This document shows positions 1 through 64,000 of a stretch of DNA of 64,000 bases, piece by piece. The stretch is from NCBI GenBank assembly GCA_958296135.2, contig CATQHZ020000001.1, positions 128,001-192,000 of the forward strand, read 5' to 3'. This DNA is from an uncultured Poribacteria bacterium (GTDB lineage: Bacteria > Poribacteria > WGA-4E > WGA-3G). A model generated the notes under the pieces. The model ran no database searches. It saw nothing but the letters and a program-made list of their open reading frames with translations, and was not told the DNA's origin. The position numbers and the translations under genes were made by a program. Position 1 is the first letter of the stretch, and each line of letters starts with the position of its first letter.

Positions 1-338
1 ACCATTCTTGAGTCGCGCGTCAAAAATCCACCCTTTTTCAACGCAGATTTCAGGGACTCATCGGCTTTGACGAGGGCGCGCGCGAGGCCATGCGAAATCG
101 CACCCGCTTGTCCCGACTTACCGCCACCCTTCACGTTGACATGAACACCATACTCCCCAACTTTCGCCACATGTTCGATCGGCCGCTGTGCCGACATCCA
201 GTGGTCTGCGCGGTGGAAGTACTCGGTAATCGGTTTTTTATTCACGATAATGCCGCCTTCCGCCCCGGGGATGATTCGGACGCGCGCGACAGATGTTTTC
301 CGCCGGCCAGTCCCCCAGTATTGCTCAATCGTTTCCAT
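1..338 (-). CDS. rpsI: 30S ribosomal protein S9 (3' end runs off the window)
   Basis: Minus strand from ATG at 338 reads METIEQYWGTGRRKTSVARVRI...VNVKGGGKSGQAGAISHGLARAL...GFLTRDSRM, which are S9 signatures; lies downstream of rplM. Absent from the ORF track because it has no stop in the window. Confidence 0.95.
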   Translation of the reverse strand, partial: METIEQYWGTGRRKTSVARVRIIPGAEGGIIVNKKPITEYFHRADHWMSAQRPIEHVAKVGEYGVHVNVKGGGKSGQAGAISHGLARALVKADESLKSALKKGGFLTRDSRM

Positions 339-382
339 GATATTTCCTCTTTTATTCTGCGCATTTCCAAGACGCATCAGCG

Positions 383-662
383 TCCCGTAGGGCGCGGGCT
401 TGTCCCTCGCCATGCCGCGATCTTCCCTCTCCGAAGCATCGCGGGAGACAGTGGACAGCTCTGCAGCGAGGCGGTAGAGATGATAGCGTTAAAGTAAGGT
501 AGCGTGCTTTCGCGAGGCGACACACGCACGTTTGCTGTAGACGTGACCGTGTTTACGCGTGGCGACACACGCACGTTTTCTGTAGGCGTGACCGTGACGG
601 CCCCCGCGCTACGTTCCAAGGGCTGGGTTCGCGCAGGCCTGTGCCTCGCCGTGCCGCGATCA
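383..662. repeat. Composite GTAG-type REP-like element with two 45-bp internal units, between rplM and rpsI
   Basis: CGTAGGGCGCGGGCTTGTCCCTCGCC at about 385, CCCCCGCGCTACG at about 601; internal GGCGACACACGCACGTTT units match those at 34340-34400 and 48560-48960. Confidence 0.85.
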
Positions 663-675
663 TCCGGCAACGCCG

Positions 676-1113
676 TTATAACCCTAAAACTTCCGGCTCC
701 TGTGCCTGATGCGGATGATTCGGGCCGGCGTAGACCTTTAGCCCCTTCATCAGCTGTCTACCGAGGGAATTCTTCGGGAGCATCCCCTTGACAGCATTGG
801 TGATAATGAACTCCGGCTTCACCGCCATCTGCTCGTCGAAGGTGCGGTATTTGTCGCCGCCGGGGTAGCCGCTGTGCCGGAAATAACTTTTCTGCTCCCG
901 TTTATTCCCCGTGACAACCACTTTCTCCGCGTTAATCACTGCGATGCGGAAGCCGAGGTCTGCATGCGGTGTGAACCGCGGATGGTGCTTCCCGCGCAGC
1001 ACCTGTGCAAGGCGCGAAGCCAACCTACCAAGCACCTGTCCATCTGCGTCCGCTACATACCATTTAATCTCTTTATCCGCTTTTGGAAAATAGGTTTTCG
1101 TTTTCAGTACCAT
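676..1113 (-). CDS. rplM: 50S ribosomal protein L13
   Basis: W.VADA.GQVLGRLAS, LRGKH.P.FTPH.D.G, YFRHSGYPGG, AVKGMLPKN.LGR, LKVYAG..HPHQAQ; likely ATG at 1113 (MVLKTKTY) after AAAGGAAAGG. Confidence 0.97.
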   Translation of the reverse strand: MVLKTKTYFPKADKEIKWYVADADGQVLGRLASRLAQVLRGKHHPRFTPHADLGFRIAVINAEKVVVTGNKREQKSYFRHSGYPGGDKYRTFDEQMAVKPEFIITNAVKGMLPKNSLGRQLMKGLKVYAGPNHPHQAQEPEVLGL

Positions 1114-1189
1114 GACTGCCTTTCCTTTAAACGTCGTTTTTGTGGCAGGGAGGCGTGGTTCCGCGTCCTGCCAACACAATCTAAATAGT

Positions 1190-1218
1190 ATTATACCATA
1201 AAAAACGCGATTTGTCAA
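1190..1218 (-). promoter_or_regulatory. sigma70 promoter of rplM-rpsI
   Basis: Minus strand TTGACA-17 bp-TATAAT with TG extension. Confidence 0.8.
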
Positions 1219-1239
1219 ATTTTTTTGTGATTTTTTCCA

Positions 1240-1322
1240 TAGCATCGCGGGGGACAGGCCCCCGTGCTACGGTAAAAGGGGCAGCATCGCGGGGGACAGG
1301 CCCCCGCGCTACGGTAAAAGGG
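1240..1322. repeat. Two tandem REP-like units
   Basis: AGCATCGCGGGGGACAGGCCCCCG(T/C)GCTACGGTAAAAGGG repeated twice. Confidence 0.85.
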
Positions 1323-1470
1323 CTGTGTTTGCGAGTGCCTGTGCCTCTCCCTGCCGAAACCCCTCCCTATGAACCGTAGACGAAAATAAAAACGTCGCCG
1401 CTACGATGCCCTCTACTCTTGACTTGCGAATGCCTTGGCCTCTCATCCTGCACATTTTCCAACATCTCCC

Positions 1471-1499
1471 TTGCAAATCAAAATGTTTTGTGGTATACT
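1471..1499 (+). promoter_or_regulatory. sigma70 promoter of the ArsA-like gene
   Basis: TTGCAA-17 bp-TATACT with TGTGG extended -10. Confidence 0.65.
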
Positions 1500-1558
1500 T
1501 TTAAAGGAAACGGATGCCACTATCAGCAAATTACGTTAAGATAGAATGGATTAAACAC

Positions 1559-2746
1559 ATGCGAATTATTTTTTACACCGGCAAAGGCGGTGTCGGCAAA
1601 ACCACCATCGCCGCCGCAACCGGCATCAAACTCGCGCAACTCGGATACAAAACCATCGTCATCTCGCTAGACGTAGCGCACTCGCTACGCGACGCGTTCG
1701 ATAAAAGCACAACCGCCGAAACGCTCACCCACACCGAAAAGCAGCTGCAGGTAACCGAGAACCTCTGGCTCCAAGAGATTAACGTCCAGGAAGCGATTGT
1801 CGAATACTGGGACGAAGTTTACAACTACATCCGCTCCTTGCTCAACCGGTCTGGGTTAGAAACGCTCGTCGCGGAGGAAATCGCGGTGTTTCCGGGGATG
1901 GAGGAAATCTGCGCGCTCCTCTATATCAATCAATACGTACGCGAGAAGAGTTACGATGTCATTATCCTCGATTGCGCACCGACCGGCGAATCACTGCGGT
2001 TCGTCAGCATTCCGACAACGTTGGAGTGGTACATGAACCGCATCTTTAAATTGGAACGGAAGTTGGCGAGGGTCGCGGGCCCCGTCATTGAACGCGTCAG
2101 CAACGTGCCGCTACCGCGCGATCCCTACTTCCAAAATATCCAAGACCTGTTTGATAAATTGGAAGGCATCGATAGCGTGCTCACCGATCCGAAAATTACG
2201 ACAGTGCGGTTGGTGACGAATCCGGAGAAAATTGTCATCAAAGAGACACAGCGCGCGTTTATGTATTTTTGCTTGTACGGGCTCTGCATCGATGCCGTGG
2301 TCATCAATCGCATTTTCCCCGAAGGCGTGGATACCGAGTATTTTGAACTCTGGAAGCAGACGCAGCAGCACTATATCCGCGAGGCATCCAACTACTTTTC
2401 GGATGTACCGATGTGGAAGGTGAACCTCTTCTCGGACGAGATTGTGGGGCAAGCGGGATTGCAGAAACTCGCAGACACGCTTTACGCGGACATCGATCCC
2501 GCAGAACGATTTTCCGACCGGCGGCCCTATCAATTTCGGAAGAAAGATGGCGCGTATCAGTTGACAATGCAGCTCCCGTTTCTGACGAATAAGGAGATTG
2601 AACTCACCAAGCACGGCGACGAATTAATCGTCACCATCGGCGGCTTCAAGCGGCATGTCGCTTTGCCGCGGAGCCTCGCTAATCGGAGAACGACCGGGGC
2701 GAAATTAGCAGGCGAGCAACTCGTTATCACGTTTGAAACGGGATAA
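1559..2746 (+). CDS. ArsA/Get3-family ATPase with C-terminal alpha-crystallin/HSP20-like domain
   Basis: GKGGVGKTT, S.D.AHSL.D, PGMEE, D.APTGE.LRF, VTNPEK; C-terminal KHGDEL.V.IGGFKR.V.LP beta-sandwich; start MRIIFYTGKGG. Confidence 0.9.
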   Translation: MRIIFYTGKGGVGKTTIAAATGIKLAQLGYKTIVISLDVAHSLRDAFDKSTTAETLTHTEKQLQVTENLWLQEINVQEAIVEYWDEVYNYIRSLLNRSGLETLVAEEIAVFPGMEEICALLYINQYVREKSYDVIILDCAPTGESLRFVSIPTTLEWYMNRIFKLERKLARVAGPVIERVSNVPLPRDPYFQNIQDLFDKLEGIDSVLTDPKITTVRLVTNPEKIVIKETQRAFMYFCLYGLCIDAVVINRIFPEGVDTEYFELWKQTQQHYIREASNYFSDVPMWKVNLFSDEIVGQAGLQKLADTLYADIDPAERFSDRRPYQFRKKDGAYQLTMQLPFLTNKEIELTKHGDELIVTIGGFKRHVALPRSLANRRTTGAKLAGEQLVITFETG

Positions 2747-2794
2747 CGTTCCACAACCGGTACGGGAGATGTAACCCTGCGGGATGAGAAACGT

Positions 2795-3460
2795 ATGCGA
2801 ATCGGAACCGACACTGCCGTCATCACTGTAGCCGGAACGACGTTATTAACGTTCTTAATTGTGAACCAAATCGGCTCACTCTGGGCACTTTACCCGAACG
2901 TTGTGTTCACTATCGGGTGGTTTGGATATTGGATTAGGCGGCGCGGCGAGGCACCGTCGCTGCTCTCACGGTGTCTCTTTTTTGGCATCGCCGCTACCGT
3001 CATCTATCTGCCGATAGACTGGCTGTTTTCGCGGAAAGCGCATCTGATCTTCTACCTTCATTCCGAATTTGAGCGTTTCGGGGCGCCGGTCGCGCTGGTT
3101 TTTACGTGGACAATTTTCGCCGCGCTAAGCTGTTATTTTTATGAGCGGAACGTGATGCTATGGGGGCAACGGTTCGTGGCAGCTGCACTCACCGGGCTCG
3201 GAGCGGGGGTGGGTAGCCTTGTCATCTATCGACTTGGCGATTCGCAGTTATGGGTATGGAATGACATGCGCGTTGGCACGTTTCCGCAGCTTGCAGCCGT
3301 GCCGCTCTTCATGCCCCTCGCGTTTCTGCTCACGTTCTTGTTGTGCCCGTATTACTTTCATCGAGAGCAACACCCTGCTGTCGCCGGGATACGGTGCGGC
3401 ATTTTTATGGGAGCCTTGCAGTTTTTCACGTTTTTAGCTTTTTATCTTTCCGGGAACTGA
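2795..3460 (+). CDS. Hypothetical polytopic membrane protein (about 6-7 TM)
   Basis: 221-aa ORF with repeated hydrophobic helices, co-oriented with its neighbours. Confidence 0.7.
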   Translation: MRIGTDTAVITVAGTTLLTFLIVNQIGSLWALYPNVVFTIGWFGYWIRRRGEAPSLLSRCLFFGIAATVIYLPIDWLFSRKAHLIFYLHSEFERFGAPVALVFTWTIFAALSCYFYERNVMLWGQRFVAAALTGLGAGVGSLVIYRLGDSQLWVWNDMRVGTFPQLAAVPLFMPLAFLLTFLLCPYYFHREQHPAVAGIRCGIFMGALQFFTFLAFYLSGN

Positions 3461-3469
3461 GCCCCCTAG

Positions 3470-3592
3470 CCGCGCTTTCTAATCGCGCCTACGGGACAGA
3501 CCGCGCTTTCTAATCGCGCCTACGGGACAGGGCTGTTGACATGGCGAGGCGAACCCTCCGCGATTCGCAATCGCCGAACCGGCGCCCTACGT
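3470..3592. repeat. Tandem palindromic GCGC(N)GCGCCTAC repeats plus a REP variant
   Basis: CCGCGCTTTCTAATCGCGCCTACGGGACAG twice, then ATGGCGAGG...GCCCTACG. Confidence 0.75.
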
Positions 3593-3622
3593 GCCTTCAG
3601 AAATTATTAGGAATAACAAAAA

Positions 3623-4156
3623 ATGATACGTTCAACAACCATTTTAGCTGTCCGGCTCGGCGACACCGTCGCCATCGGCGGCGATGGGCAGGTAACGCTT
3701 GGCGATGTTACCATCAAACACAGTGCCCGCAAAATCCGACGAATTCATAATGACCAGGTGTTAATCGGGTTCGCCGGGGCCGCCTCTGATGCACTCACGC
3801 TCTACGAAATGTTGGAGAAGAACCTCGAACGATACCGCGGAAATCTGCAAAGAGCCGCTGTCGAACTTGCCAGAGAGTGGCGCACCGCCCGAGCACTCAG
3901 ACGCGTCGATGCACTGCTCATCGCCGTTGATACCGAGGGGAGTTACCTTATCTCTGGCAACGGCGATGTCATCAGCCCGGACGACGATGTCCTCGCCATC
4001 GGCTCCGGCGCACCAAGTGCAATAGCCGCCGCCAGAGCACTGCACGCGCACTCAACTTTGTCCGCCAGCGAGATTGTCATGGAATCCTTGAAGATCACGG
4101 GCGAGATTTGCATTTACACCAATTCTCGCATTGAGGTTGAAACCCTGAAACCGTAG
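3623..4156 (+). CDS. hslV: ATP-dependent protease peptidase subunit HslV
   Basis: [40 protein letters not shown]. Confidence 0.96.
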
Positions 4157-4275
4157 CCGAGCAGCTTACCCCGGAATCCGAACCCGCCTGTCATACAGGG
4201 AATCGCTCGGAGCCCTTGATGCACCAACCCACGTATCCGACGCTTTGCGCCGAGACGCAAAAGGAGAAACCGAAA

Positions 4276-5811
4276 TTGACGAATGAAAACAAAACCTTAG
4301 ACGATGCCCTCACACCACGGCAGATTGTTGAGGAACTTGACACCTACATCATCGGGCAATTTGATGCCAAACGCGCTGTGGCCATCGCGCTCCGCAACCG
4401 CGCGCGCCGGCAGATGCTAGCCGAAGATATTCAGGACGAAGTCGCACCGAAGAATATCATCATGATCGGCTCAACCGGCGTCGGCAAAACCGAGATAGCG
4501 CGGCGGCTGGCACGGCTCGTCGAGGCACCCTTTATCAAGGTAGAGGCATCCAAGTACACCGAAATCGGTTACGTCGGACGCGATGTGGAATCCATGATTC
4601 GCGACCTCACCGAAATTGCCATCGCCCGCTGCAAGGCGGAACAGACTACCGCCGTTGAAGAGAAGGCGCGCGAATTCGCTGAAGAACGGCTCCTAGACGC
4701 GCTCATCCCCATGCCGCGCTCCCTCCGACGACAGATGGAGGACGCTGACACTCGGCTCCTCTCTATCCTTGATGAAGATGAACCGGACGATGTTGAAACG
4801 AGCGACTCGGAGGATGATGACTCAGACGAGTCGGACATCTTTGATGAACCGATTGACAGCTCAATTGACAGCCCGCCGGAGAGTAGCAAGGAATCCGAGG
4901 AAGATGGCCTCGTCGCGCGGCGCGACCGTTACTACAAGACGCGCGACATGTTCAAAAAGTGGCTCCGCGAGGGAAAAATGGAGGATAAACCGGTCGAAGT
5001 CAACGTCAAACCCCGCAGCATGCCTTTCGTTGAAATCTTTTCACCCGGCGGTATGGAGGAAATGGACATTAACTTCAAGGACATGTTCAGTAGCATCCTC
5101 CCGAATCAGACGAAGAAACGCCGGCTGCCAGTCGCTGAAGCGCGCCAAATTCTCATGCAAGAAGAAGCCGAGAAACTGATTGACATGGACACCGTCATCA
5201 GCGAGGCAATTGAACGCGTGGAAAACGCCGGGATAGTCTTCCTGGACGAGATTGACAAAATCGCCGGACGCGAATCGCGCCAGGGACCCGATGTCTCACG
5301 CGAAGGCGTGCAACGCGACATTCTCCCGATCATTGAGGGCAGCACCGTCGCATCGAAATACGGACCCGTCCGCACACACCATATTTTGTTCATCGCCGCA
5401 GGCGCATTCCACGTCTCCAGCCCGTCTGACCTCATTCCGGAACTGCAGGGCCGATTCCCAATTCGCGTCGAACTCAAAAGCCTCACGCAAGCCGATTTCC
5501 AAGCCATCTTGACCGAGCCGAAGAATGCACTCGTCAAGCAATACACCGCCTTGCTCGAGACAGAAGGAGTCAAAGCCGTCATTACCGATGATGCAATTGA
5601 CGAAATCGCATCACTCGCTTTCCAAGTCAACGAATCGGTGGAGGACATCGGTGCACGCCGACTGCATACCATCATGGAGAAGTTGTTTGAAAACTTGTTC
5701 TTTGATGCACCCGACAGCGGAAGCGGCACCGTGACAATCAATGCCGAATACGTCACCGCCGAACTCGCCGAAATCGTCAAAGACCAGGATTTGAGCAAGT
5801 ATATCTTGTAA
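4276..5811 (+). CDS. hslU: ATP-dependent protease ATPase subunit HslU
   Basis: [76 protein letters not shown]; probable TTG start at 4276 after AAGGAG. Confidence 0.96.
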
Positions 5812-6019
5812 GAGGCGCAACTCTGGACAAACAGCAACTCTTAAACGATTGAACTCTGCGCAGGGGCAGTAGATTTCCGGGGAGACCGGCGGCACAACCC
5901 GCTCAATAACATTTTGCCGTTGGTGCCATAACTTCAAATCGGCGTGGAGGCCCCGGAAATACGCCGCGCACTCAGTGGAATTGGATGTATGGCACGACAG
6001 ATTTGTATGAAACCGGAGG

Positions 6020-6965
6020 GAAGCGCGCTTCCGTAGGAGAGCCCTCCCGCGTCTCGATTCTTTCCTATCGGCGCGCCCTCCCGCGTCTCGATGTTCGGTC
6101 CCTGTCCCCCGCGTTCTCCCAATCCCCAAACGGCCCCTTTTCACCGTAGCGCGAGGGAAACCCGGCGATCGCGATCTCTCTCGTGCACCAAAACCGTCCG
6201 CGGCCCCGTAGCGCGAGGGCCCGGCGATCGCTAATCGCCGAGGGTTCCCCTCGCGATCGTCCGAACCACACGAACCCCCTTTCACCGTAGCGCGAGGGAA
6301 AACCTGTCCCTCGCGATCCCCCCGACCGCACCAAAACCTGTCCCTCGCGGCGAAAACGTCCCCTTTCACCGTAGCGCGAGGGCCGTTACGCCGAAACGTT
6401 GTCCTCTCTGCCGCCTCGCTGCAGAGATGTCCACTGTCCCTCGCGATCGCCCACGCGATAAGAAGGCCCCCTTTTTACCCTCAGCAATCCTTCGCGCAAG
6501 GCACGGCGAGGGACAGGCCCTCGCCCTACGGATGAAGGCCCCTTTTTACCGTAGCGCGAGGGCCTGTCCCTCGCGATCTCCCGACCTTCAAGAAAGCCCC
6601 CTTTTTACTCGCGCGAGGGCCCGGCGAGGGCCTGTCCCTCGCCCTACGGACGAAGTAGCATTTTCACCGTAGCGCGAGGGCCTGTCCCTCGCGATCTCCC
6701 GACCTTCAAGAAAGCCCCCTTTTTACTCGCGCGAGGGCCCGGCGAGGGCCTGTCCCTCGCCCTACGGCAGCCACCGCTCCCGTCCCTCGCGATCTCTCTC
6801 GCGGCGAAAACGTCCCCTTTCACCGTAGCGCGAGGGAAAACCTGTCCCCCGGTAGGAGAGACTCCCGGTCTCGATTTTTGGTAGGTTCTCCCTCCCGCGT
6901 CTCAATGTATCGGTATCGGGACAAGGATGTCCCTCCTACCGTTGGCGCGTCCTCCCGCGTCTGTT
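6020..6965. repeat. Large cluster of REP-like palindromes, including a 119-bp tandem duplication and CCCTCCCGCGTCTCGAT units
   Basis: More than ten copies or variants of CCGTAGCGCGAGGG...CCCTCGCGAT and CCCTCGCCCTACGG; about 6549-6649 is repeated at about 6668-6767. Confidence 0.9.
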
Positions 6966-6974
6966 CTGTTGCTG

Positions 6975-8393
6975 TCACATCAACGTCGCTGTCCGCAAGA
7001 TAATCCGATCTTCTGTCCAATTATCGCGATACCACGTGCATGCCTCAAACGTATCGTTGAGTGCCGCCATGCGTGCTTTCAACATGGCGCGGAATTCCTC
7101 TCGGAGGGTTACAGATGCGGGCGCATTAATGAGATTGCGCGTTTGAAACGGATCTGCGACGTTATCAAAGAGTTTCTCGCTGCGATCGGCGCGGTGAACG
7201 GCGTAGGTGTGCCGCTTGGTGCGCAGCGCGCGCCACTCGTAGCCATCTTCCCACTTCGCCGTGCATCCCATGCCTTGCATAAAGGCGGCAACCGGTTCAT
7301 CGGTTTGTTCAGTGCCTTGTGCTGCTTGCCCCAAATCTGCCCCTTCAACTTCGTCAGGGATCGGCAGGTTCAGGAGTGAGAGGAGCGTCGGCATGATGTC
7401 CGGTGTGTTGAGGCAGGCATCGGCGACATGTCCTTCTGGAATCTGCCCCGGCCATCGGATGAGAAACGGGATGCGCACTGCTTCTTCATAAAAAATGTTC
7501 TTCGCGCGGCGGCCCTGCGCGCCGAACATTTCACCGTGGTCGGACGTGAAAACGAAGAGGGTATCGTCGCGCAGCCCGAGTTCATTGATGGCGCGCAGCA
7601 ACCTGCCGAGCTGCCTATCTAGATGCGTCGTCATAGCGTAATAGACGCGCATCCATTCGGGTAGATTGACACGTTCTGTCGGCGACAGCTGCGCCCACGT
7701 GTCGCCGAGCCGGTCATTTTCGTTGCGATAATTGGGCGGCCGCGGGAAGTCAACGTCTCGGAAGAGCTCATAATCGGCGGTGGGCACATTGTCTTGTGCC
7801 CACGGGTCATGCGGTGTTCCGATGGAGAGGAACAGCGCGAACGGCTTATCGCGCGATGCTTTTTGCAACGCCGTAATCGCCATATCGGTTTGCCCCTCCG
7901 GTTCATAGCCGGGAAGCATAAGTTTTTCCGGCGAATCTCGGTGGTAATACGCGTCAAAATAGCGGTGATGGAAATTGTAGGCCGCCCAGTCTCCATCAAA
8001 ACCGAGCCGATGCGGCCCCGGCGGGATGTAAGAATTCCTCGGGTCATCGTGATTTCCGAGTTGATTCGCCCACAGGTGCCATTTGCCGATATAGCTCGTC
8101 TGGTATCCGTTCCGATGCAGCACATGGCCGAGGCAGTCGTGATTCGGGTTCATCCGGAGTTCGTTAATCGCCATGCCGGTGCTACTCGCATATTTCCCGG
8201 TGAAGAGTGAGGCGCGATACGGTGCACACATCGGGCTGCCGGAGACAGCGTTGCAGAAATTCGCGCCTTCTGAGGCGAGTCTATCCATATTCGGCGTGCG
8301 CGCCTTTGCATCGCCTGCATAGCCGCACGATTGATACCGCAGCTGATCGGCGAAGACATAGACGAGATTCGGCTGATTGGGTGATGAAGACAT
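6975..8393 (-). CDS. Sulfatase (formylglycine-dependent, Cys type)
   Basis: PNL..VFADQ, CAPYRASLFTG (CxPxR), GKWHL, PHDP, FTSDHGEM. Confidence 0.93.
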   Translation of the reverse strand: MSSSPNQPNLVYVFADQLRYQSCGYAGDAKARTPNMDRLASEGANFCNAVSGSPMCAPYRASLFTGKYASSTGMAINELRMNPNHDCLGHVLHRNGYQTSYIGKWHLWANQLGNHDDPRNSYIPPGPHRLGFDGDWAAYNFHHRYFDAYYHRDSPEKLMLPGYEPEGQTDMAITALQKASRDKPFALFLSIGTPHDPWAQDNVPTADYELFRDVDFPRPPNYRNENDRLGDTWAQLSPTERVNLPEWMRVYYAMTTHLDRQLGRLLRAINELGLRDDTLFVFTSDHGEMFGAQGRRAKNIFYEEAVRIPFLIRWPGQIPEGHVADACLNTPDIMPTLLSLLNLPIPDEVEGADLGQAAQGTEQTDEPVAAFMQGMGCTAKWEDGYEWRALRTKRHTYAVHRADRSEKLFDNVADPFQTRNLINAPASVTLREEFRAMLKARMAALNDTFEACTWYRDNWTEDRIILRTATLM

Positions 8394-8419
8394 ATTGGTT
8401 CCTCATGAATTCTTTTCTT

Positions 8420-8835
8420 GTGGTTCGCCCTCCTGGTCTCGATTCTTGGTAGGTTCTCCCTCGCGGTCTCGATTTTTCGGTGCCTGTCCCCGCGTTCTCC
8501 CGCGCAGCGACAACCGCCCCTTTTCACCGTAGCGCGCGGGAAAACCCGGCGAGCGCGAATCGCCGAGGGTTCCCCACGCGATCTCTCTCGTGCGGCGAAA
8601 CCGTCCGCGGCCCCGTAGCGCGAGGGCCCGGCGATCGCGAATCGCCGAGGGTTCCCCTCGCGCTCGGTGCATGGCGAGGGACAGTGGACATCTCTGCCGC
8701 CTCGCTGCAGAGATGACAAAGTTTCGGCGTAACGGCCCTCGCCCTACGGTGTCCCCGGGTCCGTATCGGGACAAGGATGTCCCTCCTACCGTTGGCGTGC
8801 CCTCCCGCGTCTCGATGCCTTCTCCCGCGTCTCGA
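8420..8835. repeat. REP-like repeat cluster
   Basis: Same modules as 6020-6965, including GTATCGGGACAAGGATGTCCCTCCTACCGTTGGCG. Confidence 0.88.
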
Positions 8836-8986
8836 TAGTGAACCGATGTATAATTCATTGTAGCACAAAAAAGTCAAAAACGTGCAAGTTTTCTGTAACA
8901 TCTTTGTCGTATCCCTAACCGAAAGCTATCAGAATTTGCGTAAATCCTGTATAATGTCCCCAATTGTAAGGTAAGGAGTCTTTTTC

Positions 8987-11845
8987 ATGCATAACAATGC
9001 AACGCTCGTTTTTCTGGCTATCTTTAGCCTCATGTTTGGTGTCCTCTGCTCGGCTTTTTCTCAGGATGGGGCAGAGGCAGAAGTAAGTTTCACGCTGCAA
9101 CTGCTCCATGCGGCGGACATGGAGGGCGGCGTGGCGGCACTTGAAAACGCGCCGCGCTTCTCATCTGTCTTGAACGCGCTCAAGGCAGAAGTTGCCGATA
9201 CGGTGATTATCGGAGCAGGCGACAGTTACCTCCCCGGTCCCTTTTTCATCGCTGGGAATGACCCGAGTCTCCGCGACGTTTTAGGACGTGAAGGCTCTGG
9301 GCGCGCCGATATCCTGATGCTCAACGCGATGGGGTTCATGGCATCCGCAGTCGGCAACCATGAATTTGACGCTGGTACCGGGGGGCTGGCCAGTTTGATT
9401 CGGGAGGATGGACGCGGCTACGTCGGCACGGCGTTTCCGTTCCTGAGCGCGAACTTAGATTTTAGCACCGATAGCAACCTCGCCGGTCTCATCGTTGATG
9501 CCGGGCAAGAGGCGAGCACCGTTCCAAATAGCATCACCAAAAGCGTCGTGATGACGACGGCTTCCGGCGAAAAAGTCGGGGTTGTCGGCATTACCACACC
9601 GCAGCTCAGCACGCTCTCCTCGCCGGGAGATGTGGGGATTGCGCCGGCAGACCCGGGGGATATTGCGGCACTCGCGGCAATCGTCCAAGAAGTCGTTGAT
9701 GCACTGACAGCGGATGGGATTAATAAAATTATCCTGACCGGACACCTGCAGCAACTGTCGCTTGACGAGGCGATGGCACCGATGCTGCGCGATGTGGATA
9801 TTATCATCGCCGGCGGTTCAAATACACTCCTGGCAGATACCACCGACCGGATGCTTGATGGCGACACTGCAGGTAGAACCTATCCTATCCTGACAAGTTC
9901 CGCGACGGATGAACCGATTGCAATTGTCAGCACCGATGGTGCTTACCGATACGTCGGCCGGCTCGTCGCCGAGTTTGACAGAGACGGTATCTTAAAGCCT
10001 GAATCCATTGATGCAGCGGTGAGCGGTGTCTTCGCTACGGACGAACAAGGCGTTGTGGATACCGGCAACGCGGCACCCGCACCGCGCGTCGTTGAAATTA
10101 CCGATGCGATTCGGGACATCATCGTGGCGAAAGATGGCAATCTGTTTGGGCAAACCAGTGTCTACCTGAACGGCAGTCGCCGTTCTATTCGCACAGAAGA
10201 AACGAACATGGGCAGTTTAACCGCCGCTGCAGATTTGGCGGCGGCGCAGCTCGGCGACCCGAGCGTGGTAGCCTGCTTCAAAAATGGCGGCGGCATCCGC
10301 GGTTCCATCGGTGTGACTGCCTACGGCGAAACGCTGCCGCCGCCCGCGAACCCGTTGGTAGGCAAAGCAGCAGGACAAATCTCGCAGATGGATATCGAAA
10401 ACGTGCTGCGTTTCAACGACGATTTGTCACTGCTCACACTGACAGCACCGCAACTGCTTGAAGTTGTGGAACACGCTGTGGCTGCCTCAGAGCCGGGTGA
10501 AACCCCCGGACAGTTTACGCAGGTTGCTGGGCTCGCTTTCAGTTTCGATTTGGCGCAGCCGCCAGGCTCGCGCGTTCAGTCGCTCGTCATCACCGATGCC
10601 GATGGCAACCCCACCGATGTCGTCGCACAGGAAGGGAGAATTATCGGCAGTGCGAAACGGACTTTCCGCATCGTTACGCTTAATTTCCTGGCCGATGGCG
10701 GCGATGGCTATCCCTATCCGAATGTCCCGAATACAGACAGAGTGGAACTTCCGACGCTGTTAACGGAGGAACTTTCCGGTGGCAACGCGACTTTTGCCGG
10801 GCCGGGGACAGAGCAAGACGCGCTGGCGGAATATCTCGCCGCGCATTTCTCCGAAACGCCGTTCGTCGATGCCGATGCCGGCCCCGAAAGCGATGAACGC
10901 ATTCAGAATCTCGCCTTCCGGACAGATAGTTTGAGCGGGTTAGCACCGACACCGACTACCTTTGACGTTGCTCTCAGTGCAGGGTTAAACATGGTGAGTT
11001 TACCGCTGATGCCCGCCGATGCCTATACCGCGCGCTCCTTCATGGACATATTCGGCGCGACGGCCGTCATTGCGTATGATACCAAGTTTGTCGGGTTCAC
11101 CGCGAATTCTGCAGGCGATGGGTTTGCCATTGAAGGCGGCAAAGGTTACATTGTCAACGTCACCGAAGCGAAGCGTGTCAGTTTCACTGGGAGTGCATGG
11201 CAAAATCCACCCGCCGCACCGAGCGCGCTGCCAAAACGCGCCTACGGACAAAGCACAGAGGCATGGGCATTTATTCTGCACGCGCAACTTGAAGGCATCA
11301 CCGATGTGACGCTGACTGTCTATGCCGATAACAGTGCCGTTAAGCACGACATGTTTATAGCGGGCGAGGGAAGTCACGCAGTCTGGGCAAACCTGAACCG
11401 GCAGACTGTCGTTTCGGCTGGCGATACGCTGACGATTGAAGTGCGCGACGCGGGGGACGAACTGATTCGCACGCTGCGGCACAGAATCACCGCCACGGAT
11501 ATCCGTCGGGCGTTCACAGAACTGCGGCTTACACCCGCTGAACTGAAACCGACACAGACTGTCCTGCTTGTCAACTATCCGAATCCGTTTAACCCGGAAA
11601 CGTGGATACCGTATCAGTTGGCAAATGACACTGATGTCGCAATTCACATCTATGCCGCAACGGGGCAGCGCTGCCGCAGACTGGTGCTCGGATACCAGAG
11701 TGCCGGCTATTACATCAGCAAATCACGCGCCGCCTATTGGGATGGCCGAAATGAGTTGGGCGAACGGATGGCTTCGGGTGTCTATTTCTATCAACTCATC
11801 ACCCCTGAATTCACAACGACCCGGGAGATGGTCCTTGTGAAGTAA
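8987..11845 (+). CDS. Secreted 5'-nucleotidase-family metallophosphoesterase with C-terminal YPNPFNP (FlgD-Ig/sorting-like) domain
   Basis: Signal peptide; LQLLH.AD.EG, AGD, GNHEFD, NGGGIR, F.QVAG, FLADGGDGY; tail NYPNPFNPETWIPYQL...WDGRN..GE..ASGVYFY. Confidence 0.9.
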   Translation: MHNNATLVFLAIFSLMFGVLCSAFSQDGAEAEVSFTLQLLHAADMEGGVAALENAPRFSSVLNALKAEVADTVIIGAGDSYLPGPFFIAGNDPSLRDVLGREGSGRADILMLNAMGFMASAVGNHEFDAGTGGLASLIREDGRGYVGTAFPFLSANLDFSTDSNLAGLIVDAGQEASTVPNSITKSVVMTTASGEKVGVVGITTPQLSTLSSPGDVGIAPADPGDIAALAAIVQEVVDALTADGINKIILTGHLQQLSLDEAMAPMLRDVDIIIAGGSNTLLADTTDRMLDGDTAGRTYPILTSSATDEPIAIVSTDGAYRYVGRLVAEFDRDGILKPESIDAAVSGVFATDEQGVVDTGNAAPAPRVVEITDAIRDIIVAKDGNLFGQTSVYLNGSRRSIRTEETNMGSLTAAADLAAAQLGDPSVVACFKNGGGIRGSIGVTAYGETLPPPANPLVGKAAGQISQMDIENVLRFNDDLSLLTLTAPQLLEVVEHAVAASEPGETPGQFTQVAGLAFSFDLAQPPGSRVQSLVITDADGNPTDVVAQEGRIIGSAKRTFRIVTLNFLADGGDGYPYPNVPNTDRVELPTLLTEELSGGNATFAGPGTEQDALAEYLAAHFSETPFVDADAGPESDERIQNLAFRTDSLSGLAPTPTTFDVALSAGLNMVSLPLMPADAYTARSFMDIFGATAVIAYDTKFVGFTANSAGDGFAIEGGKGYIVNVTEAKRVSFTGSAWQNPPAAPSALPKRAYGQSTEAWAFILHAQLEGITDVTLTVYADNSAVKHDMFIAGEGSHAVWANLNRQTVVSAGDTLTIEVRDAGDELIRTLRHRITATDIRRAFTELRLTPAELKPTQTVLLVNYPNPFNPETWIPYQLANDTDVAIHIYAATGQRCRRLVLGYQSAGYYISKSRAAYWDGRNELGERMASGVYFYQLITPEFTTTREMVLVK

Positions 11846-11864
11846 GGAAACCAGAGCGTCTGAT

Positions 11865-12301
11865 GTTCTCGCGCGCGCCCGGGCTCGTTCGCGCGAGGCA
11901 CGGCGACAACGTCCGCTGCCCCGTAGCGCGAGGGCCGTCACGCCGAAACGTTGTCCTCTCTGCCGCCTCGCTGCAGAGATGTCCACTGTCCCTCGCGCTC
12001 TCCCTACCTACAAGAAAGGCCCCTTTTCACCGTAGCGCGCGGGAAAACCCGGTGCTCGCGAATCGCCGAGGGTTCCCCTCGCGCTCGTTCACGCGCGGCG
12101 ACAACTGCCTCTTTCTCCGTAGCGCGAGGGAGAACCTGTCCCTCGTGCTCTCCCGCGCGCGCGGCGAAAACGTCCACGGCCCCGTAGCGCGAGGGCCTGT
12201 CCCTCGCGCTCTCCCGCGCGCGGCGAAAACGTCCACGGCCCCGTCACTCGCTAACCCCGCTCCCTGAGGTTTCCGTAGGCGCGCTTTCAAAGCGCGCCTA
12301 C
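11865..12301. repeat. REP-like cluster ending in the palindrome GTAGGCGCGCTTTCAAAGCGCGCCTAC
   Basis: Multiple CGTAGCGCG(A/C)GGG units; the palindrome at 12275-12301 supplies the TAG stop of the sulfatase. Confidence 0.88.
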
Positions 12302-13707
12302 CTCGCCCGGGCATCCAGCGGTTTTCTCCACTGTCCTGCAGTAACCTGCTCAATCAAAATGCGCGCCTTCTGACTTGCACGCACCTGCCTCTCAATTTCA
12401 ACCGGGTCCCACGCTGCCAAAAGTTGTGCTTCCAGTGTCTCGCGAATCGCTTGATACGCAGGCGCATCGCCGAGACTCCGAAATTCGCCCGGGTCTTCGA
12501 CGATGTCATAAAGTTCCGGCGCATCGCCGAGGCTATAGTTGAATTTGTATCTTCCCTGCCGCAGCATCGCCATAGGGCGCGCCACCCCGTGCGCGAGGTA
12601 TTCCGAGAAGGCGAAGTTTTTCCAATCCGGCGCGGTGCCTTGTATCAACGACATCAAACTTTCGCCATCCATCTGTCCCCCTTGCTGTGCGTTTGCCAAA
12701 TCGATTAACGTCGCTGTCAAATCCACCAGTGATACGACTTCATCGATGCGTTTTCCTGCCTGCAGATGCCCCGGCAACGTGATTTGCAGCGGCACGCGCG
12801 CCGATGCCTCGTAGAAATTAGACTTCCGCCACATCCCGTGCTCGCCGTTCATTTCACCGTGGTCGCTGGTGTAGACGACGACGGTATTCTCCGCCTGTCC
12901 GGTCTCCTCAAGCGCCTTAAGCAACCTGCCGATTTTCTCGTCAAGGTAAGTAATCAAACCGTAATAGCCGGCTCTGCCTCTGCGCACCAATTCTTCCGGG
13001 AAATCGACATATCCGAACATGCGTCGCATCCGTTGATAGACAGGATGCTGGTTTTCGAGGTGTCCTTCCGGGATGTGAGGCATGTCGATTTCGTCAAGCG
13101 GATAGAGAGCCCAGAACCGCTGCGGCACGACGAGCGGAAAGTGCGGCGCGATAAACGAGACGTTGAGGGCCCACGGTTGCTCCTTCCGCGCGGGTTCGCG
13201 GAGATATGCCAATGCCGCCGTTTCCGCCAGGTTATCCACCTCGATTTCTTCGGTTGTTCCGGGGCCTGCTTGTGCGAGTCCTTGCCATGGGCGCGGTGCA
13301 GGTGGCGTGCCGTTCGCCCAATCCGTGAGCGCGTGTTGTCGTTCTGCGTGCAAATCGCGGGCGAGTTGCGTGCGGAATCCGTGCAGCTGGTCTGTGCCGC
13401 CGAAGTGCTGTTTCCCGGCGAGGACGACATCGTAACCTGCGTGGCGCAGCAGATGCGCCCATGTGATTTCATCCGATGCCAGCGGCGTTGCGTTATCCCA
13501 CGCGCCGATGTTGTGGATATATTTGCCTGTCATGAAAGACATCCGTGAAGGCATACAGAGCGGTGAGTTGCAATAGGCGTTGGTGAACGTGATGCCGTTT
13601 TCAGCGAGTCTATCTAGGTTTGGGGTTTGGACGCTGGGGTGTCCGTATGGACTGCTGAACATGGGCGCGTGTTCATCGGACATGATGATAAGGAGGTTTG
13701 GGGGCAT
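12298..13707 (-). CDS. Sulfatase, choline-sulfatase-like
   Basis: PNLLIIMSDEH, YCNSPLCMPSRMS, GKQHF.G.DQLHGF, SF.APHFP, SDHGEM.GEHGMW.K. Confidence 0.92.
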   Translation of the reverse strand: MPPNLLIIMSDEHAPMFSSPYGHPSVQTPNLDRLAENGITFTNAYCNSPLCMPSRMSFMTGKYIHNIGAWDNATPLASDEITWAHLLRHAGYDVVLAGKQHFGGTDQLHGFRTQLARDLHAERQHALTDWANGTPPAPRPWQGLAQAGPGTTEEIEVDNLAETAALAYLREPARKEQPWALNVSFIAPHFPLVVPQRFWALYPLDEIDMPHIPEGHLENQHPVYQRMRRMFGYVDFPEELVRRGRAGYYGLITYLDEKIGRLLKALEETGQAENTVVVYTSDHGEMNGEHGMWRKSNFYEASARVPLQITLPGHLQAGKRIDEVVSLVDLTATLIDLANAQQGGQMDGESLMSLIQGTAPDWKNFAFSEYLAHGVARPMAMLRQGRYKFNYSLGDAPELYDIVEDPGEFRSLGDAPAYQAIRETLEAQLLAAWDPVEIERQVRASQKARILIEQVTAGQWRKPLDARAR

Positions 13708-13756
13708 GGTTGGGGGTTCCTCTAGGTAAGTCCTGCGGATATAAGTTATGATAGTC

Positions 13757-13975
13757 CTACGAGTCTTTAGAAAACTTATTTTTCAAAAACAAAATAGCTT
13801 TTGAAAGGATCCAGGTAAATAGAAAAAGAAAAGGAAGTTGCAAAAGGGCATGACCCAATACTTGTGCATTAAGCACGACATGTCCCAGACACAAAACCCA
13901 TGAAATATTCCAGATCCATCTGCGTTTTGTGATAAAAGCAAGCGGCAAGGTAATCCAAAGTAATGCAAGCAACAT
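13757..13975 (-). CDS. Small AT-rich membrane protein (about 3 TM)
   Basis: 72-aa hydrophobic ORF with GGAGG RBS just upstream and a TTGACT-containing promoter-like stretch at about 14025-14057. Confidence 0.5.
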   Translation of the reverse strand: MLLALLWITLPLAFITKRRWIWNISWVLCLGHVVLNAQVLGHALLQLPFLFLFTWILSKAILFLKNKFSKDS

Positions 13976-14196
13976 CGGATACCCTCCTAATTAAATTCTT
14001 CTTAAACTTCAGTTGCTGCTGTATAGTATAGCACAAAAGTTCTCTTCTGAAGTCAAGTTTTTGAGAAATCTTCAGGAAGTTCGATTTCTGCATACGCGAC
14101 AGCAATTTTAGAAACATGCTTCGCTAGAAAAAGAAGGCGACACGCATGAGGCAGACAAGAATCAACACGCACGTCGTGTACAACCTGAATCACAGA

Positions 14197-15837
14197 TCAA
14201 GCCGCGCGATGCTGATACAGGTTCTCCCTTGGCAGCATTTCCACATCGTCGTATGCAAACGGATGTTGCTCAATTCCAATTTGAGACTGGAATAGATTTC
14301 TCTTCATAGGTGAAACTGATGGCCGCTCTTCCTGCTCCGTTAACAATTCGGCGATGTCCTCCGGCAATTTAACCCCTATTTTATTCTCAAAGTCCTCGAC
14401 GCTCTGATAATCGCTGCAAAATGATGCGATAATATCCACACCCCGTTTGCTAGCAATAGTCAAATCTGCCCTGGCTTTTTCCCATTCGTGCTCGTGTAAC
14501 CACGCCAAGGCACGATGGGAGTAGGCATGCACAAAATCGGGTTTAAGTTGTATGGCCGTCGTGTAGTCCGTGATTGCCGTGTCAACTTCGCCCTTGTTAC
14601 GATAAACATTGCCGCGATTATAGTACGCGACCGCCAACATTGGGTTGAGTTGTATCGCTGCTGTATGATTCGCGATGGCTTTATCAAACTCGTTTTTGAT
14701 AGCGTAGGCATTGCCGCCATTGACATAGGCTGCAACATAATCGGGTTTAAGTTGTATAGCCATCGTATAGTCCGTAATGGCACTATCAAAATCGTGTTTT
14801 TCTCCGTGCACGACACCGCGATTGAAATAGAACTCGGCGTGATATGGAGATCGGTCTATCGCTTTTGTATAGTCCTGAATTGCCTTGTCCAACTCGCTGT
14901 TGTCCTCGTAGGCCATAGCGCGGATGGCATAAACTTGGGCATCGTCGGGGTTCAGTTCAAGGGCTTTGTTGAAGTCCTCAATTGCCAAATCTACCGTGTC
15001 TTTAAGGGCGTGAGCACTGCCACGAATGACATAGGCTTCGGCATAATTAGGTTTCAGTTCAATCGCTTTCGTGCAATTTTCGATTTCCAAATCGACTTCG
15101 CCTATGGTACCGAAAAAGTTCCCGCGGATGACATAAGCATCGGCATCATCGGGTTTCAGTTTAATTGCTTTGTTTAAGTTCTCAATTGCTTGACGTTCTT
15201 CGTTTTTGATACTGTAAGCAACACCAAGTTTGAGATATGCTGCAGCATGCTTTGGGTTCAGTTCAATCGCTGTCGTGTAGTCTGCAATTGCCAGATCAAC
15301 TTCGCGTTTGAATCCGTAAACGTTACCGCGAAGGTAATAGGCCTCAGCGTGCTTCGGGTTGAGCTCTATCGCCGTGGTAAAGTCCATAATGGCCCTGTCA
15401 AACTCGCCTGCGAGAGTGTAAACGTTACCGCGGCAATAATAGAACTCCGCATTTTCCGGATTGAGGCGTATCGCCTGATCGCAGTCCTTAATAGCGAGGC
15501 CGAACTTGCCTTTGATAGCATAGGCTGCCCCTCGTTGGGCGTATGCTTCCGCATAGTCCGAATCGGACCGGATTGCGGCAGTGAAATCCTGAATCGCTAA
15601 GTCAACTTCACCTTTGCCTGCATAGGCGATGCCGCGGTTGCAATAGAGATCTGTCCGCCACTGGGAGAGTCTAATCGCGTAGGTATAGTCCGCAATTGCC
15701 TTGTCAAACTCGCCGATGCGAAGGTAAACGGCCGCACGGAGAGTGTAAGGGACAGCAAACGTTGGACTCATCTCAATTGCGTTGGTAAAGTGCTTGATGG
15801 CTTGCTCATAATGCGCGAGCTGCGTTTGCGTCACCAT
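14197..15837 (-). CDS. TPR-repeat protein (about 13 repeats) with conserved C-terminal tail
   Basis: 34-aa periodic AYxxRGxxY...AIxDxxxAIxLxP units; likely start MVTQTQL. Confidence 0.9.
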   Translation of the reverse strand: MVTQTQLAHYEQAIKHFTNAIEMSPTFAVPYTLRAAVYLRIGEFDKAIADYTYAIRLSQWRTDLYCNRGIAYAGKGEVDLAIQDFTAAIRSDSDYAEAYAQRGAAYAIKGKFGLAIKDCDQAIRLNPENAEFYYCRGNVYTLAGEFDRAIMDFTTAIELNPKHAEAYYLRGNVYGFKREVDLAIADYTTAIELNPKHAAAYLKLGVAYSIKNEERQAIENLNKAIKLKPDDADAYVIRGNFFGTIGEVDLEIENCTKAIELKPNYAEAYVIRGSAHALKDTVDLAIEDFNKALELNPDDAQVYAIRAMAYEDNSELDKAIQDYTKAIDRSPYHAEFYFNRGVVHGEKHDFDSAITDYTMAIQLKPDYVAAYVNGGNAYAIKNEFDKAIANHTAAIQLNPMLAVAYYNRGNVYRNKGEVDTAITDYTTAIQLKPDFVHAYSHRALAWLHEHEWEKARADLTIASKRGVDIIASFCSDYQSVEDFENKIGVKLPEDIAELLTEQEERPSVSPMKRNLFQSQIGIEQHPFAYDDVEMLPRENLYQHRAA

Positions 15838-16633
15838 TCTCGGCATCTCCCTGCTGTTTACAAGTTAAACCTCTAGCGATCTCATTATAGAGTTCCGCAT
15901 TGAGGCGTTGATGTCTAATAAACCCGTGGATGTCGTTGTAGATAGTCTGGGTAGATATCCGGTGATACCTTTCCAAGTGCTTCAGCATCGGCTTTTTGAG
16001 GGATGCTGGGACGTTGATGACATCTTTCTCATTAGGCTCAATAAAGCCTTTCGAGTGTCGGACAAAGACGCTCTTCTGCGCGATGACGCGATGCATCGGT
16101 TCGTAAGGCGGCTGGATATAAGCCTCAATCGGTTCCCTCTTTTGCAAAAGAATCCGGCCATCTTGGCAAGGTGAACCGTCACAAGCCATGAAGAGCGCGA
16201 TGAGATAGTCCTCCGTAAAATCGATGAGGTTGGTCCTACCGCCGTAGTGTTGGATTTCGGCGAGGAGATCAGAATCGTCCACTTTTTTGCGTAAAAACCT
16301 CTTCGCCATGTAGAGCACGGCTGTTTGAACTTCCTCTATATTCGACAGTTCAAGGGCAATTTTTCTGTCATTTTCCTGCCCCGATGCTATCAGGTGAGAC
16401 AGGCTATTGGCGAGTGTTTCCAGAGCCTCTGCCATAACGTCAAAACTTTCCGATTCCAGAAAGAGACGGTAGAGGTTCGAGGAAACTTTCCCATGGTAAG
16501 GCGATTCCTGATAATGCTCCGGCTCGCCACGGAAGAGGTAATCGTCCTCGCGCGATTTCTCTTCGATCTGTCGCAGGAGTCCCTCAACGGTATGTTCCCC
16601 GCTGAGGGAATCGGTTTGGCTTGGGGTGTGCAT
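15806..16633 (-). CDS. FRG-domain protein
   Basis: YLFRGE, IQHYGG.TNLIDFT, IALFMAC, R.IAQKSVF, I....IYND..GF. Confidence 0.88.
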   Translation of the reverse strand: MHTPSQTDSLSGEHTVEGLLRQIEEKSREDDYLFRGEPEHYQESPYHGKVSSNLYRLFLESESFDVMAEALETLANSLSHLIASGQENDRKIALELSNIEEVQTAVLYMAKRFLRKKVDDSDLLAEIQHYGGRTNLIDFTEDYLIALFMACDGSPCQDGRILLQKREPIEAYIQPPYEPMHRVIAQKSVFVRHSKGFIEPNEKDVINVPASLKKPMLKHLERYHRISTQTIYNDIHGFIRHQRLNAELYNEIARGLTCKQQGDAENGDANAARAL

Positions 16634-16715
16634 ACGCGCTCCTTTTTAATAAGGATACCCTATTTCATAAAAGATGTCAACCGAACTTCTCGGCACGGAT
16701 TTCGCAAGAATCACG

Positions 16716-17816
16716 TTAAGGAAGTTGCTGCTTCGCGGGTCCCGGCACTGCGCCATTTTGAGACTGAAAGAGGTTCGGCCAGAGATGGGGCGTTACGGTT
16801 TGCACCTCCTGCTGAGTCAACATGGCGGCGATGGCATCTGGAAGTTGAATCCCCGTTTTCCGTTCAAAATCTGCGGTATTTTCATAATTTCGGCAAAAGA
16901 GTTCGCTGACGTTCGTTCCCCTATCTTGGACAGTTCCGAGGTCTGCTTGTGCCTTTTCCCATTTTTGCAGGTGCAACCACGCTATCGCGCGATTGTAGTA
17001 GGCTTGCGCGTTGTCAGGTGCTAATTCTATCGCGGTTGCATAGTCGCCAAGCCCTCGGGTGACGTTGCCCTTCAGGCAGTAAGCGTTACCACGATTCAGA
17101 TAGGCTTCGGCACAAGCCTGTTTCAGTTCTATGGTTTCATTGAAGTCTTGAATTGCTAGGTGTCCGTCACCTTTGGTGCCGTAAGCGATGCCGCGATTGA
17201 GATAGGCCTCAGCGTGCTTCGGGTTAAGTTCTACCGCCTTGGTGTAACTCGCAATGGCGAAGTCAAGTTCACCTTTCAGTCTGTAAGCATTGCCGCGAAG
17301 GTAGTAAGCGTCGGCCAGTTGCGGATTTCGTCTGATTGCCGCGTTGTAGTCCTCAATAGCGATGTCAATCTCATCTTGCGCACTGTAAGCGATACCGCGC
17401 TTGAGATAGGCATCGGCGTAGTCGGGATTCAGTTTTACCGCCGCGTTATAGTCAACGATTGCCAGGGCGAACTCGCGTTTGATGGCATACGCGTTGCCGC
17501 GATGGTAATAGGCTTCGGGGTAGTCCCAGTCGTAACTGCGGCTGCTGTGTATTGCCGAGGAAAAATCGTCAATGGCCAAGTCAATCTCGCCTTTGTCGAC
17601 ATAAACGCGCCCGCGCCCACAATATGCCTCATGCGGTCTTCGGGTGAGCCGTGTCGCTTCGGTGTAATCGGCGAGTGCCAGATCGAACTTGCCGATTTTC
17701 CGATAAACATCGCCGCGGTGGACGTGTGCATCGAAAAATCTCGGGTACCGTTCAATGGCTCTGCTAAACCCTTTGATGGCTTTTTCATAATGCACGAGCT
17801 GCGTTTGCGTCACCAT
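16716..17816 (-). CDS. TPR-repeat protein (about 8 repeats), paralog of 14197-15837
   Basis: TPR periodicity; same MVTQTQL start and similar C-terminal tail; RBS AGGAG upstream. Confidence 0.9.
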   Translation of the reverse strand: MVTQTQLVHYEKAIKGFSRAIERYPRFFDAHVHRGDVYRKIGKFDLALADYTEATRLTRRPHEAYCGRGRVYVDKGEIDLAIDDFSSAIHSSRSYDWDYPEAYYHRGNAYAIKREFALAIVDYNAAVKLNPDYADAYLKRGIAYSAQDEIDIAIEDYNAAIRRNPQLADAYYLRGNAYRLKGELDFAIASYTKAVELNPKHAEAYLNRGIAYGTKGDGHLAIQDFNETIELKQACAEAYLNRGNAYCLKGNVTRGLGDYATAIELAPDNAQAYYNRAIAWLHLQKWEKAQADLGTVQDRGTNVSELFCRNYENTADFERKTGIQLPDAIAAMLTQQEVQTVTPHLWPNLFQSQNGAVPGPAKQQLP

Positions 17817-17817
17817 T

Positions 17818-18540
17818 CTATGAATCTCCTTTTTGTGCATCGGTTAAACTCGTATAAAATTCTATGTAGGCTTCCAGATAGATGCCCTGATTTTTAATAA
17901 AGCCGTGGAGGTCATTGTAGACGGTTTCGGCAGAGATTCCGTGGTGTCTTTCCAAGTGTTCCAACATCGGCTCTTTGAGGCCTGCGGGAACATTGATAAC
18001 ATCGTCCGCGCTGGGTTCAATAAAGCCATCGGGATGCCTAATAAACACGCTTTTCTGGGAAACAACACGGTTGACTGGCTCGTAAGGCGCGGCGATATAG
18101 TCCCTTAGCAGTCGCTTTGCTTGAAAAATAACCCTACCGTTTTTGCGCAGAGACTCCTCCCGGTCACAAGCCATGAAGAGCGCGATGAGATAGTCCTCCG
18201 TAAAATCGATGAGGTTGGTCCTACCGCCGTAATGCTGAATTTCGGCGAGGATTTCAAAATCGCTAAGCGTCTTGCGGAAAAATCTTCTCGCCGAGTTTAG
18301 CATTACTGTTTGGACATGCTCAATATCAAATCGTTCTGCCGCAACATCAAAGGCTTCGCGCTCAAGGAAGAAGCGGCAAAGTTTCGAGGAAACTTTCCCC
18401 TCATAAGGCGATTCCTGATAGTGCTCAGGTTCGCCACGGAAGAGGTAATCGTCCTCGCGCGATTTCTCTTCGATCTGCCGAAGGAGGCCCCCAACGGTTT
18501 GCTCGCCGTTGAGGGACTCGATGTGGCTTGGGGTGTGCAT
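17818..18540 (-). CDS. FRG-domain protein, paralog of 15806-16633
   Basis: Shared LLRQIEEKSREDDYLFRGEPEHYQESPY and AEIQHYGGRTNLIDFTEDYLIALFMACD blocks. Confidence 0.88.
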   Translation of the reverse strand: MHTPSHIESLNGEQTVGGLLRQIEEKSREDDYLFRGEPEHYQESPYEGKVSSKLCRFFLEREAFDVAAERFDIEHVQTVMLNSARRFFRKTLSDFEILAEIQHYGGRTNLIDFTEDYLIALFMACDREESLRKNGRVIFQAKRLLRDYIAAPYEPVNRVVSQKSVFIRHPDGFIEPSADDVINVPAGLKEPMLEHLERHHGISAETVYNDLHGFIKNQGIYLEAYIEFYTSLTDAQKGDS

Positions 18541-18614
18541 ACGCGCTCCTTTTTAAAAGGATACCCTATTCGGCGGGATATGCCAACCAACCAAATGCTG
18601 AGCGGCGAATGCCG

Positions 18615-19658
18615 TTAACCGGCGGCAGCCCCGCCAACTTCTTGCAAAACCGCCGCGGCGCGCAGTGCCGGTTCCGAAGTAGCGTCGCGCTTGATGATGC
18701 GGTTAAGGTGCAACACGGCGCGGACATCGCCGCCCCTCGCTAACTCCAATGCTTCCTCGAACCCTCTGTTGCCGTAACTGAGGTCTCTCGGAATAACCGT
18801 GAGTTCGTGAGCCTTCCAATAATACTTCAGTTCGTCGGACTTCCAGTCGCGGTAGACATCTTTCCACTGGAGCGCGTCGAAAATGTTCAGGTGCGGCTCC
18901 AGCATGTGCTCAGCGATCGGCGCGTCGACTGCCTGATAACGGTTGTCCAGCGAAACGCGAAGCCGGTCTTCCGTCAAATTCGGCAGTGCCTTGTGGATAG
19001 TCAGCGCGGGAAAGATGAGCGTATCCCCGATTTCGTAGTTCGTGGAGTGCCATTCGCCTTCCAAATCGTCGGTATCCACGCACAAACTGCCGGCACCGAG
19101 GGAAAAGTGGTGGGCTAGCACCTTGTTGGATTTGTGCGAACCGGGCAACACTGCCAAGCCGCCTAACTCGATCGGGCAATCTCCCACCGGTGCCCAACAG
19201 GTATACGTCTCGAAATTTCCTTGAAAGTGGACGAAGTCCTGATGGATAGGAGTCGTATGCGCCGTATACTTCGGAAACCAGAGGCGCGCAATCTTCTGCG
19301 GATGCGGCAGCACCGGCTTCCCGATAATCCTCTCCACCATCCCCACTACCTCGGGCCAGTGCCCAGAGCGGTGGAACGCTTCTAACTTATACACATCGTG
19401 GTATACGTCCGTGTACTCCGAGTCGCCCTCGGTGCATTGGGTGGAGATATCGGCGATGCCGTCCATCGGGTCTGTGCCTGCGACGAGCCAGCCACCGGCT
19501 TGGATAGTTGTGAGCATCTCCTTGCGGAGAGCCCGGAGGTTGCCCGGGTCTTGCAACTGCTTGAAGAAGAGATATCCTTCCTCGGCGATGCGGAGACGGA
19601 GTTCGCCCGGGTCATTCATCGCATCGTTTGAGACGCGAAGTTCTTTTAATGCTGACAT
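18615..19658 (-). CDS. Phytanoyl-CoA dioxygenase (PhyH) family Fe(II)/2OG oxygenase
   Basis: EGYLF, TPIHQD (HxD), W.PVGD, GGL.VLPGSH, distal H in TIHKALPN, R.SLD.RY. Confidence 0.88.
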   Translation of the reverse strand: MSALKELRVSNDAMNDPGELRLRIAEEGYLFFKQLQDPGNLRALRKEMLTTIQAGGWLVAGTDPMDGIADISTQCTEGDSEYTDVYHDVYKLEAFHRSGHWPEVVGMVERIIGKPVLPHPQKIARLWFPKYTAHTTPIHQDFVHFQGNFETYTCWAPVGDCPIELGGLAVLPGSHKSNKVLAHHFSLGAGSLCVDTDDLEGEWHSTNYEIGDTLIFPALTIHKALPNLTEDRLRVSLDNRYQAVDAPIAEHMLEPHLNIFDALQWKDVYRDWKSDELKYYWKAHELTVIPRDLSYGNRGFEEALELARGGDVRAVLHLNRIIKRDATSEPALRAAAVLQEVGGAAAG

Positions 19659-19846
19659 CTGTCTTCCTCCTTTCTAATGGGTGTAAATTAAGGATACCAC
19701 ACGGTGGGGCTGAAGTCAAGTTGTTTTGCGTTTTAGGCAGAACGATTCAGTTTTCGGTTTCTGAGTGGCTGCGGACGTTTTCCGTTTGGGTGCGGGCTTG
19801 TGAGGGATAGGTTTTCCCTCGCGCTACGATGAGCGGGCGATTCTTT

Positions 19847-19889
19847 GGCGTAGTCCGGATTGGCTTGATGGAAAGCAATGTCTTTGGGG
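19847..19889 (-). pseudogene. Remnant of a second hicB-like copy
   Basis: Encodes PKDIAFHQANPDYA versus PKNIAFHQNDPDYA in the intact gene at 22193-22462; DNA is clearly alignable. Confidence 0.7.
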
Positions 19890-20283
19890 CAGGGCAAGTT
19901 CAGGCGAGCTGGTTTCCCTACAGAGATGAGGCAAATCAACGTCCTTTGGTATTATTCTTTATCTGTCCCCACTGCGTGCTTTTTTTTTTCGCGCGGCGAT
20001 ACGTCCAGGGCACCCGCCACCCAGTCTACGGAGAGGTTTTCACCGGGAAGAAATGTTTGCCCTGCTTCTGGAAGGAAGCCGCCTAAAAAAACGATTTTGG
20101 CCTGGGCGAGGAGGGAAAGCAGCAAGAACGGCACACAAGCGAAGAAGAGGCTATGTTTCATCGTGTTTCTCCGTTTTGTGCGGACAGGGATGCAGGTGCC
20201 AGGACGGCGTGCCATTGGGCGGTGGACACCTGCATTCGTGATAAGTCTACGGACTAAAATCCACGGAAGGTCCCGTGAACCAG

Positions 20284-20376
20284 TGAGGGGCAGATATATT
20301 ACCTGCCCCTCGGAGAGGTTTTCCGGCGGTGCCTTACTTTCCTGCTGGGTTGCCCCCGGAGTTTCATCAGCGCAGA
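20284..20376 (-). pseudogene. Degenerate 3' half of 5S rRNA plus copy of its terminator hairpin
   Basis: GAGGTTTTCCGGCGG.G.CTTACTTTCC...TCATCAGCGCAGA aligns with 22519-22580; GGGGCAG...CTGCCCC mirrors the hairpin at 22488-22515. Confidence 0.8.
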
Positions 20377-20459
20377 TTGAATCTTGTTGGAGAGGAATAG
20401 TGCGTTTTTCCCTCACTCATGCTGATTTCATCTATTGATGTTTTAGCTTGACTGGAATG

Positions 20460-22010
20460 TTACCGCAGCGTGTTTACGTTGTTCTCGGATTTGGTATAGT
20501 CCACAAACGCCGTCGGATCTGTCCCGTTGAGGTATTCCTCAATGTTGGTGTATCCGTCGCTGTCTCTGTCCTTTGAGGCATTGGACGCGTCACGAGAATC
20601 AAGCCCGTACCTTATTTCCCACGCGTCGGGCAGACCGTCCCCATCGCTATCAAGGGGCGCAGACAGACTCTTGAGTTCCGGCCATCCGCCGACATCTGTC
20701 TGTGAGTCAATAATACCGCATTTTTTTGATTTATCGAGCACGGACCTATTATTTTCGTATGTTCCACCTTCATAAGTCGCATAGCTATTACGGGTTTCGT
20801 CAACAATGCGTGCATCTACTGTATCGCGTTTGGGTAACGAGGCACCTACATTGTCAAGAACAGAATAATAGGCTTCTTCAGCAGTTTGCTGATTGATAGG
20901 GATAGATGCAAAAGGTTGGTGGCGTTTTAATCCTGCAAGATAAGAACTGCCACCCTGAGGCTGCACGCCACCGTCCCAGTTGTTGGCTGTCACTGCTGTG
21001 TTGCCATGAACAACATTATCGGCAACATACCATTTGCCAAAGCCATCGTCCAAATTACGCGACGATGGATTAACAATACGGTGCGTCACCTCGCCCGGAC
21101 GAGTTGCAGGCCCTGGCTTAAAATAATTGGCTACCATATTGATCACGGAAAAGTTAAAATTCTCATTGCCTTGTTGTTTCTCGGCACCATAGACACTGTT
21201 AAAACCCCAGTTGTATACTACGTTATTTCTGAAATCGGTATATCCGCAACCCGAAGCAAAACGGGGATTACGACTGCTGTGGTGCGCCAGCAGGTTATGA
21301 TGGTACGTACTGTAGTTTGAGCCCCATATTCCTCCATACCCATGAGCACCTTTGGCGTGGCCAGCATTGTACAGACTTTCCGATATCAGACACCATTGAA
21401 TGGTGACGTTTTCGCAATGGTAGATAGACATTGTTTCATCAACACTCCAGCTTGCAGACACGTGGTCAATGATAATATTTTCGTGATACCTGCCTGAGAT
21501 GGCATCTGCATCAATGTCCGCTTCGTCCCCCAATCTCACCCTTATATACCTGATAATGACCTCGCTTGCATTAATTGAGAGAGGGTATCTCTTAATGCAA
21601 ATACCCTCTCCCGGGGCTGTCTGTCCGGCAATAGTGATATAGGGATGGGAGATTTTCAATGCACTTGCAAGGGTGATAGTACCCGAAACCCTGAACACGA
21701 CTATCCGCGGTCCCTCAGTTTCGCAGGCATCGCGCAAGCTGCCTGACCCGGCATCGTTCAAATTCGTCACCAAGATCACTTTTCCGCCTCTGCCGCCGCG
21801 AGTCATTGCACCAAAACCTTCGGCACCCGGGAACGCGGGAACAAGGGGCGTATCCGCTGCAAATGCATTCGAGATCAGCGCAAGAATACCAGCCGATACA
21901 AGAAGCTGGCATCTGTGCAGAAGTGCTGATTGGCGAAAACAGATTCGGAGATTAGTGCCAACGAGGGCGCGAAATGAATCTATAAATGTTATGAGAAATT
22001 GCTTTTCCAT
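20460..22010 (-). CDS. Pectate lyase-like (PL1-type) secreted protein with C-terminal DxDxDG Ca-binding repeats
   Basis: AFPGAEGFG..TRGGRGG.V..VTNLND.G.GSLR, TIAGQTAPG, IIDHVSASWSVDE, RNPR, NNV.YNWG, DSDGDGLPDAWE; the true start may be somewhat downstream. Confidence 0.88.
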   Translation of the reverse strand: MEKQFLITFIDSFRALVGTNLRICFRQSALLHRCQLLVSAGILALISNAFAADTPLVPAFPGAEGFGAMTRGGRGGKVILVTNLNDAGSGSLRDACETEGPRIVVFRVSGTITLASALKISHPYITIAGQTAPGEGICIKRYPLSINASEVIIRYIRVRLGDEADIDADAISGRYHENIIIDHVSASWSVDETMSIYHCENVTIQWCLISESLYNAGHAKGAHGYGGIWGSNYSTYHHNLLAHHSSRNPRFASGCGYTDFRNNVVYNWGFNSVYGAEKQQGNENFNFSVINMVANYFKPGPATRPGEVTHRIVNPSSRNLDDGFGKWYVADNVVHGNTAVTANNWDGGVQPQGGSSYLAGLKRHQPFASIPINQQTAEEAYYSVLDNVGASLPKRDTVDARIVDETRNSYATYEGGTYENNRSVLDKSKKCGIIDSQTDVGGWPELKSLSAPLDSDGDGLPDAWEIRYGLDSRDASNASKDRDSDGYTNIEEYLNGTDPTAFVDYTKSENNVNTLR

Positions 22011-22021
22011 AAAGTTTCCCC

Positions 22022-22124
22022 GCGTCTTACTTTCCCACGCGGTTTCCCCGCAGAAGGGCTTAACTGCCGTGTTCGGGCTGGGAACGGGTGGTGCCGTTCG
22101 CTATAGCCACCGGAAAGATGTGTT
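22022..22124 (-). pseudogene. 5S rRNA pseudogene with an internal deletion and clipped 3' end
   Basis: Near-identical to 22532-22651 but missing about 14 nt between the two CGCAG direct repeats and the terminal helix I strand. Confidence 0.88.
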
Positions 22125-22192
22125 AACGTGACGGACGCTTTCTCGCCCGTGCTAGATTGAGCGATTGAACGGACCGCTATAGACATCCGCTC

Positions 22193-22462
22193 TTACCTAT
22201 TCAGTGCCGAGAGGTCTACTGACACGGTTTCCCATACACCATCGGCGTAGTCCGGATCGTTTTGATGGAAAGCAATATTTTTGGGGGTAGGAATAGGCTC
22301 ACTGTCAAGCAACAAGCCTTCAAGATAACATTCAATGGCTTCCACGGCTTGCGTCAAGGCATCCTTGACTGTTTCCCCGGAAGTGAAGCACCCTGGTAAA
22401 TCTGGAACTGTCACCCCATAGTCGCTACCCGGGTCTTTGTGGAGAACAATGGAATAACGCAT
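22193..22462 (-). CDS. hicB: HicB-like antitoxin (no adjacent hicA)
   Basis: MRY.IV.HKD..S.YGVTVPDLPGCF..G.T..DA...A.EAI..Y, PIP.P. Confidence 0.88.
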   Translation of the reverse strand: MRYSIVLHKDPGSDYGVTVPDLPGCFTSGETVKDALTQAVEAIECYLEGLLLDSEPIPTPKNIAFHQNDPDYADGVWETVSVDLSALNR

Positions 22463-22485
22463 TGAGCACCTCTAGTTCTGTTAGA

Positions 22486-22515
22486 TGAGGGGCAGGTTTT
22501 AGCACCTGCCCTTTT
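22486..22515 (-). terminator. Hairpin downstream of 5S rRNA
   Basis: GGGCAGGT-tttagc-ACCTGCCC inverted repeat; its T-run is on the + side, so polarity is uncertain. Confidence 0.6.
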
Positions 22516-22523
22516 GGCGAGGT

Positions 22524-22643
22524 TTTCCGGCGGCGTCTTACTTTCCCACGGGGTTTCCCCCGCAGTATCATCAGCGCAGAAGGGCTTAACTGCCGTGTTC
22601 GGGATGGGAACGGGTGGTGCCCCTTCGCTATAGCCACCGGAAA
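22524..22643 (-). rRNA. rrf: 5S rRNA
   Basis: TTTCCGGTGGC...CACCCGTTCCCATCCCGAACACGGCAGTTAAGC...GATGATACTG...GGGAAAGTAAGACGCCGCCGGAAA with paired ends. Confidence 0.95.
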
Positions 22644-22719
22644 GATGTGTTGTCTTATTGACAAGAAAATTTGACAATTGCATAGGTATGTGAGGGGGTC
22701 GGTAGAAGTAATAAAGAAG

Positions 22720-25700
<2,981 letters not shown>

Positions 25701-25789
25701 GGTGATATTATTCTACCGATTTACCCTCTCTATGCAATTGTCAAAGAACGCCGCCTCCATCGGAAACTGGGTGCCCCCGAATAAAGACG

Positions 25790-25813
25790 ATGGAGATGAA
25801 CGGAATCGAACCG
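25790..25813 (-). repeat. Duplicate of the 3' end (T arm and acceptor) of tRNA-Ala
   Basis: ATGGAGATGA(A/G)CGGAATCGAACCG matches 25977-26000 with one mismatch. Confidence 0.75.
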
Positions 25814-25977
25814 TTTTCTGCTACGCTAATAACAGACGCTCACCTAAATGAACTACTCCTATGTCAAAATGTCAAAATGTCAAAAAAAACCAACTTTGTC
25901 AAATTCCGACGCTAGCCCACCCCGTTTCTCTCGTACTAAAGGTGACTGCGCCGCTGCTGGAGACAAACTAACTCGGA

Positions 25978-26050
25978 TGGAGATGAGCGGAATCGAACCG
26001 CTGACCTTCTGGTTGCAAACCAGATGCTCTCCCTTCTGAGCTACACCCCC
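25978..26050 (-). tRNA. tRNA-Ala(TGC), CCA not encoded
   Basis: GGGGGTGTAGCTCAG...CTGGT-TTGCA-ACCAG...GGTTCGATTCC...CATCTCCA; G3-U70 identity pair. Confidence 0.95.
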
Positions 26051-26067
26051 ACCTGGCATTCTCTTTA

Positions 26068-26405
26068 AGTATACCACAAAAAATGACAAATGTCAAATTA
26101 ATCGGTCGATTTCGTCATCGTTGAGGTTAATTATACCACAAATTTGTCGCAATGTCAAATTAAAATGACGATTTCTGCGGAATTCTGTGTAATTTACCAC
26201 AAAAAATGCGCGATGTCGAATTAATCGGTTGATTTCGTCATCGTTGAGGTTAATTATACCACAAATGCGTCGCAATGTCAAATTAAAATGACGATTTCTG
26301 CGGAATTCTGCTTAATTATACCACAAAAAATGCGCGATGTCAAATTAATCGGTCGATTTCGTCATCGTTGAGGTTAATTATACCACAAATGCGTCGCAAT
26401 GTCAA
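26068..26405 (-). promoter_or_regulatory. Array of six tandem sigma70 promoters with about 62-bp period
   Basis: TTGACA-17-TATAAT at 26130-26158, 26253-26281, 26315-26343, 26377-26405; TTGACA-17-TATACT at 26068-26096; TCGACA-17-TAAATT at 26191-26219; all have TGTGG before the -10. Confidence 0.88.
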
Positions 26406-26467
26406 ATTTATTCGCGAAAAAACGGATGTGCCGCCAAATTTAACCCCGAGCTATCGCCGCTGGCTAA

Positions 26468-27469
26468 CTAACGCAACCACGCGTCTACTTTGGCCGCATG
26501 CTCAAGTACCCAATTCTTGGCGAACTCAGCAGCGGGAATCTTGTCGACAACTATGGCATAGTTCATCTGGCTGACTTCCTCGCCGCTGAAGGCTACGCGT
26601 TGCAACATTTGGGCAACCTCCGGATGAGATTGCTCTAGCACTGCGGCGTGATAAACATACACACGAACGTGAGCCCAAGCAGTGTGGGCCTCGGAGGTTT
26701 CTAACCAATTCGGATCATCGGGCGGCATAACGATATGCCATTGACTGGCATCGTGAGGCTGTTCTTCGAGAACAACCAGTTCATGCCGCACGAAGACGTA
26801 ATGCGGGTTGTAACAAAAGAAGACGATATTTTGGTTATTTCTCACAGCGTCGTCAAGTGCTGCGAGAGCCAAAGCCTCGTCCATCTCTTTGAGGTGCATG
26901 GTCTGGGCGTAGCCATAAGACTTGGCGCGGATTTTTTCGATGGGCGTTGAAGCCCAATCGGTTGCGCCGATCCACATTTCTCCCTTGCCATCGCCATCAC
27001 TGTCGAACTGCGCCGCGAGCTGCGGGTTTGCTAAATCGCTGAGCTTGACAATACCGGTGCGTTGCGCTGAAGCCTTGGTGACACAGATGAATTGCTCAAG
27101 GACGTGGGGGGTTGTTCCTTGGAGCACCGTGCCGGCTTCAGTCACATACTTCTGGTGCAGTGAGTCTTGGTTCGGTAAATACACCGCTGGATGGACGTGC
27201 ATGTCACCCGAATCCATACCGGCGAAAATTTCCGTGTTTGTGCCTTCCTGCAACTTGACTTCAACCTCGAAATTGTCCTCGATTGCTACCTTGATGATGT
27301 GTGCTTTCGCGATAGCCCCGGGCCAGTTGGGCACCCCTACCACTAGCGTGTCGGCTTGAACCTGCTCCGGCATCTGTTGTGTGTCGTCCAAGACGCGCGC
27401 AACCTCGCAACCGATAAGGGTAGCGATGAGCACTGCGACACCTGCGAGCAGAAAACTAGCTCTTTTCAT
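26468..27469 (-). CDS. Glycine betaine/choline ABC transporter substrate-binding lipoprotein (OpuAC/ProX family)
   Basis: Lipobox LIGC; PNWP, D.GD..VHP..YLPNQ, FD.DGDGKGE.WIG...W.S, FFCY.PH; no permease or ATPase nearby. Confidence 0.85.
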   Translation of the reverse strand: MKRASFLLAGVAVLIATLIGCEVARVLDDTQQMPEQVQADTLVVGVPNWPGAIAKAHIIKVAIEDNFEVEVKLQEGTNTEIFAGMDSGDMHVHPAVYLPNQDSLHQKYVTEAGTVLQGTTPHVLEQFICVTKASAQRTGIVKLSDLANPQLAAQFDSDGDGKGEMWIGATDWASTPIEKIRAKSYGYAQTMHLKEMDEALALAALDDAVRNNQNIVFFCYNPHYVFVRHELVVLEEQPHDASQWHIVMPPDDPNWLETSEAHTAWAHVRVYVYHAAVLEQSHPEVAQMLQRVAFSGEEVSQMNYAIVVDKIPAAEFAKNWVLEHAAKVDAWLR

Positions 27470-27536
27470 GACATTCTCCTATCTGCCACAACATTGCGCG
27501 AATGTCACCTTAAAATGACAATTCTTGCGTGATTGT

Positions 27537-27640
27537 GGTTAATTCTACAAGTCGTTCACCTGTTTCGGGGTGCCAAACGTGAATGGCATCATAGCGGCCG
27601 CCGAAACAGGCGAAGCGTTGTCCATCGGGTGAAAAGGCGC
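27537..27640 (-). pseudogene. Orphan single WD40 repeat fragment
   Basis: A frame not listed in the ORF track reads AFSPDGQRFACFGGRYDAIHVWHPETGERLVELT. Confidence 0.6.
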
Positions 27641-27674
27641 GTCGGGATACGGCATTCCCAAGTTTCGCATTCGT

Positions 27675-28508
27675 TTAGCGGGTATAGCCGCGTTTGACGT
27701 TTGCCCAGGTGGTCGCGAGTTTATCGGCCGCATCTACGGCGAAGGTGCCGGAGATGTTTTGAAGAATCTCCGCCTCAGTGAGTGCCTTGTCGTATGCGCG
27801 GACGATGGCGAATGAACCGTTGAAAGTCCGCCGCCGTTCGTCGTAAGAATTCGCACCGATGGAGATATCGTCTATCGGCAATCCCTTGTCAAACTCAAAC
27901 CCGGCTTGATTGCTCACCTCTTTCCCGTCTTGGTACGCGACGATCGACTTGTCGTTAGTGCCGACGATTGTGAGCCAGGTCCACACGCCTTCCTCAAGTT
28001 TGAGGTTAAGCGGTTGAACACCTTGTTTAGCACCTTGCGCATGGACAGAGATGTCCAAGTTTTGCCCGTTGACTATCCAGAGGCGGATTCCTTGCTTGCC
28101 TTCCCGTGGGCTGTTTTGGAAGCCGGCGAAGTGGTGTTCCTCGACAAAGAAATCGCCGTTGCGTTTGCAAAGGAACTCAAGCGTCCAGTCCTCGAAAAAG
28201 AGGGGTGGATTTTTTGGGGGCGGCCCGCCAAAGGTTTGCAGGGAGTCCTTGGTGGTGTAATACTTCGCGTTCGGCAGCTCGAGCCCGAGCGCAGGGATTT
28301 TGATTGGCCCTTCTTCGAGTTCGGGTGCTTCGTCCGCAGCGGGTAATTCGCCCTCGGCGGTGCCGAGGTTTGTCCAAGCGTCTTTGTGGCCCGGATTATC
28401 GGCGGCATCGAGGTAAAGCACCGGGTCTGGAACGATATCGGCACTTGCGATGGTGCACGCGATGGAGAGAAAAAATATCGTCGTGCAAAGTGAAATCAGC
28501 ATTTTCAT
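27675..28508 (-). CDS. Secreted LamG/concanavalin-A-like protein with C-terminal AV...KLATTW tail
   Basis: Signal peptide from MKMLIS; LYLDA, WT.E, W..LTIV, YQDG, IGA, FNGS.A.VR.YDKALT..EI.QN; tail AVDAADKLATTWANVK. Confidence 0.85.
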   Translation of the reverse strand: MKMLISLCTTIFFLSIACTIASADIVPDPVLYLDAADNPGHKDAWTNLGTAEGELPAADEAPELEEGPIKIPALGLELPNAKYYTTKDSLQTFGGPPPKNPPLFFEDWTLEFLCKRNGDFFVEEHHFAGFQNSPREGKQGIRLWIVNGQNLDISVHAQGAKQGVQPLNLKLEEGVWTWLTIVGTNDKSIVAYQDGKEVSNQAGFEFDKGLPIDDISIGANSYDERRRTFNGSFAIVRAYDKALTEAEILQNISGTFAVDAADKLATTWANVKRGYTR

Positions 28509-28788
28509 TTGAGAGTTTCTCCTAGGGTTGAACAATGTTAAAAAAGTTTTTTCAGAAAAGAACCACCTTTTTTCAAAGGAAAACGAAGCGGGTTCTTCGC
28601 TGCTGCTCAAACCTTATTTTAACGTAGTTTCGAGATTTTGTCAAGAGACAAAATGCGGATGTCTCTATCCGTCCCTGAATCGGCGCGAACGGACAGCTAT
28701 AGAAATCTGTCCTTACAGGGCACCCGAGAACTGAATGTCTCTGATATTACGAGTTCTAATGTCACGGTGCAATCCGCTCTCCCCGTAT

Positions 28789-29490
28789 TTATGTCTCGGT
28801 TCGGAGTGCCTCTATCGGTGTGAATTGTGCTGCACGCATGGCTGGATAGACACCAAAATTGATGCCCATGAAAATCGAAAAGATGACAGAAATGAAAATC
28901 CACGGTAAAGATAACATGACGGGCCATTCCGGGACGATAGGAACAATGTGCACGGCGAGCCGCGCCATGCCGTGCGCAGCGAGCCAGCCACATCCGATGC
29001 CAGAGATACCGCCGGAGAGGCACAGACAGACCGATTCGGTTAAGAATTGCCAGAAAATATCAATGCGTTTCGCACCCATCGATTTCCGCAGTCCTATCTC
29101 GCGCGTCTTTTCACCGACGGAGACGAGGCAGATGTTCATGATACCGATGCCGCTGACAATGAGTGAGAAGCCCGCGATGCTGCCCAACGCGATTTTTATC
29201 ACCTTCTCAATGTGAGTGAGACGCTTAATCGTCCATCTCGCTGGCCATGAATAAACAAACTCATCGCGGTTGTGGTGCCGCTTGCGAATGACGGCCCGCG
29301 CTGCGACACTAACGGCATCTATCTCCGTGCCTTCTTTGAAGAAAACGGTCATTCGCTCAACGTAGTCTCGTCCTGATATTCGCTGACGGTAGGTGGACAA
29401 AGGGATACAGACAGCATCAGCCAGCGACCAGGCGGTGCGGAGGTTCCTGCCGCGTGGAGCCATTACACCGACAACGCGGCATCGCACGGG
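28789..29490 (-). pseudogene. 5'-truncated MacB/FtsX-family ABC permease (C-terminal about 230 aa only)
   Basis: VVGVM, IPLST, GIGIMNI.LVSV.EKTREIGLRKSMGA...I..QFLTES, GVYPA.RAA...PIEALR; the N-terminal TM and most of the periplasmic domain are absent. Confidence 0.8.
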
Positions 29491-29494
29491 ACGA

Positions 29495-29818
29495 GCCCAA
29501 ATAAAGGGTGCGTTTATCCGTTTGGCTGCTAAAGACGACAGGCAGTGAATACGTTCTAAATGAGACGATGTAGGGAAGCCCGCCGGCTTTACGTATTTGT
29601 GCCGCTTTCTCTTTCCAGGTGTCACGAGTGCGAAACGGATGTGCAGTTTTTGACATCAGGAACATCAGTCGCAAATGGTCATCGGTATTTCGGAGTTCTG
29701 TTGCATTGAGTGCCACAAGTAGAACAGCGTTCTGCGGGAGCCGCGTCTCGGCGTAAGCTGCAATCTCTGCCAAAGTGCGCGTGTTTCTGTTGCGGGAGGT
29801 TATCTGCCACGACTCCAC
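29495..29818 (-). pseudogene. Probable fragment of an unrelated protein gene joined to the permease fragment
   Basis: Protein-like frame (TLAEIAAYAETRLPQNAVLLV...GGLPYIVS...DKRTLY) with no clear start, running directly into permease DNA in another frame. Confidence 0.4.
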
Positions 29819-30066
29819 CGCAGCATGACTGATGCTGAAGGGCTCTCATCCATGGCCGGTTCAAGCCGCTCCGCGATGTCAGAACACATGCTTTTCAGGC
29901 GGCGCATCGGTTGGGAGGGACGTGGGTTGCGCAGGCAACAATGAGGACTAGGAGAAAAACGATAAAGGCTTTGATCAGACACTCCTTGAGTCCTTTTAAA
30001 GGAAACCTTTTGGGTTCTTTGGACTTAACATCCAGGCAAGCGAGGGGTGGGCAGACAAGCGCGGGA

Positions 30067-30140
30067 TGGGCTTATCTGGAGTCGAACCAGAGACCTCGCG
30101 CTTATCAGGCGCGCGCTCTAACCGTCTGAGCTATAAGCCC
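30067..30140 (-). tRNA. tRNA-Ile(GAT), CCA not encoded
   Basis: GGGCTTATAGCTCAG.CGGTTAGAGCGCGCGCCTGATAAGCGCGAGGTC.CTGGTTCGACTCCAGATAAGCCCA. Confidence 0.96.
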
Positions 30141-30238
30141 GAAGTAATGTTCTTGAAAGTTAAATAGTTTCAGTGCGTGTGCCCGTTAAGGTTCAGAGCG
30201 TGAACAGATGTTTTGTGTGAGAAAGCATCTGTTGTTTG

Positions 30239-31797
<1,559 letters not shown>

Positions 31798-31942
31798 AGT
31801 ATTGAAGCACATCTCAAACGCAGGTGAAAAATTCACCCACATCATAAATGAGGTGCACTCACAAGCTATAAAATAGGCACGTCACGTTCACTATTTAACT
31901 TTCAAAGAACAACTTCACCTTCCTTATTGAAAGGTTATCTTA

Positions 31943-31971
31943 ATTATACCCAATAAAATGGCGTTTGTCAA
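31943..31971 (-). promoter_or_regulatory. 16S rRNA promoter with upstream A/T-tract (UP-element-like) region
   Basis: TTGACA-17-TATAAT; long A/T tracts at 31972-32075. Confidence 0.85.
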
Positions 31972-32209
31972 ATTAAAATTGGCAAAAATTGCAGAATTTT
32001 ACGAAAAAAGACCTTTTTTTTAGTATTTTTTCACTATTTTTCACTATTTTTTTTAAAAAAGGTGTTTTTTTTATGATTTTCGTGGTTGAGATGCAAAAAA
32101 CGCGCGAATTGCGCGCGTTTTCCGCGCGCCGCGCGCGTGTTTTTTGGCAGCCAGGCAAAAACAGGCAAAAAACGCAGGGCTCGTTTCTCGCTCACCTCGA
32201 AAACCGCCG

Positions 32210-32650
32210 ATTTCACCGTAGCGCGGGTGCCCGGCGATCGCAAATCGCCGAGGGTTCCCCCCGCGATCTCCCGCCCGACACGAAAAACGCCACTGTTACC
32301 GTAGCGCGGGGGCCGTTACGCCGAAACGCTGGCATCTCTGCCGCCTCGCTGCCGAGATGTCCACTGTCCCTCGCGATCTCTCGATCTACGCGAAAACCGT
32401 CCGCAGCTCAGAGGCCCCGGACGGTTTTTCTTTAGACCGATGCATGGCGAGGGACAGGCCCTCGCCCTACGGGCCGCGGGGCCGCTTTGCTTCCGCTCAT
32501 CGACACGAAAAACGCCACTGTTACCGTAGCGCGAGGGCCTGTCCCTCGCGATCCCCCGACCGACACGAAAACCGTCCGGGCCCTGGGCTTCGGCTGTTTT
32601 TTGATGCGATCGAGCACGGCGAGGCACAGGCCCTCACCCTACGGGCTGCG
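32210..32650. repeat. REP-like repeat cluster
   Basis: CCGTAGCGCG(A/G)GG... and GGCGAGGGACAGGCCCTCGCCCTACGG units with the same loop modules seen elsewhere. Confidence 0.88.
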
Positions 32651-32660
32651 GGGCGTTTTC

Positions 32661-33230
32661 CTACTTCCGAATTACCATCTTCCGCGTCGCAGAGAAATCT
32701 CCCGCCTGCAGCGTATAGAAATAGACACCGCTCGCAACCGGCTCTCCTTGTGCATTGCGGCCATCCCAATACGCCGCGCGGGCCTGAGCCTGATACACAC
32801 CCGCAGGCATCTGTCCTAACGCCAGCGTGCGCACCAGTTTCCCATCCGCCGAATAGATGGAGACCGCGACTTCCGCAGCCTTCGCCAACTGATACGGTAT
32901 CCACGTTTCTGGGTTAAACGGATTGGGATAGTTGGCAAGCAGCGCGGTTTGTTTCGGCGTTAGACTTGCGAGGAGCTGCTGCAGCACGGCAATGCCGCGC
33001 CGATACGCAGGGTTTGCGCTGTCCAGCCGTCGCGCCTGCGCGAGCCACTGTTGCACATCCGCCGCCCGTAGGAGAGACCTCCCAGTCTCGATTTCCCTCC
33101 CGGTCTCGATGCTCCTCCCGGTCCCGATATGCCCCGGCGCGAACCCCGGCGCGCCGGCTGCCACCAACACCAGATCCTGAATGCTGACAACGCCATCACC
33201 ATTAACATCAGCGGGATTGGCTTCACTCAT
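32661..33230 (-). CDS. Dockerin-like plus YPNPFNP C-terminal domain ORF, probably the out-of-frame 3' part of the WD40 gene
   Basis: ADVNGDGVVSIQDL; DVQQWL..A, GIAVL.QLL..LTP..TALLANYPNPFNPETWIPYQL...WDGRN..GE.VASGVYFY; no signal peptide; its ATG overlaps the end of the WD40 ORF. Confidence 0.7.
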   Translation of the reverse strand: MSEANPADVNGDGVVSIQDLVLVAAGAPGFAPGHIGTGRSIETGREIETGRSLLRAADVQQWLAQARRLDSANPAYRRGIAVLQQLLASLTPKQTALLANYPNPFNPETWIPYQLAKAAEVAVSIYSADGKLVRTLALGQMPAGVYQAQARAAYWDGRNAQGEPVASGVYFYTLQAGDFSATRKMVIRK

Positions 33231-34194
33231 CTCTAAAGACAAAGAGGATTTGGCGTGTATTGCCGGTGGCAATATCCCACAGCCGGACGGTGCTGCCCCG
33301 ACTGCCACTGGCGAGTGTTTTTCCATCGGGGCTGAACGCAACGCTCCTGACATCGTCCGTACGTCCGGTGAGTGTTTGGCGTGTATTGCCGGTGGCGACA
33401 TCCCACAGATGGATGGTGCTGTCCCGACTGCCACTGGCGAGTGCGGCACCCTCCGGGCTGAACGCAACGCTAGTGACCCAGTGGGTATGTCCGGTGAGTG
33501 TTTGGCGTGTGTCACCGGTGGCGATATCCCACAGCCGGATGGTGGTGTCAACACTGCCACTGGCGAGTGTTTTTCCATCGGGGCTGAACGCAACGCTAAA
33601 GACGCTGTCGGTATGTCCGGTGAGTGTTTGGCGTGTATTGCCGGTGGCGATATCCCACAGCCGGATGGTGTTGTCCGAACTCGCACTGGCGAGTGTTTTT
33701 CCATCAGGGCTGAACGCAACGCTTAAGACATTGCCGGTATGTCCGGTGAGTGTTTGGCGTGTATTGCCGGTGGCGATATCCCACAGCCGGATGGTTTTGT
33801 CAACACTGCCAGTGGCGAGTGTTTTTCCATCGGGGCTGAGCGCAACGCTAAAGACGCTGTCGGTATGTCCGGTGAGTGTTTGGCGTGTATTGCCGGTGGC
33901 GATATCCCACAGCCGGACGGTGTCGTCCTCACTCGCACTTGCGAGTGTGTTTCCATCAGGGCTGAACGCAACGCTCCGAACATTGTCGGTATGCCCGGTG
34001 AGCAGTGCCACTTCTTGGTAGGTTGCGGTATCGTAGAGCCAAATCCCGACGGAACTCGCAACCGCTAGCAGGGTGCCATCGGGAGAATACGCTATCTCCC
34101 AGATGCGTGGTCCGTCGATAATTACGGGTGATCCCATCAGTGCCATCGTGGAAGTCAATAGCAGCGTGAAGGTTAAAAGCGTTAATTTTTTCAT
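33223..34194 (-). CDS. Secreted WD40 beta-propeller protein with near-identical 126-bp repeats
   Basis: Signal MKKLTLLTF; six LTGHT..V.SVAFSPDG.TLASGS.D.TIRLWD units at an exact 126-bp period. Confidence 0.9.
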   Translation of the reverse strand: MKKLTLLTFTLLLTSTMALMGSPVIIDGPRIWEIAYSPDGTLLAVASSVGIWLYDTATYQEVALLTGHTDNVRSVAFSPDGNTLASASEDDTVRLWDIATGNTRQTLTGHTDSVFSVALSPDGKTLATGSVDKTIRLWDIATGNTRQTLTGHTGNVLSVAFSPDGKTLASASSDNTIRLWDIATGNTRQTLTGHTDSVFSVAFSPDGKTLASGSVDTTIRLWDIATGDTRQTLTGHTHWVTSVAFSPEGAALASGSRDSTIHLWDVATGNTRQTLTGRTDDVRSVAFSPDGKTLASGSRGSTVRLWDIATGNTRQILFVFRDE

Positions 34195-34209
34195 CTGGAT
34201 TTCTCCTGT

Positions 34210-34945
34210 TGCGTATCGGGACCGGGATGTCCCTCCTACTGTTCGGGACAAGGATGTCCCTCCTACTGAAGCGCGAGGGGACAGGCCCCCGCGATCTCGC
34301 GACCGAAACGAAAACCGTCCCTTTCACCGTAGCGCGAGGGCCGTCACGGTCACGCCTACAGCAAACGTGCGTGTGTCGCCCCGCGTAAACACGCTACCTT
34401 TAACGCTATCATCTCTGCAGCCTCGCTGCAGAGATGTCCACTGTCCCTCGCGATCCTTCGATCGAAACGAAAACCGTCCCTTTTACCGTAGCGCGAGGGC
34501 CGTCACGCCGAAACTTTGTCATCTCTGCAGTCCCGCTGCCGAGATGTCCACTGTCCCCCGCGATCTCCCGAACTGCCCGGAAACCGTCCGCAGCCCCGAG
34601 GCCGCGAACGTTTTCTGGTGCGATCGATGCATGGCGAGGGACAGGCCCGCGCCCTACGGGAAAAGGAACGCGCGCGGCCCGGCGAGGGACAGGCCCTCGC
34701 CCTACGGTGAAAGGAACGCGCGCGGCCCGGCGAGGCTCAAGACCGCGCCCTACGGGAAAAGGAACGCGCGCGGCATGGCGAGGGACAGGCCCTCGCCCTA
34801 CGGTGAAAGGAACGCGCGGCATGGCGAGACACCAGACCGCGCCCTACTGGAAAAGGAACGCGCGCGGCCCGGCGAGGGACAGGCCCTCGCCCTACGGTGA
34901 AAGGAACGCGCGCGGCATGGCGAGACACCAGACCGCGCCCTACGG
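34210..34945. repeat. REP-like cluster with tandem AAAGGAACGCGCG(C)GGC-REP units
   Basis: About six tandem units of 47-51 bp ending GCCCTACGG at 34630-34945, plus loop-module REPs at 34327-34565. Confidence 0.9.
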
Positions 34946-34947
34946 TA

Positions 34948-35223
34948 TCATTCGCCTATGCCGCCACTGATAGCAGGGAGAAAGTGAATCTCCGCATCTG
35001 CATCGAGGCGTTCGCGCAGCCCTTCGCGGGTAGTGAGGATACCGTCAATATAGACAGCGATGCCGGGTTTGATGCGTCCCTCTTCGCATAACCGCGCTTT
35101 GACACCGGGATAGCGGTGCTCTAAATTGTCGATGACTTCGCGGACAGTGTTGCCGGGGACGGTGACATGCTCTCTGCCCGCGGTCAAATTGCGCATGAGG
35201 GAGGGAATGGCTACGTGTGGCAT
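34948..35223 (-). CDS. MoaD/ThiS-family ubiquitin-like sulfur carrier
   Basis: V.IP..MR.LT.G...V.V.G.TVREVID.L...YPG...RL; C-terminal LPAISGG followed by IGE. Confidence 0.88.
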   Translation of the reverse strand: MPHVAIPSLMRNLTAGREHVTVPGNTVREVIDNLEHRYPGVKARLCEEGRIKPGIAVYIDGILTTREGLRERLDADAEIHFLPAISGGIGE

Positions 35224-35423
35224 TTTTGTTGTTCCTAGCGGTAGTTCAGCTTCGTCTGGGTAGGTAGTTTTGACTTACCAGGCCGTTTTGACGTTGTCAA
35301 GACTTCCCTCTCTGGGATGCAAGCATCGCCAACGGTGATGTGGCCTGATGCGTCAACCCGGACAAGCGAGGCGGGTAGGCGCGCTTGCAAAGCGCGCCTA
35401 CGGGAATTTGAGGATGGATGAGC

Positions 35424-37679
35424 CTAGATTTTGCCCATCGCTTTCAGCATCCGGTCGGGTGACATCGGCAGTTCTGTCATCCGAATGCCAATCGCATCGT
35501 AGATGGCGTTGGCGATGGCCGCGGGCGGCGGCACAATCGGCACTTCACCGACACCGCGCACGCCATACGGATGTCCCGGATTCGGCACCTCAACGATGAC
35601 GGTGTCTATCATCGGTAGATCCAAGCATGTCGGGATGCGGTAATCGAGGAAACTCGCGTTTGTCATCGTGCCCTCGGCATTGTAGATGTATTCCTCGTTC
35701 AATGCCCAGCCGATGCCTTGGACAACGCCGCCCTGAATTTGCCCCTCAACATAACTCGGATGGATGGCTTTTCCGGCATCCTGTGTTGCAGTGTAGCGGA
35801 GAATCTGCACCTTGCCGGTATCCTCGTCTACCTCCAGGTCTACGATGTGGGTTGCAAACGCGCCGCCAGCACCTGGGGGATTCACGGCAGCACTGCCAAC
35901 GACGGGGCCGCCTGTTTCACCGAGTCGCGCCGACAAATCGTGGAAGCTGAGCTGCGCTTCCTTGCCATTGATGCAGGAGAATTCGCCATCGGCGAACTGC
36001 ACATCTTCTTCATCAACTTCCCAGAGTTTCGCTGCACGTGCGATGAGCTGTCGTTTGACATCTTGCGCGGCTTCATAAGCGGCGTAACCGGTCGCGAACG
36101 TCGTGCGGCTGCCGCCTGTCACGGCGGTGTAGCCCACAGAATTGGTATCCACGACGCTCGGATTGACAGATTCAGCGGGGATACCGAGCACTTCCGCCGC
36201 CTGCATGGCAATAGATGCGCGCGTGCCGCCGATATCCGTTGAACCTTCGACAAGGTTAATCGTGCCATCGGGATTGACGCTGATGGAGACACTGGATGCC
36301 AAGCCGATGTTGAACCAGAAGCCGGATGCGACACCGCGTCCGTGGTGCTTCTTGCCGTTCGGCGAGGTGTAGTGCGGATGCTGTTTCGCCGCTTCAACGC
36401 TTTCAATAAAGCCGATGCGCGGGAAAACCGGGCCGTCTGCGCGCTTGACACCCTCTTTGGCACCGTTCATGATGCGGAATTCCAGCGCGTCAATATTCAG
36501 TTCCTTCGCGAGTTCATCAATCACCGTCTCTGAACCGAACGCGGCGTTGGTTGCACCGGGGGCGCGGTAAGGCGCGCTCTTCGGTTTATTGACGACGACA
36601 TCGTAGCCGTCAATCAGGACGTTCGCAATGTCGTAGGGTGCGAAGATGCACATCGCGCCCGCACCGACAGGCGAACCAGGATACGCCCCTGCTTCAAAGG
36701 CGAGGTGCGTCTGCGCCGCGGTGAGTTTGCCATCCTTCGTGGCACCCATTTTGACGCGGATGAAAGACGCAGGTGTCGGGCCAGTGCCTTCAAACACATC
36801 CGCGCGGTTCATCAGCACCTTCACCGGTTTGCCTGTCTTCTTGGCGAGCAGGGCCGCGACCGGTTCCACGTAGACGTTGATTTTGCCGCCAAAGCCGCCC
36901 CCAATCTCCATCGGCACCACCTTAATCTTGGAGATAGGATACTGAAGGATTTCGGTGAGCTGTTCGCGCACAGTAAACGCGCCTTGCGTGCTACACCACA
37001 CCGTCAACTGCCCATCAGGGTTGTAAAGTGCCGTGGCGTTGTGCGGTTCAATGTAACCTTGGTGGACAGTGCCGGTGACGAACTCGCGTTCAATGATGAC
37101 ATCCGCCTCGGCGAACCCTGCCTCGATATCTCCCTTCTTGTGCTGGAGATGGCTGGCGACGTTGCTAGGTTCTTCGGCGGTTTCGCCCAGCGAGCCGGTC
37201 TTCAGAGTTTCGTGGAGGAGCGGTGCAGCCGGCTCCATCGCTTGACGCACCTCTAGGACAGGCGGCAGCACTTCATAGGCCACATCGATGAGCGCGCACG
37301 CTTCTTCTGCGATGTGTGCGTTCGTCGCGGCAACAGCGGCGATGGCGTGTCCCTTGTAAAGTGCCTTGTCACTAGCGAGAATGTTATCACATAGGTATTT
37401 GAGATGGACCGCGCCTTCACCCAAGTCGGCGACTTTGTCTGCCGCATCAGGCAAATCTTTGGCGGTGACAATCGCTTTGACACCGGGGTATGCTTCGGCG
37501 CGGCTCGTGTCAATGGAGAGGATGCGCGCATGGGCATGCGGGCTGCGGAGCACCCTGCCGTGCAGGAGTCCCGCGGTGTGGAAATCGGCACCGTATAGCG
37601 CACGCCCGGTGACTTTGTCCACACCGTCGTGCCGGATGGGCCGGGTTCCGATAACTTTGTATTCTTTCTTTTCGGGCAT
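35424..37679 (-). CDS. Molybdopterin-binding large subunit, xanthine dehydrogenase/CoxL-like family
   Basis: KVTG.A.Y..D, LRSPHAHARI, HQGYIEP, GGGFGGK, YRAPG, GGSR, VEGQIQGG..QGIG.AL.E, RGVGE. Confidence 0.93.
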   Translation of the reverse strand: MPEKKEYKVIGTRPIRHDGVDKVTGRALYGADFHTAGLLHGRVLRSPHAHARILSIDTSRAEAYPGVKAIVTAKDLPDAADKVADLGEGAVHLKYLCDNILASDKALYKGHAIAAVAATNAHIAEEACALIDVAYEVLPPVLEVRQAMEPAAPLLHETLKTGSLGETAEEPSNVASHLQHKKGDIEAGFAEADVIIEREFVTGTVHQGYIEPHNATALYNPDGQLTVWCSTQGAFTVREQLTEILQYPISKIKVVPMEIGGGFGGKINVYVEPVAALLAKKTGKPVKVLMNRADVFEGTGPTPASFIRVKMGATKDGKLTAAQTHLAFEAGAYPGSPVGAGAMCIFAPYDIANVLIDGYDVVVNKPKSAPYRAPGATNAAFGSETVIDELAKELNIDALEFRIMNGAKEGVKRADGPVFPRIGFIESVEAAKQHPHYTSPNGKKHHGRGVASGFWFNIGLASSVSISVNPDGTINLVEGSTDIGGTRASIAMQAAEVLGIPAESVNPSVVDTNSVGYTAVTGGSRTTFATGYAAYEAAQDVKRQLIARAAKLWEVDEEDVQFADGEFSCINGKEAQLSFHDLSARLGETGGPVVGSAAVNPPGAGGAFATHIVDLEVDEDTGKVQILRYTATQDAGKAIHPSYVEGQIQGGVVQGIGWALNEEYIYNAEGTMTNASFLDYRIPTCLDLPMIDTVIVEVPNPGHPYGVRGVGEVPIVPPPAAIANAIYDAIGIRMTELPMSPDRMLKAMGKI

Positions 37680-37752
37680 TGCGAATTTCCTCCGATGCGC
37701 GCTTAGAAAGCGCGCCTACGCGTTTGTAGCCATCGCGCTCAGGAGATTGCGT

Positions 37753-38223
37753 CTACATGGCTGCGGCCGCGTCAAGCACGGCACGAACGATTTTATCGTA
37801 ACCGGTGCAGCGGCACAGGTTGCCGGCTAACCAGTATCGGACTTCGGGCTCCGTCGGGTTCGGGTTATTATCAAGCAGTGCCTTTGCACTCATGAGAAAC
37901 CCGGGTGTGCAGATACCGCATTGGAGCGCGGCGTTTTCGAGGAAGGCATCCTGAATCGGATGCAGTCTGTCGGGTGCAGCGAGGCCTTCCACGGTTTCAA
38001 CAACTTTGCCCCCGGTCTCTACACCGAGGACGAGGCATGAATTGACGAGCCTGCCATCTAAGATGACACTGCAGGCACCACAATTCCCGTTGTTGCATCC
38101 CTCTTTGGCACCGGTGAGTTGGAGTTCGTCGCGGAGGACTTCCAAAAGACTCTGCCGTGCTTCGCAGAGGAATTCAACGGAGTCGCCATTGATTTGGGTT
38201 TGAACGTGCGTTTTTCTCGCCAT
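37753..38223 (-). CDS. 2Fe-2S small subunit (CoxS-like)
   Basis: GAKEGC..G.CGACSV, NSCL, QCGICTPG, GNLCRCTGY; start MARKTHV. Confidence 0.93.
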   Translation of the reverse strand: MARKTHVQTQINGDSVEFLCEARQSLLEVLRDELQLTGAKEGCNNGNCGACSVILDGRLVNSCLVLGVETGGKVVETVEGLAAPDRLHPIQDAFLENAALQCGICTPGFLMSAKALLDNNPNPTEPEVRYWLAGNLCRCTGYDKIVRAVLDAAAAM

Positions 38224-38314
38224 ATTGTGGGCTCCTTTTTTTGTAGGCGTTGCGCGCTTTGAAAGCGCGCCTACCGGTTGGTGAATGCGTACCGCGCCTA
38301 TCGGCGCACCGGGA

Positions 38315-39190
38315 TTAGGCATCCAAGACTCGCTGAATTGCTCCCTTTAAGGCGCGGCGGGTTAGCACACCGACGAGATGCGTTCTCTGTTCGGCGGTGC
38401 CGCGCATGTCACTGATGGGACGCGCAATGGCTTGCGCCGCGGCTGCCGCTTCGTCAATCGCTGCGTCAGAGATTTCTCTGCCGGCGAGCAGCGCGCTCGC
38501 TTCTTCTGCAAAAAGCGGCGTGGGAGCAACGGCTGCCAACGCGATGCGTGCAGAGACAATCGTCTCTTGCGCAGCATCAAGCGTCACGGCCGCACCCGCG
38601 CCGACAACAGCAATATCCATCTCATTGCGCGGGATAAATCGGAGATAGTAGGAACTGGAATGGCTGGACGGCTGCGGTATCTTCAGGGCTACCAGCATTT
38701 CACCTCTCTCCAAGGCTGTCTGTCCGGGCCCCGTGCAAAACGCCCCGACAGGAAGTTCTTTCTCACCGCCCGGGCCTGCGATAACGCAGATGGCGTTGAG
38801 GACGATGAGCGGCGGAATGCAATCCGCGGCGGGGGAGGCGTTACATAAGTTCCCGCCGACGCACGCACGCCCCTGAATCGCGGTGCCGCCGATAATTTTC
38901 GTCGCATCGACTAAGGCTGGAAAACTCTCGCAAATGGACTCTGTACCGTAAATCTGATAACACGGCACAGCGGCTCCGAGTCTGAGTCCGTTTTGCGAGT
39001 CGTGGGTGAGGACATTCACTTCGGGGATGGCTTTGATGTCCACCATCCAGTCAACGTCGCGCTTGGCCTCCCTGACTTGGACGATGAGGTCTGTGCCGCC
39101 AGCCAGGACCCGGGCCTGTTGTCCTTTTTCTTTAAGAACCGCGACGGCCTCCGGCACCGTTTGCGCGGCGACATATTCAAATGCTTGCAT
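38315..39190 (-). CDS. FAD-binding medium subunit (CoxM-like)
   Basis: LAGGTDL, IGG..IQ.RA..GGNLCNASPAAD, AVAPTP, PISD.RG. Confidence 0.93.
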   Translation of the reverse strand: MQAFEYVAAQTVPEAVAVLKEKGQQARVLAGGTDLIVQVREAKRDVDWMVDIKAIPEVNVLTHDSQNGLRLGAAVPCYQIYGTESICESFPALVDATKIIGGTAIQGRACVGGNLCNASPAADCIPPLIVLNAICVIAGPGGEKELPVGAFCTGPGQTALERGEMLVALKIPQPSSHSSSYYLRFIPRNEMDIAVVGAGAAVTLDAAQETIVSARIALAAVAPTPLFAEEASALLAGREISDAAIDEAAAAAQAIARPISDMRGTAEQRTHLVGVLTRRALKGAIQRVLDA

Positions 39191-39318
39191 AACCGGTCTC
39201 CATTGCTATCCTTCCGCTCCGCTGGAGCGGGTTAAAGAGATAGTGAAAAAGTAGTTGCGTCTCTAATATGCTATTATAGCAAAAACGCAAAAATATGCAA
39301 GAATTTTTTTTAAGGCAT

Positions 39319-39738
39319 TTAATCCCTTTCGCCGGCCTGCTGTAATGCTTCCTCAATAACCGATTTCCCTAAATAGATTCCGTTCGTCTGCATCTGGATT
39401 AAAAGCGGGATGTGTTGCGCATACCGTCTGGCTCGTTGCTCATCAATAATGACGAGGCGCGCGTTGTGTTCTATTGCCAGGGCAATGACTGCGGCTTCGC
39501 CCGGGTCGAGTTTTATCGGAATCAAAGGGGGTGGCTGAACTACCTGCGGAAATGTTCGGAGCCACGGTGCAGTTTTGAGGGCATTCTGGCGGGCTGTCGG
39601 CTCAATCCCAAGAAACTCCTCTTTAACCTCTTCAGGCATCCACACCTCTGTGTAGAGGGCGCGTAGCAGCGGCAGGTGGTTGAGCATCCATAGCGCAACG
39701 AGTGGGCTATTATTGATAATTACTGGATGTATGGGCAT
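39319..39738 (-). CDS. DUF3368-type PIN-domain protein, apparently with an internal deletion
   Basis: IINNSPL.AL, V..P..V..E, LD.GEA.VIALA, IIDE..ARR.A, ending AGE; the usual G....GT.G.L..AK..G segment seems absent. Confidence 0.75.
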   Translation of the reverse strand: MPIHPVIINNSPLVALWMLNHLPLLRALYTEVWMPEEVKEEFLGIEPTARQNALKTAPWLRTFPQVVQPPPLIPIKLDPGEAAVIALAIEHNARLVIIDEQRARRYAQHIPLLIQMQTNGIYLGKSVIEEALQQAGERD

Positions 39739-40921
39739 TCTCGCTTTTTTTGCCAGTGGCAAAGTCCGCTGCAAGTTCCCCTGGCGTTTCTCCGAAAGGA
39801 GAAAGTCGGTATTTCCCCATGAAACCCATGAACTCGCCATACGGCATGCATGCCAGCCGTGCCGCAAGCCCGATGCTGAGTTCATGGGTTTTGTAGTATT
39901 TCAACGCTAACATCACGCGAGTCTCCTTTTCACGTTCACCCGGGTCTTTCTTGGGAGTCAGCAACGCGGCGATGTCGCCTGGCAGTTTAACGCCGGTTTT
40001 CCGTTCAAAATGGACAACGCTTTTGTAGGAACCACGGAACGCGGCGATGATATCCAGCACCTTGAACTTGGCGGCCCCCAAGTCTGCTTTTGCCTTTTCC
40101 CATTCGCGCAGCCGTAACCACGCTTCGCCGCGGTAGTAATGCGCCTCGGCAGACTCCGGGTTGAGGGTTATCGCCGTGTCCTGGTCCTGTATCGCGCGTT
40201 GGGCATCACCCTTGTGAAGGTAAGCCACACCACGATTGTTGTAAGCCATCGGTGCCTCCGGGGCAAGAGCGATTGCGCGATTATAGTCCGCGATGGCACG
40301 TTCAAGCTCACCTTTGCTATCGTAGACAATGCCTCGATTAATATACGCCTCGGGGCAATCTGGTTTGAGCATAATTGCAGTGCTATATTCTGCAATAGCA
40401 ATCGCAATTTCCCCTTTTTTCCACAAAGCGGTGCCGCGGTTGACATACGCCTCGGCAAGTTTGGGGTTCAATGCTATCGCTGTGTTATAGTCTTCAATAG
40501 CGGCAGCCATCGCGGAATGATAGGCAGTTTCGCTGCAGCCGCTAGCGGCCGAGTGCAGACCCACGGGGATGTGATAGCGCTTAAGGATTGCGTCAACCTC
40601 GCCGTTTTTTTCGTAAGCGATGCCGCGATTGACGTAAGCCGCTGCAAACGTCGGCTCTAATGCAATCGCCTGGCTCAGAGATGCAATAGCCATGTCATGG
40701 CAGCCGCATTTGATGGAATCCAGCCCGAGATTGTAGTAGGCTTTAACGGAATCCGGTTGCAATTCGAGTGCCTGCCTGAAAGCACTGGTTGCCAAACCGT
40801 GCTCGCCTTCTTGGCTATAAGCGATACCGCGGGCGTTACGTGCCTCGGCCGGGGCCACTTTTTTTAGTGCATCTGTAGGTACAGCAAACCCGACGGGAAC
40901 TGCAATGAGTTCTCGCATCAC
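39710..40921 (-). CDS. TPR protein fused to a C-terminal UPF0175-like antitoxin domain
   Basis: About 7 TPRs, the shared KLP.DIA..LT tail, then RVMLALKYY...ELSIGLAARLA.MPYGEFM.FM.KY.LSPF; overlaps the PIN gene. Confidence 0.8.
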   Translation of the reverse strand: MMRELIAVPVGFAVPTDALKKVAPAEARNARGIAYSQEGEHGLATSAFRQALELQPDSVKAYYNLGLDSIKCGCHDMAIASLSQAIALEPTFAAAYVNRGIAYEKNGEVDAILKRYHIPVGLHSAASGCSETAYHSAMAAAIEDYNTAIALNPKLAEAYVNRGTALWKKGEIAIAIAEYSTAIMLKPDCPEAYINRGIVYDSKGELERAIADYNRAIALAPEAPMAYNNRGVAYLHKGDAQRAIQDQDTAITLNPESAEAHYYRGEAWLRLREWEKAKADLGAAKFKVLDIIAAFRGSYKSVVHFERKTGVKLPGDIAALLTPKKDPGEREKETRVMLALKYYKTHELSIGLAARLACMPYGEFMGFMGKYRLSPFGETPGELAADFATGKKSENAHTSSNYQ

Positions 40922-41018
40922 TTTTTCTCCTTTAGAAAGTTGATTTGTTGGGAAATATGGTAACCTATTTGGCGGCTAGAAGTCAAGCGAATTTCACAGT
41001 TCGTCTGAATCAGGTTTT

Positions 41019-43088
41019 TTATTCACTACTGAGGCCATAGAGCGCAGACACCTCCCGCTCCAACGCAGCCTCAAGCCCAGACACATCCGCCGCAAAATCC
41101 GCGTGCTTCGCAGACAGAATCGCATCAACTAACGCAACAACCGGTGCCTGCTGCGCCGGCGAAACATCCGGAATCGGCAGCTGCTTCCAATCATCAGGAT
41201 AGATATGGATATTGCTCCGACGATTCGCCATTAAGAAATCACGCGCAACGCGGGAATTCATCACGCCAAGAAGGAACTTCACGGAAAACCGACGACTCAT
41301 TTCTTCCAATTCTTCGCGACGCGGGAGTTCCGGACGCTGCGGCTTTTCATCACGATAACGAGCCTTCTGTTTTATCGCTCTGTTCCGCACGCCTGCTAAA
41401 TCGTGCCAAAGCGTGAAGGACCAGGCTGATTGATTATGACGGAGGTGCCGGTCATCGTAGGAGACCTTTAATTTTTTCACGCCGGCCGCCATGTCCGCCG
41501 AAATTAATCTCTCCGCGACTTCGTATAATTCGGGGAACGTTGTTGACGTGAACAAGGCAGGCGCACGCTCTGTCCCCCACTCCAGCCATTTATTTGTCGC
41601 AGGGAGCCATCTCGCGAGATGCTTCCCTTCTACAAACGGCTTCGGGTGAGTTTCGTCGTGGACATCTGAAACCAGATCTCGGACACCGAATGCCCCGCGC
41701 GCTTGCTTGTTCGCATGCACTACCATCCCAACCGAAATATAGCAAATGGTGTCAAGCGTCACCGTTGGAACAGTGAATTGTTGAACTTCAGTATCTTCTG
41801 GGAAAAAGAGACGATGGGTGAGGTTCTGTTGCGCATCAGTTGACAATAGGGTAACGTTACCAAATTCAGGAGCGTGCACGCGGCGTTCCGGCTCATGCTC
41901 GCTCCCAGCAGCTCTCTGAAACAGATAGGTGATATTCCGCACAGCGGCATCGAAGATTTGAATATCCCGGAAGAAGTTAAGACAGCATATCCGGCTATTC
42001 TCCCGAAACCACTCCTGCGATTTCAAGGCATACTTCGCGTGGCAATAAGCATCCGAGACGATGAGCGTCGTGAAACCACCGGGCTTGAGTAGTTTGTAAC
42101 TCCGCTCAATGAACGGAATATAGAGGTCCCACTTTCCGAAGAGGGTTTCGTACTGCGCGCTATCCTTAATTGCCTGACGCAGTGCCTGTTGCCCAGGGGC
42201 ATCCGCTCTGACATAAGGCGGATTGCCAATCGTAATATCAAACCCCTCTGAAATCCCAAACATCCATTCCGCATCGAAGAAATCGGCAACAGCGTTTTGG
42301 TTATAGGGCTCCCACGCTGCGAGCTCTTGTGCAGTGCCGCTCGGCAAACCTAAATCGCGCAACAACGCGCTTATCTCCCGACGAAGCCGCGCATCCTGCT
42401 GACGATACCGTTCCTTCGTCTGAGGCGTGCGAGCGGTGAAATGACGACGACGCACCTCTGCTAACTGCCGCTCTTTCTCACTAATTTCAGTACTGCGGAG
42501 AGACAATTGTCCTTCAATGCCGAGCAGCGTATTCGCCGCGACGAACTTCGTCTCCAGATTCGGCAGGGGCCGCACGCCGCGGTTCGCCTTCGTGTCGTCT
42601 AGCCGCTGCTCAACGATGAGCGAGATGAAGAAGCGCAGTTTGGCAATCTGCGTCGCAATCGGCTGGATATCCACGCCGTAGATGCAGTGCTCTATCAGGT
42701 AGAGTTTCCTGCCGTAGTCTAACTCGTTCCGTTCAAATGCCTCATTAATGCTCTCTATCTCGCGTTCAAGTTCACCGATGGTGCTTTCGCGGAAGGTGCT
42801 GTCGTCAATCTGCTCAGCGGCGGCGATAGTGCGGCGCACCCTGTCTATCTGGCGTTGCCGCCACTGCGCATTGCCCGGGTCCAGTTTGCTCAACAGAAAG
42901 ACGAGTTTGTGCAGGATGCCCATCGGGAAGGCACCGGAGCCGCACGCCGGATCGAGGATTTTGAGCGAGTCAATTGCATGAATGAGCTGCGCGGTTTCTG
43001 CTTCGGTGAACCGATGCGGTTCATCGGTATAGGCGAGCAGGTGCAGCAGGGCTGCGTCCAAATCGGTGCGTTCTACCCCCCCCCTCAT
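41019..43088 (-). CDS. Type IIG (Eco57I-like) R-M enzyme, C-terminal part (adenine MTase motifs plus specificity region)
   Basis: ILDPACGSGAF (motif I), IYGVDI, PLPNLE, GFDI.IGNPPY (motif IV), DLY..FIE, FLLGVMNS, LPIP. Confidence 0.88.
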   Translation of the reverse strand: MRGGVERTDLDAALLHLLAYTDEPHRFTEAETAQLIHAIDSLKILDPACGSGAFPMGILHKLVFLLSKLDPGNAQWRQRQIDRVRRTIAAAEQIDDSTFRESTIGELEREIESINEAFERNELDYGRKLYLIEHCIYGVDIQPIATQIAKLRFFISLIVEQRLDDTKANRGVRPLPNLETKFVAANTLLGIEGQLSLRSTEISEKERQLAEVRRRHFTARTPQTKERYRQQDARLRREISALLRDLGLPSGTAQELAAWEPYNQNAVADFFDAEWMFGISEGFDITIGNPPYVRADAPGQQALRQAIKDSAQYETLFGKWDLYIPFIERSYKLLKPGGFTTLIVSDAYCHAKYALKSQEWFRENSRICCLNFFRDIQIFDAAVRNITYLFQRAAGSEHEPERRVHAPEFGNVTLLSTDAQQNLTHRLFFPEDTEVQQFTVPTVTLDTICYISVGMVVHANKQARGAFGVRDLVSDVHDETHPKPFVEGKHLARWLPATNKWLEWGTERAPALFTSTTFPELYEVAERLISADMAAGVKKLKVSYDDRHLRHNQSAWSFTLWHDLAGVRNRAIKQKARYRDEKPQRPELPRREELEEMSRRFSVKFLLGVMNSRVARDFLMANRRSNIHIYPDDWKQLPIPDVSPAQQAPVVALVDAILSAKHADFAADVSGLEAALEREVSALYGLSSE

Positions 43089-44643
43089 ATCTGTTAAGCC
43101 TTAAGGCACTCTTGAGATACGCCATCAGCGATGCGTCTACCATGTAATTGACGATTTCACGCGGCGTGTAGAAAGAGCCTGTCTGCTTGCGCGCGGTGGT
43201 GCCGGTTTCGGGATTATAGGCGGCAAGGAGGTTCTCGAAGACGCGCCCGAGCAGCTCGGGGTCCAACGCGACTTCCGCCTCAATCGGCGTGTTCTCGGCC
43301 ATCGTGAACTTATAGCGGTTGAGGATGTTGAGGATGCCGCGCACGGTATAGCGTCGGTTTTTTGTGCCGTAGACAGCGTTGAGCTCCACCTCCTGTTCTG
43401 CGGCGAAGAAGAGTTCGTTGGGGACATGGAGAGGGTTTTCCTCCCGGTCTGAAAAACCGTCAACCCGTAAGAGGCGTTTTGGACGTTCCGCATCGGGTTT
43501 GTCAAGGCACTCAAACAGTCCACCGTTGAGGAACGGAATGGACTCAAACAGACGAAGTGCTCCCTCTGCATCCCGGAAATAACGTTTGTATCGGTAGCGC
43601 GACGTGATGTTATAGTGCTGCCGCCCATCGCCGCGAAACTTGCGCCGCGTCGGATGTGCCGGCGTGTTCATCTCCTGATTGAGAGTGGCGAAAAATAGGT
43701 TCTGGAGAATGGCTTGGTAGTAGGTGCTCTCGTGCGGCGGCATCGCGCCCGGAAGGTCGCGCCGACCGGTAAGGAGTTTTTTTATCTCCGTTTCGTCAAA
43801 GAGCGCATCCGGGACGAGCCCTTTCTCCTTCAGAAACCAGACGAAGATGAGACGCGTAATCAGCCGAATGACGCACGTCGCGTTGCGCACGGCGACATCC
43901 TCACCGGCATCCGCGGGAAAGGTGACGTTCTCGACGGCCCAGAAATACCAGTCAGCGAGTTCGCGGAAGAAGCGTTTATTGAGCACCGAACTATCCAACG
44001 TTTTCTGCCATGCCTGATGCAATTCAAGGAAATTGGTAAAGCCGTGCGCGCGATGCAGTGCGCCGAGGGATAAGTCGGCGAGAATCTCAACGTGCGCACG
44101 ATGCGGGGTGACAACGTCAATATCCTTGATGAGGCTGACTTTTTCAAGGACATCGCGTTCTCCGTCGCGTCGGCTCGGACGGCGGTGGATGATGGCGAAA
44201 GTGAGCGACTGTCCGTGCTGGAAAAGGAGCAGCGCGGGTATAGCGAAGACTTTGTTGACTTCGCGGGTGATGCTGGCAAGCGCGGTGCGGCTGTAAGTGC
44301 TTCCCTTCAATTTCACGGCAAGGAAGAGATAGGAACGGTAGATGGCCGGATCGACCGTGGTGTGCGTTGCGAGCTCGAACCCCGAGGGCATTCCTTCAGT
44401 AATTTCCTTTTCGGTGAGTTGGAAGAGGAAGTCGACGGTGTGCCATTCGGGGAGCAATGCCTTTTCCGGATGGAGTTGCCACCGCGCGAGGAATCCCTCG
44501 GCGGTGTTGGGTTCAATGTGAAGCGTTCGGTTGCTTGCGTAACCTAACACGCGGAAGAGATGACGCGCATTCTCGGCAAAATGCCCGGCGGTGAAGCCGT
44601 GGAGTGCCGCTTTAATCTGTGCTTTGTGGGATATGTCGTTCAT
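43021..44643 (-). CDS. Type IIG R-M enzyme, N-terminal part (out of frame at a G9 tract)
   Basis: LNKRFF.EL..W, VIRLITRLIFVWFLKEK, LQNLFF..LN, IPFLNGGLF, LDPELLG.VFENLL, RKQTGSFYTPREIV.YM. Confidence 0.88.
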   Translation of the reverse strand: MNDISHKAQIKAALHGFTAGHFAENARHLFRVLGYASNRTLHIEPNTAEGFLARWQLHPEKALLPEWHTVDFLFQLTEKEITEGMPSGFELATHTTVDPAIYRSYLFLAVKLKGSTYSRTALASITREVNKVFAIPALLLFQHGQSLTFAIIHRRPSRRDGERDVLEKVSLIKDIDVVTPHRAHVEILADLSLGALHRAHGFTNFLELHQAWQKTLDSSVLNKRFFRELADWYFWAVENVTFPADAGEDVAVRNATCVIRLITRLIFVWFLKEKGLVPDALFDETEIKKLLTGRRDLPGAMPPHESTYYQAILQNLFFATLNQEMNTPAHPTRRKFRGDGRQHYNITSRYRYKRYFRDAEGALRLFESIPFLNGGLFECLDKPDAERPKRLLRVDGFSDREENPLHVPNELFFAAEQEVELNAVYGTKNRRYTVRGILNILNRYKFTMAENTPIEAEVALDPELLGRVFENLLAAYNPETGTTARKQTGSFYTPREIVNYMVDASLMAYLKSALRLNRYEGGGRTHRFGRSPAAPARLYR

Positions 44644-45649
44644 AAGTCTCATTTAGGAAAGCCGTGAGTTCCTCGAAGTTATCAAAGATGCGCTCGCATA
44701 AGTTTTCAAAGAAAATGCTCCGCTCGCCGCTGTAAACAGCGTAGACAGGCTTGTTATAGCGAGAGGCGTAGTTCATCTCACTCAGCACGCCGGGCGACAG
44801 TTTGTCGGTGGGGTAGATAACGACGACGAAATCGCTCTGATGGAGGAACTGATAATCGCGTGAGATGGTGCGCGTCTTAATCTGCTCAATGACTTTCTCA
44901 TCAATCGTCGGGAGGCGGCGGTCCAACCCTATCGTAGAAGATTGGCTTTCTCGGACGAGAGCCATGTCCTTGATAGAGAGCGGGTCGAAGACAATAAATT
45001 CCGTTCGTAGTTTTTCGCCGAGGGCACGAATCGCCTCAATCTCCTCCGGTGTCTCTGTCAAAATCGTAATCGGGTAACTGAGATACAGCGTCGGTTTTGA
45101 GGAGAAGAGCAGTTCGTAAAAGTTGTCGAGTGGGTGCTGGCGCGCGACGGTGTAGTGCGGTTTCTGATAAAGATTCGCGAGCTGCTTCGTCAGGAATTCC
45201 TCTTCGTCGAGCCAGACGTTGAGCGTGTCATGTCCGACATTGTTCCATTGCGGATTGTTCGCCATCCGGTTGGCGATGTCGGCGATGTTGTCAACAACGT
45301 TGATGAAAAGATCCGGTGGGAAGCACTCGATGTCCTTAAACGAGATGCCTTCCAGGAGGGTGCCTCTCCAGCGGAAGCAGGCGTGTAGCCCGATGACAGC
45401 GTGTTCGGAGTCGTCGGCGCGGCTGGCGATTTCATAGAAAGCAGCACGGCGCGCGAGAGATAAGACGGCCGGGTCGGAATCAAGCACCTTTTCGGTGAAT
45501 CGGATGCCGGATGCGGCGGCTGCGCGATGCATGAAATCGCCGACGTTAAAGAAGCCGATGTCCGTCTCTTTTTCGAGACAGAGTGCCTCAAAATCGGCGA
45601 TGAGTTCTTTGCGGCCGGCGCAACTGATGCCAGTGCAGATGATGTTCAT
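44612..45649 (-). CDS. NMP-kinase-like P-loop domain fused to a nucleoside 2-deoxyribosyltransferase-like domain
   Basis: N-terminal IICTGISCAGRK deviant P-loop resembling archaeal adenylate kinase; C-terminal LYLSYP, VFDP, RDY....SD.VVV, SPGV.SE..YA...KPVY. Confidence 0.6.
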   Translation of the reverse strand: MNIICTGISCAGRKELIADFEALCLEKETDIGFFNVGDFMHRAAAASGIRFTEKVLDSDPAVLSLARRAAFYEIASRADDSEHAVIGLHACFRWRGTLLEGISFKDIECFPPDLFINVVDNIADIANRMANNPQWNNVGHDTLNVWLDEEEFLTKQLANLYQKPHYTVARQHPLDNFYELLFSSKPTLYLSYPITILTETPEEIEAIRALGEKLRTEFIVFDPLSIKDMALVRESQSSTIGLDRRLPTIDEKVIEQIKTRTISRDYQFLHQSDFVVVIYPTDKLSPGVLSEMNYASRYNKPVYAVYSGERSIFFENLCERIFDNFEELTAFLNETYERHIPQSTD

Positions 45650-45768
45650 AGTTTTGTTCCTTCGTCCGTAGAGTGCGAGTTCTTGTCCCGCGCGAGTCCG
45701 TTCGTCCGTAGGGCGAGGGAAAACCCGGCGAGCGCGAATCGCCGAGGGTTCCCCTCGCCCTGCCGCCC

Positions 45769-46554
45769 CTACGAAGATAATTGGGCTAGTGCCTCCTGCT
45801 CTTCTATTTGCCACGGGCGGTGTGCCGGTGTCTCTAATTTTCTCGGCGGGCCACCGAAAACGAGGATGTAGGCACGCCGCACTTGCGCGGTGCTATTCGG
45901 TGCAGAATAGTGCAAAGTCCGACAGTGATGGAACGTGGCACCTCCGGCCGGTAGCGGACACGCGACTGCCGCCGATGTATCCACATCGTCCGTGACTAAG
46001 CCATGGACGAGCGGATCGTTGTCGATATGCCGATGCCACCGCACAGCACCTTTGTGGGACTTCGGAATGAATTGCAGGCAGCCACTCTCCACCGTCGCCG
46101 TGTCAAGCGGCAGCCAGACACTGAGACTGTGCGGCAAGACTTCGGGATTCCAGTACGCTTCGTCTTGGTGCCACGGAGTTTCGTTGCCATAGTGCGCCGG
46201 CTTCAAGATCATGTGCCCGCCACCGTTGACTTTGTCGCTATCAACACTGAGCAGTGCGGCGGCGAGCCGGTGCGCGTTTTGGAAATAGAACGTCTCGCGC
46301 AGTGCCGGGAATTGTGCCTCCGGTCCGAGCACTTGGGGCAGCGTTTCGCGGCCTTTATGTGCACGGGGGCCGGCAAGATCGAAGTAGCGTCCCTCCGCTT
46401 CGCCGGTGCGCTCCGTGAAAAGTTCGTCGTAGATGCCTTTTAGGTACTCTACCTCTTCATCCGTCGTGATGCGCGGGATGCTGAGGTATCCGTTCGCCTG
46501 AAAGAATGCGACTTGTTCGTCTGTTATGTCAACGTGGAAGTTATTAGGTTTCAT
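45769..46554 (-). CDS. PhyH-family dioxygenase
   Basis: F..NGY, TPWHQD, VWLPLD.AT..SGC..FIP.SH, FHH..TLH...PN.....RRA. Confidence 0.9.
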   Translation of the reverse strand: MKPNNFHVDITDEQVAFFQANGYLSIPRITTDEEVEYLKGIYDELFTERTGEAEGRYFDLAGPRAHKGRETLPQVLGPEAQFPALRETFYFQNAHRLAAALLSVDSDKVNGGGHMILKPAHYGNETPWHQDEAYWNPEVLPHSLSVWLPLDTATVESGCLQFIPKSHKGAVRWHRHIDNDPLVHGLVTDDVDTSAAVACPLPAGGATFHHCRTLHYSAPNSTAQVRRAYILVFGGPPRKLETPAHRPWQIEEQEALAQLSS

Positions 46555-46613
46555 ACATTCACCGAAAAATGTGAATCCACTATTCCGTAGGCGCGCTTTG
46601 TAAGCACGCCCAT

Positions 46614-48389
46614 TCACCGAATTAAAATATCATAAGGTAAAATAGTGAGGACATGCTCGTTTTTGAACAGACTCAGCATCACCGAAATATAATGCCACTG
46701 CGCTTGCATCGCCGGGATAGGGAGATGAGTAGACAGCGAGATTTTCGCGCCCGGTGCTTCTATCATGTTCTCTAGCATCCGTTCAAAGAAGGTTCGCGGT
46801 TTCGGCAGCACGATGAGTTGCGGTTCATCTTCCTCGTCGAAGCCGCCCTGTTGCTTGGCGATGGCGAGTGCCTTCTCCAAGCCGCCGAGCTCATCGACGA
46901 GGCCGAGTGCTTTCGCCTGCTTCCCTGTCCAAACTCTCCCCTGTGCGATGGTGTCGATTTCGGCATAAGACTTGCCTCGGCCTTCTGCCGCTTTGCGAAC
47001 AAAATCTTGGTAGACGGTTTTCATCAACTTCTCGACGCGTTCGCGTTCTGTCGCAGTGAAACCGCCGTAATCGGAGTAAAGCGTGGCGTTCGTGCCGTGC
47101 GCGAGGATTTCCTTCGTCAAACCGACTTTGTTATAGAGCCCTTTCAGGTTGAGTTTGCCGCCGAACACGCCGATGGAACCGGTGAGCGTCCCCGGTTGCG
47201 CAACGATGGTGCCTGCCGCCATGGCGATGTAGTAACCGCCGGAGGCAGCAGTATCGGACATGGAGACGATGACAGGCTTTTCGCGCTGCGTTCGCACCAC
47301 CTCGCGCCAAATCAGATCGGCGGCGAGAGCAGAACCGCCAGGGCTATCCACGCGTAGCACGACTGCATGCACCAGTTTGTCCTCGCGCGCCTTTTGAAAC
47401 GCTGCCCGCAATTCGCCCGGGGTAATCACGGCGGAAGTGGCGAAAATGTCGTCAACGCCTGTCAGAATCGGGCCACTCGCATAGATGAGGGCGAGTTTCG
47501 GTAATTCCGTTTTCGGCTGGGCACGCTGCGAGGAGCTCAGCATTGAGAACAACTGCATAAACCCCGCGAAACCGTTCATATTCGGCACTTTCCGCGCCCG
47601 TTCGCTGTCAGGAGTATAGATTTGGACGGTTTCATCGGTTTTGAGCGCGGCGAGGAATTCGTCGTAATATTGCAGCGCGTCGACGAGGTTCGCCGCGCGC
47701 GCTTCTTCGGCCGTGAAAGGCCCTTGATTTATCAGTGCCGCAACCGTTCCCGGGTCTACTCCGGCGCGCCCTTCCGCCACCATGGCACAGAGCTGTCCGT
47801 AAAGCTCATCAAGGAGTGCTGTCATTGATTCGCGAAAGGAATCAGACATGCTGTCGCGCGTATAGGGTTCGGTGCCGGATTTGTATTTTCCCACCGCGAG
47901 CATATCGGCGTGGACATCCAACTTCTCCAACAATCCTTTGAAGAAGAGGATTTCGGCGCGCAACCCGGTGAGGTTCAGGCTGCCGCTCGGCATCAAGAGG
48001 ATGCGATTCGCCGCCGCGGCGAGAGCGTACTCGGCTGTGCCGCCGCTCTCCAGATAAGCGATAGTATCTTTCCCAGCGGCGCGAAGTTCAAGCAGTTTGT
48101 TTTGAATCTCCTGCAGTTTCGCCCATCCGACGCTGACATCCTTGATTTTCAAGATGATACCTGTCAGTTCGTCATCGCCTCTGAACCCTTCGAGTTTTTT
48201 GAGGAGCCCACGAAGGGTTTGCGTTGACGAATTCCCGAAGACACTGACGATTTTGACATCGGGATAGGAGCCGCTCAGCGTGAGTTCAACGTAGTTCTTC
48301 GCCGCCGGCGGTGTGGCCTCGATGCTCTCTTCGGCGAACACAGGTGAGACGATGAGGAGGAACGCGATAAGTATGTATAACGATTTCAT
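46614..48389 (-). CDS. sppA: Signal peptide peptidase SppA (two-domain, 67K type)
   Basis: Y.LA.AA..I, GKYKS..EP, LRVDSPGGS, SM...AASGGYY, TLTGSIGV, QGRVWTG.QA...GLVD.LG. Confidence 0.93.
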   Translation of the reverse strand: MKSLYILIAFLLIVSPVFAEESIEATPPAAKNYVELTLSGSYPDVKIVSVFGNSSTQTLRGLLKKLEGFRGDDELTGIILKIKDVSVGWAKLQEIQNKLLELRAAGKDTIAYLESGGTAEYALAAAANRILLMPSGSLNLTGLRAEILFFKGLLEKLDVHADMLAVGKYKSGTEPYTRDSMSDSFRESMTALLDELYGQLCAMVAEGRAGVDPGTVAALINQGPFTAEEARAANLVDALQYYDEFLAALKTDETVQIYTPDSERARKVPNMNGFAGFMQLFSMLSSSQRAQPKTELPKLALIYASGPILTGVDDIFATSAVITPGELRAAFQKAREDKLVHAVVLRVDSPGGSALAADLIWREVVRTQREKPVIVSMSDTAASGGYYIAMAAGTIVAQPGTLTGSIGVFGGKLNLKGLYNKVGLTKEILAHGTNATLYSDYGGFTATERERVEKLMKTVYQDFVRKAAEGRGKSYAEIDTIAQGRVWTGKQAKALGLVDELGGLEKALAIAKQQGGFDEEDEPQLIVLPKPRTFFERMLENMIEAPGAKISLSTHLPIPAMQAQWHYISVMLSLFKNEHVLTILPYDILIR

Positions 48390-48489
48390 GGGGTTCTCCC
48401 TATTATTTTGATGTATTTATTCTAGCATGAAGGTTGGTTTTGTGTCAAACGTTTTTTAATGATGCATGTTCGGTTCAGTTGCGCCGCCT

Positions 48490-49070
48490 TAGTCCGTATC
48501 GCGTTGGCTTGTCCTCCGCGATGTCGCGTTCATCTGCGCCTCCTTAGTCCGTAGCGCGGGGGCCGTCACGGTCACGCCTACAGCAAACGTGCGTGTGTCG
48601 CCCTGCGTCAACACGGTCACGTCTACAGCAAACGTGCGTGTGTCGCCCCGCGTAAACACGCTACCTTACTTTAACGTTGTCATCTCTGCCGCCTCGCTGC
48701 AGAGATGTCCACTGTCCCCCGCGATGCCGCGTTCAGTTGCGCCGCCTTAGTCCGTAGCGCGGGGGCCGTCACGGTCACGCCTACAGCAAACGTGCGTGTG
48801 TCGCCCTGCGTCAACACGGTCACGTCTACAGCAAACGTGCGTGTGTCGCCCCGCGTAAACACGGTCACGTCTACAGAAAAAGTGCGTGTGTCGCCCCGCG
48901 TAAACACGGTCACGTCTACAGAAAAAGTGCGTGTGTCGCCCCGCGTAAACACGCTACCTTACTTACTTTAACGTTGTCATCTCTGCCGCCTCGCTGCAGA
49001 GATGTCCACTGTCCCCCGCGATGCTCCACGCGCCCAACACGGCGAGGGCCCGTCCCTCGCCCTACGAGTG
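48490..49070. repeat. REP-like cluster containing arrays of 2 and 4 tandem 45-bp units
   Basis: CACGGTCACG(T/C)CTACAG(C/A)AAA(C/A)GTGCGTGTGTCGCCC(C/T)GCGT(A/C)AA repeats inside GTAGCGCGGGGGC...CTGTCCCCCGCGAT. Confidence 0.9.
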
Positions 49071-49084
49071 CCGGACAAGTTCGT

Positions 49085-51181
49085 CTATTTGCCAATCTGA
49101 TTCGCAATGAGGGTTAAATCTAAGATGTTGACGATACCGTCACCGTTCAGGTCTGGTGAAGTCTCACCGAAGCGAGAAGCGACTTGCTGCAGATCTAAGA
49201 GGTTAACGACTTCATCACCGTTGACATCTGCCAGAATGTGGATGCGATACGGCGCGATGTCCCACAGGATGAGTGTGCCGTCATAACTCGCGCTTATCAG
49301 CGTGGTGCCATCCGGTGAGAAGCCGACGGTAGTGATGGCAGCGGCGGCGGAAAACGAAAGCAGGTTCGTGTGCCCGGTAAACAAGGCGAGCTGTTTGCCG
49401 GTGGATGCTTCCCAGAGTCGGACGGTGTTGTCGTGGCTGCCGCTGGCGAGCAGTGTTCCATCGGGTGAAAAGGCTAACGTGGTGACATCCTGGGCGTGGC
49501 CGCTGGGATAGATGTCGAGCGGCTTCCCAGTCTCTACGTTCCAGAGAAGAATCGCGCCGCGATAGGTGCCGGTGGCGACGATGCCCTGGTCTGGCGAGAA
49601 CGCGATGGGTGTGGGTAATCCACCGGAGACGCTTTGGAGATTTTGAGGTGGTTCCGCTGCTTGTTCGGTATAGGTATCCCACACTTGCAATGAAACAGGC
49701 CACCCCGTCAATGCGTTCTCATGGCCCCATCCACCAGCGAGCAGGCTTCCCGCTGCTGTCCACGTTATGCCTTCAACCAGCTGTTTGTCAAAGGTAGTCT
49801 GCAGTGTGTCTGTGTACGGTGGAAAGCGCGCGTTCCATACCCGAATTGTGTCGTCCTTACTAGCACTAGCGAAGGTGGTTCCATTGGGGGAGAAAGCGAG
49901 AGCAAACACTTCCGCTGTATGTTCAGAAAGTGTTGCGCGTCGGTGTTGCGTCTGCATATCCCACAGGTGCATTGTGCCATCCCCATCTGCGCTGACGAGG
50001 AGTCTGCTATCCGGGGAAAAGGCGACAGCGGTGATGGCGCGCGTATGTCCTTCAAGCGTCGCCATCAGTTCATACGTGTGTGCATCCCACAAATAGAGGC
50101 GGCTGCGAGAACGGCTTCCATCGGCAGCGATAGTTTTTCCATCGGGAGAGATGGCAAACGTGCCGATGCCCTCAGTCCAGCCGGTGAGAGGGGTTTGGCG
50201 TTCGCCGGTGCGCAGATTCCAGAAGTGCAAGGTGCTGTCTTCTGCTGCACTGACGAGGGTTTCTCCATCAGGAGAGAAGGCTATTGCGCGGAGTTCGACT
50301 GCATGGCCGTCAAACGTTGTCTGGAGCGCACCGGTGTGCGCATGCCACAGGTGAATCTTTCCCTCCCAATTTCCACTGGCGAGTGTCGCACCGTCTGGGG
50401 AGAAGGCAATCGTCCGAATACCTATTGTACCTTCTGGCGACATGAAAGTAGATATCGGGCGGCCGGTCTTCACATTCCACAGCCGAATCATGTTTGCATG
50501 GCCTGCACCGGCTAAAGTTTTTCCATCAGGTGAAAAGGCCAACGTATAATTTCGGACCCAGTCTGTCTCAAGTGTTGCCTTCCTTTCACCTGTATATGGA
50601 TTCCACAAATGGATTGCGCCGTCCCACCACTCTCCACTAGCTAAGGTTTGCGCATCCGGTGAAAAGGCTAACGTCCAACTCCCATTCTGATGTTCGGTGA
50701 GGTGGTATTGTTGTCTACCGGTGTGGGCATCCCACACGCGAATGCCCTCAGAATCTCCGCTGGCGAGCGTTGTGCCATCAGGTGAGAACGCGAGGCTATA
50801 CAGCCATTCTTCATGTCCAAAAAGGGTGCTGCGGTGTTGTCCGGTTTTGGCATCCCAAAGCCGCACCGTCCTGTCAACACTCGCGCTGGCAAGCGTGTTG
50901 CTGTCCGGCGAAAACGCTACCTTGCGTACCCACCCGGTATGTCCTGTCAGCAAGGAGATTTCCTCATAAGTGCTTGCATCATAGAGCCAAATCCCGATGG
51001 AACTCGCAACAGCAAACTGCGTGCCATCTGGCGAAAAGGCGATGTCGGTGATAAAGCCTTTGCCGAGGCGGGCAAGCGCGCCTTCGGGCAATGCTGCCTG
51101 GGCGCGCGAAACCCAAATTGAAGCGGAGATGAGGGTGAACAGTAGGAAAGCCATCCGGTTCCTGAGAAGTGGGTATCTCAT
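49085..51181 (-). CDS. Secreted WD40 protein (about 13-14 blades) with C-terminal dockerin-like pair
   Basis: LPEGA.ARLGKG start motif, many AFSPDG.TLAS units, DVNGDEVVNLLDL...DLNGDGIVNILDL. Confidence 0.9.
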   Translation of the reverse strand: MRYPLLRNRMAFLLFTLISASIWVSRAQAALPEGALARLGKGFITDIAFSPDGTQFAVASSIGIWLYDASTYEEISLLTGHTGWVRKVAFSPDSNTLASASVDRTVRLWDAKTGQHRSTLFGHEEWLYSLAFSPDGTTLASGDSEGIRVWDAHTGRQQYHLTEHQNGSWTLAFSPDAQTLASGEWWDGAIHLWNPYTGERKATLETDWVRNYTLAFSPDGKTLAGAGHANMIRLWNVKTGRPISTFMSPEGTIGIRTIAFSPDGATLASGNWEGKIHLWHAHTGALQTTFDGHAVELRAIAFSPDGETLVSAAEDSTLHFWNLRTGERQTPLTGWTEGIGTFAISPDGKTIAADGSRSRSRLYLWDAHTYELMATLEGHTRAITAVAFSPDSRLLVSADGDGTMHLWDMQTQHRRATLSEHTAEVFALAFSPNGTTFASASKDDTIRVWNARFPPYTDTLQTTFDKQLVEGITWTAAGSLLAGGWGHENALTGWPVSLQVWDTYTEQAAEPPQNLQSVSGGLPTPIAFSPDQGIVATGTYRGAILLWNVETGKPLDIYPSGHAQDVTTLAFSPDGTLLASGSHDNTVRLWEASTGKQLALFTGHTNLLSFSAAAAITTVGFSPDGTTLISASYDGTLILWDIAPYRIHILADVNGDEVVNLLDLQQVASRFGETSPDLNGDGIVNILDLTLIANQIGK

Positions 51182-51183
51182 TG

Positions 51184-52323
51184 TTATGACTCTCCGATTT
51201 GATTCGCGATGAGCATCATATCTAGAATGTTGACAATTCCATCGCCGTTCAGATCTGGCGATGGCTGTCCGATACGTGATGCCACGAACGTTAAGTCCTG
51301 AATGTTAACGCTGCCGTCGCCGGTGACATCATAACGGTTTGGCGACGTGTAATCCCACAGCAAGATGGTGTTATCCAAACTGCCGCTCGCGAAGGTGGTG
51401 CCATCGGGTGAGAAAGCGAGGGAGGTGACAGAAGCCGTGTGTCCGTAAAGCGTGCTGCGGTGTGTGCCAGTATAGAGATTCCATAGCCGAATTGTTTCGT
51501 CTCGACTCCCGCTAACGATTGTCATGCCATCAGGCGAAAAGGCGACTGCATAGACACCCCCGGTATGCCCTGCCAGAAGAGCGAGAACTTCGCCTGTGCT
51601 GACATCTGACAGTCGGAGCATGCCATCCAAACTTGCACTCGCGAGGATACGGCCATCTGGCGAAAACGCGATGTCTTGAACGCTGTCCGTGTGTGCGGTG
51701 AGCGTAAGGCGCGGCCTGTCTGTCAGCATAAACGCGCCCCGCGCGTCCCACAATCGAATCGTGCCATCCCTGCTGCCGCTGGCGAGCAACGTTCCATCCG
51801 GCGAGAAGGCCAACGCGTTCGTCCAGCGCGTATAGGTTTCAAGCCTTCCGATTTGCTGCGCGATTGCTGTATCCCACAGGCGGATGTGCGTGTCTTCCCA
51901 TCCGCTGCCACTGGCAAGGGTTTTTCCGTCAGGTGAAAAAGCTACGGACAAGGTTTCTCGAAACCGCCCTTGGAACGTCGCCTTCAATTCATAGCGGTGT
52001 AGATGCCACAAACGGATTGTCCTATCCCAACTTGCGCTGGCGAGCGTTGTGCCATCGGATGAAAGGGCCAACGTGGTAATCCTGTCGGTATGTCCTTCAA
52101 GAGTGGCAATGCGTTCGCCGGTGTGTGGATTCCACAATTGGATGGTATTTTCATTTCCCGAACCACCGCCGCTGACAAGGAAGGTTCCATCAGGTGAGAA
52201 GACTGCCTTGCTTCCCACCGATATAGTCACTCCCTGAATAACGAGGCGTGGGGTTTCTGCGGCGAACCCGTTCAGTGGAAATATGATGGAAATGGAGATG
52301 AACGTCACTATAAAGTATTTCAT
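51184..52323 (-). CDS. Secreted WD40 protein (about 7 blades) with C-terminal dockerin-like pair
   Basis: Signal MKYFIV; WD40 units; DVTGDGSVNIQDL...DLNGDGIVNILD. Confidence 0.9.
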   Translation of the reverse strand: MKYFIVTFISISIIFPLNGFAAETPRLVIQGVTISVGSKAVFSPDGTFLVSGGGSGNENTIQLWNPHTGERIATLEGHTDRITTLALSSDGTTLASASWDRTIRLWHLHRYELKATFQGRFRETLSVAFSPDGKTLASGSGWEDTHIRLWDTAIAQQIGRLETYTRWTNALAFSPDGTLLASGSRDGTIRLWDARGAFMLTDRPRLTLTAHTDSVQDIAFSPDGRILASASLDGMLRLSDVSTGEVLALLAGHTGGVYAVAFSPDGMTIVSGSRDETIRLWNLYTGTHRSTLYGHTASVTSLAFSPDGTTFASGSLDNTILLWDYTSPNRYDVTGDGSVNIQDLTFVASRIGQPSPDLNGDGIVNILDMMLIANQIGES

Positions 52324-52328
52324 CGTTA

Positions 52329-53294
52329 TCAATACCACGCCGCCTTATTGACGACATTTCGCAACGGCTCACCTGCCGCAAACCGACGCGCGTTCGCTAA
52401 TAAAATCTCAAACCGACGCGCCGGAACGTTCGCCGCATCTTTCACGGCAATGTGCGGCGTGAGCAACACGTTCGGTAACTGCCACAGCGGACTCTCCGCA
52501 GGCAACGGCTCTACTTCAAACACGTCTAAACCGCACCCAGCGATGTTGCCGTGCGTCAGGGCCGCCACCAACTCGGCGAGTCTCATCGTTTTGCCGCGCC
52601 CGATGTTGATGAAATAGGCAGTCCGTTTCATTAACGCGAAGCGGTTTTTGTTCCACATCCCCTCCGTTTCAGGCGTGTGCGGCGTGGTAGCTATCACAAA
52701 GTCAGCGCGCGGCAGCAGCGCATCCAATGCCGCCGGTTCGTGTTTCTCAACGAAAGGCACATCGTATTCCCACCTCGGGTCGACACCGATGACCTTCATG
52801 CCGAACGCATCGCAGCGGCGCGCTGTCTCCTGTCCAATGCCGCCGACACCGACAATCAACGCTGTCGCCTGCGCCAAATCGATGTATCCGTGTTTGCGCG
52901 CATCTTTGTCCCAGATTCCTTCGCGCTGTGCATCCATATAGTAGGGTAAGCCGCGAGCGAGCGCGAGCACAAACATCATGATGTGCTGCGCGATATGGTC
53001 ATTGTAGATACCGCGCGGGTTACAGACTACCACGGGGTGTTCAATCAACGCCGGGTAATAGTAGCCGGGGAAGGGACCTGCGGCGGGATTTTGTAACCAG
53101 CGCAGATTGCCCGCTAACGGCAGTTGTTCCGGCGATACCCAGCCGTAGACAGCATCTGCATCGGGGAGATGCTGCCGGACCTCTTCGGCTGTTGTCGGTA
53201 AGACGATGTCGTAAGTTGGCAATTCGGTTTGAATGCGGTGTGCCCAATCCTGCGATTCGGCATTTTGGGGCGGCATCATGATTAATTTTGGCAT
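52329..53294 (-). CDS. D-isomer-specific 2-hydroxyacid dehydrogenase
   Basis: GVGGIG, PHTPET, INIGRG, LDVFE.EPLP, LTPH. Confidence 0.92.
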   Translation of the reverse strand: MPKLIMMPPQNAESQDWAHRIQTELPTYDIVLPTTAEEVRQHLPDADAVYGWVSPEQLPLAGNLRWLQNPAAGPFPGYYYPALIEHPVVVCNPRGIYNDHIAQHIMMFVLALARGLPYYMDAQREGIWDKDARKHGYIDLAQATALIVGVGGIGQETARRCDAFGMKVIGVDPRWEYDVPFVEKHEPAALDALLPRADFVIATTPHTPETEGMWNKNRFALMKRTAYFINIGRGKTMRLAELVAALTHGNIAGCGLDVFEVEPLPAESPLWQLPNVLLTPHIAVKDAANVPARRFEILLANARRFAAGEPLRNVVNKAAWY

Positions 53295-53524
53295 CGGGGT
53301 TGCTCCTATTTAGCGGGCGCGGGGGAAACCCTCGGCAGTTAGTGACTGCCGGGCCCCCGCGCTACGGTATTCTTGTACGACATATTTAGGGTTTGTGGCA
53401 TATTTTATCATGATTTCAGGTGAAAGACAAGCGTTATATTGACATTATCTCTCGCAATGTGATACTATAAATTGTTGAAAGTTTCAAAGCGACGCTGTCC
53501 ATTCAGACTACTTGAGAGGAGGAA

Positions 53525-54712
53525 ATGATGCGAACGTTTGAGACCCGAGGGCCCGTGACTCCCGAAAAGAATTACGTTGTCCGCCGCCAGGCAGAGTTGG
53601 CGGATTTCATTTGTCGCGTGAAGGAGGGCCGCTATATTGTCATTTTCGCGCCGCGGCAGACAGGCAAAACGACTTTTTTCCGCGCGGCTCTCCAAACTCT
53701 CGCCGTGGAAGAACCTACCTACTTCCCGATCGAACTGAATTTCCAAGTGTATAAAAACGTCGCGCCGAATGCATTCTACGGCCGCGTTTACAGAAAGATT
53801 CGCCAAGAAATTGAGGGCGTTTTTCACCAGCGCGGGCAGACGCTTTCTGATACGTTGAATCAATTTTTGCGGAACGGCTCGATGCACGATCATCTTTCAC
53901 TGCTAGACTTCTTTGAACAACTCGCAGGCTTCCTAGCACCGCAGCGGGTTGTGCTCATCATTGACGAGTTTGATGGGATGCCGGCCACCGCCGTGAGCGA
54001 TTTTTTGTATGCACTCCGTGACATCTACCACTCCAAGGCGACAACTCCCTGTCCCTATAGCATCGGCATCGTTGGGGTCAAAAACATTACGCAATTGAAC
54101 TATGACCGGTCCATCTCGCCGTTCAATGTCCAAGATGAGTTTGCTTTGCCGAACTTCACGCTTGAACAGGTGCAGGAACTGCTTGGGCAATATACCGATG
54201 AAGTGGGGCAAACGTTCGATCCTGATGTTATCGCGCTACTGCACCGCCAGACAGGGGGACAACCATTTCTTGTCAATCGACTTGCGCAAATGCTCACCGA
54301 GGATATGGACATTCCGAAGGCGGAGACGATTGCGATGCCGCACTTCGCAGCGGCACATCGGCAACTTCTTGAAGAAAGGAACGTCAATATCACACACCTT
54401 ACCACCAATATCCGCAGGGATCCGCGCTTTCAACGTCGTCTGATGCAAATCACCTCCTACGATGAAAGCGTGAGTTTCAATCTGGACGACGACATCCTTA
54501 GTGAACTTGCCACCTACGGTGTCATCGCGAAAGGCACGGATGGTATGTGTGAGATAGCGAACCCGATTTATCTCTACCGCATCCTACAAACGTTCCAGCC
54601 GCTAATAAACGGGCTGGAGGAAGAATACTACTCCCAAGACACAGGCAGCGGGTATCGCGATTACCTCACGCCTGCAGGGCAGATTCGTATGGCTGGGCTC
54701 TTGGATAACTAA
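53525..54712 (+). CDS. AAA-like ATPase, 3'-truncated paralog lacking the C-terminal nuclease domain
   Basis: F.TRGP, APRQTGKTT, IIDEFD, SPFN, T.GQPFLV; stops at LLDN where the paralog at 61867 continues for about 138 aa. Confidence 0.82.
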   Translation: MMRTFETRGPVTPEKNYVVRRQAELADFICRVKEGRYIVIFAPRQTGKTTFFRAALQTLAVEEPTYFPIELNFQVYKNVAPNAFYGRVYRKIRQEIEGVFHQRGQTLSDTLNQFLRNGSMHDHLSLLDFFEQLAGFLAPQRVVLIIDEFDGMPATAVSDFLYALRDIYHSKATTPCPYSIGIVGVKNITQLNYDRSISPFNVQDEFALPNFTLEQVQELLGQYTDEVGQTFDPDVIALLHRQTGGQPFLVNRLAQMLTEDMDIPKAETIAMPHFAAAHRQLLEERNVNITHLTTNIRRDPRFQRRLMQITSYDESVSFNLDDDILSELATYGVIAKGTDGMCEIANPIYLYRILQTFQPLINGLEEEYYSQDTGSGYRDYLTPAGQIRMAGLLDN

Positions 54713-54779
54713 GGACGGATTTCTAGGGTTTCCGCACGTGGACGAAATTTCGCGCAAATGGAATCCTCAAATTTTTAAG

Positions 54780-54991
54780 TTGACATTTTAGGGCAAAAGG
54801 TGGTATAATTTGCCAACATTTGGGCAATTAATACCGAAATCCACACTCGGAGAACCGTTATCAAGGAATCTCTCGCGAAAGAACGGTTGACTCACATTTG
54901 GGTTTTGGGTAGAATGCAATTGCTGATGACGTATCGGCGCAATTTAGCAACCGTTTTTTCTTGCGATTTTTCGCGTATTTGTGCTATGCTA
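54780..54991 (+). promoter_or_regulatory. Two or three sigma70-like promoters upstream of the nuclease-TM gene
   Basis: TTGACA-18-TATAAT (54780-54809), TTGACT-17-TAGAAT (54887-54915), and a weaker TTGCGA...TG.TATGCT near 54961-54991. Confidence 0.6.
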
Positions 54992-55195
54992 TCTGATACG
55001 TTATCAATTACGTGTGTTCGTGACGGCCGCGGTTAATGGGCGGCTCTCGGGCACCACCGATACGAATGAACTTGCACACAACGATGGAGGCAGTCAACTT
55101 GCAGACGAAGTCCGTAGCATGCGGTGTTGCAACTCTGGAAGAGTTTGTTCGTAGGTAGTCTATTTTCACGTAATCTGGAAGCCGTAAGGACTGAT

Positions 55196-57490
55196 ATGAC
55201 ACCTGAAGGAATAGTGGTTGAGGAAGTGGTTCGCTACTTCTCCGACCCGGGGTTCCAAAAGTTCTCGATAAAGAGAGAATATCCGATTCAGATGGGCTCT
55301 GACAACCGCAGAGCCGATGTTGTGCTGATTGATAGCGCGGATAACCTCGTCGCCGTTGCGGAATGCAAGCGGGTCGGGGGAGAAGGGCGGGGACTGGATC
55401 AGTTAAAGTCTTACCTCAGTGCAACGGATACGCGTTTCGGGATATTCGCCAATAGCACCAATCCTGCTGCTTGGGATTTTTACGAGAACTTGGGACGAAA
55501 TCAGGTTAGACCGATGACGCGCTCTGAATTTGAAAAGCGCGTTAAAAAGGATGCTAATGTGATAAATCGTGTGTTGAATTTTTTCAAGAACATGTTCCGT
55601 CCGTCCGATAAGCGAGAAGACACCGAGGAACCGACAGGCACCACACCTGATGTGACAACCGAACCGGAGTCTAACACGCCGGTGTTCCGTCCGCCCGCGA
55701 ATCCTAACAGTCCTGAAGGCATTACGGAAACTGAACCTGTTAGAAAACCTGTTGTATCTCCGCCACCAATGCCGGGGGTACCCGACACGGAAGGATACTC
55801 ACCCTTGCAAAGCGAATATAGAGACAATCCGGGTGCGCCAAGTTTGAATGGCGAGCCTTACTACAGCGAAGATAACGGTTTTTCTTGCGCAGTCGCGCTC
55901 CGTGGGATACCTGAAGGTTTACCTGCTCATATTGACCGGATTATCCGTGACGAACGATTAGCAGTGGCATATAGTCGCGAGCAACTTCAGGCAGAAATTG
56001 AGTCGTTAGAAGGCGAGAAATCCGAACTTGAGATGGAGAAGCGCGGTTATGAATCGGAAATCGCTTCTCGCGCCGAAGAACTCGCGGGAAAAAAGGAGGA
56101 GTTGGCCGGTTTGCAAGTCCAATGGCACGCGCCAGTGGGAACCGGACTAGACTCATCGCAGCCTGTTACGGGCACTTCTGGAGAATCCGCAGTTGAATTC
56201 GCTTCTCTTCCGCAAGAAGAAATACCTGATGTCCCGTTTAGACAACAGATTGAGGCAGAGGTCGAAGAGTTGATTCACGAGAAGGATCGCCTTGGTCAGC
56301 AACTCGGTCAGAAGACTGAAGAGTTGGCTCGCAAGAAAGAAGAACTTGCGGGACTTGAAGTCCAAATAGAAGCACCGACGGAGACAGAATTAAATCCGCC
56401 ATCTGTTGAAGGTGCTGCCCCCGTTCCTTCTAAACAGCAGTTCTCTGTTCTTCAGTTGATTTTTGCAAGTTTTACCACATTTGCGGTGGTTGGCCTGCTT
56501 TTTTACCTATTTATTTTTTATTCTTCGGCTGGTGATAAGGCTTTCGGTTCAGGACGCGGCTCAGTCCAGGAAAAGTTAAATGAGATCGTTAATCATGCCG
56601 CTTTCTTTCAAGCGTGGCAGGAGCCAATGAACCTGTTTGTAATTACGTTCCCTTTTATTTTTCTCGTTCTTGCTGTTGTGACTCACCTCTGTTTGGAGCA
56701 CAGAAGATGGGTTTACTTGGGAGTAGTTATCTTATCTACTCTCGCGCTTGATGCCGTAATTGCAGTCAAGATTTCGCAAAATATTCATGAAAATAAGGAG
56801 GCAAGAGGGCTGCTGCCAGAAGGAGCAGAGTGGTCCTTATTGGATATCAATATCTTTGCTGTCCTTTTGTTAGGATTTGCAGTTTCTCTATTGCTAGGTT
56901 TTGGTTTCTATTGGGTTACGGAATTGTGGAAGAGTGTGCGGCCGCACCGTAACGAATCTACGGAATTCGATTTGCGGAGGAAGGTCGAAAAGAATGAACG
57001 CGAGGTTCAATTAGCCACTTTAAGAACCCAAATGGATAACTTGCACACCAAGATTGACTCACTCAATGGGGATATCGCAGTCACTCAGCAGAAGATTGAC
57101 GAGCGTCAGGCTAAAGTTGAGGAGTTGTCAAGGCAACAGCGGGAAGCTGGAGAGAAAACTGCAAAGCTGCCTCTTAACGTTCAACTCGCTGTCTTAAAAA
57201 CTGGAATGGAGAACTTGCAAAACGAGATTAACCAGTTCAATGAGAGACGGAACACCGTTCAGCAGGAAATTCAGGACCGTCAGACTAAGATAGAGGCGTT
57301 GAAGGAGCGGCGACGCATAAAGTTAGTCGACCTTAATAAGATCGAATGGCAAGTTAGCCAATTCGTGAGCGGGTGGTGCCGCTATATTGCCCACAGTAAA
57401 ACCGAGACTGATGATGCATCGGCCAAAATCGAAAGGGTTCGGCAAGTCAAAAATGATACACTTGCCCAATATTTCGAGACTTTACGGTAG
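55196..57490 (+). CDS. HsdR-N-like PD-(D/E)XK domain, Pro-rich linker, coiled coil, 4 TM, coiled coil
   Basis: EYPIQMGS..RRAD.V...AECK......DQLKSYL.AT...FG..AN; heptad regions; four hydrophobic helices. Confidence 0.8.
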   Translation: MTPEGIVVEEVVRYFSDPGFQKFSIKREYPIQMGSDNRRADVVLIDSADNLVAVAECKRVGGEGRGLDQLKSYLSATDTRFGIFANSTNPAAWDFYENLGRNQVRPMTRSEFEKRVKKDANVINRVLNFFKNMFRPSDKREDTEEPTGTTPDVTTEPESNTPVFRPPANPNSPEGITETEPVRKPVVSPPPMPGVPDTEGYSPLQSEYRDNPGAPSLNGEPYYSEDNGFSCAVALRGIPEGLPAHIDRIIRDERLAVAYSREQLQAEIESLEGEKSELEMEKRGYESEIASRAEELAGKKEELAGLQVQWHAPVGTGLDSSQPVTGTSGESAVEFASLPQEEIPDVPFRQQIEAEVEELIHEKDRLGQQLGQKTEELARKKEELAGLEVQIEAPTETELNPPSVEGAAPVPSKQQFSVLQLIFASFTTFAVVGLLFYLFIFYSSAGDKAFGSGRGSVQEKLNEIVNHAAFFQAWQEPMNLFVITFPFIFLVLAVVTHLCLEHRRWVYLGVVILSTLALDAVIAVKISQNIHENKEARGLLPEGAEWSLLDINIFAVLLLGFAVSLLLGFGFYWVTELWKSVRPHRNESTEFDLRRKVEKNEREVQLATLRTQMDNLHTKIDSLNGDIAVTQQKIDERQAKVEELSRQQREAGEKTAKLPLNVQLAVLKTGMENLQNEINQFNERRNTVQQEIQDRQTKIEALKERRRIKLVDLNKIEWQVSQFVSGWCRYIAHSKTETDDASAKIERVRQVKNDTLAQYFETLR

Positions 57491-57572
57491 CATCGCCGAG
57501 TCTTGAATCAGGTCTTCCCTTATGTGGTGACTGTATGACGTAAGTGGAGACAACCTAAAAAAGGAGCCATAT

Positions 57573-58481
57573 ATGGCACAAATGAAGATTTTTGGCATTG
57601 TATTCGCTGTGTTTTTCGTTTTCCTAGTCGGTTGCAAATCAGAGTCGTCTGAAGCCGTCGGGAAGGAATCAAAATCCGCTGCGTCTAAAGCCTTAAATAT
57701 CGTTGTCATCCTTGATACATCGGATCGAATTTCAAAAGAAAAACATCCCGGCCAAGTTCAAAGAGATCTTGATATCGTGACAGGTATCGTTGATTTCTTT
57801 GAAAAACTAGTCCGTGATGAACTCGCTGAAAGCGAGAAAATCGAGTACCTGCACCGGCTGACCTTCGTGGTTCCGGAACAGCCCAGGGTCCCCCAGATTC
57901 CTTTGGACATTATGGAAAAACTGACAATTGAGGATTCAGGGAATGGACGCAGTTTCCCAGAGTTCAAAAAACAGAAGTCAGAATTGCTTCCGGCGGTCAA
58001 GAAATTATACGAATTTGTTCAGGGGCACGGGCAATTCACCGGATCCGATATTTGGGGTTGGTTTCGGTCCAAAGCGGAATTTTATTTGCAAGGTGACCAT
58101 AACTACATCATCTGTGTTTCGGATGGTTACCTTAATTTCGATCGGGACATTGAAGCGAAGCGGCGCAAAGGGACATACATGCGGGTTGGCGAACTTCGCC
58201 ACGTCGAAAATTGGCAAGACAAATTCCGCCGAGAAGGATACGGATTCTTGCCTATTAAAGAAGAAAATTTCAGCCGTTACAACGTGAAATTCTTAATGGT
58301 TGAAATCGCCCTCCGGCGCGAGCAGACTACCGGCGTTGTTTATACGCAGGACACTGATATTATCAAAGAATACTGGGGAACATGGTTGACATCAATGGGA
58401 ATTACTGATTCCCAATTCATAGAGCAACTTAATCCCGAAATCCTTCAAAAGGAGATTAAGGCGTTCATTTTGTCCCTTTAA
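57573..58481 (+). CDS. VWA-like lipoprotein
   Basis: Lipobox LVGC; NIVVILDTSDR (MIDAS-like), GSDIW, IICVSDG. Confidence 0.72.
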   Translation: MAQMKIFGIVFAVFFVFLVGCKSESSEAVGKESKSAASKALNIVVILDTSDRISKEKHPGQVQRDLDIVTGIVDFFEKLVRDELAESEKIEYLHRLTFVVPEQPRVPQIPLDIMEKLTIEDSGNGRSFPEFKKQKSELLPAVKKLYEFVQGHGQFTGSDIWGWFRSKAEFYLQGDHNYIICVSDGYLNFDRDIEAKRRKGTYMRVGELRHVENWQDKFRREGYGFLPIKEENFSRYNVKFLMVEIALRREQTTGVVYTQDTDIIKEYWGTWLTSMGITDSQFIEQLNPEILQKEIKAFILSL

Positions 58482-58522
58482 TTTCTTGGGTTTCCACGGC
58501 GATAAGTCGGCGAACGATAAAG

Positions 58523-58732
58523 GTGAACATCCCAACGATGCTCACTAAAAACATGAAGGAACTCCAGTATCGCGAACCGCAGTTGCACGCGGTGTTGGAT
58601 AAAGTCCTTCAGCATCCAGGCGGTAAAGGCGTTTATTCCGCAGACCTGCACCGCCTGCCCGAGCCGGATATCCAGACGATTGTAACGGAAATTCAGCAAG
58701 CGCGTCAGGCAGAAAAGCGGCGTGCCGGCTAG
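58523..58732 (+). CDS. Small hypothetical protein
   Basis: Co-oriented 61-69 aa ORF; no recognisable motif. Confidence 0.35.
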   Translation: MNIPTMLTKNMKELQYREPQLHAVLDKVLQHPGGKGVYSADLHRLPEPDIQTIVTEIQQARQAEKRRAG

Positions 58733-58848
58733 AGCTGCAGGCGGCGCGCGGGAAATATGCTCCCGCACGTGACGCACGGCAGCACCGCACAAGTTGTCTC
58801 GCTGTTTGTGGTGTTGCTCGTCGCCTTAATCACCTGGGGATTCAAAAA

Positions 58849-59040
58849 GTGTTATTCAGAATCAAGGAGCGAGAGGAGTTGAAAGATCTCATCGCCAAAC
58901 AGGCCGCGCAAATTGCAGAACAGGCCGCGCTCATCAACGATTTGAAAGCAAGTGCTGAAAAAGTGCCTGCCTTGGAGCAGCAAATCGCCGAACTGGCTGC
59001 CCAACTGGAGCACCAGAAGGGACAGCAGTCACCGCGATAA
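58849..59040 (+). CDS. Small coiled-coil ORF or gene fragment
   Basis: Heptad-rich LIAKQAAQIAEQAALINDLK...LEQQIAELAAQLE; the frame may extend upstream into a hydrophobic stretch. Confidence 0.45.
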   Translation: MLFRIKEREELKDLIAKQAAQIAEQAALINDLKASAEKVPALEQQIAELAAQLEHQKGQQSPR

Positions 59041-59139
59041 GAACGGGAAGCCGGCGAGGGAATTGGGCTGGAAGCGTCCTTGCCGGCACCCCCTAGCCTC
59101 TTTTGCAAGCGTTGCGACACAAGTCAGGAGCCACGTCTC

Positions 59140-60534
59140 ATGGAAACCCCACTCCACATCGCTTTTGATAAAGGCACCCTCATCCTCCAACATGTCCCAA
59201 AGGCACTCCAGCCGCACTTAGCAGAACTCCGCTGGGACGAACGCACCCTCACCTATCGCGCCCCCGCCTATCGCTATCGGCAGATTGTCTCGCACCTGCT
59301 GGCGCACAACATTCCCTATCAGGACAACGCGAGGCAATTCACTATCGAACCGTTCGTGCTCCAAAAGACTTTACCGCCGTATCCTTACCAGACCGAGGCA
59401 ATCGACGCGTGGCACGCCAACGGCAAGCGCGGTGTGATGAGTCTCCCTACCGGTGCTGGCAAAACCTTCATCGCCGTGATGCTCATCGCCGATATGCAAC
59501 GTCCCACACTTGTGCATGTGCCCACCATCGCTCTAATGCATCAGTGGTATACTGTCCTGCGCGAGTATTTCGGCACCGAGGTGGGGCTTTACGGCGGCGG
59601 TTATCATGAATTGGCATCGCTCACCGTGACGACATATCAATCCGCTGTCATGCACGCGCCCTATTACGGCAATCGGTTCGGCCTGGCGATTTTTGACGAG
59701 TGTCATCACCTCCCCGGTCAGCAGTATCAATACGCCGCTATCAGTAGCATCGCGCCGTTTCGGCTGGGGTTAACGGCAACGCCTGAACGGACAGATGGCG
59801 GAGAAACCCGGCTGTATTCTCTCGTCGGCGAGTGTTGTTATGAGGCGAAGGTGCAGGAACTCTCCGGCAAAACGTTGTCGCCGTATCGCGTTGTCACGAT
59901 TGCGATTGAGATGGAGGACACGGAGCGGGTTCGTTATGAGGAGGCCCGTTGCACTTATCTGGATTTCCTCAAGAAGGCACACATTAATATGGGCGCGGGC
60001 CGGGGTTGGCAGACGTTCCTCTGGAAGTCTTCTCAAACGGCTGAGGGACGCGAGGCGTTTAAGGCGTATCTAACCCAGAAGCAGCTCAGTTTCGCTTCCA
60101 CTACCAAGCAGGAGTGGGTGTGGAAGTTAATCCAGCGGCACCGCGGCGACCGGATTCTCATCTTTACGCAAGATAACACCACGGCGTATCAACTCGGCGG
60201 GCGGTTTTTCCTCCCCGTCCTGACACATCAGACGAAGCTGAAGGAGCGGAACGCCTTTTTGGAGAACTTCCGCGATGGCACGTATGCTATCCTCGTCACG
60301 TCTAAAGTGCTCAATGAGGGGGTGGATGTGCCGGAGGCGAACGTGGCTATCATCGTTTCGGGGAGCGGAAGTGTGCGGGAGCATGTGCAGCGGTTAGGAC
60401 GTATCTTGCGGAAACGTGAGGGGAAACAGGCGGTACTTTACGAGTTGATTTCCAAACAAACGGGTGAACATTTTGTGAATAAACGGCGGCGGCAACATCA
60501 TGCTTACGAAAGCTCTGATTCGGTATCACATTGA
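59140..60534 (+). CDS. XPB/Rad25-like superfamily 2 helicase
   Basis: YQ.EA, LPTGAGKT, DECHH, GLTATPER, VLNEGVDVP, QRLGRILR; ATG at 59140 after AGGAG. Confidence 0.9.
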   Translation: METPLHIAFDKGTLILQHVPKALQPHLAELRWDERTLTYRAPAYRYRQIVSHLLAHNIPYQDNARQFTIEPFVLQKTLPPYPYQTEAIDAWHANGKRGVMSLPTGAGKTFIAVMLIADMQRPTLVHVPTIALMHQWYTVLREYFGTEVGLYGGGYHELASLTVTTYQSAVMHAPYYGNRFGLAIFDECHHLPGQQYQYAAISSIAPFRLGLTATPERTDGGETRLYSLVGECCYEAKVQELSGKTLSPYRVVTIAIEMEDTERVRYEEARCTYLDFLKKAHINMGAGRGWQTFLWKSSQTAEGREAFKAYLTQKQLSFASTTKQEWVWKLIQRHRGDRILIFTQDNTTAYQLGGRFFLPVLTHQTKLKERNAFLENFRDGTYAILVTSKVLNEGVDVPEANVAIIVSGSGSVREHVQRLGRILRKREGKQAVLYELISKQTGEHFVNKRRRQHHAYESSDSVSH

Positions 60535-61768
60535 AAATGGGCACATCGTGCCGCAATTCGTAGAGCCCACCGATGCGGCGTTGTTGGCTATTGCAGAGCA
60601 ACTCATCGCTGTTTTCGAGAATTCGCCCGGCAAGCCGCGAACCGCGGTCTTGGAGGAAAGCAAGCAGATTATCGATGCCGCATCGGGGATAATGGTAGTC
60701 AAGCGCGGACTTGAAAAATTGTTGTTGGACCGGACGGAGTTTGACACCGCACCGAATGAAGAACTCATCGCGTTTCGGGAGAAGTTGTTTACGGAGACGA
60801 GTCGGTTGCTTGCAGGGGAACCGTTTCAGGATTACGCGGCGTATCGTCGGCGTGTGGAAGAAATAGCGCGCTTGGAAAGCGCGCCTACCGGACCGGAGGA
60901 ACTGAGCGCGAAACTTTACGCTGATCTGCCGAGTTGTCAGCCTGTCGTGGCGTTCAAAACACTTTCGCCTGAGCGGCTGCTTCATCGGTATAATTGCGCG
61001 CAGGTGCAGGGGTTGCTGCTGCATTGCAATACGTTGACATTGCGGCTTGCAGATTCGATGACAGCCGAGTTGCGGCAGCTGTTTAAGTATTTGCGGTTCA
61101 ATCAGTTGTTATCGACGATTCAGAAAGAGGCGCGCTTGGAAAGCACGCCTACCGGTGCTTTGACTGAGAATCTCTATAAGATCACCGTGGACGGACCGCT
61201 GAATCTGTTTTACAAAACGAAGCGGTATGGGATGAATCTGGCGAATTTCTTTGTCGCCGTGTTGCATCAGCAACAGTGGGAGTTGACTGCAGAGCTCCAG
61301 CTTCGGAATCAGCCGAGCTATCGGCTACGGTTAGATGATTCGTGCGGGATCAAGCCGATTTCGCAGCAGTTCCTCGCCTACATTCCGGAGGATATCCAAC
61401 TTTTTCAGACGATGCTTCACAGTAAGACAGATGATTGGCGCATTACGCCGGGTAGTCATTTCTTCCCGTTGGCGGGCGATTTCTACTGTTTTCCGGATTA
61501 CGCGCTGGTGCATAAGAGCGGGGTGGAAGTGGCGATTGAGTTGTTTCATCCGTGGCATCAGGCGCACCTCATCGCGCGGCTCAACACGCTTGCGGAACAG
61601 CCCTCTACAAAAAACCTGATTCTAGGAGTCTCTGCCGAGTTATCAAAAAAGCCGATGATTGCGGAAGCATTAGAGGCATCGGCGTATTTCTCGGCGTTGG
61701 GGTTTACGTTCCGTTCTGTCCCAACGATGGGGGCGTTGCTCCCGATTTTGGAGTCGCTGATACATTGA
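60500..61768 (+). CDS. DUF790 (Bax1-like) predicted endonuclease
   Basis: MLT..L, LYADL, LL.RYN.AQVQGLL, .DGPL.LF..T.RYG..LA, PD......G....IE; overlaps the helicase. Confidence 0.85.
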   Translation: MLTKALIRYHIENGHIVPQFVEPTDAALLAIAEQLIAVFENSPGKPRTAVLEESKQIIDAASGIMVVKRGLEKLLLDRTEFDTAPNEELIAFREKLFTETSRLLAGEPFQDYAAYRRRVEEIARLESAPTGPEELSAKLYADLPSCQPVVAFKTLSPERLLHRYNCAQVQGLLLHCNTLTLRLADSMTAELRQLFKYLRFNQLLSTIQKEARLESTPTGALTENLYKITVDGPLNLFYKTKRYGMNLANFFVAVLHQQQWELTAELQLRNQPSYRLRLDDSCGIKPISQQFLAYIPEDIQLFQTMLHSKTDDWRITPGSHFFPLAGDFYCFPDYALVHKSGVEVAIELFHPWHQAHLIARLNTLAEQPSTKNLILGVSAELSKKPMIAEALEASAYFSALGFTFRSVPTMGALLPILESLIH

Positions 61769-61866
61769 AAACGGGCGCCGGTGCTAAAAAACTTGACTTT
61801 GCGTTCCGAATTCTGATACAATAGTTGATGAGACATCTGAACGTCGCTGGAAATGAGGTGAGAGAG

Positions 61867-63465
61867 ATGAGATGGTTTGAAACCCGAGGGCCCGTGAACC
61901 CTGAGGATAACTATGTCGTTGCCCGTCCGAAGGAGACAGCGGATTTCATCAAGCGAGTGGAGCGGGGGCGTTATATCGTGCTCTTTGCGCCGCGGCAGAC
62001 GGGGAAGACGACGTTCTTCAAGACAGCACTTGAGCGGCTTGAAACCGCGGCAGCAGGGGCCTATTTCCCCATTCAACTCAATTTTGAGATTTACGAAGAC
62101 TATGGCCGTGCGGAGTTCTATGGCAGTCTTCGCGAACATATTTGTATGGAAATAGCGACAGTTTTTCGGCAGCGTTGCATCCCGATTGCAGAGGAGTTGG
62201 CACACTTTTTGGAGAACGCGCCGCTAACAAATTCGCTTTCACTCGGCAGTTTCTTGCGTCAACTCGGGCTGTTGCTCACCCCGCAGCGGGTTGTCCTCCT
62301 CATTGACGAATTTGATGGCATCCCGCGGGAGGAATTGCGCAATTTTCTGCATACGCTTCGTCACATCTACCTTCTGGGGCGAACGCAGCGGTGTCCCTAT
62401 AGTGTCGGCATCGTTGGCGTGAAGAGCATCACGCAGTTGAACTATGACAGGACGATTTCTCCGTTCAATATTCAGGATGAATTCCACCTGCCGAATTTCA
62501 CGTTGGCGGAGGTGCGAGAACTGCTTGGGCAGTATACAGCAGAAGTGGGTCAGGTTTTTGCGCCGGCGGTCCTCGCCACCCTTCATAGGCAGACAGGTGG
62601 GCAGCCGTTCCTTGTGAACCGGCTTGCGCAGATACTCACCGAGGAGATGGACATTCCGAAGACGGAGCCGATTACCTCGGCACACTTCGCGACCGCGCAT
62701 ACCGTGCTCCTTGAGGAAGAGAACGTCAACTTTGCGCATCTCCTCACCAATATCCACCGAGACGCTCGCTTTGGAAGCGTTCTCATGCGAATCACCTCTT
62801 ATGATAAGGGGGTGCGCTTCAGACCGGGGAACGAAGTCCTTCGCGAACTTGCAACTTATGGTGTCATCGCGAAAGGCTCAGAGGGCCTCTGTGAGATTGC
62901 GAACCCGATTTATCTTTACCGCGTGCTGCAAGAGTTACAACCACTTATTAACGGGCTGGAGGAGGCATACTATCCTCAACAATCGCGCGGGTATCATGCG
63001 TATCTTACTGCGTCCGGGGAGATTGCGATGGCGCGGTTGCTGGATAACTTCCGTGATTTCATTGCGCGTGCTGGGTTCCGCATCTTGCAAGTGCCGTCGA
63101 CGCCGCGGGAATATGTTGGGCAGTATCTGCTTTTTGCTTATCTGGACCAGTTTGTTCGGCAAGTGCGGGGTGCGATGCATCTAGAAGTGCAGACTGGGCG
63201 GGGTCGCGCGGACTTGGTGATATTCCATGAGGGTAGGAAACATATAGTGGAGACGAAGCTTTGGCAAGGTGCGTTGAGTTATGCGGCGGGCAAGGCGCAG
63301 CTAGCTGCGTATCTGACGTTAGAAGGCGTTCAGGAGGGCTACTACATCGTGTTCGATCACCGTGAGGTGCCGGTGCCGCGTTCGGAGACAGAGCAGGTGT
63401 CTGGGGTGACGATTCGGAGTTATGTCATTCCGGTGCTGCAAGAGCGGCCCTCAACAGTGGGCTGA
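61867..63465 (+). CDS. AAA-like ATPase fused to a C-terminal PD-(D/E)XK nuclease
   Basis: APRQTGKTT, LLIDEFD, SPFNI; C-terminal E...GRGRADL...IVETK......G..QL..YL...EGY..VFD. Confidence 0.88.
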   Translation: MRWFETRGPVNPEDNYVVARPKETADFIKRVERGRYIVLFAPRQTGKTTFFKTALERLETAAAGAYFPIQLNFEIYEDYGRAEFYGSLREHICMEIATVFRQRCIPIAEELAHFLENAPLTNSLSLGSFLRQLGLLLTPQRVVLLIDEFDGIPREELRNFLHTLRHIYLLGRTQRCPYSVGIVGVKSITQLNYDRTISPFNIQDEFHLPNFTLAEVRELLGQYTAEVGQVFAPAVLATLHRQTGGQPFLVNRLAQILTEEMDIPKTEPITSAHFATAHTVLLEEENVNFAHLLTNIHRDARFGSVLMRITSYDKGVRFRPGNEVLRELATYGVIAKGSEGLCEIANPIYLYRVLQELQPLINGLEEAYYPQQSRGYHAYLTASGEIAMARLLDNFRDFIARAGFRILQVPSTPREYVGQYLLFAYLDQFVRQVRGAMHLEVQTGRGRADLVIFHEGRKHIVETKLWQGALSYAAGKAQLAAYLTLEGVQEGYYIVFDHREVPVPRSETEQVSGVTIRSYVIPVLQERPSTVG

Positions 63466-63502
63466 TGCTGTGAGCGGCTGTAAACGTTGAGAGGAGCGAG
63501 AG

Positions 63503-64000
63503 ATGAGATGGTTTGAAACGCGAGGGCCCGTGAATCCTGAGGATAACTATGTCGTTGTCCGTCCGAAGGAGACAGCGGATTTCATCAAGCGAGTGGAGCG
63601 GGGGCGCTATATCGTGCTGTTTGCGCCGCGGCAGACAGGAAAGACGACGTTCTTCAAGACAGCACTTGAGCGGCTTGAAACCGCGGCAGCAGGTACCTAT
63701 TTTCCAATTCAACTCAATTTTGAGGGGTATAAAAATCTGGCCTGTCCTGATTTTTACGAGGGGCTCTACGAAGATATGCGCGAAGAAATAGGAGCCGTTT
63801 TTCAGCGGCGGGGAACAGTGCCGCCAGCTGCATTAACGGCCCTCTTGGAGAGCACAACACTCACGACGGCTTTCTCGATGAGAAGGTTCTTGACGCAACT
63901 GGGGAAATTGCTGGCCCCGCAGCGATTTGTCGTCATCATTGATGAGTTTGATGGGATCCCGCCAGCCGCCCTGAGCGATTTTCTGCATACGCTTCGTCAC
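63503..64000 (+). CDS. Third AAA-like ATPase paralog (runs off the window)
   Basis: MRWFETRGPVNPEDNYVV...APRQTGKTTFF...IIDEFDGIP, open to the window end. Confidence 0.88.
   Translation, partial: MRWFETRGPVNPEDNYVVVRPKETADFIKRVERGRYIVLFAPRQTGKTTFFKTALERLETAAAGTYFPIQLNFEGYKNLACPDFYEGLYEDMREEIGAVFQRRGTVPPAALTALLESTTLTTAFSMRRFLTQLGKLLAPQRFVVIIDEFDGIPPAALSDFLHTLRH

Follow-up and report, generated by a model that had tools for sequence, protein, structure and literature searches.

In the genome of an uncultured Poribacteria bacterium, we found two tandem units on the minus strand, each composed of a promoter-like site, an FRG gene and a TPR gene, within a stretch of 64,000 nucleotides (the window; contig CATQHZ020000001.1, positions 128,001 to 192,000, coordinates below being counted from its first letter). 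As judged by comparison with related loci, the gene pair arose by fission of a single-chain FRG-TPR gene and reflects neither error nor decay. The reading that we favour, with a probability of about 0.6, is that the two products form an effector and sensor module that originated from this fission, in which an ADP-ribosyltransferase (ART)-like FRG protein would be regulated by a TPR array, both acting as one complex.

Gene layout of the two units

In unit A, the FRG A gene (17818..18540, minus strand; 240 aa, with a predicted ART-like fold) precedes the TPR A gene (16716..17816, minus strand; 366 aa), and in unit B the FRG B gene (15806..16633, minus strand; 275 aa) precedes the TPR B gene (14197..15837, minus strand; 546 aa). 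Both FRG proteins pass the gathering score of the Pfam FRG domain (PF08867), with 41 bits for FRG A and 38 bits for FRG B compared to a cut-off of 25, and the TPR proteins match Pfam TPR_1 with E-values of 1.8e-58 (TPR A) and 4.3e-95 (TPR B). The promoters of both units are putatively sigma-70-like, being pattern matches in a consensus scan: TTGGCA-17-TATCCT at 18558..18586 (minus strand; 9/12) for unit A and TTGACA-17-TATCCT at 16652..16680 (minus strand; 10/12) for unit B. Each promoter-like site lies inside a copy of a leader, AATAGGGTATCCTT..AAAAAGGAGCGCGTATG, that is common to units A and B and also present in a related locus (L008). The ORFs, the profile matches and this shared leader bear out the initial annotation, which had described two diverged units with a promoter-like leader each. 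FRG A and FRG B are 59% identical, FRG B having a 26-aa insert and 12 additional codons past Gly-Asp, and TPR A and TPR B are 40-45% identical over the three longest BLASTP segments. Of the 40 family positions that are conserved at 90% or more, each FRG copy retains 39. An Rfam search of positions 13600-18800 yielded no match.

The neighbours adjoining the units encode sulfatases and a PhyH dioxygenase, with no defence or mobile genes among them. Compared to the related loci L008 and L009, the flanking genes are 92% (PhyH) and 95% (sulfatase) identical, whereas identity amounts to 61-65% for FRG and 53-77% for the TPR N-terminus, and the window holds two units where L008 and L009 hold one. The FRG-TPR units thus compared appear to evolve fast at a fixed genomic place. 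Synonymous sites are saturated at the 35-40% protein divergence concerned.

The junction between the FRG and TPR genes

Reading of the sequence at junction A (17814..17829, minus strand) places a GGAG (17829-17826) within the Gly-Asp codons, followed by the FRG stop codon TAG (17820-17818) and the TPR start codon ATG (17816-17814). At junction B (15806..15850, minus strand), read in the same way, the GGAG (15850-15847) is followed by the conserved ATG (15837-15835) and then by the FRG stop codon TGA (15808-15806), the FRG and TPR ORFs of unit B sharing a 32-nt overlap. In both units the TPR ORF is in the +1 frame relative to the FRG ORF and its ATG lies 9 nt past the GGAG. An alternative ATG for TPR B, at 15846, directly adjoins the GGAG; relatives lack it, so that 15837 is the likely start.

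The layout of junction A recurs in 26 of 27 related loci, and units A and B do not differ at all in the junction stretch AGAATGGTGACGCAAACGCAGCTCG, compared to a mean column identity of 73% for the whole alignment. Two earlier observations, that the TPR ORF begins in the +1 frame and that the junction is conserved between the copies, are thereby corroborated, the former by both units and 26/27 loci and the latter by the identity of this stretch. A sequencing error, initially held to be unlikely, is now excluded by contigs from four runs of one sample, which span both junctions without any change there, and by the 27 loci with a separate TPR ORF. A GGAG is also found at the corresponding position in 4 of 11 fused relatives. 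The GGAGAT of the Gly-Asp codons already resembles a ribosome-binding site, and a nearby stop codon and ATG would suffice for fission.

Fused and split forms of FRG-TPR

The fused protein is the commonest architecture, TPR_1 being present on the same chain in 83 of 105 representatives. Among 273 long FRG matches found, all 120 listed bear TPR families on the same chain, and the best identity to FRG A among these listed (fused) matches is 53%; the best 120 near-length FRG matches span 228-287 aa, with 58-100% identity. Five fused FRG-TPR paralogues reside in the same genome as units A and B. FRG is a widespread domain: FRG A is matched by 1747 clusters at 50% identity, and 48 of 61 related genomes have an FRG-family match, several of them with many copies.

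In the phylogenetic tree, split forms make up a clade nested among fused forms (41/41, SH-aLRT 100), with a second split group elsewhere in the tree (10/10, SH-aLRT 96); a single clade of all split forms was not rejected by the AU test (p 0.373). In all 27 related loci examined, from Poribacteria genomes and differing by up to ~50% in FRG sequence, the FRG gene is followed by a TPR ORF distinct from it. In all loci of the close clade, composed of eight other genomes and units A and B (10/10), the FRG gene terminates no more than a few codons from GD[S/A]E, and the TPR ORF, in the +1 frame, opens with an ATG that follows a GGAG. The same layout was found in 3/3 additional loci, including a second tandem pair in another genome (G007), and 14/14 further genomes have a downstream TPR ORF, which is in the +1 frame in 13 and preceded by GGAG in 13. 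The second split group consists of same-frame pairs parted by stops and 24-nt gaps, or of pairs with other offsets, every pair having a GGAG and an ATG of its own.

Scoring of the collected homologues as fused or split thus upholds the proposal that an ancestral FRG-TPR fusion was stably split: 83/105 are fused, the split clade is nested with an SH-aLRT of 100, and the split, seen in 27/27 loci, is not confined to one decaying lineage. The FRG/TPR case provides a clean example of a gene fission becoming fixed.

Some copies in other genomes (L040, L042) contain in-frame stops, and contigs of two of the four runs carry single-T insertions in these genes away from the junctions. A conserved in-frame TGA flagged in one genus was rejected, as it precedes the start codon and leaves the ORFs intact.

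Family and fold of the FRG domain

The N-terminal [FY]RG motif is present as L-F-R-G-E in both copies. Across 105 relatives, R35 is invariant and G36 and E37 are 99% conserved; the conserved polar residues of FRG are R35, H103, D112, R158, Q162, S164 and D210. An AF2 model of FRG A built on the 105-row alignment (pLDDT 91.3, pTM 0.85) replaced a single-sequence model with a pLDDT of 37. Comparison of this model to known structures by VIA-align ranked ART-fold proteins in the first 9 rows and in most of the 50 rows listed, with TreX as best match (Z 6.2, rmsd 3.6, 110 aligned), followed by LT (5.7), an ADPR/2',3',5'-P-A complex (9ld3; 5.7) and scabin (5.6); DarT, ParT, MbcT and PARPs rank below the top matches, DarT, MbcT and ParT at Z 3.5-4.3. 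Foldseek, which had been suggested as a check on the domain, returned a weak list of the same ART-like make-up, with nothing at E <= 0.001. As no fold match exceeds a moderate Z of 6.2, it is the coherent match list and not a strong score that carries the ART assignment, and we assign an ART-like fold to FRG with moderate confidence.

A PDB profile search with the FRG alignment returned TPR chains only, with no sequence-level match of FRG to solved structures; this is uninformative on the FRG part, because the alignment includes fused members. NCBIfam holds no family for FRG A or FRG B, and the two matching PHROGs families are both of unknown function.

Architecture of the TPR proteins

TPR A, aligned with nine partners, comprises a 9-residue leader, a half repeat (helix B), about 7 full TPRs, a cap and a C-terminal module. 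TPR B has a leader, a half repeat, 12 exact 34-aa repeats from residue 28, a cap and a C-terminal module, and its coding DNA displays a 102-nt periodicity. The repeat numbers given at first (about 13 versus 8) fit this architecture, TPR B having, next to its 12 exact repeats, the N-terminal half repeat and the C-terminal cap. The length of the TPR ORF varies between 255 and 738 residues among split loci.

When a TPR profile was derived from the repeats of the window itself, it matched both TPR N-termini over positions 19-32 only, which correspond to helix B (independent E 3.8e-4 for TPR B and 0.015 for TPR A, residues 12-25), in agreement with the early observation that the TPR ORF begins with this helix. 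The same profile gave zero matches to the FRG A and FRG B tails, and in fused relatives without an insert its first match begins at helix B, leaving the terminal FRG helix unmatched. By manual residue count, the spacing from the Gly of the FRG tail to helix B is canonical in two fused paralogues (L004 and L006). As the spacing fits but the profile is silent, the FRG tail occupies the helix-A position and is not demonstrably a TPR helix A. The initial claim of a split inside a TPR repeat consequently stands for the TPR proteins, which open with a helix-B half repeat, but not for the FRG tail, which is without significant TPR signal. Fused relatives often have a charged 11-14-residue insert in the loop before helix B.

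The conserved C-terminal module, with the motif W-E-K-A..A-D-L .. D-F-E..G..L-P.D-I-A..L, was located by tblastn at 16782..17006 (minus strand) in TPR A and at 14308-14529 (minus strand) in TPR B. It follows the TPRs in 8/8 split loci (L008-L015) and is found in 6/9 fused FRG-TPR loci (L016, L017, L019, L024, L025 and L026); a further copy lies in the window at 39947-40147 (all tblastn). Against Pfam, the module gave only partial TPR matches below the cut-off and SUKH hints (E 0.024 and 0.094, also below the cut-off), and an Atlas feature search gave nothing above 0.87. Elsewhere in the window, a UPF0175 domain of antitoxin type occurs in fusion with a related TPR and C-terminal module.

Possible binding between FRG and TPR

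In silico complex prediction for FRG and TPR, using purpose-made alignments and giving a score without an interface, returned 0.44 compared to 0.00 for the best of three controls, a result that the halves of a split gene may owe to their resemblance to solved TPR structures. Between runs, contacts agree in at least 84% of cases, and the partner pLDDT is at least 86. The mark used is passed by 58 of 80 solved complexes and by 2 of 110 mismatched pairs, the passes at scores up to 0.60 comprising only 7 of the 80 solved complexes and both passing mismatches. The prediction hints that the FRG and TPR halves may bind each other. For the idea that they re-associate through a split TPR, this weak score speaks in favour, while the lack of a significant helix-A signal speaks against it.

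Relation to candidate defence systems

Thirteen PADLOC PDC-S15 profiles match both FRG proteins, covering residues 18-225, with best E-values of 4.2e-16 (FRG A) and 9.9e-16 (FRG B). PDC-S15 is an FRG-domain candidate defence system that PADLOC files as a single gene, and to our knowledge it is a candidate without a tested phenotype. A literature search, within its reach, revealed no experiment on any FRG protein and no phage-protection experiment on PDC-S15. In its passage on Frg, PMC9503650 presents it as an ART-superfamily member and potential antiviral effector or NADase, and traces the prediction to Burroughs & Aravind (2020, J Bacteriol 202:e00365-20); the name 'Frg' was not found in some other work of this group. 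Given the PDC-S15 match and that passage, the FRG family is not undescribed, which qualifies the initial suggestion of an undescribed system. The conflict-system context that was proposed with it gains from the same two sources, but PDC-S15 is a candidate only and the neighbours of the units are metabolic. The units may be regarded as a candidate bacterial defence module in a natural split version.

Proposed mechanism

Beyond the gene layout, its conservation, the fission history and the fold class described above, we infer that FRG is enzymatically active, that the two halves bind each other, that the TPR array exerts control and that the module may act in defence, as follows. The window would hold two tandem two-gene operons with one promoter each. 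The first gene would encode a cytoplasmic FRG protein, most likely an effector that uses NAD+, be it as NADase or as ADP-ribosyltransferase. Translation of the second gene would be coupled to that of the first, the GGAG in the terminal FRG Gly-Asp codons serving as Shine-Dalgarno sequence for the ATG 9 nt further on, which adjoins or overlaps the FRG stop. Its product would be a variable-length TPR array with the conserved C-terminal module. The break point would be the loop between the last FRG helix, at the helix-A position of the first TPR, and helix B. The fission is presumed to be old and kept by selection, FRG and TPR still acting as a single complex after it, with the TPR array as the ligand-binding, regulatory part that would restrain the FRG enzyme until a trigger is bound, in the manner of effector and sensor modules in conflict systems and of fused toxin-antitoxin proteins.

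A more speculative extension, which we consider unlikely as it stands, is that FRG-TPR proteins constitute expanded, fast-evolving, NAD+-targeting immune receptors of sponge-associated bacteria, in which the split TPR sensor docks on the effector, the terminal helix of FRG filling the gap in the first TPR, and in which tandem sensors and effectors are exchangeable (e.g. FRG A with TPR B). If so, such exchange between tandem units would broaden recognition. Should the defence reading be true, a large, diversifying receptor family would join the immune repertoire of uncultured symbionts. The occurrence of fused and split forms in one genome and across species offers a natural design for probing the effect of the TPR array on the enzyme, and the same comparison suits the question of whether the FRG terminal helix is a docking site.

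Alternative explanations

The junction itself bears on two alternatives. It is very improbable that a programmed +1 ribosomal frameshift or other recoding fuses FRG and TPR: the +1 TPR frame in 26/27 close-clade loci and the conservation of the junction at nucleotide level would agree with it, but the conserved feature in 26/27 loci is a GGAG with an ATG 9 nt on, needless for a fused product. Moreover, the FRG stop varies from 0 to 12 codons past Gly-Asp-Ser/Ala with no common slippery site before it, and the second split group has other frames, 24-nt gaps and its own GGAG and ATG. Joining by recoding, initially entertained, is therefore not supported. It is hardly credible that the units stem from misassembly or are fused FRG-TPR genes that a frameshift turned into pseudogenes. 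The fused paralogues in the same genome, the in-frame stops in a few relatives (L040, L042) and the single-T insertions outside the junctions in contigs of 2/4 runs could be taken as signs of this; however, neither unit has a disrupted ORF, 39/40 conserved FRG positions are kept in each, 27/27 loci are broken at the same point and have a TPR ORF downstream in spite of FRG differences of up to ~50%, and the junctions are unchanged in contigs of 4/4 runs.

The two other alternatives accept the split and concern its function. The units might belong to an expanded repeat-protein family of symbionts serving host interaction or ordinary regulation, with FRG being no toxin and the split a neutral linker fission. 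We hold this to be rather doubtful. Metabolic neighbours (sulfatases, PhyH), a chromosomal locus syntenic across species, a 672-aa LRR protein adjoining the unit in L008 and L009, and the sheer size of the family (matches in 48/61 related genomes, several with many copies) are all in line with it. Against these stand the match of FRG to candidate defence models, its ART-like fold, its much faster divergence compared to the flanking genes and the antitoxin-type UPF0175 domain on the related TPR and C-terminal module elsewhere in the window; nor is a signal peptide evident at the N-termini by eye. A toxin-antitoxin-like addiction pair, in which the TPR protein merely neutralises an FRG toxin and senses nothing, appears improbable. 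Antitoxins are usually short, compared to TPR partners that are arrays of 255-738 aa with a variable repeat number; both parts lie on one chain in most relatives, and no autoregulatory DNA-binding domain was found by Pfam. Such a pair would nevertheless account for the toxin-first, translationally coupled layout, for the listing, in the fold search at Z 3.5-4.3, of the ART-fold toxins DarT, MbcT and ParT, which themselves belong to toxin-antitoxin pairs, and for UPF0175 in two long relatives (P0157 and P0204).

Comparison with known systems

The effector and sensor module that we favour can be set beside several known systems. The ART-fold TreX Rhs toxin, heat-labile enterotoxin A, scabin, DarT, ParT and MbcT are matched in fold by the FRG model (VIA-align, Z 6.2 to 3.5, 104-121 aligned; also in the weak Foldseek list), and their sequence identity to it is 6-14%. 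PDC-S15 is filed as a single gene, in contrast to the FRG genes of the window, which always have a TPR partner. In fused toxin-antitoxin sensors of the CapRel SJ46 type, which have split and fused forms, an N-terminal toxic enzyme is restrained by a C-terminal part that recognises the trigger; their domains are unrelated to those of FRG-TPR and the likeness is used as a working analogy only. Closest are the single-chain FRG-TPR proteins, found as paralogues and as relatives in Poribacteria and other MAGs, which have in common with the split units the FRG core, the terminal helix with the helix-B half repeat after it, and the 34-aa TPR array; some of them have the C-terminal module as well. Among the matches listed, the identity of their FRG parts to FRG A does not exceed 53%, and they are one polypeptide, whereas the units of the window are two cistrons with an internal Shine-Dalgarno sequence and ATG.

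Organization of the tandem FRG-TPR units

Two FRG+TPR gene pairs, units A and B, lie in tandem on the minus strand of the window. In unit A, FRG A (18540..17818, 240 aa) is followed by TPR A (17816..16716, 366 aa), and in unit B, FRG B (16633..15806, 275 aa) by TPR B (15837..14197, 546 aa). Pfam FRG matches FRG A with 41 bits and FRG B with 38 bits, against a gathering score of 25, and the partner in each unit is a strong TPR array. The FRG proteins share 59% identity and the TPR proteins 40-45% over the three longest BLASTP segments. One leader type lies 5' of both units, with a sigma-70-like site, a pattern match only, at 18586-18558 in unit A (TTGGCA-17-TATCCT) and 16680-16652 in unit B (TTGACA-17-TATCCT), both minus strand, and AAGGAG between this site and the FRG start; the same leader precedes related genes in other genomes. 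ORFs, Pfam matches and leader alignment thereby confirm the two modules with a shared promoter-like leader, and the initial annotation was right in its essentials.

Origin and maintenance of the split

The common FRG-TPR architecture is a single chain: TPR_1 is present on the same protein as FRG in 83 of 105 representative relatives. A search for longer proteins gave 273 FRG matches; in each of the 120 listed, TPR families accompany FRG in one polypeptide, and identity to FRG A reaches 53% at most. The best 120 matches of similar length measure 228-287 aa (58-100% identity), and GD[S/A/V]E ends 93 of the 95 tails listed for them. The genome itself encodes five fused FRG-TPR paralogues, three in tandem near 2.04-2.05 Mb (L001, L006 and L004, at G000:C1:2041359-2051241), of which L001 has about 100 additional residues beyond its C-terminal module. 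In L022 and in two Caldilineaceae MAGs (L021, L023), FRG cores of 44-46% identity continue into C-terminal regions that are not TPR, measure about 150-180 residues and were assigned to no family.

A tree of 96 FRG parts was built from every third row of the two top-120 lists, to which locus-derived sequences were added. In it the 41 split rows group together as a single clade with SH-aLRT 100, which lies within the fused rows. On the comparison of fused with split homologues that the initial annotation had called for, the ancestral fusion and stable split proposed there are thus well supported, with a fused majority, split forms in one nested clade and a conserved break. We consider gene fission of a single-chain FRG-TPR ancestor very likely (probability about 0.9). 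Within the split clade, units A and B belong to separate subclades, which makes them old paralogues and not the result of a fresh duplication.

The break itself was followed in a scan of species-representative genomes, which gave 22 loci. The nearest eight, at 61-65% identity and each labelled Poribacteria, break as in the window. In these eight plus units A and B (10/10) the FRG stop is no more than a few codons away from GD[S/A]E, and the TPR ORF starts in the +1 frame with an ATG after GGAG. The layout recurs in a further 3/3 loci, with genome G007 contributing a second tandem pair; in 14/14 additional genomes a TPR ORF lies downstream of FRG, with the +1 frame and a GGAG 5' of the ATG each in 13. 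Moreover, of 40 positions with a conservation of 90% or more in 105 relatives, FRG A and FRG B each retain 39. Both junctions are also spanned, unchanged, by contigs assembled from four public runs on one sample. Because relatives, conserved positions and run contigs all agree, sequencing or assembly error, already thought unlikely in the initial annotation, and decay are excluded at this locus; the split is not confined to one decaying lineage.

Away from the junctions, contigs from runs X2 and X4 have one extra T at both 14955 and 16348, and those from X4 alone have another at 18333, whereas X1 and X3 lack all three insertions; each is preceded by G, stands before TTC and would break the reading frame, and they look like run-specific artefacts. 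In other genomes, in-frame stops occur inside the FRG gene (TAA in L040, genome G040; TGA in L042, genome G010) and L054 and L055 end a few codons early, which suggests turnover of copies.

Other genera contain a further split group (44-52% identity), in which a separate TPR ORF follows FRG in 8 of 10 loci, with differing spacings and frames; none was found in L033 and L036 by the criteria used. This group forms its own clade (10/10, SH-aLRT 96) apart from the first. A topology uniting all split forms was not rejected by an AU test (p 0.373), so there may have been one fission or two.

Position of the break and the junction

The initial annotation placed the split inside a TPR repeat. A profile built from the window's own 34-residue repeats matches the starts of TPR A and TPR B over positions 19-32 only (helix B), and TPR B has 12 exact repeats from residue 28, indicating that its N-terminus is a 9-residue leader plus a half repeat. 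The half repeat therefore stood; the FRG tail as helix A did not find a profile match, neither in FRG A nor in FRG B. In fused relatives, insert-free ones included, the first profile match likewise starts at helix B. The fused L004 and L006 show canonical spacing from the tail Gly to the helix-B Ala, aromatic, Ala, Pro (residues counted by eye), and in other fused relatives a charged insert of 11-14 residues sits at precisely that position. By its spacing the FRG tail occupies the helix-A position, the last FRG helix probably being a degenerate capping helix A, and fission would have occurred in a loop at the domain boundary between FRG and TPR.

The unit A junction reads GGA GAT TCA TAG A ATG GTG: TAG ends FRG A, and TPR A starts one base on, 9 nt after GGAG. 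In unit B, GAG replaces TAG, so that FRG B extends 12 codons further and overlaps TPR B by 32 nt. GGAG and ATG are placed alike in both units, and the terminal FRG Gly-Asp codons therefore double as ribosome-binding site of the TPR gene. Both junctions are of the ordinary translationally coupled type, and the joining of the products by recoding that had been suggested finds no support.

For the alternative suggestion, re-association through a split TPR, a single FRG + TPR complex prediction scored 0.44 (best of three controls 0.00). Of 80 solved complexes 58 reached the mark, as did 2 of 110 mismatched pairs; only 7 of the 80, and both passing mismatches, did so with a score of 0.60 or under. 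Contact agreement between runs was at least 84%, the partner had a pLDDT of 86 or more, and the prediction gave no interface. The two parts of a split gene may also pass because they resemble TPR structures already solved. The prediction counts mildly in favour of binding, and split-TPR docking is plausible, the missing interface and helix-A match weighing on the other side.

Locus context and divergence

The nearest neighbours are sulfatases and a PhyH dioxygenase, with no defence genes among the immediate neighbours. In the split relatives L008 and L009, from other genomes, a unit lies between the same PhyH (92% identical) and sulfatase (95%), whereas the FRG protein is only 61-65% and the TPR N-terminus 53-77% identical; one unit plus an LRR protein takes the place of the window's two units. 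Over the units G+C is about 46-54%, versus 55-66% in the flanks, and TPR ORFs range from 255 to 738 residues. A diversifying recognition module would be one fitting candidate for a locus that stays in place on the chromosome while its sequence diverges fast and its copy and repeat numbers change.

Between TPR B and the sulfatase, 13757-14196 (40% G+C) holds only short, unconvincing ORFs; the LRR protein of L008 and L009 (672 aa) takes its place. A 27-nt inverted repeat (12118-12144 and 19802-19828, 93% complementary) flanks a 7.7-kb segment with the sulfatase, both units and PhyH, and G+C-rich short direct repeats lie at 11886-12244. The FRG genes, about 73% identical in nucleotides overall, have stretches of 98-100% identity at 16178-16341 versus 18163-18326 and at both 5' ends, among them about 27 codons of the QHYGG..LIDF motif that match without exception; L008 shares 87-89% identity with the near-identical stretch. 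The pattern may reflect gene conversion between the two tandem genes.

Some 21 kb away (39319-44652), a minus-strand TPR protein (39710-40921) has the C-terminal module of TPR A and TPR B and, after it, a UPF0175 antitoxin-type domain (E 2.7e-11); it adjoins a weak DUF3368-like ORF (39319-39885, minus), and an Eco57I-type methylase/restriction gene pair lies beyond (41019-43088 and 43021-44652, minus). The combination of TPR array and C-terminal module is thus found together with toxin-antitoxin parts as well.

Comparison with known systems

Thirteen profiles of the PADLOC family PDC-S15 match both FRG proteins (best E 4.2e-16); we take PDC-S15 to be a candidate defence family without a tested phenotype. 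Literature searches on the FRG domain, PDC-S15, Poribacteria FRG and Frg-TPR gave no description of a split form, the key 2020 paper and its supplements being beyond reach; the tandem split genes are a new form of a candidate family that is already known, though untested.

An AF2 model of FRG A (105-row alignment; pLDDT 91.3, pTM 0.85) gave no Foldseek match at E <= 0.001, so that the Foldseek check proposed initially yielded a weak list only, mostly of ADP-ribosyltransferase (ART) folds, which also dominate an independent VIA-align search. The latter aligned the Rhs toxin TreX (Z 6.2, rmsd 3.6, 110 aligned), heat-labile enterotoxin A (Z 5.7), the ADPR/2',3',5'-P-A complex 9ld3 (Z 5.7) and scabin (Z 5.6), with lower scores for pertussis S1, Arr, DarT, ParT, MbcT and PARPs. 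Because these scores are moderate, we regard the ART class as likely, not proven. In print, Frg is assigned to the ART superfamily as a potential antiviral effector or NADase (PMC9503650), in agreement with the fold matches. Fold class, family context and evolutionary behaviour tentatively point to FRG as an ART-like effector that uses NAD+ under the control of its TPR partner, a somewhat less than even prospect, in which the pair would work like an effector-plus-sensor or a fused toxin-antitoxin module.
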